Assembly: GCA_951406725.2 (NCBI GenBank)
Contig: OX597841.1
Coordinates: forward strand, 4,030,001 to 4,094,000
DNA from: Octopus vulgaris
Taxonomy: Eukaryota
Direction: 5' to 3'
DNA: 64,000 nt
Shown piece by piece: positions 1 through 64,000 of the stretch. The notes beneath the pieces were generated by a model. The model searched no databases. It was given only the letters and a program-made list of their open reading frames with translations, and was not told the DNA's origin. Every line of letters starts with the position of its first letter. Within the stretch, counting starts at the first letter, position 1. A program made the translations under genes and the position numbers.

Positions 1-2439
1 CGTCACCAGAAAGGCTCGACACCGTCACGGTGCCCTTAACCTGCAAAGGGAGGTAATTCCCCGATGAAGCGGAAACCACACACGGACCATGGTTTCAAGG
101 TGTATTGCCTATCATCGGCGTGTGGTAGGCCTCCGCTTCCTCGACGAACTCTCACTCTGCAGGATTTTCTTATATAGATTTTCAAGCAAAATACATTTGC
201 TGATTTCGAAAATCTGTTCGAAAGCAATAATAATTCTCTAAAAGGGATATAGACAGTAACTGCTCGATAACATAAGGGACTAAAGCCATCTGAATATGGC
301 TAGGGACAGGGCAGGGTGGTGGGGGTGTTACTGTTGCATTTAGCCCCAGGCGAACATCGACGTCACCAGAAAGGCTCGACACCGTCACGGTGCCCTTAAC
401 CTGCAAAGGGAGGTAATTCCCCGATGAAGCGGAAACCACACACGGACCATGGTTTCAAGGTGTATTGCCTATCATCGGCGTGTGGTAGGCCTCCGCTTCC
501 TCGACGAACTCTCACTCTGCAGGATTTTCTTATATAGATTTTCAAGCAAAATACATTTGCTGATTTCGAAAATCTGTTCGAAAGCAATAATAATTCTCTA
601 AAAGGGATATAGACAGTAACTGCTCGATAACATAAGGGACTAAAGCCATCTGAATATGGCTAGGGACAGGGCAGGGTGGTGGGGGTGTTACTGTTGCATT
701 TAGCCCCAGGCGAACATCGACGTCACCAGAAAGGCTCGACACCGTCACGGTGCCCTTAACCTGCAAAGGGAGGTAATTCCCCGATGAAGCGGAAACCACA
801 CACGGACCATGGTTTCAAGGTGTATTGCCTATCATCGGCGTGTGGTAGGCCTCCGCTTCCTCGACGAACTCTCACTCTGCAGGATTTTCTTATATAGATT
901 TTCAAGCAAAATACATTTGCTGATTTCGAAAATCTGTTCGAAAGCAATAATAATTCTCTAAAAGGGATATAGACAGTAACTGCTCGATAACATAAGGGAC
1001 TAAAGCCATCTGAATATGGCTAGGGACAGGGCAGGGTGGTGGGGGTGTTACTGTTGCATTTAGCCCCAGGCGAACATCGACGTCACCAGAAAGGCTCGAC
1101 ACCGTCACGGTGCCCTTAACCTGCAAAGGAGGTAATTCCCCGATGAAGCGGAAACCACACACGGACCATGGTTTCAAGGTGTATTGCCTATCATCGGCGT
1201 GTGGTAGGCCTCCGCTTCCTCGACGAACTCTCACTCTGCAGGATTTTCTTATATAGATTTTCAAGCAAAATACATTTGCTGATTTCGAAAATCTGTTCGA
1301 AAGCAATAATAATTCTCTAAAAGGGATATAGACAGTAACTGCTCGATAACATAAGGGACTAAAGCCATCTGAATATGGCTAGGGACAGGGCAGGGTGGTG
1401 GGGGTGTTACTGTTGCATTTAGCCCCAGGCGAACATCGACGTCACCAGAAAGGCTCGACACCGTCACGGTGCCCTTAACCTGCAAAGGGAGGTAATTCCC
1501 CGATGAAGCGGAAACCACACACGGACCATGGTTTCAAGGTGTATTGCCTATCATCGGCGTGTGGTAGGCCTCCGCTTCCTCGACGAACTCTCACTCTGCA
1601 GGATTTTCTTATATAGATTTTCAAGCAAAATACATTTGCTGATTTCGAAAATCTGTTCGAAAGCAATAATAATTCTCTAAAAGGGATATAGACAGTAACT
1701 GCTCGATAACATAAGGGACCAAAGCCATCTGAATATGGCTAGGGACAGGGCAGGGTGGTGGGGGTGTTACTGTTGCATTTAGCCCCAGGCGAACATCGAC
1801 GTCACCAGAAAGGCTCGACACCGTCACGGTGCCCTTAACCTGCAAAGGGAGGTAATTCCCCGATGAAGCGGAAACCACACACGGACCATGGTTTCAAGGT
1901 GTATTGCCTATCATCGGCGTGTGGTAGGCCTCCGCTTCCTCGACGAACTCTCACTCTGCAGGATTTTTATATAGATTTTCAAGCAAAATACATTTGCTGA
2001 TTTCGAAAATCTGTTCGAAAGCAATAATAATTCTCAAAAGGGATATAGACAGTAACTGCTCGATAACATAAGGGACTAAAGCCATCTGAATATGGCTAGG
2101 GACAGGGCAGGGTGGTGGGGGTGTTACTGTTGCATTTAGCCCCAGGCGAACATCGACGTCACCAGAAAGGCTCGACACCGTCACGGTGCCCTTAACCTGC
2201 AAAAGGGAGGTAATTCCCCGATGAAGCGGAAACCACACACGGACCATGGTTTCAAGGTGTATTGCCTATCATCGGCGTGTGGTAGGCCTCCGCTTCCTCG
2301 ACGAACTCTCACTCTGCAGGATTTTCTTATATAGATTTTCAAGCAAAATACATTTGCTGATTTCGAAAATCTGTTCGAAAGCAATAATAATTCTCTAAAA
2401 GGGATATAGACAGTAACTGCTCGATAACATAAGGGACTA
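1..2439 (-). repeat. 360-bp tandem array, left arm (~6.8 units, runs off window start); one hammerhead per unit on the minus strand; retrozyme/Penelope-like
   Basis: The lines starting at 1, 361 and 721 are identical, giving a period of 360. Later units differ only by a few 1-nt indels or substitutions (e.g. ~1128, 1720, ~1965, ~2036). Confidence 0.97.
79..124 (-). ncRNA. Minimal type I hammerhead motif in array unit (also 439-484, 799-844, 1158-1203, 1518-1563, 1878-1923, 2236-2281)
   Basis: Minus strand reads CACACG CCGATGA T-AGG-CAATACA-CCT-T GAAA CCATGG TC CGTGTG: stem I, U4C core, stem II, GAAA, palindromic stem III, GUC cleavage triplet. Confidence 0.8.
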
Positions 2440-3537
2440 TTAGAGAATTATTATTGCTTTCGAACAGATTTTCGAAATCAGCAAATGTATTTTGCTTGAA
2501 AATCTATATAAGAAAATCCTGCAGAGTGAGAGTTCGTCGAGGAAGCGGAGGCCTACCACACGCCGATGATAGGCAATACACCTTGAAACCATGGTCCGTG
2601 TGTGGTTTCCGCTTCATCGGGGAATTACCTCCCTTTGCAGGTTAAGGGCACCGTGACGGTGTCGAGCCTTTCTGGTGACGTCGATGTTCGCCTGGGGCTA
2701 AATGCAACAGTAACACCCCCACCACCCTGCCCTGTCCCTAGCCATATTCAGATGGCTTTAGTCCCTTATGTTATCGAGCAGTTACTGTCTATATCCCTTT
2801 TAGAGAATTATTATTGCTTTCGAACAGATTTTCGAAATCAGCAAATGTATTTTGCTTGAAAATCTATATAAGAAAATCCTGCAGAGTGAGAGTTCGTCGA
2901 GGAAGCGGAGGCCTACCACACGCCGATGATAGGCAATACACCTTGAAACCATGGTCCGTGTGTGGTTTCCGCTTCATCGGGGAATTACCTCCCTTTGCAG
3001 GTTAAGGGCACCGTGACGGTGTCGAGCCTTTCTGGTGACGTCGATGTTCGCCTGGGGCTAAATGCAACAGTAACACCCCCACCACCCTGCCCTGTCCCTA
3101 GCCATATTCAGATGGCTTTAGTCCCTTATGTTATCGAGCAGTTACTGTCTATATCCCTTTTAGAAGAATTATTATTGCTTTCGAACAGATTTTCGAAATC
3201 AGCAAATGTATTTTGCTTGAAAATCTATATAAGAAAATCCTGCAGAGTGAGAATTCGTCGAGGAAGCGGAGGCCTACCACACGCCGATGATAGGCAATAC
3301 ACCTTGAAACCATGGTCCGTGTGTGGTTTCCGCTTCATCGGGGAATTACCTCCCTTTGCAGGTTAAGGGCACCGTGACGGTGTCGAGCCTTTCTGGTGAC
3401 GTCGATGTTCGCCTGGGGCTAAATGCAACAGTAACACCCCCACCACCCTGCCCTGTCCCTAGCCATATTCAGATGGCTTTAGTCCCTTATGTTATCGAGC
3501 AGTTACTGTCTATATCCCTTTTAGAGAATTATTATTG

Positions 3538-3538
<1 letters not shown>
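2440..3538 (+). repeat. 360-bp tandem array, right (inverted) arm: 3 units plus 18 nt of terminal redundancy, ending in (TA)n
   Basis: Reverse complement of the left arm. It starts and ends with TTAGAGAATTATTATTGC and is followed directly by (TA)n at 3539. Confidence 0.97.
2557..2602 (+). ncRNA. Minimal type I hammerhead motif in inverted arm (also 2917-2962, 3278-3323); predicted cut 2596|2597
   Basis: cacacg ccgatga taggcaatacacctt gaaa ccatgg tc cgtgtg. Stem I extends through internal loops from 2518 to 2641 (gaagcgga/tccgcttc, cctgcagag/ctttgcagg). Confidence 0.8.
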
Positions 3539-3600
<62 letters not shown>

Positions 3601-3606
<6 letters not shown>

Positions 3607-3771
3607 TACGACGGGCTTCTTTCAGTGTCCGTCTACCAAATCCACTCACAAGGCACTGGTCGGCCCGGGGCTATAGTAGAAGACACTTGCCCAAGATGCC
3701 ACGCAGTGGGACTGAACCCGGAACCATGTGGTTGGTTAGCAAGCTACTTACCACACAGCCACTCCTGCGCC
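3601..3771 (-). mobile_element. tRNA-derived SINE family A, 5' half only
   Basis: Reverse complement of GGCGCAGGAGTGGCTGTGTGGTAAG...GGTTCAGTCCC (A/B boxes), shared with about 18 other copies in the window. Confidence 0.9.
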
Positions 3772-4449
3772 TATTGGATATTATTATTAATATTTTTGTT
3801 GATTTTCTTTGTGGTTTTAAATATTTTCTTTCCTTCTCTGGTTTTCCATTTTATTTTGTCTTCTGAATTTCTCTTTCTTTTTGTCTTTTCTTTTGTCTCC
3901 GATCTATAGTTCCAATTCAATTGTCCGGCTTTTTTTTTTTTTGTTGTCCTCCATCTATTTGATTTGCACACAAACTATTCAACTGAGTCTTTCGACCATT
4001 TATCTATAACTTTTATTTGTTTTTTTTTTTTTTTTAAATTTCGCTTTGCATCTTTGAACCTTTTGTCTCGTCACATCCAATTGTTATCATTTTCTTTCTT
4101 TCAATAATTCCTTTGAATTGTTCTTGTTCTTGTTCTTTTGAACAATTTTCAAATGTTTGCAAAGTTACTTTCATTAATTCATCACTAATTCATCATCTGC
4201 GTTCTCAATCGTTCATCGCCTCTCTCCTCCCATCAACTGTAACTGTATTTTTGTTTTTTAATTCCCCATTGTCTATTTTGCCCCGACCCATTCACTCCTT
4301 ATCTGTCTTTTAAACAGTTCCTTGTATGCATTTCCCAACCACTCATCGTCTGCGTCTTTCAATCTCACATCATTTATCGCTCGTGAATTTGCAGTCACTT
4401 GATGTTTGTTTCTCTTTAATTATTCAATAACAAATCATTATTTTTCAAT

Positions 4450-4586
4450 CATTAATCGCCTGCATTTCTCAGTCATTAATCGCCTGCATTTCTCAGTCAT
4501 TAATCGCCTGCATTTCTCAGTCATTAATCGCCTGCATTTCTCAGTCATTAATCGCCTGCATTTCTTAGTCATTAATCGCCTGCATT
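4450..4586. repeat. 24-bp minisatellite (cattaatcgcctgcatttctcagt), ~6 copies
   Basis: Direct tandem copies visible in the sequence. Confidence 0.9.
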
Positions 4587-4915
4587 TATTTCTCAGTCAT
4601 TTATTATATCCATTTTTCACTAATTCACTGCCTGCGTCTTTCAACCATTCGTCTTCTGCGCTTCTCAATCAGTTGTCGTCTGTCTCTTTCAATCCTTCAA
4701 TGTCTTTGTTTTTTAATCACTCTAAATCAGTATTTTTAACTGTTTGTTGCCAGTCTATTGCAATAGCTCATTGTATGCGCTTTCCAATCTCACAGCGTAT
4801 TTTCACATCGCCGTGGGTTTCAATTTCTTAACGAGTGCCAAGTAGAATGCTTTGTCGCATTTGTTCCAGTTCTTGCGCTCTGATTCTAACGCCGAGATCA
4901 ATGTTACCATACATC

Positions 4916-5139
4916 CTCTTTCTCTTTTCTCTTTTTACTTGTTTCAGTCATTTTGACCGCGGCTGTGCTGGAGCACCGCCTTTAATCGAGCAACTCGACC
5001 CTGGGACTTATTCTTTGTAAGCCCAGTACTTATTCTATCGGTCTCTTTTTACCGAACCGCTAGTTGACGGGGACATAAACACACCAGCATCGGCTGTCAG
5101 ACAATGCTAGGGGGACAAGCACAGACACACAAACATACA

Positions 5140-5183
<44 letters not shown>

Positions 5184-5348
5184 TACGACGGGCTTCTTTC
5201 AGTTTCCGTCTACCAAATCCACTCACAAGGCTTTGGTCGGCCCGAGGCTACAGTAGAAGACACTTGCCCAAGGTGCCACGCAGTAGGACTGAACACGGAA
5301 CCATGTGGTTGGTAAGCAAGCTACTTACCACACAGCCACTCCTGCGCC
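4916..5348 (-). mobile_element. SINE family A, full length (tRNA head, internal TA/TG microsatellite, AGTAAA-type tail)
   Basis: Matches the other family A copies end to end. Confidence 0.92.
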
Positions 5349-5889
5349 TATCCCTTCCAAGTTGATATATAAAAAATAATAGTCAAGTACCAGGATTAAT
5401 TTCAAGCCTCACTCTTTTGAAATAAACAACGTGGAGGACCAAGAAGGGAAAGTTTACATCATGGCTTCACTAATCGTTTCACCTTCTCTCTGTTGACTCG
5501 ACAAGAAGAAAGAACCTTCATTCATCGTTATTATTTTTCGACCATTCACTGTCTGTAGTTAGCGGATTTTGAAAATGATTTTTCCGACTATTTTTTTTAG
5601 TCACTCAACGTCTTTGCATTCCAAATATTTTCTGTGATTATTTTTGCTTTGTGTAATAATTCATCTTTTATGTTTGGGTTTGTCTCTGACTGTCTTTCGC
5701 TTTCTTCAGCTATTTCTCTGGCGTGTCTTCGTTCAACCATTGTCTTTTTCAATCACACGTTGTATTTATTTTTTCGTTCTTAGTTGGTGTCTTATCATTA
5801 CTTATTAGGGGCGATTTTCTTTTTTATACTTATTTTACTTTCTATCGATGGAAAACTTGTGAAGCCGTCCTCTAGTTATATGGTCCATA

Positions 5890-6102
5890 GGAGGTGCAAT
5901 GGCCCAGTGGTTAGGGAAGCGGACTCGCGGTCATAGGATCGCGGTTTCGATTCCCAGACCGGGCGTTGTGAGTGTTTATTGAGTGAAAACACCTAAAAGC
6001 TCCACGAGGCTCCGGCAGGGGATGGTGGTGAACCCTGCTGTACTCTTTCACCACAACTTTCTCTCACTCTTACTTCCTGTTTCTGTTGTACCTGTATTTC
6101 AA
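5890..6102 (+). mobile_element. tRNA-derived SINE family C
   Basis: GGAGGTGCAATGGCCCAGTGGTTAGG...GGTTTCGATTCCC A/B boxes; homologous to 56992-57252. Confidence 0.85.
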
Positions 6103-6103
6103 G

Positions 6104-6208
6104 GAGGCTATAGTAGAAGACACTTGCCCAAGGTGCCACGCAGTAGGACTGAACCCGGAACCATGTGGTTGGTTAGCAAGCTGCTTACCACACAGCCACT
6201 CCTGCGCC
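6104..6208 (-). mobile_element. SINE family A head fragment
   Basis: Sequence identity to the family A 5' end. Confidence 0.85.
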
Positions 6209-6444
6209 TATTCACAAAAAGAATAAAAAGTACTTCGGAATAGAATGAAGTGGTTCATTATTGTGAATGCAAAACCCACGTTAGAGAACATTTCTTCAGA
6301 TTCACACGTTTCTTTCCATAGTTCAAGAACACTTTCCAAAAGACGTCCATCACCATGTGTTAGTAGATCGATATACGTTTCTTTATCAATGGTTTTATAT
6401 TTTCGTTCGTAGCTTGATACTCTTAGTTTAAGTAATTCAATTTC

Positions 6445-6861
6445 TATTTCTTTACTACCCACAAGGGGCTAAACATAGAGGGGACAAACAAAGACAGACA
6501 AAGGGATTAAGTCGATTATATCGACCCCAGTGCGTAACTGGTACTTATTTAATCGACCCCGAAAGGATGAAAGGCAAAGTCGACCTCGGCGGAATTTGAA
6601 CTCAGAACGTAGCGGCAGACGAAATACCTATTTCTTTACTACCCACAAGGGGCTAAACACAGAGGGGACGAACAAGGACAGACAAACGGAGTAAGTCGAT
6701 TACATCGACCCAGTGCGTGACTGGTACTTATTTAATCGACCCTCGAAAGGATGAAAGGCAAAGTCGACCTCGGCGGAATTTGAACTCAGAACGCAACGGC
6801 AGACGAAATACCGCTAAGCATTTCGCCCGGCGTGCTCAAGTTTCTGCCAGCTCACCGCCTT
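6445..6861 (-). mobile_element. SINE family B (head plus tandemly repeated ~180-bp body)
   Basis: Reverse complement of AAGGCGG(C/T)GAGCTGGCAGAA...GAGTTCAAATTCC...GCCTTTCATCCTTTCG.GGGTCGAT, with two body units. Confidence 0.9.
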
Positions 6862-7450
6862 ATAACGGAATAGATACCGTAGGCATCCCGCCCAACATTA
6901 TAATAATCTTAACAGAATACACACCTCATTGTATAGTATATATACTTTAACATGACAATACACCAGCACTCTTATACAAATAGCGATCACACACGATCAT
7001 ACAAAAACATTCAAATATATGTTGGTGTGTGTAAGCGAAGTATACATAATTGAATAAGCCATGTTTGTGGATATAAATTTGAATATTCAGTATATACGTA
7101 TAGTATAATTATCTGTGCGTGCATTTAGTCGTATTCGTATGTGATATTTGTGTATATATAGACCTGTGATGTTTGTGTATATATAGACCTGTTGTTATAG
7201 TATGTGCGTATAAGTGAGTATGCTACTGTGCTTTCACAGCGTATTCGTGTGTGTGTATATGACTGGGTTTAATGAGTGTGGCCTGTGTTTGTTATGCGCC
7301 TTTTAGTCGAGCAAATCGGCCCCATAACTTATTCTTTCTAAGCCTAGTATTTATCCTATCGGTCGCTTTCTGCCGAACCGATAGGTTATGGAGACGTAAA
7401 TACACCAGCACCGGTTGTTAAGTTTGGGGTGATAAACATACACATGCATA

Positions 7451-7486
<36 letters not shown>

Positions 7487-7562
7487 GCATCCAATAATAC
7501 TATACTTGTTCCACGTCCTCGCGTTGTTGTGTTTTCTCTTGGTGTTTTCATGTTTGGATTAA

Positions 7563-7611
<49 letters not shown>

Positions 7612-7934
7612 CACACACACACACACACACGCACACACATATGAGTGAGTTTAATGAGTGTGGCCTGTGTTTGTTATGCGGCAGGCAGACTAACTGCCTC
7701 ACCGAGTGAGAAGAGAAATGCAACGATGTGGAAACGAGAGAGATTCACCGATGAAAAGTCACGGTTGAAATCAGTTCGATCCTGCGCAAAGTATAACAAA
7801 TCAAAACTAAATTGTGCATTTGAGGGGAAAGACATTGTGGTGAATCACTGGATGAACTGGGTAGGGTATTGTGGGTGGGTGCAAGTTATAGAGACAGGGA
7901 AGGGGCCCCTGATTCGCGAAATGTTAGCCTGAGA

Positions 7935-9120
<1,186 letters not shown>

Positions 9121-9122
9121 TA

Positions 9123-9357
9123 TTCTTTTATACTTTTATTTGTCTCACTCATTTGACTGTGGCCATGCTGGAGCATCGCCTTTTAGTCGAGCAAATCGAC
9201 CCCAGATCTTATTCTTTTTAAGCCTAGTATTTATTCTCTCGGTCTCTTTCTGCCGAGACGTAAATACACCAGCAACGGTTATTTTAAGTTGGGGTGACAA
9301 ACACACACACACACATGCATATGCATACATTCACACACACACACACAAATATATATA

Positions 9358-9393
<36 letters not shown>

Positions 9394-9640
9394 TGTATGT
9401 ATGTATGTATATATATATATATATATATGCATGTATATGTATATATATATACATACATACATACATATATATATATATATACGACGGGCTTCTTTCAATT
9501 TCCGTCTACCAAATCCACTCACAAGGTTTTGGTCGGCCCGAGGCTATAGTAGAAGGCACTTGCCCAAGTGGCCACGCAGTGGCACTGAACCCGGAACCAT
9601 GTGGTTGGTAAGCAAGCTACTTACCACACAGCCACGCCTA
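9123..9640 (-). mobile_element. SINE family A, diverged, with expanded internal microsatellite
   Basis: Homology to family A at both ends. Confidence 0.88.
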
Positions 9641-9675
9641 CGTCTGTATATATATACATACATATACATACATAC

Positions 9676-9708
<33 letters not shown>

Positions 9709-10006
9709 CGTATGTATGTATATGTATATATATACATACTTATATATATACTATATATATACACATACATATACATATATATAACTTAAAAATAAGACAA
9801 AATCTTTGGAAGAATTTATCAAGTAGTTAGCATGAAAAACTCATAAGGGAAAAAATTTAAATATATTTATTTTTATTTATATTAAGGGCATTCCTATACA
9901 TGTCAACGCACATTGAGAGACAGTTTTGTGCTTTTTCATGGGCTCCTAAGGAGCGTTTTGTTCGAATACCTTGCTGCGCATTTGTTTCGGATTTTTAAAT
10001 TCCTGG

Positions 10007-10092
10007 ATTTTCCTGAAGAGAAAGCTGCTAAATGGTCTCCTTATTCAATCCGAATTTGGAAATTTGCGGCCTTTGAAACATGTGTAGAAAAT
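10007..10092 (+). ncRNA. Type I hammerhead motif with long stem II
   Basis: ATTTTC CTGAAGA gaaagctgc...gcggccttt GAAA CATGTG TA GAAAAT; homologue at 16187-16272. Confidence 0.7.
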
Positions 10093-10297
10093 AATAAAAG
10101 GAATTCTGTAGCATCTTCATTCAGCTCCATTTCTTCCCTTCACTAAATATATTAAACTTCAATTATCCGCGCTAAGGCATGGTTGCGACACCCCAAAGGT
10201 CGTAACTTCAACCGTGTTTTTTCTGTTGTGATTTTTGCTACCCAGGTATCGGTTAAATTTTGAATAATCCTTAACAAGATAATTCATTTATCCATTT

Positions 10298-10351
<54 letters not shown>

Positions 10352-10356
<5 letters not shown>

Positions 10357-11207
10357 AAAAAAGGTTTGAAAATGCAATTTAAACGATGTTTATTTACTTA
10401 ACCGGTTTCACTCTTTGGTAAAAGATTGTCAAAAGTTACATTTAAGGAAACATTGAATAATATGGGTTCAAAAAAAGTTTTTACATAATTGTCACATTGA
10501 ATATTATGCATTCAAAAAAGTTTTTTACATAATTGTCACATTGGATATTATGAATTCAAAAATGTTTTTATACATAATTGTCACATTACATGTATAAATA
10601 TAGTGTTTGGTAACAGAGAAGTTCAATAGTGTGATGAGAATATTTGGGAAAATTTGGCAGAAAAGGATAAAACAAATATATTATTGGGAATTGGTTGCGT
10701 TAATTATTGGTTGTCGCAAATTGTCACATTACATGTATATATATACAATCTTTGGTATATATATACAGCGTTTTGCTGTCAAAACGCTGTATATATATAC
10801 CAAAGATTGTATATATATACATGTAATGTGACAATTTGCGACAATAATAATTAACGCAACCAATTCCCAATAATATATTTGTTTTATCCTTTTCTGCCAA
10901 ATTTTCCCAAATATTCTCATCACACTATTGAACTTCTCTGTTACCAAACACTATATTTATACATGTAATGTGACAATTATGTATAAAAAAACATTTTTGA
11001 ATTCATAATATCCAATGTGACAATTATGTAAAAAACTTTTTTGAATGCATAATATTCAATGTGACAATTATGTAAAAAACTTTTTTGAACCCATATTATT
11101 CAATGTTTCCTTAAATGTAACTTTTGACAATCTTTTACCAAAGAGTGAAACCGGTTAAGTAAATAAACATCGTTTAAATTGCATTTTCAAACCTTTTTTC
11201 TTATATA
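10352..11207. repeat. ~855-bp near-perfect palindrome (4-nt loop at 10776-10779) between (TA)n tracts
   Basis: The arms are reverse complements; the centre reads cagcgttttg-ctgt-caaaacgctg. Confidence 0.95.
11120..11160 (+). ncRNA. Hammerhead motif, U3-A8 core variant (mirror copy at 10396-10436, minus strand)
   Basis: ACTT TTGACAA TCTTT-TACC-AAAGA-GT GAAA CCGG TT AAGT. Confidence 0.6.
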
Positions 11208-11237
11208 ATCCCACTCGTGCGATACCCCACAACTCAA

Positions 11238-11281
<44 letters not shown>

Positions 11282-11567
11282 GGTTAGTTGAGTAAGAGTT
11301 TAAAATAACCGCCTAAGGGATAAAAGTATCCATTACACCATGGTATATTACCTATGTCTAACCATGGACATATATATGGAAACATATTTTGCTCATAAAT
11401 TATGGGTAAAGACAAGGATATACATGGGTTTATCAAGAACCAAAATTTCAAGAAAACAGAAAATTGAGAAATATTGATGAACAACAATTGACTTACATCA
11501 ATTATTATTATTAATTCATTGCTAATAGACTGCATCACATCAAACAGCTGTTTCCGCTTCCTATATT

Positions 11568-11808
11568 ACTCTTTACTCTTTACTCTTTACTCTTTTACTT
11601 GTTTCAGTCATTTTGACTGCGGCCATGCTGGAGCACCGCTTTTAGTCGAGCAAATCGACCCCGAGACTTATTCTTTTGTAAGCCCAGTGCTTATTCTATC
11701 GGTCTCTTTTGCCGAACCGCTAAGTGACGGGGACGTAAACACACCAGCATCGGTTGTCAAGCAATGCTAGGGGGACAAACACAGACACACAAACACACAC
11801 ACACACAC

Positions 11809-11847
<39 letters not shown>

Positions 11848-12017
11848 TATATACGACAGGCTTCTTTCAGTTTCCGTCTACCAAATCCACTCACAAGGCA
11901 TTGGTCGGCCAGGGGCTATAGCAGAAGACACTTGCCCAAGATGCCACGCAGTGGGACTGAACCCGGAACCATGTGGTTGGTTAGCAAGCTACTTACCACA
12001 CAGCCACTCCTGCGCCT
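11568..12017 (-). mobile_element. SINE family A, full length, inserted in a fold-back element
   Basis: Homology to family A. Confidence 0.92.
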
Positions 12018-12532
12018 ATTGTATGGAATTGCCATTGATATGCAAAAAAAAAAATATGCAAAAATATTTACCATATTTGGTAATAAAACCGATCTGAAAG
12101 AAGGAGCTTCATCATTGATGAATAAATAAAGAAGAACAGCACAGAGCAAAAAAAGAGATGTAATCATACCATTTTGCTTGCATCACAAGTGAAATGGTAT
12201 CCAGCTTTTCCCTTTTTCTTCTCTATCCTCTTCTTCTTTATTTATTCTTCACTCTGATGACGCTCATTCCTTTAGATCAGTTTTATTACCAAATATGATA
12301 TTTTTTTGCATATTTTCGCATAGCAGTGGCAATAGCATACTACACTGGAAACAGAAACAGGTGTTAGATGAGATGCAGTCTATTTTTCATTGAATTAATA
12401 AATAATAATTGATGTAAGTCAATTGTTTTTCACCAGTACTTCTCCATTTTCTGTTCTCTTTACACACACATATACACACACACACACAAACACACACATA
12501 CGCACACTCATTTAGAGCATTTTCTTAACATA

Positions 12533-12920
12533 GGCGCAGGAGGGGCTGTGTGGTAAGTAGCTTGCTAACCAACCACATGGTTCCGGGTTCAGTCCCACTG
12601 CGTGGCATCTTGGGCAAGTGTCTTCTACTATAGCCCCGGGCCGACCAAAGCCTTGTGAGTGGATTTGGTAGACGGAAACTGAAAGAAGCCTTATATGTGT
12701 GTGTGTATGTGTTTGTGTGTCTGTGTTTGTCCTCCTAGCATTGCTTGACAACCGATGCTGGTGTGTTTATGTCCCCGTTATTTAGCGGTTCGGCAAAAGA
12801 GACCGCTAAGATAAGTACTGGGCTTACAAAAGAATAAGTCCCGGGGTCGATTTACTCGACTAAAGACGGTGCTCCAGCATGGCCACAGTCAAATGACTGA
12901 AACAAGCAAAAGAGTAAAAG
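12533..12920 (+). mobile_element. SINE family A, full length
   Basis: Homology to family A. Confidence 0.92.
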
Positions 12921-13362
12921 GGTATTATAGTAGTTGGGATTATAATGTGAGCCTTAATTAGCCATGTTGGCAAAATGTAAACAAAATAATCAGGTTTATA
13001 TTTTTATGGCCAGAAAGAAAGAAAACGATATGAACGTCAAAAAATTTTCCTCGCATTTTTACATTTTTCTTTCTTAATTTTTCAGGTCCCAAATTAATGG
13101 AACGAAACTAACGGAAAACCAAAGTAAGACAAACGGAGATATTTGGGTTCAAATGATGACAGAGGCACCTTCCTTCAAACATCCAAGGCGTATATTTATA
13201 TAAAAAGAGACAATATCAAATACAAACGGTTCCTCTGGATTTCTCTTCTATATTTGCATCGAGTCTTATCTTTCCATTTTTCTTTTCTTCTTCCTTTTCT
13301 TTTCCTCTCACTTGAATATCTAAGTCTGGTGATGGCAGCGGTGGAGTGGAATGTGGTAGCAT

Positions 13363-14031
13363 AAGGCGGCGAGCTGGCAGAACCGTTAGCACGCCGGGCG
13401 AAATGCTTAGCGGTATTTCGTCTGTCGTTACGTTCTGAGTTCAAATTCCGCCGAGGTCGACTTTGCCTTTCATCCTTTTGGGGTCGATAAATTAAGTACC
13501 AGTTACGCACTGGGGTCGATGTAATCGACTTAATACCTATGTCTGTCCTTGTTTGTCCCCTCTGTGTTTAGCCCCTTGTGGGTAATAAAGAAATAGGTAT
13601 CTATTCCGTTATAAGGCGGCGAGCTGGCAGAAACGTTAGCACGCCGGGCGAAATGCTTAGCGGTATTTCGTCTGTCGTTACGTTCTGAGTTCAAATTCCG
13701 CCGAGGTCGACTTTGCCTTTCATCCTTTCGGGGTCGATAAATTAAGTACCAGTTACGCACTGGGGTCGATGTAATCGACTTAATACCTATGTCTGTCCTT
13801 GTTTGTCCCCTCTGTGTTTAGCCCCTTGTGGGTAATAAAGAAATAGGTATTTCGTCTGTCGTTACGTTCTGAGTTCAAATTCCGCCGAGGTCGACTTTGC
13901 CTTTCATCCTTTCGGAGTCGTTAAATTAAGTACCAGTTACGCACTGGGGTCGATGTAATCGACTTAATCGGCTTATCTGTCCTTGTTTGTCCTCTCTGTG
14001 TTTAGCCCCTTGTGGGCAGTAAAGAAATAGG
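13363..14031 (+). mobile_element. SINE family B tandem (head+body, head+body, body)
   Basis: Two AAGGCGGCGAGCTGGCAG heads and three body units. Confidence 0.92.
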
Positions 14032-14403
14032 AGAAGAGTGTGGTAGCATGTATGCCTGATGTTCGGTGATTTTGGAGTTGGAGGGGGTTTGGCCGACAGC
14101 GGTGTGTGTGTGTGTATGTGTGTGTGTGTCTGTGTGTGTGTGTGTGGTGTGGGGGTGCAGGGCGGGGTGATGATATTAGAGGGTGAAGTTTAAAAAACCC
14201 CAAAAAACTAATATACGTAATAAATAAGAAATGATTAAAGGACAGAATTTAAGGGGGACGAACGAAAAAGGAACAAAAACACGTGGACCCTTTGAAGGAC
14301 CATCTTACCACGCCGCACGCCATCACCTCATCCCTCTTTCATCCTATATTGTCGTCCCTTTCAGCAACAACACCAATACGAGCTTTTCACTCCTCCTCCT
14401 CCT

Positions 14404-14428
14404 AGTACTACTACTACTACCACTACTG

Positions 14429-14484
<56 letters not shown>

Positions 14485-14509
14485 GCTACAACCACCTCTA
14501 CTTCAATAC

Positions 14510-14540
<31 letters not shown>

Positions 14541-14560
14541 AACCACCTCTACTTCAATAC

Positions 14561-14591
<31 letters not shown>

Positions 14592-14611
14592 AACCACCTC
14601 TACGTCAATAC

Positions 14612-14648
<37 letters not shown>

Positions 14649-14668
14649 AACCACCTCTACTTCAATAC

Positions 14669-14714
<46 letters not shown>

Positions 14715-14734
14715 AACCACCTCTACGTCAATAC

Positions 14735-14765
<31 letters not shown>

Positions 14766-14784
14766 AACCACCTCTACTTCAATA

Positions 14785-14837
<53 letters not shown>

Positions 14838-14856
14838 AACCACCTCTACTACAATA

Positions 14857-14909
<53 letters not shown>

Positions 14910-14929
14910 AACCACCTCTACTTCAATAC

Positions 14930-14969
<40 letters not shown>

Positions 14970-15058
14970 AACCACCTCTACTTCAATACCTACTACTACT
15001 ACTACTACAACCACCTCTACGTCAATACCTACTACTACTACTACTACTACTACTACTG
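14404..15058. repeat. (CTA)n microsatellite with a recurring caaccacctcta(c/g)ttcaata-type interruption (higher-order repeat)
   Basis: Visible in the sequence. Confidence 0.93.
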
Positions 15059-15413
15059 CAGCAGCAACATCAACAACAATGTCGCTATTATTAGCGACAG
15101 CTATAATGTTTTTTTCTTAATTCGACACGATTTTTGTTTGCACGCGCAGAGAGGCCACTCCGTGGTCGCTTAACATGCTAGAAACAGCAGCCAAAAAAAC
15201 CTCTTTTAAAAAAAAAAACCCACTTCCCCCCCCCCCCCCCCACCCACCAACCGCCGTATCACACAAGGAAGGACACACAAATTCCTCTAAAGAAGCAAGA
15301 TGGTCACGGCCGGAATGTTTTTTTTTTAGATCATAGATTGACCCCCCCCCCCTCCTCAGTCAAGGTAGACCGACCTGGGGGGCTTAAACAACAGCATCAA
15401 CAATAATTACAAA

Positions 15414-15445
<32 letters not shown>

Positions 15446-15535
15446 GGAATCCTACAACAATGGACAATAAAATGTAACGGACGAATACATGCCTCCACAT
15501 AACAGCAAGCATGATGACGATGATGATGATGATGT

Positions 15536-15609
<74 letters not shown>

Positions 15610-15681
15610 CATAGAGTTGTTTTCTTTATTTCTACATTATCATCGAATGTTGTAAGTAATATCATGATGGCAATTTCTTAC

Positions 15682-15847
15682 AGGTACCGGTGTGGCTGTG
15701 AGTGGTAAGGAGCTTGCTTCCCGACCACACGATTCCGGGTTCAGTCCCACTGCGTGGCACCTTGGCCAAGTGTCTTCTACTATATAGCCTCGGGCCGACC
15801 AAAGCCTTGTGAGTGGATTTGGTAGACGGAAACTGAAAGAAGATCGT

Positions 15848-15850
<3 letters not shown>
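15682..15850 (+). mobile_element. SINE family A, 5' half
   Basis: Homology to the family A head. Confidence 0.85.
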
Positions 15851-15911
<61 letters not shown>

Positions 15912-15941
15912 TAGGAAAAAGCAACAAGAATGGATTAAAAT

Positions 15942-16027
15942 CTCGGTACGATCGTTTCGTACGAGGACATCTTTAATAAGCTACAAAAAATGCAGTGAAT
16001 ACAGATGGCTCGTACTCGTCAGCCGAA
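15942..16027 (-). ncRNA. Type I hammerhead motif, canonical core
   Basis: Minus strand reads TCGG CTGACGA GTACGAG...CTCGTAC GAAA CGATCG TA CCGA. Confidence 0.85.
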
Positions 16028-16068
16028 AAAACATCAGAGAATTCCCAAACATCAAAAGGGGTAGATAC

Positions 16069-16106
<38 letters not shown>

Positions 16107-16186
16107 TAGTGTAGGAAGGAATATATATATATTTTGTGTAGGAAGGAATGGAGCTGAACGAAGATTTAACAAAATTCCTTTTTATT

Positions 16187-16272
16187 ATTTTCTACATATG
16201 TTTCAAAGGCTGCAAAGTCCCTAATTCGGATTGAATAAGGAGACCATTTTGCAGCCTTCTCTTCAGGAAAAT
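16187..16272 (-). ncRNA. Type I hammerhead motif, canonical core, long stem II
   Basis: Minus strand reads ATTTTC CTGAAGA GAAGGCTGCAAA...TTTGCAGCCTTT GAAA CATATG TA GAAAAT. Confidence 0.85.
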
Positions 16273-16432
16273 CCAGGAACTTAATTCTCCAACAAAATGC
16301 ACATCAAACTTTTCGACAAACGCTCGCGAGGAGCCCATGGGAACCGTGATTTTTCTGTTGTGAGTTTTGCTACCCAGGTATCGGTTATCTTTTGAATAAT
16401 CCGTAACAAGATAATTCATTTATCCATTTCAA

Positions 16433-16483
<51 letters not shown>

Positions 16484-16599
16484 ATACGTATATATCGGAG
16501 TAAACACATAAATGTGAAACAAGGTGGAAAAAAAGAGTACTCAAATACCAGGGGTGGAGTAATATGCTTTATTTAAAAGCAGCAGAAATTCAACAAAAC

Positions 16600-16637
16600 C
16601 TGTTACTCGGAGTTTCACGTTCCCGATCGTCGGACAG
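16600..16637 (-). ncRNA. Minimal hammerhead motif, U4C core (second copy 16818-16855)
   Basis: Minus strand reads CTGT CCGACGA (A/T)CG-GGAA-CGT GAAA CTC-C-GAG TA ACAG. Confidence 0.72.
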
Positions 16638-16656
16638 TTTTGTTCCGAACAAATAA

Positions 16657-16748
<92 letters not shown>

Positions 16749-16863
16749 CGGAGTCACATAAATGTGAAACAGTGTAGAGTAATATGCTTTATTTAAAAGC
16801 CAGAAATTCAACAAAACCTGTTACTCGGAGTTTCACGTTCCCGTTCGTCGGACAGTTTTGTTC

Positions 16864-16916
<53 letters not shown>

Positions 16917-16999
16917 TCTTTTTTTTTCAGGATTAAGTAAAATGACAACAAGCGGAAAATATATTTTTTCTACTCTAGGTACAAATTTTTTTTGAGAGA

Positions 17000-17322
17000 C
17001 CAGTCGATTAGACGCAACTGGTATTTAATTTTTTTCGACCCCGAAAAGATGAAAGGCAACGTCGACCTCGGCAGAATTTGAACTCAGAACGCAAAGACAG
17101 ACGAAATACCTATTTCCTTACTACAGAGAGGACAAACAAGGACAGACAAACGGATTAAGTCGATTATATCGACCCCATTGCGTAACGGGTACTTAATTTA
17201 TCGACCCCGAAAGGATGAAAGACAATGTCGACCTCGGCGGAATTTGAACTCAGAACGTAACGGCAGACGAAGTACCGCTAAGCATTTCGCCCGGCGTGTT
17301 AACGTTCCTGCCAGCTCGCCGC
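17000..17322 (-). mobile_element. SINE family B, diverged
   Basis: Homology to family B. Confidence 0.85.
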
Positions 17323-17432
17323 TTTACAAACAGTAAATATAACATACCTGTAAATATATATATATATATATATATATACATACATACATACATACATACA
17401 TACATACATACATACATACATACATACATACA

Positions 17433-17468
<36 letters not shown>

Positions 17469-17469
17469 T

Positions 17470-17670
17470 ATGTATATAAAGGGAAAGTTTACGAAAATAA
17501 GCAAAAGACGAAGGCAGGTGGAGTACAAACAAACAAATGTATTAGTATAGCGCTCAGGAATAGAAATAGAAAAGTCTTTTACATTTCGAGCCTACGCTCT
17601 TCGTCAGAAAGATACACAGAGAGAAAAACAAGGAGAGAAACAAGGAGAGAAAAAATTCGTGTAGGAGCTA
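17470..17670 (-). mobile_element. ~210-bp hammerhead-bearing repeat (same family as 30078-30270 and 50056-50830); HHR at 17575-17612
   Basis: Minus strand reads TCTTT CTGACGA A GAGC-GTAG-GCTC GAAA TG TA AAAGA; abuts a TA-rich microsatellite. Confidence 0.7.
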
Positions 17671-17853
17671 AGTCGCTGAAAAGTTTGCAAATGGTAACGT
17701 AAGAACTTTCACGAAAAATAAAAAGAAAAAAGAAGATTGACAGTTTTAACCAACGAGTTAAACAATCGATTGGTTATTTGGATAGATACTGAAACAACTG
17801 ACTTGAAGTGGTGCGTGTGTTATTAATATTGGCATTAATGACTCTCTTTATGC

Positions 17854-17947
<94 letters not shown>

Positions 17948-18195
17948 GTATAGAAATTAAATATAAAATATAAATTACAAAGTGGGACAAGAACACAAAA
18001 ACACACAAAGAGACGACACAAAAAAACAGACGGGTCACTCGAAGCCTCTAATCTTCAGTCGGGAACCGGATCATCTTAGTAATTTCGGCTGTTTAATCTC
18101 GATATTACTCCGACCCGGCCAGCTCCAAGGAAAATCCAAGCCACAGGCATTGGATTTCTTGGAAAGAGGGTCGAATGTATACGACACAAAGACAT

Positions 18196-18612
18196 AGGCG
18201 CAGGAGTGGCTGTGTGGTAAGTAGCTTGCTAACCAACCACATGGTTCCGGGTTCAGTCCCACTGTGTGGCACCTTGGGCAAGTGTCTTCTGCTATAGCCC
18301 CGGGCCGACCAATGCCTTGTGAGTGGATTTGGTAGACGGAAACTGAAAGAAGCCTGTCGTATATATGTATATATATATGTGTGTGTATATGTTTGTGTGT
18401 CTGTGTTTGTCCCCCTAGCATTGCTTGACAACCGATGCTGGTGTGTTTATGTCCCCGTCACTTAGTGGTTCGGCAAAAGAGACCGATAGAATAAGTACTG
18501 GGCTTACAAAGAATAAGTCCCAGGGTCGATTTGCTCGACTAAAGGCGGTGCTCCAGCATGGCAGCAGTCAAATGACTGAAACAAGTAAAAGAGTAAAGAG
18601 TAAAGAGTAAAA
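18196..18612 (+). mobile_element. SINE family A, full length
   Basis: Homology to family A. Confidence 0.92.
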
Positions 18613-18865
18613 GAGGATGCCACACGAATAGAAATACAAGAAACAAAAATAGAAATAAAAAACAGAAATAAAAAACACGAATGGTGGACAGTACAAGGAC
18701 AGGGGCGTCTTACGACTTTAGACAATTTTAAACTTATCTTGGCTGGCGTATATGAAAAAAGCCTTCAACGGCAAAAACGAAAACAACGTTAACGTGGCCG
18801 CGGTCAGGCCGAAATGACCAGTTTGAACGCGGTCACGTGAGAGCACGGAAGAAAGAGAAAGAAAA

Positions 18866-18908
<43 letters not shown>

Positions 18909-18934
18909 ATTACAGATATAGGGTTTACTCCCCT

Positions 18935-19336
18935 ACGACAAAACTACGAACCTTTTTTTTCAGCAGTACTATTTTGTGACTCACGTGGTAGAATTCTGAA
19001 GGGAAATACGAATTCACTTGTCTATATAAATGTGGATATGCTGGTTGGCTTTTATATTTTCCGATGTCGCTTGATCGAAAATATAAGAGGTTAGTTTTCC
19101 TAGCATTTCTAGATTTATAGGGAATATTATGTCGATAAAGGAAATGAATCTTAACCCATAATTAACCGAAGATTGTGTGATTTCATTATTTTTTCTTCTT
19201 TTTTTGCCATATGTGAGTTACAAATATCGTGTCTGTGGAGACTTATTTTTGTATTAAAAGGAAATAGTAGTCTTTTGGCTGCTATTTCTAAAATTTTCGG
19301 TATGTGGTTTAAGCAACTTGTTTGCAAAAATCCTTG

Positions 19337-19424
<88 letters not shown>

Positions 19425-20086
19425 AGTTAATCCAAACAAGAAAACAAAAAAGACAACAACGCAAAGAGGTGGAACAATTAAAGTATTATTGGGCGCTCAG
19501 GAAAAAAAGGGAAGAAGGATATATATATATATGTATATATATACACACACACATATATATATTTATTATTCAAAGAAATTCCAACTCTGCTTTTTATGTT
19601 TCAACTGTTGAAACACTCCTGTCGCAACCTGGGACCTTGAAGACCGCTTTAATGCAAGAAAGTATACTAGTCCCTTAATATTTTATATTCAATATATCAT
19701 CTATTCAATAAGACAATCAACACTTCATTTCATTTTACTATATATATATTATTTGTACTATATATTCTATATTCTACATTAATATTATAAAGAATATAAA
19801 TAAAACATAAAAATCAGACAGAGTTGGAATTTCTTTGAATAATATATATATCTCTATACACAATCATACAAACCATATATATCTACAGATTTTTGTTTCA
19901 GGATTAAGTAAAAAGACAACAAACGGAAAATAAATTTTTTTCTACTCTAAGCACAAATAAATAACACTGAAGCAAAGTAACACCAAATATATAGTGCGTG
20001 TGTTTTATTGGCTAAACTGGCAAAATGACCATTCCGAAATACAACAATATCTGTTTCAACACACGACTTCACATAAAAAATCTTGC

Positions 20087-20143
<57 letters not shown>

Positions 20144-20565
20144 CAAAACTACGAAACTTCGTTTCTGCAGTACTGTTTTGTGACTCACGTGGTGAGATTT
20201 TTGGAGGGAGATACGAATTCGCTTGTCTATATAAATGTGGATATGCTAGTGGACTTTTGTGTCTTTCGATGTCGCTTGATCGAAAATATAAAAGGTAAAT
20301 TTTTCCTAGCATTTCTAGATTTATGGAAAATATTATGTTGATAAGGAAATGAAGCTTACAATTCTGATCCAGGAACGGTCGTCCATAATTAATCCGTAGA
20401 CTGTGTGGTTTCGTTGTTTTTCTTCTTCTTTTACCATATGTGAGTTACAAATACTGTTGTTTGTGGAGACTTATTTTTGTATTAAAAGAAATAGTAGTCC
20501 TTTGACTGCTATTTCTAATATCTTCGGTATGTGGTTGAAGCAACTTGTTGCAAAAAAACCCCTTA
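18935..20565. repeat. Two diverged direct copies (~18935-19335 and ~20145-20565) of a ~400-bp TA-flanked interspersed repeat
   Basis: Shared blocks include caaaactacgaa, tgtgactcacgtggt, gatgtcgcttgatcgaaaatata and aagcaacttgtt. Confidence 0.8.
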
Positions 20566-20607
<42 letters not shown>

Positions 20608-20650
20608 AATTAATAAATAAATGAAACATATGCATATATACATACATACA

Positions 20651-21309
20651 TACATATATGTACGTACCTACCTCTACATGTATATATACATGCATATATG
20701 GGTACAGAACACCAAAAAAAAAAACGTCGAACACAATGAGAAACGAAAACATAAACACAAAACCAAGGAAATGGACATTTTTCTTAAACAACGAAAAAAT
20801 AGAGTACAGGACATACAAAACAAGGAAAAATTCCCCTTCTTCAGTCGCCATGGTTTCATCTACTCCACGTTTCGAAGGTCAAGGCGATACATGGCTTTAA
20901 TGAAACTTTCCCTTCCCGCGAAAATCAAATTAAATAAAATTTGAGATTTTTTTGCGGAGGGGTAACAATGGTAACAAAAACAGGACAGTAACGACAGTAC
21001 AAAATATAAACAGTAAAAGACAGGACAAGGAGAATAACAGTTACACAAACAAGAAGGGTTGTTAGGAAAGTTTCATTAAAGTCATGTATCGCCTTGACCT
21101 TCGAAACGTGGAGTAGATGAATCTAAGGCGACTGAAGAAGGGGAATTTTCTTTGTTTTGTATGTCTTGTACTCTATTTTTTCGTTGTTTAAGAAAAATGT
21201 CCATTTCCTTGGTTTTTGTGTTTATGTTTTCGTTTCTCATTGTGTTCGACGTTTTTTTTGGTGTCCTGTACCCATATATGTATGTATATATACATGTAGA
21301 GGTAGGTAC

Positions 21310-21320
<11 letters not shown>
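20651..21320. repeat. Fold-back element (inverted arms ~20651-20910 and ~21065-21320)
   Basis: The arms are diverged reverse complements, flanked by TA-rich tracts. Confidence 0.9.
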
Positions 21321-21352
<32 letters not shown>

Positions 21353-21364
21353 CAACATAAAAAA

Positions 21365-21653
21365 GTAAAGATCGTCTTCAGTCATGATTAACCATGGGAT
21401 TGCACCTAGAAAGTTCTCCTCTGAGGCACAAGTCTGGGCAAGGTTGTTTGTGGAAGACCCGTAGTCACCAATGCATACCAGCCGCCCCTCTCCGCGCCAC
21501 TGATGTTATCCAAGGGAAAAGCAAAGGGGCCGATACAGCTTGGCACTAGAGACGTCGCAACTCATTTCTACAGCTGAGTTAACTGGAGCAACGTGAAAAA
21601 TAAAATGTCTTGCTCAATAGCAGAACATAGCTCAGTCCAAGAATCGAACTCAC
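21365..21653 (-). mobile_element. Probable SINE (family D) with B-box-like head remnant and LINE-like 3' tail
   Basis: The minus strand begins GTGAGTTCGATTC (B-box-like). Assignment rests on remembered resemblance; there is no second copy in the window. Confidence 0.55.
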
Positions 21654-21659
21654 TTTTGT

Positions 21660-22600
21660 TTACACGTCGCGTCTCTACTGCCCGGGCCCACCGGAAGTCT
21701 TTAGTTCCTTGGTGTTTTAGCGCACGGGCCATAGCTCTGGACAACGCATCCTTCGTATTTCGCCTCAAAGAAATGGTCAAGGGCCATCCTCACCGCCAAC
21801 AACCTCGGTCGCGATGTCTTTACTAATAGCCTCTTCTAGTTTGCTAATTAGTTCTCCTTTTAATCTGTTGCTTTCTATTGCTAAATATTTGCTAAACGCT
21901 ATCGATTCTACTCTAATCGCTCTCTTCAGAGCGAGCCATCACCGGTTGTTGACGATAGCCCCCGTCAACTGCCGTTTAACAAGTTCGCTGATCCGGTCCT
22001 TGTAGTCTTTGCGAGCGTATAAATAACCGGGTCTCTGTCTACGGGTCCTATCTAAATCGACTGAACATATCACATATTTGTGATCTGTGTAGCCGATCAA
22101 TTTAAATTGTGAACAACCTATGCGGTCCTTATCCTCAGACGTTACAAATACTCTATCTAAATACGATCTAGATGACCCGCTGTGGTTGTTCCATATCCAC
22201 ACTGACACATCAAGGAAATCCAGTCGGATACCTGTCAGAAAGCTGGAAAGTCCTGAGCAGGTTTTCGAGGCTTTTACACCCACTTCTACTATGTATAAAA
22301 CGCACACAGTCCTTCCGTGCGTCGAAAATATTAATCCAGTCCCCGACTTGTACAAAAATCCAAGACGTTCCCATGAAAATTTCTAGACGCCTAAAGAAAT
22401 TTGCCCTTCCAGCACCTGTTAGGACACAAACAGCCATCAGTCTAAATAGACGACCTTCGCTACCATTCACGCCCAGGACCACCATTCTACCATCCGGGTC
22501 CAAAAAGATAGCCCGTCCTTGGAGATCTAAGGATTTCTGAAGTAGCCCGATAGACCACAAGATGAGAATAACTCCTAGTCTTCGAAAATGGATAAAAGAG
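21660..22600 (-). pseudogene. Decayed L1/Tx1-type non-LTR retrotransposon ORF2 fragment (APE endonuclease domain)
   Basis: Frameshifted peptides with [15 protein letters not shown] (GDFN-like), SYLDRVFV and TDHKYV (SDH-like) motifs. Confidence 0.85.
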
Positions 22601-22686
22601 CGTGTTTTCAGGAGATGCTTGTTTCACTGTGTGGTTGGGAAGCAAGCTTCTGACCACACAGCCACTCCAGCGCCTATCTCTCTCTT

Positions 22687-22807
<121 letters not shown>

Positions 22808-22852
22808 GTATATATATGTATGTATGTATATGTATATATATATATATGTATG

Positions 22853-22926
<74 letters not shown>

Positions 22927-23184
22927 GAAATGAGGTACTCAGAAAATCGGATGGTTTATATTTACAGATATTTATTTGTATATTACATTTTTTATACATC
23001 ATATAACTTAGATGATGTATTAGCGCTTTCTCCCATTCTAGTGGGTTTTCAAATAAAACTAAGTTCCTGTGTGAGGAGTTTTGACCATTTTATAGTGGTA
23101 TTGAGTTTGTAGTGGTGGTGGGGGGAATATAAGACAGTACAAGAGGGTGATGGATGAGGAGAAATATATATATATATATTTATG

Positions 23185-23891
23185 CCTTGAGAGTGGATTT
23201 GGTAGAGGGAAACTAAAAGAAGCATATTGTATATATGTATATATATATGTGCATTTGTGAGTGTTTGTCCCTCCAGCATCACTTGATAACCGATGTTTAA
23301 ATGTGTTTACTTCCCCATAACTTAGCGGTTCGGCAAAGAAGACGATAGAATAAGTACTAGACTTAGAAAGATTAAGTTCTGGGGTTTGAGTTGTTCGACT
23401 AAAAGGCTGCGCTCCTGCATGGCCGCAGTCGAACGACTAAAACAAGTAAAAAAAAAAATAAAAGAATCTATACATATGTACGCAGGAGTGGCTGTGTGGT
23501 AAGTAGCTTGTTTACCAACTACATGGTTCCGGGTTCAATCCCACTGCGTGGCACCTTGGGCAAGTGTCTTCTACTATAGCCTCAGGCTGACCAAAGCCTT
23601 GTGAGTGGATTTGGTAGACGGAAACTGAAAGAAGCCCGTCGTATATATGTATATATATATGTGTGTATGTGTGTGTTTGTGTGTCTGTGTTTGTCCCCCT
23701 AGCATTGCTTGACAACCGATGCTGGTGTGTTTACGTCCCCGTCACTTAGCGGTTCGGCAAAAGAGACCGATAGAATAAGTACTGGGCTTACAAAAGAATA
23801 AGTCCCCGGGGGTCGATTTGCTCGACTAAAAGGCGGTGCTCCAGCATGGCCGCAGTCAAATGACTGAAACAAGTAAAAAGAGTAAAAAGAG
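23185..23891 (+). mobile_element. Two adjacent SINE family A copies (diverged 3' part 23185-23450; near full length 23481-23891)
   Basis: Homology to family A. Confidence 0.88.
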
Positions 23892-23899
23892 TATATAGA

Positions 23900-24083
<184 letters not shown>

Positions 24084-24096
24084 TGTGTGTGTGTGC

Positions 24097-24137
<41 letters not shown>

Positions 24138-24637
24138 TGTGCATAAGTTTTATATGGATTTATTTCCTTTGTATCAGACATGTATTCATTTCTTACTGGC
24201 AACGTCTATCTAGTTTTATTGCCTAATAATCTTGTGCGCTCAGACGTTTCGACTTGATGATTTACTGGCTTCTCTAGCATTTAACCTTCTTCTCTCCCTC
24301 CCCCTACACTCATTTTCTCTCTCTCGCGCGCGTATGAGCTTTAATAGAGGCGCCTACGTTGTTTTGACGTTCTTGATATAATGCTTTGTCTGCTATTTAT
24401 GTAGCCTACGTAGTTTGATCATTTGCATAACGGGGCAAAGTCTATATAGAGATATTCGGAGCTTAAACATTGATCATTGTATTTATGACGCGACACTGAT
24501 GAGGTGAACATAATTGCATAATGTCTCTGCTTGTTATGTAATCACCTCGACAAATTGATGAAACGCGTGTATATCCAGTAAAGCTTTGAATACGATACCT
24601 GTTTTCTGCTTATTATCTCTTTCTGTGTTTTTATATA

Positions 24638-25062
24638 GACGCAGGAGTGACTGTGTGGCAAGTAGCTTTCTTACCAACCACATGGCTCCGGGTTCAGTCC
24701 CACTGCGTAGCATCTTGGGCAAGTGTCTTCTATTATAGCCTCGGGCCAACAAAAGCCTTGTGAGTGGATTTGGTAGACGGAAACTGAAAGAAGCCCGTCG
24801 TATATATGTATATATATATATATGTATATATATGTATGTGTGTGTATATGTTTGTGCGTCTGTGTTTGTCCCCCCAACTTCGCTTGACAACCGATGGTGG
24901 TGTGCTTACGTCCCCGTAACTCAGAGGTTCGGCAAAAGAGACCGATAGAAAAAGTACTAGGCTTACAAAGAATAAGTCCTGGGGTCGATTTGCTCGACTA
25001 AAGACGATACTCCAGCATGGCCGCAGTCAAATAACTGAAACAAGTAAAAGAGTAAAGGAGTA
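24638..25062 (+). mobile_element. SINE family A
   Basis: Homology to family A. Confidence 0.9.
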
Positions 25063-25105
25063 AATGTATGTATGTATGCATATATTTATATATTATTTAT
25101 ATTAT

Positions 25106-25198
<93 letters not shown>

Positions 25199-26279
25199 AT
25201 GTATAGAAAGGGAGGGGAAGAGATTAACATAAAAAGAAGTAAAATATTTGGCATCACTCAAATGAAAAAAAAAGCGTTTATTTAGATAGAAAATATATAC
25301 AGAATCTCTATATTCTCCACCTAAATTAAATGTTTTTTGGGTTTTTCTTTTTTTGAGTGATGTCAACTATTTCATTTTTTTCATTTTTTTTTTTCATTTA
25401 TATTTTAATCTGTATCCACTCGCTCAAGGAGAAACCACTTCCAGTCGCTTTCGGTAGGCACTCTCAACACCACAGCTTTCAGTTGCAACTCAAGCCGGAG
25501 TTTTAGTGGTAAACCAGACTGTGCACTCATAGTACATACCTATTACATTACATCAATTGACGGAAACTCCTTGTATAGGATAGGATAGGATAGGATAGTA
25601 TAATGTGTGTATACACGTGTGTGTGTATGCATATGTGTTTGTATGTGTTTGTGTGCGTGTGTGTGTATACAGCCAAAGTAAGGATGGTGGTGTTGGTTGT
25701 GGTGGTGTTGGCAATGGAGTAAATGTTGGTAGTCGTGTAACATGTCAAAAGCAAACCACTTTTCGTAATCCTTTCATTTTACCATCGTCACATCCCTGTA
25801 AAATACACAGCCTTTACAACAACCACCGTAACTACATGATCACTACGCCACAAATTCCAGATTGCCTTAACTACCACCCCTAAACTCCCACATTTAGGGC
25901 AATCACTCACTGTCACACCCCAAATCCCATCATATACTGCATGTATGTACCGACTACAATCAACTTGCCTGTAATGTGGCAATGTGCAGAGAAGAGAAAG
26001 CGAGATAGTGAAAGTGAGAGAGTGTGGGACGTTGGGTCGCACATTCGCTGATTGTAAACTCCCTTTCTTCCTCCATCACCACCATGACCACCACCATTAA
26101 CTAACCAGTTCCAATCCCTATCAACGCCCCCTTCGCCGCACTCCACGTCACTACAATCCTACTACCCCCCAAGCATCATTCATTATCCCCATCTCCGCCA
26201 CTACCAACACATGTTCAACAAGGGAGCCGCTTTATGACCAGAAATAGTGGCTAAATCTCTCTTAAATTACACCTATCTG

Positions 26280-26871
26280 TTTCTTTACTACCCACAAGGG
26301 GCTAAACACAGAGGGGACAAACAAGGACAGACAAACGGATTAAGTCGATTATATCAACCCCAGTGCGTAACTGGTACTTAATTTATCGACCCCGAAAGGA
26401 TGAAAGGCAAAGTCGACCTCGGGCGAATTTTAACTCAGAACGTAGCGGCGGACGAAATACCTATTTCTTTACTACCCACAAGGGGCTAAACACAGAGGGG
26501 ACAAACAAGGACAGACAAACGGATTAAGTCGATTATATCGACCCCAGTGCGTAACTGGTACTTAATTTATCGACCCCGAAAGGATGAAAGGCAAAGTCGA
26601 CCTCGGGCGAATTTGAACTCAGAACGTGGCGGCGGACGAAATACCTATTTCTTTACTACCCACAAGGGGCTAAACACAGAGGGGACAAACAAGGACAGAC
26701 AAACGGATTAAGTCGATTATATCGACCCCAGGGCGCAACTGGTACTTAATCTATCGACCCCGAAAGGATGAAAAGCAAAGTCGACCTCGGGCGAATTTGA
26801 ACCCAGAACGTAACGGCAGACGAAATACGGTTACGCATTTCGCCCGGCGTGCTAACGGTTCTGCCAGCTCA
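26280..26871 (-). mobile_element. SINE family B, head plus 3 body units
   Basis: Three tandem ~187-bp units. Confidence 0.92.
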
Positions 26872-26984
26872 CTGCCTATCGTCTTACAAAAGAAATGTCG
26901 CATTGGATGAAGCTGTCCTAGTTAGCTGGAAAAAAGACAGAACAGCCATGGCTAGAATGTCTTTCGTCGTCTGTCGGTCTTTAA

Positions 26985-27198
26985 TCTTTTATTTGTTTCA
27001 GTCATTTGACTGTGGCCATGCTGGAGCACCGCCTTTAGTCGAGCAAATCGACCCCAGGACTTATTCTTTGTAAGCCTAGTATTTATTCTATCGGGCTCTT
27101 TTGCCGAACCGCTAAGTGACGGGGACGTAAACACACCAGCATCGGTTGTCAAGCGATGTTGGGGGGACAAACATAGACACATAGACATATATACACAC

Positions 27199-27229
<31 letters not shown>

Positions 27230-27390
27230 CATATATACGACAGGCCTCTTTCAGTTTCCGTCTACCAAATCCACTGACAAGGCTTTGGTCGACCCGAGGC
27301 TATAGTAGAAGACACTTGCCCAAGGTGCCACGCAGTGGGACTGAACTCGGAATCATGTGGTTGGTAAGCAAGCTACTTACCACACAGCCA
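26985..27390 (-). mobile_element. SINE family A
   Basis: Homology to family A. Confidence 0.9.
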
Positions 27391-27478
27391 GTCCCGTTTG
27401 AAGCTGACCATTATCAACACATACGACAAACGCAACCATCTTCACCGTCACCATCGCCACCATTATTAGAACTAGTAT

Positions 27479-28083
27479 CTATTTCTTTATTACCCACAAG
27501 GGGCTAAACACAGAGATGACAAACAAGGACAGACATAGGTATTAAGTCGATTACATCGACCCCAGTGCGTAACTGGTATTTTATTTATCGACCCCGAAAG
27601 GATGAAAGAAAAAGTCGACCTCGGCGGAATTTGAACTCAGAACGTAGCGGCAGAAGAAATACCTATTTCTTTATTACCCACAAGGGGCTAAGCACAGAGA
27701 GGACAAACAAGGACAGATAAACGGATTAAGTCGATTACATCGACCCCAGTGCGTAACTGGTACTTTATTTATCGACAACGAAAGGATGAAAGGCAAAGTC
27801 GACCTCGGCGGAATTTGAACTCAGAACGTAGCAGCAGAAGAAATACCTATTTCTTTATTACCCCACAAGGGGCTAAGCACAGAGAGGACAAACAAGGACA
27901 GACATAGGTATTAAGTCGATTACATCGACCCCAGTGCGTAACTGGTACTTAATTTATCGACCCCGAAAGGATGAAAGGCAAAGTCGACCTCGGCGGAATT
28001 TGAACTCACAACGTAACGGCAGACGATATATACTGCTAAGCATTTCGCCCGACGTGCTAACGTTTCTGCCAGCTCGCCGCCTT
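27479..28083 (-). mobile_element. SINE family B, head plus 3 body units
   Basis: Three tandem units. Confidence 0.92.
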
Positions 28084-28626
28084 TAGAACAAAGTATCACC
28101 ACCAACACTTCTTGCGCCGCCACCATAAACACCACTATCACCGCTGCCATCATCGCCACTGCCATCATCACCACTTTCCCCCCAAAAAATATTACCATCG
28201 ACGCCATTGCCATCAGCAGTGTCACAAACATCACCAACGCCGTCAGAATCATAATTCGATTCATAAAAACCGGCCAACTCCAAAAGCACCACCGAAGCAA
28301 CTCCTCATCCATCAAATGTAATCCCCATTCCACGCACACTCCCCATCATCCCTAGAACTGACACTCTCACATCGCCCTTTCCGCCTCCTATCGCCAATCT
28401 CCGTTCATCTCTGAATGTTTATGGCGAAACAAAAGTCCCGACAAATTGAATGGTATTTCATGAGATAGATGGACGAAGTGATAACAGCACGGCGAAATGC
28501 AGCATCTTAAGGGGGTGATTCAGCTCGCAAGAAATAGCAGCTAAATGTTTCTCTCTCACTCTATTTCTCTCTCTTTTTCTCCCCATCTCTCTCACTGTTT
28601 ATGTACTGTTCCCTTATCGATGGGAT

Positions 28627-29117
<491 letters not shown>

Positions 29118-30268
29118 TAAATTTAGGGTAAAAATTGATATTTATCAATTAGAACCAGTGGTCTAGCATATTAAAGAAAGAATCCGAAGATTAAAATATT
29201 TATATATACCAATTAAGGACTGAACACGAAAAATGGACAGTCAACATGCTTCGGATTCTTTCTTTAATATGCTAGACCACTGGTTCTAATTGATAAATAT
29301 CAATTTTTACCCTAAATTTAATTTTATATAAATATTTGTTCTCTAACCGATAAATTAACTGCTGCTAACTATTAGCTGCAGGCTAGTTTTCTCGGGTCTC
29401 ATCGCGCCAAAAGTAAAGACATTTGAAATATATATTTCAAGTGTAATAGGCCGTACTCAATGCACGCGATATTTCGGTATCGTGTTGGCATTTAGTATAA
29501 CAGGAATGTTCTCATATATATATATATATATATATATGAGAACATTTTGTAAGCAAAATTAGACGGGCCGAGTGAGTTGGTGTTATACAGGAAATAAAGG
29601 AAATCTCGAACGCAGGATGGTTGTTTTCAAAGTTAAGAAAATCAGGTCAATACCCTTTAGAAGATGGGGCGAACCCTGTACCTCTCAAATTCCGGCTGAC
29701 CATTCTGTACCATCAAGCTAAGAGATCGCTGACAAACGAACACAACCGTTTTATAACGTTAAATAATAGCTTTTGGAATATGAGAACATTTTGTAAACAA
29801 AGTTAGAAGCACAGAATAGGTCGGTATGTCACAGAAGATATAGGAAAACAGCTTAGAAAATCGGGCAAATACTCTTTTCAAAAGGTGGAGAAAAAGTGAC
29901 CAGCAAGCCTCTACAGAGAATCGAACCCGTCATAGAGATAGTGAGAGACAAAGAACTGGTAGCACACAAACTCTTGACAGCTAAGATAAATTATTGGACC
30001 ACTTCAGCGAAGGAGTAAAAGACCAGCCAGGCAGTGATAAAAGCCACGTATAGAATATATATATATATATATATATATAGGGAGAGTTTACGGAAAAAAC
30101 AAAAGGTGGTGTACAAAATAAACAGATGTATTAGTATAACGCTTAGGAATAGAAAAAGTCTTTTACGTTTCGAGCCCACGCTCTTTTACAGAAAGGGACA
30201 CAGAAAAAACAAGGAGAGAAATAAGGAGAGAAAAAAATGTCTGTAGTGGCTAACGATCTATCATGGCG

Positions 30269-30309
<41 letters not shown>

Positions 30310-30379
30310 ATTTTGTGTGTGGTTATTAATTATGCTCCTCAAGTTTCCACTTGCATTGCCTCCATTCAGATTATTAAAC

Positions 30380-30442
<63 letters not shown>

Positions 30443-30634
30443 GTGTGTGTGTGTGTGTGACTTAGATGTGATAGGAGTCAATGAAATGGGAGTGGAGCTG
30501 TGGTTGAGTGTGAGGATAGGATGTTACGGACCGAATGCTGGAAGTGATGTAGGTCACGGTTAGAACGAACATGATTCCGGCTATAATTAGATATATTTAA
30601 TTACATGATTGCTCGCGGCGATGTAGAGATGATG

Positions 30635-31267
30635 ACGGCGGCGGTGGCGGTGTTGGTGGCGGTGGTGGTGGTGGTGGTTGTGGTGATGGTTGTGGTCGTT
30701 GTGGTGATGGTGGTGGTGGCGGTGGTGGTGGTGGTTGTGGTGGTGGTGGTGGCGGTGGTGGTGGTGGTTGTGGTGGTGGTGGTGGCGGTGGTGGTGGTGG
30801 TTGTGGTGGTGGTGGTAGTTGCGGTGGTGGTGGTGGTTGTGGTGATGGTGGTAGTTGTGGTGGTGGTGGTGGTTGTGGTGGTGGTGGTGGTAGTTGTGGT
30901 GGTGGTGGTGGCGGTGGTGGTGGTGGTTGTGGTGGTGGTGGTGGCGGTGGTGGTGGTGGTTGTGGTGGTGGTGGTGGCGGTGGTGGTGGTGGTTGTGGTG
31001 ATGGTGGTAGTTGTGGTGGTGGTGGTGGTTGTGGTGGTGGTGGTGGTAGTTGTGGTGGTGGTGGTGGCGGTGGTAGTTGTGGTGGTGGTGGTGGTGGTGG
31101 TGGTGGTGGTTGTGGTGGTGGTGGTGGCGGTGGTGGTGGTGGTTGTGGTGGTGGTTGTGGTGGTGGTGTGTATGTGTATGTGTGCGCGCGTGTGTGTGTG
31201 TGAAGGCTTCGAATGTCCCGTCCGTGTTTTTTGTATCGTCTTCTAAATGTGTGTGTGCGTGTGTGCA

Positions 31268-31311
<44 letters not shown>

Positions 31312-31500
31312 TGTGTGTGCGCGTGTGTGTGTGTGCGCGTGTGTGTCTGTGTGTGTGTGTGTGCGTGTGTGTGCGTGTGTATGTGTGTGTGTGCGTGTAT
31401 GTGTGCGTGTGTGTGTCTCTGTGTGTGTGTGTGTCTCTGTGTGTGTGTGTGTGTGCGTGTTTATTTGTGTGTGTGTGTATGTGTGTGCGTGTGTGCGTTC
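30635..31500. repeat. (GGT)n then (TG)n microsatellites
   Basis: Visible in the sequence. Confidence 0.95.
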
Positions 31501-32010
31501 ACATGCATGCATATGTGCGCGTCTGGACACGCGCCTGTGCTTATGTGTGTATATATATATGTTATGCATGCATGTGTCTGTCCCGGGGTGTTTAAGCATA
31601 TTCGTGCAGCGTGTCGGTGTCTATACATCTTCTGTGCGCATGTCTGTGTGCATGAGTGCATCTGTCTGGGTGAGTCTGAGTCTATGTTTGTGTTGCATTT
31701 CCTGTCCTGCTGGACATAGGATCGAAAAGTTGTCCTCCTAAGCACACACACGCGCGCATAACCATATACATATATGCACGCACGCACGCACGCAAGCATA
31801 CACGCACACACACACACACATATGTATGTATATGCATATATATGTGTGCGTATATGTATGTGTGTATGTATATATATACACACACATATCTATGTATATA
31901 TAGGCGCAGGAGTGGCACCTTGGGCAAGTGTCTTCTACTATAGCCTCGGGCCTACCAAATCCATGTGAGTAGATTTGGTAGACGGAAACTGAAAGAAGCC
32001 CGTCATACAT

Positions 32011-32083
<73 letters not shown>

Positions 32084-32375
32084 CATATATACATATATAC
32101 GAGGGCCCTGTTAAAGATTTTTCTATCCGCTGATATTTAGAGATTTTTTAAAATTATGCCTGCAATAAAGCTTCTAATTACAGCTGGGTTCGGGGTTTTG
32201 TGGCCATACTCAATTTCCTCGTAGGGCTTTCACAAAGGATAGTACTGTCCGTTTTTTAGGCCTAGAATTATGTCCAGGAAATCGATCCTTGTCATACTGG
32301 TGGTGACATTATCGACAGGCCGAATCCTCTGAAGATCTTTATTAGATCCTCCTGGAACTTGCCCATGTCGTGGCT

Positions 32376-32431
<56 letters not shown>

Positions 32432-32701
32432 GAGTGTATTTTACCTTGTTAACAATTAACACGGATAAATGAATGAATAGTTACCAGGGCAGCAAAAATC
32501 TCACAAGTAAAGATGTTGTAACTCCTTGTTTATAAAGGTTGAAACTTCGTGTTTACGTTGAATATTTGAATAATATGAATAAAAAATGGAGTTAACGCAG
32601 GTTTAAACGTTTTTTTAAACAATATTAATAGCGTTCTGTCTATCGCTATACGAATCCATCATTCTTTGCTAAAATGTCGTATTGACAAGTTTCGTTTTTT
32701 C

Positions 32702-32788
32702 ACTTTCCCGAAGAGAAGATTGCATTGTTTATACCTTTTATTCTTTTGAATAAGTATCAGTGGAATTTTTGAAACATATGTAGAAAGT
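32702..32788 (+). ncRNA. Type I hammerhead motif, U4C core, long stem II
   Basis: ACTTTC CCGAAGA GAAGATT...AATTTTT GAAA CATATG TA GAAAGT. Confidence 0.72.
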
Positions 32789-32827
32789 AAAAATACTTGT
32801 TTAAACCCGCGTTAACTCCATTTTTTA

Positions 32828-32926
<99 letters not shown>

Positions 32927-32933
32927 ATATAAA

Positions 32934-32988
<55 letters not shown>

Positions 32989-33385
32989 ACTAAAAATAAG
33001 GGTGTCTGAGAGACACCACTATGCCGAAATAGCAGTCAAATCCCTGACTCTAAGAACCACCCCTTAAATGTTCATATCGCACCATTCAACTGAAGAAGGC
33101 ATGGCTTATTAGAAGCAAAGCTAGAAATTCAGGATCTTGAATTATTCAGTAATATCTTTTTGCTAGAATATTTTGTCCCTCTGTCTTATCTCATGGTGCA
33201 ATATGAATATTTAAGGTGGTTCTTAGAGTCAGGGATTTGACTGCTATTTCGGCATGGTAGTGTCTCTCAGACACCCTTATTTTTAGTTGAAAAAAATTAT
33301 TACCTTTGTATGGTTTTTATTCCCATGCTGGCCACTTGATAATACCGATATTTAAATATCGATATTATCCTTATTTATAAATTTA

Positions 33386-33603
<218 letters not shown>

Positions 33604-33961
33604 TATATATATATATATATATATAATTTAATTTAATACATTTAATACATTTAATTCATTAATAGCGAAACAATTGTCCCAAAATAATCTGTATTTTTGT
33701 TATTTTTTATTTGCCCTGTCCGTGTGAGCTAACAGTCGTACTGGCTTTCATGGGAAACATGTATTTTTCGTGGTTGAAACCTTTTGGATTAACTGGTGCT
33801 AGGGTGATCAATATAGTGACCACTCTCTTATATTTATTTTGTGAAAATATTATAATATGTTATAAAATATTATAATAATCCAGGTTTCTCGTAGCACTAG
33901 GCCACTTGGTGTGGAATAAATATACTATTAAATTAGTATCTAATTCTCTCACCCTTATTAA

Positions 33962-34032
<71 letters not shown>

Positions 34033-34036
<4 letters not shown>

Positions 34037-34230
34037 TAATCCAAACAAGAAAGCCCAAAAAACACAACGACGCGAGGACGTGGAACAAATATAGTAATAT
34101 TGGACGCTCAGGAAAGAAGGAAAGAAGGAGGTTTTAACGTTTCGAGCGGAGCTCTTCGTCGGAAACATAGATCCAGAGAAGGGAAGATAGAGGAAAAAAA
34201 ATCGCCAACGGTACACACGAGGTCACACAT
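34033..34230 (-). mobile_element. TA-flanked hammerhead-bearing repeat (copy at 39772-39978; fragments ~7490-7563 and ~19425-19520); HHR at 34132-34166 and 39873-39907
   Basis: Minus strand reads GTTT CCGACGA A GAGC-TCC-GCTC GAAA CG TT AA(A/G). Confidence 0.7.
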
Positions 34231-34234
34231 ACAC

Positions 34235-34316
<82 letters not shown>

Positions 34317-34885
34317 GTGTGTGTCTGTGTGTGTGTGTGTGTGTAAGTGTGTTTGTCTGTGTTTCTGTGTGTCTGTGTGTGTCTGTGTCTGTGTTTCTGG
34401 GTGTGTATAAGTGCGTGTGAGTGTGTGAAAATTTCTCAAATAGTGACACTGAGCGTCAGTTAAGTTTGAGATAGAAATGGAAAGTAAAAAAAACGAGTGG
34501 AGTAAGGCGGAGAATCAGGGACATCGGAAAAGCGAAGTAGGGAGCTAGAAAGATTGCAAAAGAAAAATAAAGGGAAAAAAATTATGACAGGTGGGAGAAG
34601 AAATAAATTCTTATGAAATATTGAGTTTTGTAGGAAGAGAAAGACAGCCTTCTTTTAACTCTCCTCCCATCACTTACGAAAGACCTGTCAGTCGAGGAAG
34701 CAGAATTGATTCATAAACAGAGGCCATAACCCCCTAAAACCAAAGCGAAATCGTTCCCAGAAAACTATATGTCAAATATAATAGCATTAGCGAACAACAA
34801 TAACTACAACAACGACAAAAACAAGAGCAATAGTAATGGGATTGCTTCAAAAATCATTGTTGATGATTATGGGATGGTTGGTCGT

Positions 34886-35012
34886 TATGTATGTGTCGGA
34901 TACATGTATGTGTCGGATACATGTATGTGTCGGATACATGTATGTGTCGGATACATGTATGTGTCGGATACATGTATGTGTCGGATACATGTATGTGTCG
35001 GATACACGTATG
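34886..35012. repeat. 17-bp minisatellite (atgtgtcggatacatgt), ~7 copies
   Basis: Visible in the sequence. Confidence 0.92.
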
Positions 35013-35410
35013 TGCTGGAAGTACGAATGTATGCACGAATATATACACGAATCTTCACTTCGGGTCAGTTTTGTGTAGGATGCTCAAGAACTGGAAGTCC
35101 CAAAATTTACTTATGCTCCAAATCGTAAAACGAAAAGCATGGTATATCCTAGGGTTTTCATGCCAATGTTTAGAATTGTAGAGGCTATGATAACTACAGA
35201 TCTAATGCCTTATAAGTTGAGGGTCATAACTCTTAACATAATTTCTTTACCAAGCATGCATTTCACTCCAAATATTGTGTGAGTCTCCACAGAGTTATCT
35301 GGTTTCCAAACTTTAGAAAAACGACTTAATTTCTATGAGTGGTTTATTTCTTGACACTCCGATTTCTAATCATTATCCAAATTATTTTAGGAATTAAAGA
35401 ACGCAAGTGA

Positions 35411-36510
<1,100 letters not shown>

Positions 36511-37272
36511 AGCATTAGTTTATAGCGTGGTGGTGGTGGTGGTGGTACTGATGGGGGCGAGAGATGAGAAATTGAGGAAATGGCAGACGAGGCGGGTAGA
36601 GAGGCAGAGAAAGGAAAAAAGTAAAAGTGACATTGATTTAGACAAGTTAGTTCATCGTGTAGTGGTGAATGAAGCAAGAGTGAGGTGAGAAAGGAGGGCG
36701 AGAAGACGAGAAGGAAGGGAATGAAGAAGGTGGCGGAAGTTGTAACGGAGAAAATTTACACAACTTCCGATAACCCCTAACCACCATTTTGTAACCATAA
36801 CCGAGGCGGCTCATCTCATTAACATCTTTTAAACTTGGCAACTTCTCTTACGTTTTGATAGTCATTATTTCTAATAAAGTAGCCACCAGGCGGCTCTTCG
36901 CCACCAGGCAGCTCTTCGCCACCAGGAGGCTCTTCCCCCACCGGATATTGAATAAATGAGCGTCAATTATCCACAGCGCCGTCAATTCCGTTTCACAGGA
37001 TTTCTGTATCATTAGGGCTGCGTGGAATAATATAGTCTCTCGTTGTAATCGATAGTAATAAATGGTTTTAAGATATTTGGAAATGTTTATTCTCTCAATG
37101 TATCTGAAATTACATCTTTTTTTTTGTGTGTGTGTGTGTGTAGATTGTTATCGCTTTATTTATCTATATTTCTTGTTAATATTCTGTTTGTCTGGTAGTT
37201 TATCTTTGCATCATCTTCTCTTTCTCCGTTTCTGGCCGGCTCTCTTTCTCGTCACACACACACACACACACG

Positions 37273-37355
<83 letters not shown>

Positions 37356-37369
37356 CACACACACACGCA

Positions 37370-37646
37370 TAGTGTGATTTTACCTACCTAGCTGTCTCAA
37401 TATCACACACACTCACACACACACACATACATACACACACACACGTATGTGTGTTTACCTACCTACCTGTCTCAATATCACTCACACACACACACACTCA
37501 CACACAAACAAACAAACACACACATACGCGTGATTTTACCTACCTAGTTGTCTCAGTATCAGTCACACACACACGCACACACTCACATACACACACACAC
37601 GTATGTGTGTTTACCTACCTACCTGTCTCAATATCACACACACACT

Positions 37647-37677
<31 letters not shown>

Positions 37678-37800
37678 ACGTATGTGTGTTTACCTACCTA
37701 GCTGTCTCAATATCACACACACACACTCACACACAAACACACACACACAAACAGACACACATACGTGTGATTTTACCTACCTAACTGTTTCAATATCAGC
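37370..37800. repeat. Compound minisatellite: ttacctaccta(g/c)ctgtctcaatatca core alternating with (CA)n, ~6 copies
   Basis: Visible in the sequence. Confidence 0.85.
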
Positions 37801-38754
37801 CCGTCTGTATGTTTGCTTGTGTGGCTGTCTGTCTGATCCCTTCACAGCCGTAACTATAAACCCTTGAGATATAGAAGTTTGATTCTTTGATCTTAGCCAA
37901 AAGCGAATACAGAGTCATCCTCACATCACTTTGCATCGTCTGAGTTCACGTTCAAACACTTTGAGGTATAATAAAGTGTATATCAAATATTGGTTTCAAA
38001 TTTTCGCTCAATTTCGTGTGAGCGGTAAGTGGATTACATTGATCTCAGTACTTACTAGCACTAATTTCATTGATCCTCAAAGGTAAAGTGGGCCGCAGTG
38101 GAATTTGAGCTCAGAACGATTAGACGGTCGAAACGCAGCTAAACATTTTAAAGTCGAAAGAAATCAATTATGAATTAAAGTGGGAGATAATATGTAAATC
38201 GAAATCTTATAGAATTGGAAATAGGTCATGTCTATTATGTACCCATGAATTCATGGAGATATTATGGACTAATAATGCTCAGGAGGAAAGAAAAATTAAA
38301 TGTAAACACAGTCTGAAATGCCTAATTAATAACGTCTAACCCTAAATTTTAGCGTAAGTATTATTAATAGTAATACTATTATTATTTAATATGAACGTAC
38401 TAGGTTAAATTAACTTACCATTAGACGTGGGGAGGAATAGAAGTGCGGTGTGAGTGATTAACGGGTGGAATGATACGGAATGATACGAAATAAAAAAGTA
38501 ATGTTCCCATGATGCATTTTTGTATGTTTGTGGTCCATGTTTGCCATTAAGTAATAGTTTGAAAGCAGCAGGAAGGAGGTGTGTGTGTAGTTCGCTGGAC
38601 CTTGCGATGTCAAACCGTAATTAAGATGTAAGTAGGACAATGGAGCCAACGGTAACTTGTATATTATATATTCCTTTACGTTGAAGTTGAACGCAAGTCT
38701 TATTCAAGTAGATTCTCTTTCTTTCCTGATGAGAAAATTACATTATTTTACACC

Positions 38755-38816
<62 letters not shown>

Positions 38817-39356
38817 CAATATAAGGGTAGCAAAAAATAATTCAATAGAAGTTTTTTTCGCCACCAGCGGTCCAAAACTCAAACCGCTAAATAGTAGTAA
38901 TTCAGAAATCAAAGGAAAATTAAAAACATTTACCCTAATCATCCTTGGACAATGCATTGTTTCGACGTACTTTTTGGCAAATTGTTGGAAAAAAATATAT
39001 ATATATACAAGATAAGAAAATGGAGAAATACATCTAAATCAAATATCAATTACACGATAATACTCAATCACATACTTTATTAAACCACCACATAAGAGAC
39101 TGTAGGGTTTAATAAAGTATGTGATTGAGTATTATCTGGTAATTGATATTTGATTTAGATGTATTTCTCCATTTTCTTATCTTGTATTAGTAATTTGTGG
39201 TAAATCATTTTACCTTTGCCCATATAATACAGTAAATGAATTGATTGCATCGCAATCATTAACATTTATGTATTAACTTTGTTGGGTACTTCACTAGCAG
39301 TATATTGGATATACGTTATCCCATAGAGGGTTGCATTTACAACCCCTATCTCAATT

Positions 39357-39394
<38 letters not shown>

Positions 39395-39975
39395 TTATAA
39401 ATATAACTTATAAATAAGGGCAAACGAAAAAATTTCTAATGCCAAATATGCCGAAAATTGGACATATAATTTTTTCTCAGTACGCACGCTACTCGAAAAA
39501 GGGCCGACAGAAGTTTCTAAAAAATTCCATTCATTTTAGAAATTTCTGTCGGCCTTTTGTCGAGTAGCGAGCGTACTGAGAAAAAATTATATGGTAAATG
39601 GACAGTTTGTCCAATTTTCGGCATATTTGGCATTAGAAATATTTTCGTTTGCCCTTATTTATAAGTTGTTTATAATTTAACCTTTAAAGGTATTTTTTAA
39701 TATGCAGGCCATTGATAAAATTTTTTTCTAAAAAATTTTATCCTACATTATATATATATATATATATATATAGTTAATCCAAACAAGAAAACACAAAAAA
39801 AAACACAGCAACGCGAGGACGTGGAACAAATATAGTATTATTGGACGCTCAGGAAAGAAGGGAAGAAGGAGGGCTTAACGTTTCGAGCGGAGCTCTTCGT
39901 CGGAAACATAGGCGAAGGAAAGATCCCGAGAAGGGAAGACAGAGGAAAAAAAATCGCTCGCGGTACTCACTAGGT

Positions 39976-40016
<41 letters not shown>

Positions 40017-40420
40017 GTGCAATCCGAATCCAATTTATTCTATAAAAGAAATGTGTTTTAGGGTCTAAAAACTGAGAAACGACAGTAGGAAGCAAGAAGA
40101 CTTGAATAACAGCCTTCATCAGGAAGACTTCGTTTAACTTTCTGGATAACGGCCTTTCTTCAATAAGGAGTCGTTTAGCGTTTTGGAAACGTTTCATCAA
40201 AAAAGAAAACAAAAAAAAAAAAAAAACGAGATAAAGAGTTGGTTTATGTTTCTCAGCAATTTTAGACCATGAAGAAATAGTATCTGAAGTAACTTTTCAG
40301 ACAGACAGAACTAATAGCACTGATTAATTTTCTCGGCAGAAAAAATTTAGCCCAGCTCAGGGCGATTGAGCTGATAGATACACGGTTTTGAGCATATGTA
40401 TGTACATATGTAAAGTATAA

Positions 40421-40660
40421 TAGCTATCTCAATATGGCTAACCACAAAGGGGGTGGGTGGGTGTTACTGTAGCTTTTTAGCCCCAGGAGATCATCGTCTC
40501 CAGCTGGCTTTAGACACAATTTCTGTGCCCTTATGGTATTTGCAAAGGGAGGCCATCCCTTTCTCGTAAGCCTGAGTGATACGCACCGGACCGCGGTTTC
40601 GAGGTTATTGCCTCTTATCAACCGGCGGTAATCACCGGATCACGATGAAAGACAAGGCTT
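40421..40660 (-). mobile_element. Solo diverged homologue of the 360-bp array unit, with U3-A8 hammerhead (~40584-40626)
   Basis: Shares aatatggcta, gggtgttactgt, tttagccccagg, gtgccctta and tgcaaagggagg in the same order. Minus strand reads GCCG-G TTGATAA GAGG-CAATAA-CCTC GAAA CCGCGG TC CGGT. Confidence 0.82.
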
Positions 40661-40676
40661 GCTTTGCAAATATATA

Positions 40677-40898
40677 CTCTTTTACTCTTTTACTTGTTTC
40701 AGTCATTTGACTGCGGCCATGCTGGAGCACCGCCTTTAGTCGACCAAATCGACCCCCGGGTCTTATTCTTTGTAAGCCCAGTACTTATTCTATCGGTCTC
40801 TTTTGCCGAACCGCTAAGTGACGGGGACGTAAACACACCAGCATCGGTTGTCAAGCAATGCTAGGGGGACAAACACAGATACGCAAACACACACACAC

Positions 40899-40987
<89 letters not shown>

Positions 40988-41160
40988 CACATATATACGA
41001 GAGGCTTCTTTCAGTTTCCATCTACCAAATCCACTCACAAGGCATTGGTCGGCCCGGGGCTATAGCAGAAGACACTTGCTCAAGGTGCCACGCAGTGGGA
41101 CTGAGCCCGGAACCATGTGGTTCGTAAGCAAGCTACTTACCACACAGCCACTCCTGCGCC
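40677..41160 (-). mobile_element. SINE family A, full length
   Basis: Homology to family A. Confidence 0.92.
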
Positions 41161-41484
41161 TATATAAGAGTTTTTCTAGTGACTTCTGCCACTGATTTCG
41201 AAAAACTGACTGCAAGCATTATTAAATCTCTTTGGTTAAGCATATAAATTACCATGAACAATTTTCAAGTTGACACAGTTGGGGTAAAATCAAGAAAGGA
41301 GGCTAGATATACGGATATAATAATGTGATTTTAACACGTAATTTGTTATTTTATGTGACCGGTTATTGAAAAAAACCGTTAGTTGAAAGAACCAATGGAA
41401 CAAAAACCATTTTCAAATGTATCTATCAAATGTATCAATCAAATTGTATTTCTGCATATAACTTTATCTTACTCCATTCTAAAC

Positions 41485-41530
41485 AAAACTGACTGACGAA
41501 CGGGAACGTGAAACTCCGAGTAACAGTTTT
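41485..41530 (+). ncRNA. Minimal hammerhead motif, canonical core (same family as 16600 and 16818)
   Basis: AAAACTGA CTGACGA ACG-GGAA-CGT GAAA CTC-C-GAG TA ACAGTTTT, with an A-A mismatch at the first pair of stem I. Confidence 0.72.
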
Positions 41531-41625
41531 TGTGATATTTTTGCTGATTTTTAATAGAGCATATTACTCTGCCTCATGTATTCGAGTACTACTTTTTCTA
41601 CCTTGTTTCGCATTGATGTGCTTAC

Positions 41626-41703
<78 letters not shown>

Positions 41704-41707
<4 letters not shown>

Positions 41708-42091
41708 GCTGTGTGGTAAGTAGCTTGCTTACCAACCACATGGTTTCGGGTTATGTCCCACTGCGTGGCACCTTGGGCAAGTGTCTTCTACTATAGCCTC
41801 GGGCCAACCAAAGCCTTGTGAGTGGATTTGGTAGACAAAAACTGAAAGAAGCCCGTCGTATATATGTATATATGATTATATGCGTGTGTGTGTTTGTGTG
41901 TCTGTGTTTGTCCCCCTAGCATTGCTTGACAACCGATGCTGGTGTGCTTATGTCCCAGTTACTTAGCGGTTCGGCAAAAGAGACTGATAGAATAAGTACT
42001 GGGCTTACAAAAGAATAAGTCTCGGGGTCGAGTTGCTCAATTGAAGGCGTTGCTCCAGCATGGACGCAGTCAAATGACTGAAACAAGTAAA

Positions 42092-42093
<2 letters not shown>
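41704..42093 (+). mobile_element. SINE family A
   Basis: Homology to family A. Confidence 0.9.
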
Positions 42094-42160
<67 letters not shown>

Positions 42161-42339
42161 TATATGGGTACAGGACATCAGAAAAATACGTTGAGCACAA
42201 TGAGAAGCAAAAACATGAAAACAAAAAACAGAGAAACGAACTCAGATATGTCTTGATGGTTTACGTTTACAACCGAAATAAAAAAAATAATCAGAAAAGT
42301 TAGTGTGTATTTTATATTAAAACAATAATATATGCGTGT

Positions 42340-45300
42340 ACGTATGTTTGTATCAGTGTACGTGTGTTTATAACTGTGTACATGTGTTTATATCTGTGTA
42401 CATGTGTTTATATTTGTGTCCATGTGTTTATATCTGTGTATATGTGTTTATATCTGTGTACATGTGTTTATATCTGCGTACATGTGTTTATATTTGAGTA
42501 TGTGTGTTTATATCTGTGTACATGTGTTTATATCTGTGTACGTGTGTTTATATCTGTGTAAGTGTGTTTATATCTGTGTACGTGTGTTTATATCTGTGTA
42601 CATGTGTTTATATCTGTGTCCATGTGTTTATATCTGTGTACATGTGTTTATATTTGTGTACGCGTGTTTATATATGTGTCCATGTGTTTATATCTGTGTA
42701 CATGTGTTTATATTTGTGTACGCGTGTTTATATCTGTGTACGCGTGTTTATATCTGTATACATGTGTTTTTATATCTGTGTACATGTGTTTATATCTGTG
42801 TACATGTGTTTATATCTGTGTACATGTGTTTATATCTGTGTACGTGTGTTTATATCTGTGTACATGTGTTTATATCTGTGTACGTGTGTTTATATCTGTG
42901 TACATGTGTTTATATCTGTGCAAATGTGTTTATATCTGTGTACATGTATTTATATTTGTGTACGCGTGTTTATATCTGTGTACGTGTGTTTATATCTGTG
43001 TACGTGTGTTTATATCTGTGTACGTGTGTTTATATCTGTGTACATATGTTCATATCTGTGTACATGTATATATATCTGTGTACATGTGTTTATCTCTGTG
43101 TACATGTGTTTATATCTGTGTACGTGTGTTTATATCTGTGTACATGTGTTTATATCTGTGTACATGTGTTTATATCTGTGTATATGTGTTTATATCTGTG
43201 TATATGTGTTTATATCTGTGTACATGTGTTTATATCTGTGTATATGTGTTTATATCTGTGTACATGAGTTTATATCTGTGTACGTGTGTTTATATCTTTA
43301 TACGTGTGTTTATATCTGTGTACATGTGTTTATATCTTTATACGTGTGTTTATATCTGTGTACATGTGTTTATATCTGTGTACATGTGTTTATATCTGTG
43401 TACATGTGTTTATATCTTTATACGTGTGTTTATATCTGTGTAAGTGTGTTTATATCTGTGTACGTGTGTTTATATCTGTGTACATGTGTTTATATCTGTG
43501 TACATGTGTTTATATCTGTGTACATGTGTTTATATCTGTGTACATGTATTTATATTTGTGTACGCGTGTTTATATCTGTGTACGTGTGTTTATATCTGTG
43601 TACGTGTGTTTATATCTGTGTACATGTGTTTATATCTGTGTACATGTGTTTATATCTGTGTAAATGTGTTTATATCTGTGTACATGTATTTATATTTGTG
43701 TACGCGTGTTTATATCTGTGTACGTGTGTTTATATCTGTTTATGTGTGTTTATATCTGTGTACTGTGTACGTGTGTTTATATCTGTGTACGTGTGTTTAT
43801 ATCTGTGTACATATATGTGTACATGTGTTTATATCTGTGTATATCTGTGTACATGTGTTTATATCTGTGTACATGTGTTTATATCTGTGTACATGTGTTT
43901 ATATCTGTGTACGTGTGTTTATATCTGTGTACGTGTGTTTATATCTGTGTACATGTGTTTATATCTGTGTACATGTGTTTATATCTGTGTACATGTGTTT
44001 ATATCTGTGTACGCGTGTTTATATCTGTGTACTGTGTACATGTTTATATCTGTGTACGTGTGTTTATATCTGTGTACGTGTGTTTATATCTGTGTACATG
44101 TGTTTATATCTGTGTACGTGTGTTTATATCTGTGTACATATGTATATATCTGTGTACATGTGTTATATCTGTGTACATGTGTTTATCTCTGTGTACATGT
44201 GTTTATATCTGTGTACGTGTGTTTATATCTGTGTACGTGTGTTTATATCTGTGTACATGTGTTTATATCTGTGTATATGTGTTTATATCTGTGTATATGT
44301 GTTTATATCTGTGTACATGAGTTTATATCTGTGTATATGTGTTTATATCTGTGTACATGTGTTTATATCTGTGTACATGTGTTTATATCTTTATACGTGT
44401 GTTTATATCTGTGTACATGTGTTTATATCTTTATACGTGTGTTTATATCTGTGTACATGTGTTTATATCTGTGTACATGTGTTTATATCTGTGTACATGT
44501 GTTTATATCTTTATACGTGTGTTTATATCTGTGTACATGTGTTTATATCTGTGTACATGTGTTTATATCTGTGTACGTGTGTTTATATCTGTGTATATCT
44601 GTGTATATGTGTTTATATGTGTTTATATCTGTGTACATGTGTTTATATCTGTGTACGTGTGTTTATATCTGTGTACATGTGTTTATATCTGTGTACATGT
44701 GTTTATATCTGTGAATGTGTGTTTATATCTGTGTACATGTGTTTATATCTGTGTACGTGTGTTTATATCTGTGTACATGTGTTTATATCTGTGTACATGT
44801 GTTTATATCTTTATACGTGTGTTTATATCTGTGTACATGTGTTTATATCTTTATACGTGTGTTTATATCTGTGTACATGTGTTTATATCTGTGTACGTGT
44901 GTTTATATCTGTGTACATGTGTTTATATCTGTGTACATGTGTTTATATCTTTATACGTGTGTTTATATCTGTGTACATGTGTTTATATCTGTGTACGTGT
45001 GTTTATATCTGTGTACATGTGTTTATATCTGTGTACATGTGTTTATATCTGTGTATATCTGTGTACATGTGTTTATATCTGTGTATATGTGTTTATATCT
45101 GTGTACATGTGTTTATATCTGTGTATATCTGTGTATATGTGTTTATATCTGTGTACATGTGTTTATATCTGTGTACATGTGTTTATATCTTTGTACGTGT
45201 GTTTATATCTGTGTACATGTGTTTATATCTGTGTACATGTATCTGTGTGTACATGTGTTTATATCTTTATACGTGTTTTTATATCTGTGTACATGTGTTT

Positions 45301-46937
45301 ATATCTGTGTACATGTGTTTATATCTGTGTACGTGTGTTTATATCTGTGTATGTGTGTTTATATCTGTGTACATATGTTTATATCTGTGTACATGTGTCT
45401 ATATCTATATACATGTGTTTATATCTGTGTACATGTGTCTATATCTGTGTACATGTGATTATATCTGTGTACATGTGTTTATATCTGTGTACATGTGTTT
45501 ATATCTGTGTTCATGTGTTTATATATGTGTATGTGTGTTTATATCTGTGTACGTGTGTTTATATCTGTGTACATGTGTTTATATCTGTGTATGTGTGTTT
45601 ATATCTGTGTACATGTGTTTATATCTGTGTACGTGTGTATATATCTGTGTACGTGTGTTTATATCTGTGTAGTCGTGTTTATATCTGTGTACATGTGTTT
45701 GTATATGCGTACGTGTGTTTATATCTGTGTACGTGTGTTTATATCTGTGTACGTGTGTTTATATCTGTGTACATGTGTTTATATCTGTGTACGTGTGTTT
45801 ATATCTGTGTACATGTGTTTATATCAGTGTACGTGTGTTTATATCTGTGTACATGTGTTTATATCTGTGTACATGTGTTTATATCTGTGTACGTGTGTTT
45901 ATATCTGTGTACGTGTGTTTATATCTGTGTACGTGTGTTTATATCTGTGTACGTGTGTTTATATCTGTGTACGTGTGTTTATATCTGTGTACGTGTGTCT
46001 ATAGCTGTGTACATGTGTTTATATCTGTGTATATCTGTGTATATGTGTTTATATCTGTGTACATGTGTTTATATCTGTGTACGTGTGTTTATATCTGTGT
46101 ATATCTGTGTATATGTGTTTATATCTGTGTACATGTGTTTATATCTGTGTACATGTGTTTATATTTGTGTATGTGTGTTTATATCTGTGTACGTGTGTTT
46201 ATATCTGTGTACATGTGTTTATATCTTTATACATGTGTTTATATCTGTGAACATGTGTTTATATTTGTGTATGTGTGTTTATATCTGTGTAGGCGTGTTT
46301 ATATCTGTGTACATGTGTTTATATCTGTGTACGTGTGTTTATATCTGTGTACATGTGTTTATATCTATGTACATGTGTTTATATCTGTGTACGTGTGTTT
46401 ATATCTGTGTAAATGTGTTTATATCTGTGTACATGTGTTTATATCTTTATACATGTGTTTATATCTGTGTACGTGTGTTTATATCTGTGAACATGTGTTT
46501 ATATTTGTGTATGTGTGTTTATATCTGTGTAGGCGTGTTTATATCTGTGTACATGTGTTTATAGCTGTGTAGGTGTGTTTATATCTGTTTACGTGTGTTT
46601 ATATCTGTGTACATGTGTTTATATCTGTGTACGTGTGTTTATATCTGTGTACATGTGTTTATATCTGTATACATGTGTTTATATCTGTGTACATGTGTTT
46701 ATATCTGTATACACGTGTTCATATCTGTGTACATGTGTTTATATCTGTGTACGTGTGTTTATATCTGTGTACGTGTGTTTATATCTGGGTACGTGTGTTT
46801 ATATCTGTGTATATGTGTTTATATCTATCTACGTGTTTTTGTATATGTGTACGTGTCCTTATATCTGTGTATATGTGTTTATATCTGTGTAGTGTGTTTA
46901 TATCTGTGTATATGTGTTTGTATCTGTGTACGTGTGT
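42340..46937. repeat. 4.6-kb minisatellite, 20-bp unit gtgtttatatctgtgtac(a/g)t, ~230 copies
   Basis: Period 20 is visible throughout; source of the 700-aa pseudo-ORFs. Confidence 0.98.
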
Positions 46938-47263
46938 AGCGGTTGTGCGCATGTGCGTGTGCCTTTCGACTGTTTTATTCCACAGAGTTTATCCCGTCTT
47001 TGGTTTCTTCGTCTTCAATTACGTTTTCATTTCATTTTATATTATTTTTTTGTCCGTATTTTTGTAAAACTCGTTGTCTCCTTCCTCTCCATTCCCCGCC
47101 TCCACTGCTCTCCGTTCTTCATAATGCGATCTACTTCGTCAACGAGAAAATAGCTTAATTATAAAACAGCAAAAAGTACATCAGAAAAACAAGAATCACA
47201 TTGATAGTATCAACAATAACACCAACAAAAATGGCAAGAGTCTATATTTTCCGTTTCCTGTTT

Positions 47264-47311
<48 letters not shown>

Positions 47312-47384
47312 CATGTATATACACACGTACATATATATATTCACACACATATATGTACACAGTACAAACACATACATACATACA

Positions 47385-47429
<45 letters not shown>

Positions 47430-47460
47430 ATTATTATTATTATTATTGCTATTATCATTA

Positions 47461-47528
<68 letters not shown>

Positions 47529-48029
47529 TTACTCTCACGGGGAATTCGAACACACGAAGCCTTTACACTTCTCTTTCCTCTCCCGCTACTCTCCCTTATA
47601 ATCTCACTCTCTCCCCACCCCGTTTCCCCTAATCTCACCACCCATCCGCCCCCAACACTACCACCAACACCACCTCAACCCCCTCACTACCACCACCACC
47701 ACCACCATCACCACGCAACAACCACTAACTAACTATTCTGTCAAGCCACTGCAACCGACACAACAATTACAACAACTACAACAACCCCTTTTTCCTCATC
47801 TTTAAGGGGTCAAGCTACGTCGAACAGGGAAAGCAAGGAGTCATCACTCGGGTTCGCTCGGGTTCATTTGCTCTTGCCGGGAGCTTCACATGTGCGCGCG
47901 CGCTCGCATGCGTATGTGTGTGTGCGTGTTTTGCGCGCGCGAGAGCATGCATGAATATATATGCGCGTATACATATATATACACACAGATACATATATCC
48001 GTATGTGTGTGTTTATGTGTATAAATATA

Positions 48030-48925
<896 letters not shown>

Positions 48926-49257
48926 CTTGTGTGTATGCCCATATGCCTATGCTATGTGTGTAAAGTGTGCGATCAGCTGAAAGACATGGGTGGAGGTTTT
49001 TCCCAAACACCCACCCACCCGCCCGCCCACCCGGCTTCCAGCGTTCATTGTCTTCTTGCTTGACTTCATGCCTAGCTGCATGGCTGACAGCCCTGTCTGT
49101 CTGTTTGTCCTGTTTAAATAGGGTTCGAGCTCCGCTGCCCTGCACCGCCTTCCTTTGCTTCCCCCTTTTTAAAAAAAAAAATAAAAAAACTATTTCACTC
49201 ACTTTTTGCTCTGCTCCGCCTAGCCCCCCCCCCCCGACGTTTTATTGAAACCACCAC

Positions 49258-49605
49258 CTTCGCCGCCGCCGCCGCCTCCGCCGCCTGCGCCGCCTCCGCC
49301 GCCTGCGCCGCCTCCGCCGCCTGCGCCGCCTCCGCCGCCTGCGCCGCCTCCGCCGCCTGCGCCGCCTCCGCCGCCTGCGCCGCCTCCGCCGCCTGCGCCT
49401 CCTCCGCCGCCGCCACCTCCGCCTCCTCCGCCCCCGCCCCTGCCGCCGCCCCTGCCGCCGCCCCTGCCGCCGCCCCTGCCGCCGCCCCTGCCGCCGCCCC
49501 TGCCGCCGCCCCTGCCGCCGCCCCTGCCGCCGCCCCTGCCGCCGCCCCTGCCGCCGCCCCTGCCGCCGCCTCCACCGCCGCTGCCTCCACCGCCGCTGCC
49601 TCCGC

Positions 49606-49636
<31 letters not shown>

Positions 49637-49760
49637 TCCGCCGCCTCCGCCGCCTCCGCCGCCTCCGCCGCCTCCGCCGCTGCCGCCTCCGCCGCTGCCG
49701 CCTTCGCCACTGCCTATGCCACCGCCTCCGCCGCCACAAACTCCGCCGCCGCCTCCTCCA
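49258..49760. repeat. GC-rich (CCG)-based compound repeat (18-, 12- and 9-bp units)
   Basis: Visible in the sequence. Confidence 0.92.
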
Positions 49761-50053
49761 CGAGTACTCCCCACCTCCGAGCACTCGTGACAATCATCCA
49801 CACCACGTTCACCACCGCAACCATCGTCATCAACGGCAAACATCCACCCTACCCCCTACTACGACAGTAACGCCACCGCAACCAAATTTGTGAACAAACA
49901 TGGACGACGACGACGATGACGAGAAACCCCACCACCATCACAACCACCGCCATTACATTCACTGATAAAGGCACCTCAACTTGACCCCCGCACCAGCCAG
50001 AAATTGCAGTCAAATCTCCTTCGAATGACTTAAAACAGGTCACGTTAAATAAC

Positions 50054-50459
50054 GTCACAATGGACCGTTAGCTCCTACACGCATTTTTTCTCTCCTTGTT
50101 TCTTTTCTGTGTATCTTTCTGTCGAAGAGCGTAGGCTCGAAACGTAAAAGACTCTTTCTATTTCTATTCCTGAGCGCCATACTAATACATTTGTTTGTTT
50201 GTACTACACCTGCCTTCGTCTTTTGTTTATTTTCGTAAACCTTCCCGTTATATATATATATACGCCATGATAGACCGTTAGCTCCTACACGCATTTTTTC
50301 TCTCTCCTTGTTTCTTTTCTGTGTATCTTTCTGTCGAAGAGCGTAGGCTCGAAACGTAAAAGACTTGTTCTATTTCTATTCCTTAGCGCCATACTAATAC
50401 ATTTGTTTGTTTGTACTCCACCTGCCTTCGTCTTTTGTTTATTTTCGTAAACCTTCCCG

Positions 50460-50548
<89 letters not shown>

Positions 50549-50830
50549 CCTTCGTTTTGGAAGTCACTTGACCCTGTTATCTCCCCTACTGTCCCTCTAG
50601 CGTCTGACCACTGCCCTAAGTCAGGACGCCATGATACATTGTTAGCTCCTACACGCATTTTTTTATATCCTTGTTTCTCTCCTTGTTTCTTTTCTGTGTA
50701 TCTTTCTGACGAAGAGTGTAGGCTCAAAACGTAAAAGACTTGTTGTATTTCTATTCCTGAGCGCTATACTAATACATTTGTTTGTTTGTACTCCACCTGC
50801 CTTCGTCTTTTGTTTATTTTCGTAAACCTT
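50054..50830 (+). mobile_element. Three copies of the ~210-bp hammerhead-bearing repeat (HHR-like motifs 50114-50151, 50326-50363, 50701-50738) flanked by a 14-bp direct repeat
   Basis: TCTTT CTG(T/A)CGA A GAG(C/T)-GTAG-GCTC (G/A)AAA CG TA AAAGA; tcacgttaaataac occurs at 50040-50053 and 50830-50843. Confidence 0.75.
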
Positions 50831-51063
50831 CACGTTAAATAACATGGTTTTGAGTGCTTTGTGGTTAAGAATTACACAGTACGGTCACATTTGGATTGCC
50901 TTCACTTAGACATTTGTTCATCAAGGCTGAGTTCGGCTTATATAACAACAACGGCACAACTCCCCAGACAAAAGTCCCTACCTAGTCATCCGATCTGCTA
51001 GAAATAGGGATCATATTTCACTCAAGTCATATCACATCGTCACTAGGAAATAAGGAAAGGAAA

Positions 51064-51600
51064 TCTATATATATAAAGCTGAAGTTGTCTGTGTGTGGCA
51101 GGTTTGGTAGCCTTCAATTAACACTATCTCCTCCGAGACCCTGCGGCGCAATTCGACCAAAATTGAGAGTATGATAGAAGAAGGCTTGCTCTTCATTCCC
51201 TACAAGATAAAATTCAAATCGGACCATGTTAACACCAAAAATTATTTACATGAAAAAGGTGCTTTTTTTCTATGAAAATCCCTATTTTTTACTATTTATA
51301 AAGCTGAAGTTGTCTGTGTATGGCAGGTTTGGTAGCCTTCAACTTACGCTATCTCCTCCGAGACCCTGGGGCGCAAATCGACCAAAATTGAGAGTATGAT
51401 AGAAGAAGGCTTGTTCTTCATTCCCTACAAGATAAAATTCAAATCGGACCATGTTAACACCAAAAATTATTTACATGTAAAATGTGCTTTTTTTCTATGA
51501 AAATCCTTATTTTTTACGATTTTTTGACTGCTGTGTCGCCATTTTTCGGTGTATTTCAACCAGAAAAACGTTCACTTAAAGAGAATAACAAGCCGGATAT
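51064..51600 (+). mobile_element. Probable non-autonomous Helitron-like 5' end with a ~233-bp internal tandem duplication
   Basis: Starts A|TCTATATATATAAA; 51071-51291 is repeated at ~51297-51516. No 3' hairpin or CTRR end identified. Confidence 0.5.
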
Positions 51601-51908
51601 TTACTTAAATAGCAGGAATGAGGTGTTTAATCCTTGCCCCCATGGAAGTACATCCTCTCGTACCTGCGCGCCCCAACATAGCTGCAACCACAGGTCCCCG
51701 GCGTTGATCTTCCAGCAATTCCCTCGGCAGAGAGTTTGACCAGAGCACACACCAACGCACCCACGTACACATACGCACACCTTTGCAAGGCGGACACCCA
51801 ACAAAATCTCCCACCATTCCTGATATATACCATTCGCACACATTATACCCTCACACATATATAGACCACACACACACTTTTCAGCACACCCTCTGATATA
51901 TATATATA

Positions 51909-51961
<53 letters not shown>

Positions 51962-52367
51962 TAAATTCGAGATAAAACCACTATTAGGCAAATCAAACTG
52001 TGAAAAACATACCAACTCATATAAATAAAAATAATTAATATAATATACAAAATATATAAAATATAAAATTTTAAATCTAAATTATTTAAATTTTAAATTA
52101 TTAATTCATATTTATAAATTTTTATATTTAAAAAAATATTTTTAAAATTTAAATTAATAAATTTTTAAACCTTTAAACTTTTTTTAAAAATATATAACTA
52201 TCAAAAAGTATTAAAAAAGTTTAATATAAGATAATATATATAGTTTCGAATTTGTGTGAATATGTATAGAATAATATATCAGTAAACAATTGCAGCGTGG
52301 AAGGTGTTTGTAAGCCATTTAAGAAACACACAAAAGCCGTTCGATTCACTTCAACATTTAAGTTTAA

Positions 52368-52418
52368 TTTGTCAAAATATTTTCGTCGCTTTAAGACTGC
52401 GACCTGTTCACTGACAAA
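52368..52418 (-). ncRNA. Type I hammerhead motif with G3-C8 swapped core
   Basis: Minus strand reads TTTGTCA GTGAACA G GTCGC-AGTCTTAAA-GCGAC GAA AATATT T TGACAAA. Confidence 0.72.
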
Positions 52419-52430
52419 AATCCGTGCAGC

Positions 52431-52473
52431 ACGGTTGTCAAGCAATAGTAGGGGGACAAACACAGACACACAA

Positions 52474-52505
<32 letters not shown>

Positions 52506-52684
52506 CTATATACATATATACGACGGGCTTCTTTCAGTTTCTGTCTACCAAATCCACTCACAAGGCTTTGGTCGGCCCGGAGCTAGAGCAGAAGACACTT
52601 GCCCAAAATGCCACGCAGTAGGACTGAACCCGGAACCATGTGGTTGATAGGCAAGCTACTTACCACACAGCCACTCCTGCGCCT
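52431..52684 (-). mobile_element. SINE family A, 3'-truncated
   Basis: Homology to family A. Confidence 0.88.
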
Positions 52685-52837
52685 ACTTATGGACAAAATC
52701 AAAATTAACAGGTCCTCTCACATCCTTTTTTACCCAAAGTCAGGAACTTTTCAGTAGCCCTTGTATATCCCAAAACAGATTCAATATTAATAAGTTAAAC
52801 TGATTCAAAACCATTGCTGGGTTATATAAAACGAACA

Positions 52838-53444
52838 AAGGCGGCGAGCTGGCAGAAACGTTAGCGCGCCGGGCGAAATGCTTAGCGGTATTTCGTCTGC
52901 CGTTACGTTCTGAGTTCAAATTCCGCCGAGGTCGACTTTGCCATATCATCCTTTCGGGGTCGATTAAATAAGTACTAGTTTCGCACTGGGGTCGATGTAA
53001 TCGACTTAATTCGTTTGTCTGTCCTTGTTTGTCCTCTCTATGTTTAGCCCCTTGTGGGTAGTAAAGAAATAGAAATAGGTATTTCGTCTGTCGTTACGTT
53101 CTGAGTTCAAATTCCGCCGAGGTCGACTTTGCCTTCCATCCTTTCGGGGTCGATTAAATAAGTACCAGTTTCGCACTGGGTCGATGTAATCGACTTAATC
53201 CCTTTGTCTGTCCTTGTTTGTCCCCTCTATGTTTAGCCCCTTGTGGGTAGTAAAGAAATAGGTATTTCGTCTGCCGTTACGTTCTGAGTTCAAATTCCGC
53301 CGAGGTCGACTTTGCCTTTCATCCTTTCGGGATCGATTAAATAAGTAGCAGTTACGCACTGGGGTCGATATAATCGACTTAATCCGTTTGTCTGTCCTTG
53401 TTTGTCCCCTCTGTGTTTAGCCCCTTGTGGGCAGTAAAGAAATA
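52838..53444 (+). mobile_element. SINE family B, head plus 3 body units
   Basis: Three tandem units. Confidence 0.92.
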
Positions 53445-53765
53445 TATATAATATGAACGACTAGTACAGCGAAACAGCATTGTCGCTCTCTGGCTGAGCT
53501 CACTTTGCTCACCTGTACTTTTAATTAGCACCTGAATTTACTGGTGTACGGAAACAGACGGGACAGTGGAGAGAGTGCAATATTTTCTAGGGTAAGGGGT
53601 CGTGCCTTAGTGTTTTCGGGACTCCCTGTGTATCAAATGACTACTTAATTACGGCTAACTTGCTAGCAAACGACAATGTTACCGATGGCAACAACCTCCT
53701 CTTCGTTCTCTTCATCTTCCTCCTCTTCCCCAACTTTCCCTTCTTCTTCTCCTCCACCTCCTTGT

Positions 53766-53797
<32 letters not shown>

Positions 53798-55345
53798 TCA
53801 TCAACAACAACTACTACTGAAGTAGCAAGAAATCCTTTATTTGGACACTCGATCTGCCGGAAATAGCAGCTAAATCTTCCTCTAATTACAAGTTTCCTAT
53901 TTTCAAATAAGGAAGCAACATTTAAATAATGTAGTCCTACACTCTCTTAAAACAACGGGATGGTCGCGGGTGGGATGCCTCTGAGCTGAGCTCGGCGTTG
54001 ACCTTGGGTTAACAAAAACATTAACAAGAACAAGAATAACAAGAAGTGGCATCAATCTGACAAAACTGACAGCATTGTTAAATGGAAGAGCAATGGTGTA
54101 GAGAGAGGGGAAAGGAGAGAGAGGTAGAGAAGAGGGAAGAGAGAGTGTGGGGAGAAAGATGTAGCTAAAAGAGACATCGTATAAACTGAAGAAGAGAGCA
54201 GCCGACATGAGCCTGTCGTCTGCTCGTGAATGGCGGCACTGACACCTCTAAATGTCTGCTGACGAATGCACTGGTTAATTAAGTTGGCTTTTAGTGTAAC
54301 AAGGAAATCGATAGAGAAGTTAGTGCTGTTGATAGTGGTAGTGGTGGTATTGGTGATGATAGTTAGTTGTGGGGGTGGACAGGGTGGCTTCTTGATATGA
54401 AAGATGTGCGGATAACAGCGGTGTTGGAAATAGTGGTATTGGTGGTTGGTCTTTGGTTGTGATCTGTAGGAAATGATGGGCGCAGATATGAAGGATGGTT
54501 AGATGGTGTGAGTGGAAGACAAAGGAAAAAGGGGACGGAGAAGGTATAGACGACGAGAGTCGAAGAACGAAATGATGGGAAAGAAAGGTTGCTGGTAGTA
54601 TGGGAGCCTGAAGAATTACGGAGCTGGATGTATGAGAGAAGAAGGTGGCTGCGTGAGTGATTGATGAGGGAAAGAAATGGAAGAAGAAATGAGAGAAAAG
54701 AGATGAAGACAAGATGGAGGCAAAGTGGAGGGAAGAGATGGGGCGGATAGGTAAAGTATGACTTGGTGGGGGATAAATGATAGCAACAAACGATATTCGT
54801 ACATTCATATATTTATACTAATATGTACATACATATACATACACATACACACACATACATGTATACATGCATGCATACATACATACATATCTACATACAT
54901 ACATACATACATACATACATACATACATACATGCATGCATACATACATACATACATACATGCATAAATACATACATATCTACATACATACATACATACAT
55001 ACATACATACATACATACACACATACATACACATACACATACACATATATATAGAGACATATACATATATATTATTTATATTACTACTTAATTGAACGCC
55101 ACGCTTCCATTTCCAAGTGTGCGTGTGTGTGTGTGTGTCTGTATGTATGTACGTACGTATGTATGTATGTATGTATGTATGTATGTATGTATGTATGTAT
55201 GTATGTATGTATGTATGTATGTATGTATGTATGTATGTATGTATGTATGTATGTATGTATGTATGTATGTGTGTATGTGCGTGTATATAATCAATTCAAA
55301 TAAACGAATAATAAAATTAACAAAAAGGTCGTGTACAGGCACTGT

Positions 55346-56700
55346 ACTAGGTTGTTCCGAAAATAAAAGCCGATTTCAGAAACATAATTTTATTCTGGAA
55401 AAATTAACAATAGAAATGTTTTGATTAGTCAAAGTATGAGCCGTGAACGTCTATGCATCTCTACCATCGATTAATGAGATTATTTATGCCTCGTTGATTA
55501 ACACTTATTGGCTTCCATGCTAAGAAATCTTTGAAAGCTGATTCCACCTCTGGTTTGAACCTGAAAGTTTTATCGCTTAAAAACGTGTTTAAATGCTTTA
55601 AAAATGGTAGTCAGTGGGTGAAAGATCAGGAAAATATGGAGGATGTGGTAAAGTCTCGTATTCCAAATCTGTGTGTTTCTACAACGTCATTCTTGCAACA
55701 TGTGGCTTTGCATTATCGTGGAGCAGGATTGGGTCACGCCGATTCACCAATGCAAGTCTCATTTTTTGCAAGTGAGCACGCATTTCGGCGAACTGATTGC
55801 AGTAATGCTCTGTAATGCTCTGATTGGCTTCCAGAAAGCTGTATGGGACAACACCAATTGCAGACCACCAGACAGTCACCATAATCTTTTGCTGATGCAA
55901 CTTTGGGTTTGGGAAATGTTTGGGAGACTCATCACGATCAAGCCATTGACCTAATCGTTTACGGTTATCATAAAGGATAAAGACGGCAAGCTGGCAGAAA
56001 CGTTAGCACGCCGGGCGAAATGCTTAGCGGTATTTCGTCTGCGTTACGTTGTGAGTTCAAATTCCGCCGAGGTCGACTTTGCCTTTCATCCTTTCGGGGT
56101 CGATAAATTAAGTAGCAGTTACGCACTGGGGTCGATGTAATCGACTTAATACCTATGTCTGTCCTTGTTTGTCCCCTCTGTGTTTAGCCCCTTGTGGGTA
56201 ATAAAGAAATAGGTTATCATAAAGGATCCACTTTTCGTCACAAGTCACGGTCCAGAAAAGGATCACTGGTATTTCGTAGAAAGAGTATCGAGCACATTTC
56301 AAAATGCCGAACCTTTTGATTTTCATTGAATTCATGCGGTACCCCTTTATCGAGCTTTTTCACTTTACCAATCTTCTGCAGATTGCGTGAGACCGTTGCA
56401 ATACCGACGCCAAGAACCTGAAACATTTCTCTGACACTTTGACATGGGTTTTATTCAATAATTGCTTTCGATTCTTCATTGTCAAGACTGCATGACGGTC
56501 CTCTACCATCTTCATCTTCAAGGCTCTCATCACCACTACGGAATTTCTGAAACCACCTTCGTACTGTGCGATCCCTTGTGGACCCCTCTTCCCATGCTCT
56601 GCTGATATTGGCAGCAATTTGGGAGGCAGTTTGTACCCAAGCTTGAACTCATGCAAGAAAAGTAAGCGAAGGTCCTTTTTCGTAATGTTTTTAATCTGCC
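55346..56700 (-). pseudogene. Decayed mariner (Tc1/mariner) transposase, interrupted by a SINE
   Basis: Frameshifted peptides include LRLLFLHEFKLG, VTCDEKWILYDN, KIMVTVWWS and LLHDNAKPH, with a YSPDL-like motif near 55610-55650. Confidence 0.92.
55979..56211 (+). mobile_element. SINE family B monomer with 16-bp target-site duplication
   Basis: ggttatcataaaggat at 55963-55978 and 56212-56227. Confidence 0.93.
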
Positions 56701-56830
56701 TTTTTGCTCCTCTCCCTTCGTCCCTTTCTTTGTTCCTCTCTCCCCCTCTCTCATCCCTTCTCTCTCTCTCTCTCTTTGCTCCTCTCCCCTCCTGTCTGTA
56801 TGCACTTCTCTCCCCCTCTCTGTATCCTCT

Positions 56831-56897
<67 letters not shown>

Positions 56898-56991
56898 ACT
56901 TTTCTCTGAGAGGAAGTCAAATAATCCTCTCGGTCCGAAAAATTTTTAATACCTGATGTATTACACATTTCTCCTACATGTGCAGTTTTGT

Positions 56992-57252
56992 GGAGGCACA
57001 TGGCCTAGTGGTTAGAGCAGCGGATTCGCGGTTGAGGGATCGCGGGTTCGAATCCCAGACCGGGTGATGTGTGTGTTTATGAGCGAAAACAACCGAGCTT
57101 CACGCGGCTCCGGCAGAAGGTAATGGCGAACTTCTGTTGACTCTTTCGCCACAACTTTCTCTCACTCTTTCTTCCTGCATCTTGCAGCTCACCTATACGC
57201 CAAGGAAACCGGGAAACCGGCCCTTATGAGCCAGGCATGGCTCGAGAAGGAG
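56992..57252 (+). mobile_element. SINE family C with 15-bp target-site duplication
   Basis: A/B boxes present; catgtgca(g/a)ttttgt at 56977-56991 and 57253-57267. Confidence 0.88.
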
Positions 57253-57377
57253 CATGTGCAATTTTGTAACTCCTATTAAAGCAAGATACTTTATTTCACG
57301 TTGTCCCAGGCCACTCAGCTGGCAAAAGTGAGTAGTATCTGTATTTCAAAAGAACTTGTCACATTCTGAGTCACACT

Positions 57378-57378
57378 G

Positions 57379-57417
<39 letters not shown>

Positions 57418-57716
57418 TTCGCGTCCGCTTTCCATGCTGGCATGGGTTGGACGGTTCAACTGGGGTCTGGGAAGCCAGAAGGCTGCACCAGGCCCAGTCT
57501 GATCTGGCAATGTTTCTACGGCTGGATGCCCTTCCTAACGCCAACCACTCCATGAGTGTAGTGGGTGCTTTTTACGCACCACCGGCACGGAGACCAGACG
57601 AGGCTGGCAAACAGCCACGGTCGGATGGTGCTTTTTACGTGCCACTGGCACGGAGGCCAGTCGGGGCGGCGTTGGCAACGGCCACGGTCGGATGGTGCTT
57701 TTTACGTGCATTTTTA
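57378..57716 (-). mobile_element. 3' end of a LINE or LINE-tailed SINE with (GAT)n tail
   Basis: (CAT)n tract followed by ttctacggctggatgcccttcctaacgccaacc, which resembles common invertebrate retroposon 3' ends; internal short repeats. Confidence 0.6.
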
Positions 57717-58101
57717 CGAGAAATACACTAAAAGTACACGTGTCTGTTTAGTGCTCAGCCATTCGCACGTTAAATTCACGTGCAGGCTGTTCTGTTGATT
57801 GGAACCGACGGAGTGTTTATATTATGAAGTAAAACACATGTAATGGTGAACAAATTTTCTAATCTACTGTTTTGATACATGCATGTAGAATAAATACGTG
57901 TGTTTGTGTGTGTGTGTGTGTGTGTGTATTTGTGTGTGTGCTTGTGTGTGTATTTGTGTGTGTGCATGTGTGTGTGTGCGTATTTGTGTGTGTGTTTATG
58001 TGTGTGTGTGTATTTGTGTGTGTGTGTATTTGCGCGTGTGTTTGTGTGTGTGTTTGTGTATATGTGTGTGTGCATGTGTGTGTGTATTTGTGTGTGTGTG
58101 T

Positions 58102-58145
<44 letters not shown>

Positions 58146-58332
58146 TTGTGTGTGTGTGTGTGTAGTTGTGTGTGTGTGTATTTGTGTGTGTGTGTGTGTG
58201 TGTGTATTTGTGTGTGTACATGTGTGTGTGTATTTGTGTGTGTGCTTGTGTGTGTGTATTTGTGTGTGTGTGTGTACTTGTGTGTGTGCTTGTGTGTGTG
58301 TGTGTGCTTTTGTGTGTGTGTGTGTATTTGTG

Positions 58333-58382
<50 letters not shown>

Positions 58383-58549
58383 TGTGATCAGCACAAAGTG
58401 TTCGTATTTGTTTTCAAATACACTCATATACACTCACAGGCAAATACACACCACCGCCACCTCAACACCGCCGACTCAACGCCAGGACATAACCTAAAGC
58501 ACACACACACACAAATACACACACACACACAAAGCACACACACACACAA

Positions 58550-58605
<56 letters not shown>

Positions 58606-58658
58606 ACATACACAAACACACAAACACACACATACACACACACATACATAAACACACA

Positions 58659-58690
<32 letters not shown>

Positions 58691-59009
58691 TACACATACA
58701 CACACACTCGTGCACACACATAGACGACGCGCGAGATTGCATGTGCAGTCGATGAAATTGAATCCGCCCCCGTATCATGACCGAACATCCCGCATCCACC
58801 GCTGCAGAAAAAATCTGAGGGAAAAACAAACACATTTTAAAGTTGTGGTAAATTAAGTTTACACTACTTAGAGTGACACTCGAACCATCGCCTGCAAGTG
58901 TCACAATGTAACATAAACTAACCGTGGAAGGAAGCGAAGGAGTGTTTTGAGGCCGGGGACAGCTGTCAACGTCAAGTGTGTACTCTGGTTTATATCATTA
59001 TCTCTCCTC

Positions 59010-59177
<168 letters not shown>

Positions 59178-60085
59178 GCTATCTGTCCATCTGTCTGTTT
59201 ATCTCTCTCTCTCTCTCTCTCTTTCTGACTCTGTTTTTCTTCCTTTCTATCTCTCTTTGCTCTTCTCTCTCTCTCCTTGCTCCTCTCTCTCTTTCCCCCT
59301 CTCTTCCGGCATCTGTCTTTTTGTTCCTCTCCCTTCGCCTTTTTCTTTGCTCCTCTCCCCCTCTCTCTTCCCTTCTCTCTCTCTCTCTATTTGCTCCTCT
59401 TCTCTGCCCTCCCTCTTTTCTTCTCACTCCACCCTCTCTCTTTTCTCCTCCTCCTCCTCATCATCATCATCTTCATCATCTATATCTTTGCTCATCTTCC
59501 GTATGCTCTCTCCTTGCTCTTCCCTCTGCCGCCTCGCTCTTCCCTCCTCCTCCTCCTTATCATCATCATCCTCATCATCCATCTCTTTTCTCCTCTTCCC
59601 TGTTCTCCCTCTTTGCTCCTCACTCTACCCTTCTCTTTCCTCTCCTCCACCTCCTCCTCCCCATCATCATCATCATCATCATCATCATCTCCAATACTAT
59701 TGTAACTACTACAGACATCATCAGCTCCATACTACTACAATATGACCATCAACCACAATGGACTACCATACCAGTCTCACTCCAACCATCATTTCCTCCA
59801 CCTCCACTATCACCACGATCCCCACCATAAACCGCCACCATATTATAATACATTCTACACACCTCCTACTCCTCACATAACTCTGCCTCCATCATAACAC
59901 AACGCATACCTGATCCCCGCCGGTCATTATGACACATAACACAACTCACACACCTATACAATCCCCACTCGACTCTATGGTCATAACTTTAGTCATAACT
60001 TGACTCTATGGTCATAACACTGGTCGGTATGTCACACGAAAAGCAATTACCACCCTTCAAAGTAGCACAACCCACACGGCACATA

Positions 60086-60621
60086 CCTATTTCTTTACTA
60101 CCCACAAGGAGCTAAACATAGAGGGGACAAACGAGGACAGACAAAGGGATCAAGTCGATTACATCGACCCCAGTGCGTAACTGGTACTTGATTTATCGAT
60201 CCCGAAAGGATGAAAGGCAAAGTCGACCTCGGCGGAATTTGAACTCAGAACATAACGACAGACGAAATACCTATTTCTTTACTGCCCACAAGGGGCTAAA
60301 CATAGAGGGGACAAACAAGGACAGACAAAGGGATTAAGTCGATTACATCGACTACACTGCGTAACTGGCACTTAATTTATCGACCCCGAAAGGATGAAAG
60401 GCAAAGTCGACCTCGGCGGAATTTGAACTCAGAACGTAACGGCAAACGAAATACCTATTTCTTTACTGTCCACAAGGAGCTAAACATAGAGGGGTCAAAC
60501 GAGGACAGACAAAGGGATTAAGTCGATTACATCGACTACACTGCGTAACTGGCACTTAATTTGTCGACCCCGAAAGGATGAAAGGCAAAGTCGACCTCGG
60601 CGGAATTTGAACTCAGAACGT
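60086..60621 (-). mobile_element. SINE family B, 3 body units without head
   Basis: Tandem units abutting (CTA)n. Confidence 0.9.
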
Positions 60622-61078
<457 letters not shown>

Positions 61079-61309
61079 TTAGTATAACTTCCTCTGCCAA
61101 AACTAACACAACTGTCATGTCCGTGTTTACACCATCACCCCCACCCCCACCCCACCGCACACCCCTCATTATTTCCACAACCACCGTTATTGTACGTCGC
61201 ACACCACATAATACCAGCGCCACCGCCACCAACTGCACTAGAAAACGTGATGGATTTGCTAAGAAAATCGCGGTAGGGTGTCTTTGAGGGACTCAGATGA
61301 TCAGAGTGC

Positions 61310-61382
<73 letters not shown>

Positions 61383-61689
61383 TGTGTGTGCATATCTATG
61401 CATGTATGTGTCTGTATATGTATATATGGGTTTATGAGGCGTGGCCGTATGTAGGGGAGTGTATACGTGCATGGTCATGCATGAGTCAGTGTATGTATGT
61501 GTATATGTGTGTGTATATGTGTGTATATGTGTGTATGCGTGTGTACGTGTGTGTGTGTGTGTGAGTTTGTGTATATGCACGTGTCTGCTTATGTGTATGT
61601 GTTTCAGTGTGTGTGTGTGTGTGTGTGCGTGTGTGTGTGTATATATATGTGTGTGTGTTTTTTCTCTATGTAAATATATATATATATTC

Positions 61690-61723
<34 letters not shown>

Positions 61724-61888
61724 ATGTGTGCGTGTTTGTGTTTGTGTGTGTGTGTGTGTATTTGCGTGTGTGTGTGTATGTGTGCGTGTGTGTGTTTGTG
61801 TGTGTGTGTGTGTGTATGTGTGTTTGTGTGTGTGTGTGTGTGTTTGTGTGTGTGTGTATGTGTGCGTGTTTGTGTTTGTGTGTGTGTG

Positions 61889-61930
<42 letters not shown>

Positions 61931-62303
61931 CTATCTGGATTGTCACATGACACGCTGCATTAGCGTGATTGGTTAAATTGGACAAACTGATTTTAAATTA
62001 TGAGTAGGGAAGAGGGAAGATGGGGAAACTACGGGGCTGGGGTGGTTGATAAAGAAAGAGATAAGGTGCTTGTGTACGTATGAGTGTGCGTGTGTGAAAG
62101 TGCATTAGTTTAAAGCAATAAAGAAATGTGGATTTCAATTCTGAAGTGCACCCAAACAGCTCACCGCCCTCTCCTTAGATCCCTAGTACACATCCATACA
62201 TATATACAAGTACATTCCGTATACATACACGCATACATACACGTATGTACACAAAATATACGTAGATGCATACATATATGCGTACCTATTTACACACAAA
62301 TTT

Positions 62304-62376
<73 letters not shown>

Positions 62377-62515
62377 AGATAAGAAAATGGAGAAATGCAT
62401 CTAAATCAAATATCAATTATCAGATAATACTCAATCACATACTTTATTAAACCACCACAATTTACATCTCAATTTACAACCCCTATCTCAATTTGCAAGT
62501 ATATATATATATATA

Positions 62516-62919
62516 CCCTTTTACTCTTTTACTTGTTTCAGTTATTTGACTGCGGCCATGCTGGAGCACCAGCTGTAATCGAGCAACTCGACCCCGGGAC
62601 TTATTCTTTTGTAAGCCCAGTACTTATTCTATCGGTCTCTTTTGCCGAACCGCTAAGTAACGGGGACATAAACACATAAACACACCAGCATCGGTTGTCA
62701 AGCAATGCTAGGGGGACAAACACAGACACACACACACGCATATATATACATATATACGACGGGCTTCTTTCAGTTTCCGTCTACCAAATCCACTCACAAG
62801 GCTTTGGTCAGCCCGAGGCTATAGTAGAAGACACTTGCCCAAGGTGCCACGCAGTGGGACTGAACCCGGAACCATGTGGTTGGTAAACAAGCTACTTACC
62901 GCACAGCCACTCCTGCGCC
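62516..62919 (-). mobile_element. SINE family A, full length
   Basis: Homology to family A. Confidence 0.92.
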
Positions 62920-62934
62920 TACCACACAGCCACT

Positions 62935-63005
<71 letters not shown>

Positions 63006-63522
63006 CTATATATTTCTATGTATATTTATATATACGAGCGTATGTACATACGTGTATATGTGTGTGTACGTGTGTGTGTGTGAATGTACATGGGCGTGTA
63101 TCTATGTGTAAGTGGTTTTATACACCCTGTCGCGTATATTGGATAAAAGTACATTAGCGTATCTATGTCCAGACTACGAGATATAATGCCTGAAGAAAAA
63201 AGCCTCAGACGACGAGTCTTTGATATAATTCTACCGCACTGACACAACAACACCCTCAGGGGGAGAACACCACCTAAGGGGTTGCCAACTGGCTGATCTG
63301 ATATAAGTGAGTGACAGGTCCAAAGGGGCCTCGAAAGTGGGCTGTGAGAGTGAGGAAACTGTGCAGACTTTTTCTTAAATGTCTGACGTATATAACCGCA
63401 TTATGAGCGATTTAAACATCAAACGATATCTACTCTTGGTTACAGTTCTACTTAAGTTACAGTGTATATATACCATGCAGTTACACACACACACATTTGC
63501 ACACATATAGACACACACACAT

Positions 63523-63555
<33 letters not shown>

Positions 63556-64000
63556 CAAACACACACACACACACGCATGCACACAACATGCACATCCCCA
63601 CACTACATGCATGGGCAAATAGTGCGGCTGCTGGCCCCGGTCAAATCTTTCCAAAGTCAAATATTTAGCTTTTATCCTTTCCTGTTGAGTAACGTACCCA
63701 ATGATTAAAGGTTGATTATTCTCCCTTTTTCCCCATCTCTTTCTTTCTTTCTCTTTCTCTCATTTCTTGTATAATAGATTACGCTGCAATTTCAAATCGT
63801 TTTAGGGGCCATTCGTAAATGGGGGGGAAGTCTCGTGGTAGGCGCACGTAGCATACTCCGTCTCAAATGCAACAAAACCCGTTCAAACACATCATTGAAC
63901 CGGATGGACGTGGATAGGCCGATATCCTACGAAGAAGAGAATGGTTATAAGAAAGTATAATATAAGTGTGTGCACGTGTGCATGCCTGCCTGCGCGCGCG

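Follow-up and report, generated by a model that had tools for sequence, protein, structure and literature searches.

Metazoan non-LTR retrozymes, known from coral, mussel and axolotl (PMC7229834) and from Xenopus (10.64898/2026.07.22.740005), are described in the available text of these sources as tandem non-coding units of about 350 nt with less than 50% GC, each carrying one type I hammerhead with a weak palindromic stem III in a self-paired monomer, and their expression as circular RNA has been demonstrated. Penelope-like elements (PLEs) have been proposed as their drivers (PMC7229834; 10.64898/2026.07.22.740005); a preprint of 2026 links the retrozymes of vertebrates to PLEs through co-occurrence and the phylogeny of terminal repeats, leaving the mechanism open (10.64898/2026.07.22.740005), and rolling copying on a circular template has been proposed since 2014 (PMC4209133; PMC7229834). 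The hallmarks of PLEs are an inverted truncated copy, a tail at a single end and a bias towards microsatellites (10.1101/2021.04.23.441226), and a PLE reconstituted in vitro nicks AT-rich DNA on both strands and uses two internal start sites that bound the tail (PMC11167929). The octopus family described here bears on two open questions, namely the way in which animal retrozymes move and the way in which PLEs produce insertions that are tandem and inverted.

The window, a 64,000-nt stretch of the Octopus vulgaris genome (G000:C28:4030001-4094000; 2.8 Gb searched), begins with ten motif-bearing units of 358-361 bp that differ from one another at 0-4 positions, as the first-pass annotation had reported. 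Its description of the unit as retrozyme-like also holds, the 360-bp repeat being tandem, within the 150-450 nt range of such elements, without LTR or ORF, below 50% GC (45-48% over positions 1-3000) and provided with a predicted type I hammerhead in 10 of 10 units, the core of which deviates (U4C). Stops occur in all six frames and the longest open frame is shorter than 100 aa; an 86-codon frame was dropped as short and no better conserved than the DNA. The earlier reading as one tandem array was correct as to the repeated units, but overlooked that they run in two directions, with seven of the motifs on the minus and three on the plus strand, in arms that meet head to head (Table 1). The left arm continues for 94 bp beyond the start of the window to a short 3' end (unit position ~333-335), and both outer ends of the array adjoin (TA)n. 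The array probably goes back to a single recent insertion event, in which a 360-nt unit that codes for no protein but has a predicted hammerhead was likely placed in (TA)n by a PLE reverse transcriptase-endonuclease that copied one monomer RNA, probably a circle, many times.

Table 1. Features of the array at the start of the window, in window positions; unit coordinates are defined on 2440-2799, with the predicted cut at unit 157|158.
Feature	Position	Strand	Remark
Left arm	1..2439	-	about 7 head-to-tail 360-bp units, ribozyme sense minus
Right arm	2440..3538	+	3 units + 18 nt; outer end is the long (tail) 3' end
Head-to-head junction of two 5'-truncated arms	2439..2440	.	left-arm unit position 320 meets right-arm position 1
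Tail of ~45 nt, at this outer end only	3494..3538	+	stretch between the two fixed 3' end points
(TA)n target microsatellite	3539..3608	.	other half left of the window
Strongly conserved non-ribozyme block of the superfamily	2680..2818	+	covers both insertion end points; alignment of seven monomers
Type I hammerhead motif	2557..2602	+	predicted cut 2596|2597
Further motif copies	2917-2962, 3278-3323	+	same pattern
Further motif copies	2236-2281, 1878-1923, 1518-1563, 1158-1203, 799-844, 439-484, 79-124	-	same pattern
Long interrupted hairpin	2518..2641	+	extends stem I; keeps both ends of the cut monomer together (fold)

The term satellite, also used in the first-pass annotation, does not apply: instead of long one-directional blocks at few loci there is a dispersed family of short two-armed insertions on many contigs, with a median arm of 526 nt, a maximum of 5.3 kb and two orientations. 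A genome-wide count of the exact ribozyme pattern gives 866 occurrences (control 0), and the copy-number check proposed earlier found at least 203 dispersed matches to the unit (40 of 750 candidates scored), with 98-100% identity among the matches listed, which bears out the suggestion of recent amplification. The 360-bp repeat is a young dispersed retroelement, inserted at hundreds of scattered places of which the array is one. Sister families of 353-360 bp with the same layout account for 147 and 730 pattern matches, and a generalised hammerhead pattern finds 3,689 motifs (control 0). An older sister family (L101, L201-L230), 15-20% decayed, is homologous along the whole unit and has the same inverted-arm layout, so the lineage has been active in several waves. 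Standard searches overlook such families: Rfam scored none of ten motifs, and a single pattern found 3,689. Sister-family insertions at L262 (G000:C1:94319500-94329400) and L261 lie within units, 1.38 kb and 1.63 kb long respectively, that are tandemly duplicated as DNA, and a distant hammerhead-bearing element with a U3-A8 core and a different palindrome is inserted as a near-perfect mirror at L379:6490-6930.

The motif consists of a 6-bp stem I, a core with U4C, a 3-bp stem II with U-U at its base and a palindromic stem III; the hairpin that extends it and the predicted cleavage site are, by position and by fold, where they had been claimed to be. From cut to cut, the monomer has a predicted folding energy of -122.8 kcal/mol (z -5.25; 0 of 100 shuffles equally stable), with stem I closed by its two ends. 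The Rfam search recommended in the first-pass annotation recognised 0 of 10 motifs, with no hammerhead at gathering score in the window and none at E<=10 in 2440-3200. In a set of 19 motifs taken from various families, pairing holds in 96% of cells and 7 of 15 pairs have two-sided changes, values as high being reached in 0 of 500 shuffles, and slid alignments give at most one two-sided pair; the pairs of stem II and outer stem III were fixed by the search pattern and are hence uninformative, those of stem I, the 3-8 core position and inner stem III being free. The core 3-8 pair varies among C3-G8, U3-A8 and U3-G8 across families, and stem III is palindromic in 92 of the first 100 superfamily motifs listed, with seven different palindromes (a hand count, in which tandem copies are not independent). 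Judged from sequence, this covariation of stem I, the 3-8 pair and the palindromic stem III among sister families is as expected of a dimer-acting type I hammerhead, which sustains the earlier assignment to the dimer type, with cleavage predicted; the stem covariation whose absence was to have told against that assignment is present in seven two-sided pairs. Because the stem III palindrome and the core pair have been renewed family after family, selection on the RNA is needed.

A palindromic stem III is a known mark of dimer-acting hammerheads, and U3-A8 is a known PLE variant (PMC4209133). The core had been called non-canonical, and it does have U4C and U-U, but neither is exceptional here: a young intact PLE family of the same genome has both together with a palindrome, and the axolotl retrozyme HHR_Amex2 likewise has U-U at the base of stem II (PMC7229834). 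U4C, which occurs naturally, has weak activity in vitro yet suffices in a viroid (PMC3088659), and dimers of Xenopus retrozymes were cleaved in one of nine cases and uncleaved in eight (10.64898/2026.07.22.740005); by analogy, the low in vitro activity of U4C and the uncleaving Xenopus dimers weigh against the predicted ribozyme being active. Newt satellite 2 and viroid-like circular RNAs resemble the octopus unit, as far as their accounts extend (PMC7229834, PMC4209133), in a dimer-dependent hammerhead (predicted in octopus) and a unit of ~330 nt; the octopus family differs in having dispersed target-primed insertions rather than large satellite blocks and in giving no sign of RNA-to-RNA replication. 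A hammerhead-like string on the reverse strand was rejected, being the complement of the long hairpin and having no stem I.

Insertion anatomy was read from 86 fetched loci, namely the 40 best matches to the unit, a choice that favours full-length copies with the most common haplotype, and a further 46 chosen by position on two contigs. L050 and L348, which are riddled with indels, were excluded from all counts, leaving 84 loci; L056 was excluded from the 5'-end hazard and L119 from the haplotype counts. Two head-to-head arms are present at 68 loci, one arm at 15 and a complex arrangement at 1. The 3' ends fall at two fixed points separated by about 45 nt, at unit ~333-335 (short) and ~379 (tail), which lie ~176 and ~222 nt downstream of the predicted cut and not at it; the short end falls at or before 333, since the terminal units of L102, L103 and L106 lack a variant at 334 that all their inner units have. 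One short end is combined with one tail end at 62 of the 68 two-armed loci, two tail ends occur once and two short ends never, the other 5 having an end outside the windows of both types. A TA run adjoins 136 of 148 ends, and at 10 of 29 non-TA loci (families pooled) there are duplications of at least 10 nt, against 6 of 292 mismatched pairs.

A non-LTR retrozyme is expected to be found, as here, in retroposed copies that are dispersed and have duplicated target sites, and a tail at one end (62/68), an inverted 5'-truncated copy (68/84) and a microsatellite target (136/148) are what is expected of a non-autonomous PLE; the element has the testable features of both, its ribozyme being predicted. 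Re-insertion of multimers by a borrowed reverse transcriptase, as envisaged in the first-pass annotation, is supported, and the insertion anatomy narrows the enzyme to that of a PLE. The pairing of one short with one tail end suggests that both start sites are used in one event, one per strand. In vitro, an Anolis PLE had no strand preference between its two start sites, and its ribozyme mutants were still inserted (PMC11167929); the one-short/one-tail rule would carry the two-start-site result of the same work, in the part of it available, to a coordinated two-strand event in vivo. The conserved block (Table 1) may be the region at which the PLE protein binds and starts, by analogy with that system (PMC11167929). 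At 9 of 62 loci the two arms stop at template positions no more than 20 nt apart (2.3 expected), and joining at local hairpins could contribute to these shared stops. Fold-back copying of one arm from the other was discarded as a general route, the short-ended arm being the longer at 29 of 68 loci. The junction between the arms holds foreign sequence of 110-260 nt at L056:2141-2290 and L119:1656-1925, perhaps from another RNA or from repair. L348 and L050 consist of short pieces interleaved with TA runs or have many deletions, and are either assembly errors or an odd class of aborted insertions.

Endonuclease-bearing PLEs (Neptune, Poseidon, Naiad and Hydra; 10.1101/2021.04.23.441226, PMC11167929, PMC4209133), in the portions of these sources at hand, share with the octopus family the inverted 5'-truncated copy, the tail at one end, the microsatellite bias, two internal start points, a hammerhead with a palindromic stem III and the U3-A8 variant. 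The octopus element differs from them in having no ORF, in repeating a 360-nt unit up to ~23 times and in its tail of ~45 nt rather than 30-40 nt. The RT and GIY-YIG ORF of an autonomous PLE is absent from the unit, and none was recognised by eye among 120 listed frames of at least 120 aa in the rest of the window. According to the text available, Chlamys PLEs mostly lack hammerheads, and the non-autonomous ones, such as Chlamydomonas MRC1, generally resemble their autonomous partner at the 3' end (10.1101/2021.04.23.441226). MRC1 illustrates that non-autonomous PLEs without a known ribozyme also make head-to-tail multimers (10.1101/2021.04.23.441226), and such multimers count, by analogy, against the explanation favoured here. 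The available descriptions of metazoan non-LTR retrozymes are without inverted arms, fixed paired end points and a tail, all of which are present in the octopus family; their circular RNAs have been demonstrated, whereas those of the octopus unit are presumed. No description of an octopus or cephalopod retrozyme was found in the literature, the comparison being with papers rather than repeat databases (the supplement of PMC7229834 and one file of PMC4209133 may list the family), and none of an inverted, tailed, rolling-circle non-autonomous PLE was found at the level of titles and abstracts. The class is already known; the advance lies in anatomical evidence, at the level of insertion ends, for the type of driver and for copying from a single template.

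The genome has a rich, active PLE fauna: intact autonomous PLEs are present, comprising young RT + GIY-YIG families with long open frames, and there are further RT families. Neither blastn nor a profile of seven monomers found a terminal repeat homologous to the unit in about 150 sampled PLE-bearing loci, many of which are copies of a few families or fall short of the element ends, in a genome that holds thousands more unscored candidates; the linkage to a Penelope RT/GIY-YIG ORF that the first-pass annotation proposed to look for was likewise not found in that sample. The absence of a homologous terminal repeat from the sampled PLEs counts against a PLE driver. Among the retrozymes described elsewhere, by contrast, many families match the terminal repeat of a known PLE; in Xenopus, 24 of 57 retrozyme families match known transposable elements, 21 of 22 of these being PLEs (figures as given in the available text of 10.64898/2026.07.22.740005). 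Apparent links between unit and PLE at L267, L391, L261 and L121 proved to be separate insertions with microsatellite or other repeats between them, and other copies of the L267 PLE family end without the unit. No PLE arm was recognised in the flanks of the 15 one-armed insertions or in the two junction inserts, where matches to PLE loci, judged by position, resemble shared flanking repeats.

At least two young PLE families also insert in (TA)n, with tails of ~32-37 nt. One (L267:2082-4510 and L268, on C14 and C12; copies L305-L334) is a very young RT + GIY-YIG family with copies ~100% identical, a (TA)n target, an inverted 5' copy, a ~32-nt tail and a hammerhead with U4C, U-U in stem II and a palindromic stem III; it is the first candidate for the driver by ribozyme type, age and target, and a linker motif would place it in the Neptune clade. 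Two others, L278/L279 (a 781-aa frame, (TA)n target and ~37-nt tail) and L265/L266/L270, have terminal hammerhead-like motifs with a U3-A8 core and 6-nt palindromes. L375-L394 hold many more intact RT elements, 760-990 aa long, each with long linkers rich in Asn and a nuclease-like part at the C-terminus.

Evidence on the template comes from 279 units of 71 loci. The units differ by 0.22% within arms, by 0.19% between the two arms of a locus and by 1.3% between loci, and the haplotype is the same in 79% of within-locus pairs, compared with 20% after shuffling. L102 contains 22 full units over 8.3 kb that represent one haplotype with two singletons. Variants fill arrays on both arms at L104 (51C, one extra variant in all units), L134 (261G) and L047 (110G), and in the window insertion a variant rare elsewhere is present in 9 of 10 units. 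Since a variant born in one unit comes to fill an array, a one-to-many step is needed, most simply rolling reverse transcription on a circle. These sequence comparisons point to a template of one monomer, copied repeatedly and probably circular. Uniform arrays amount to a genomic test of rolling copying, and the circular-RNA model becomes testable: the substrate is small, codes for no protein and is very young, and it offers hundreds of insertions with ends resolved to single bases. The 5' ends of arms are ~2.9-fold denser in unit 158-255 than in 60-157, a bin width chosen by the analyst (28 versus 8 in the first lap, p 0.004; 36 versus 11 in later laps, p 0.001), and this excess 3' of the predicted cut fits templates that end there, or stalling in the long stem. 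Contigs of 390 nt (360+30, a closed assembly-graph loop) are found in five of seven sequencing runs (X1, X3, X5, X14, X16), none of the runs being recorded as RNA, and tandem DNA yields the identical contig.

The sequence of events that we favour would start with transcription of an array through several units, followed by pairing of neighbouring ribozymes via the palindromic stem III, a structure indicated by covariation, and the presumed cleavage that releases monomers. The monomer would fold its ends together, and a host ligase would probably join them, as in other retrozymes. A PLE protein, probably a dimer, would nick both target strands ~10-15 nt apart, leaving the duplications that are seen, and two cDNAs would start at two internal RNA sites ~45 nt apart, to which the end points and their one-of-each pairing correspond. 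Both cDNAs would exceed the unit length, by rolling copying as the uniform units suggest, and would join head to head to form the arms now present.

PLE insertion from a linear template, without a covalent circle, is the nearest alternative and a somewhat unlikely one; the template would be an uncut multi-unit transcript of a uniform array, or a cut monomer with its ends held together from which the enzyme jumps end to end. Mixed arrays, found at 7 of the 38 loci with at least three units, are in keeping with it, and count against a strict single-monomer circle unless there was later conversion or multi-unit templates were used. In its favour, too, the outermost unit of both arms at L067, one of the mixed loci, has a variant missing from the inner units, 4 of 154 5' ends lie at unit position 159, beside the predicted cut, as a linear template would have it, and in vitro the Anolis PLE worked mainly on RNA that had not been processed (PMC11167929). 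Read-through of an uncut transcript, however, can only keep or shorten arrays, yet single-unit variants fill arrays on both arms, which calls for a one-to-many step, and the variant lists contain no indel scars at the cut site, where end-jumping might leave some. Growth at the DNA level is improbable: short PLE insertions would have been lengthened or homogenised later by unequal exchange, gene conversion or DNA circles, and the ribozyme would have survived from a PLE terminal repeat as a relic. The shared variants interspersed in L059, L045 and L038 do look like conversion, and local DNA amplification has been proposed for vertebrate retrozymes (10.64898/2026.07.22.740005), but the inverted arms are both long and of one haplotype with singletons scarce (2 in 22 units at L102), and a relic does not account for the renewal of stem III palindrome and core pair across families, which needs selection on RNA. 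That the array is a common satellite, or an artefact of assembly, in which a hammerhead-like motif arose by chance, as the lack of an Rfam match and the non-canonical core might suggest, is hardly credible, being largely refuted by the end-point counts and the covariation and opposed by 866 exact motifs against a control of 0, by the target duplications and by the presence of the unit in independent sequencing runs.

A broader reading can be put forward tentatively, although we would sooner doubt it than rely on it: every two-armed array would be the fossil of one twin-primed rolling-circle event, in which a dimeric PLE enzyme on one 360-nt RNA circle used one start site per target strand and rolled both cDNAs round it, and the superfamily would be a long-lived viroid-like lineage, with its own ribozyme and enzyme-binding fold under selection, that parasitises PLEs without sharing sequence with them.

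The rest of the window is AT-rich and full of repeats, with a GC-rich (CGC)n tract (70% GC) at 49261-49753 and, at 42336-46937, a minisatellite of 4.6 kb in which a 20-bp unit recurs 230 times (90% matches). The short repeats that flank the array look like octopus SINEs; a 184-bp SINE-like repeat occurs as dimers or trimers at 6444-6812, 13361-14031, 26280-26828, 27479-28030 and 52887-53444.
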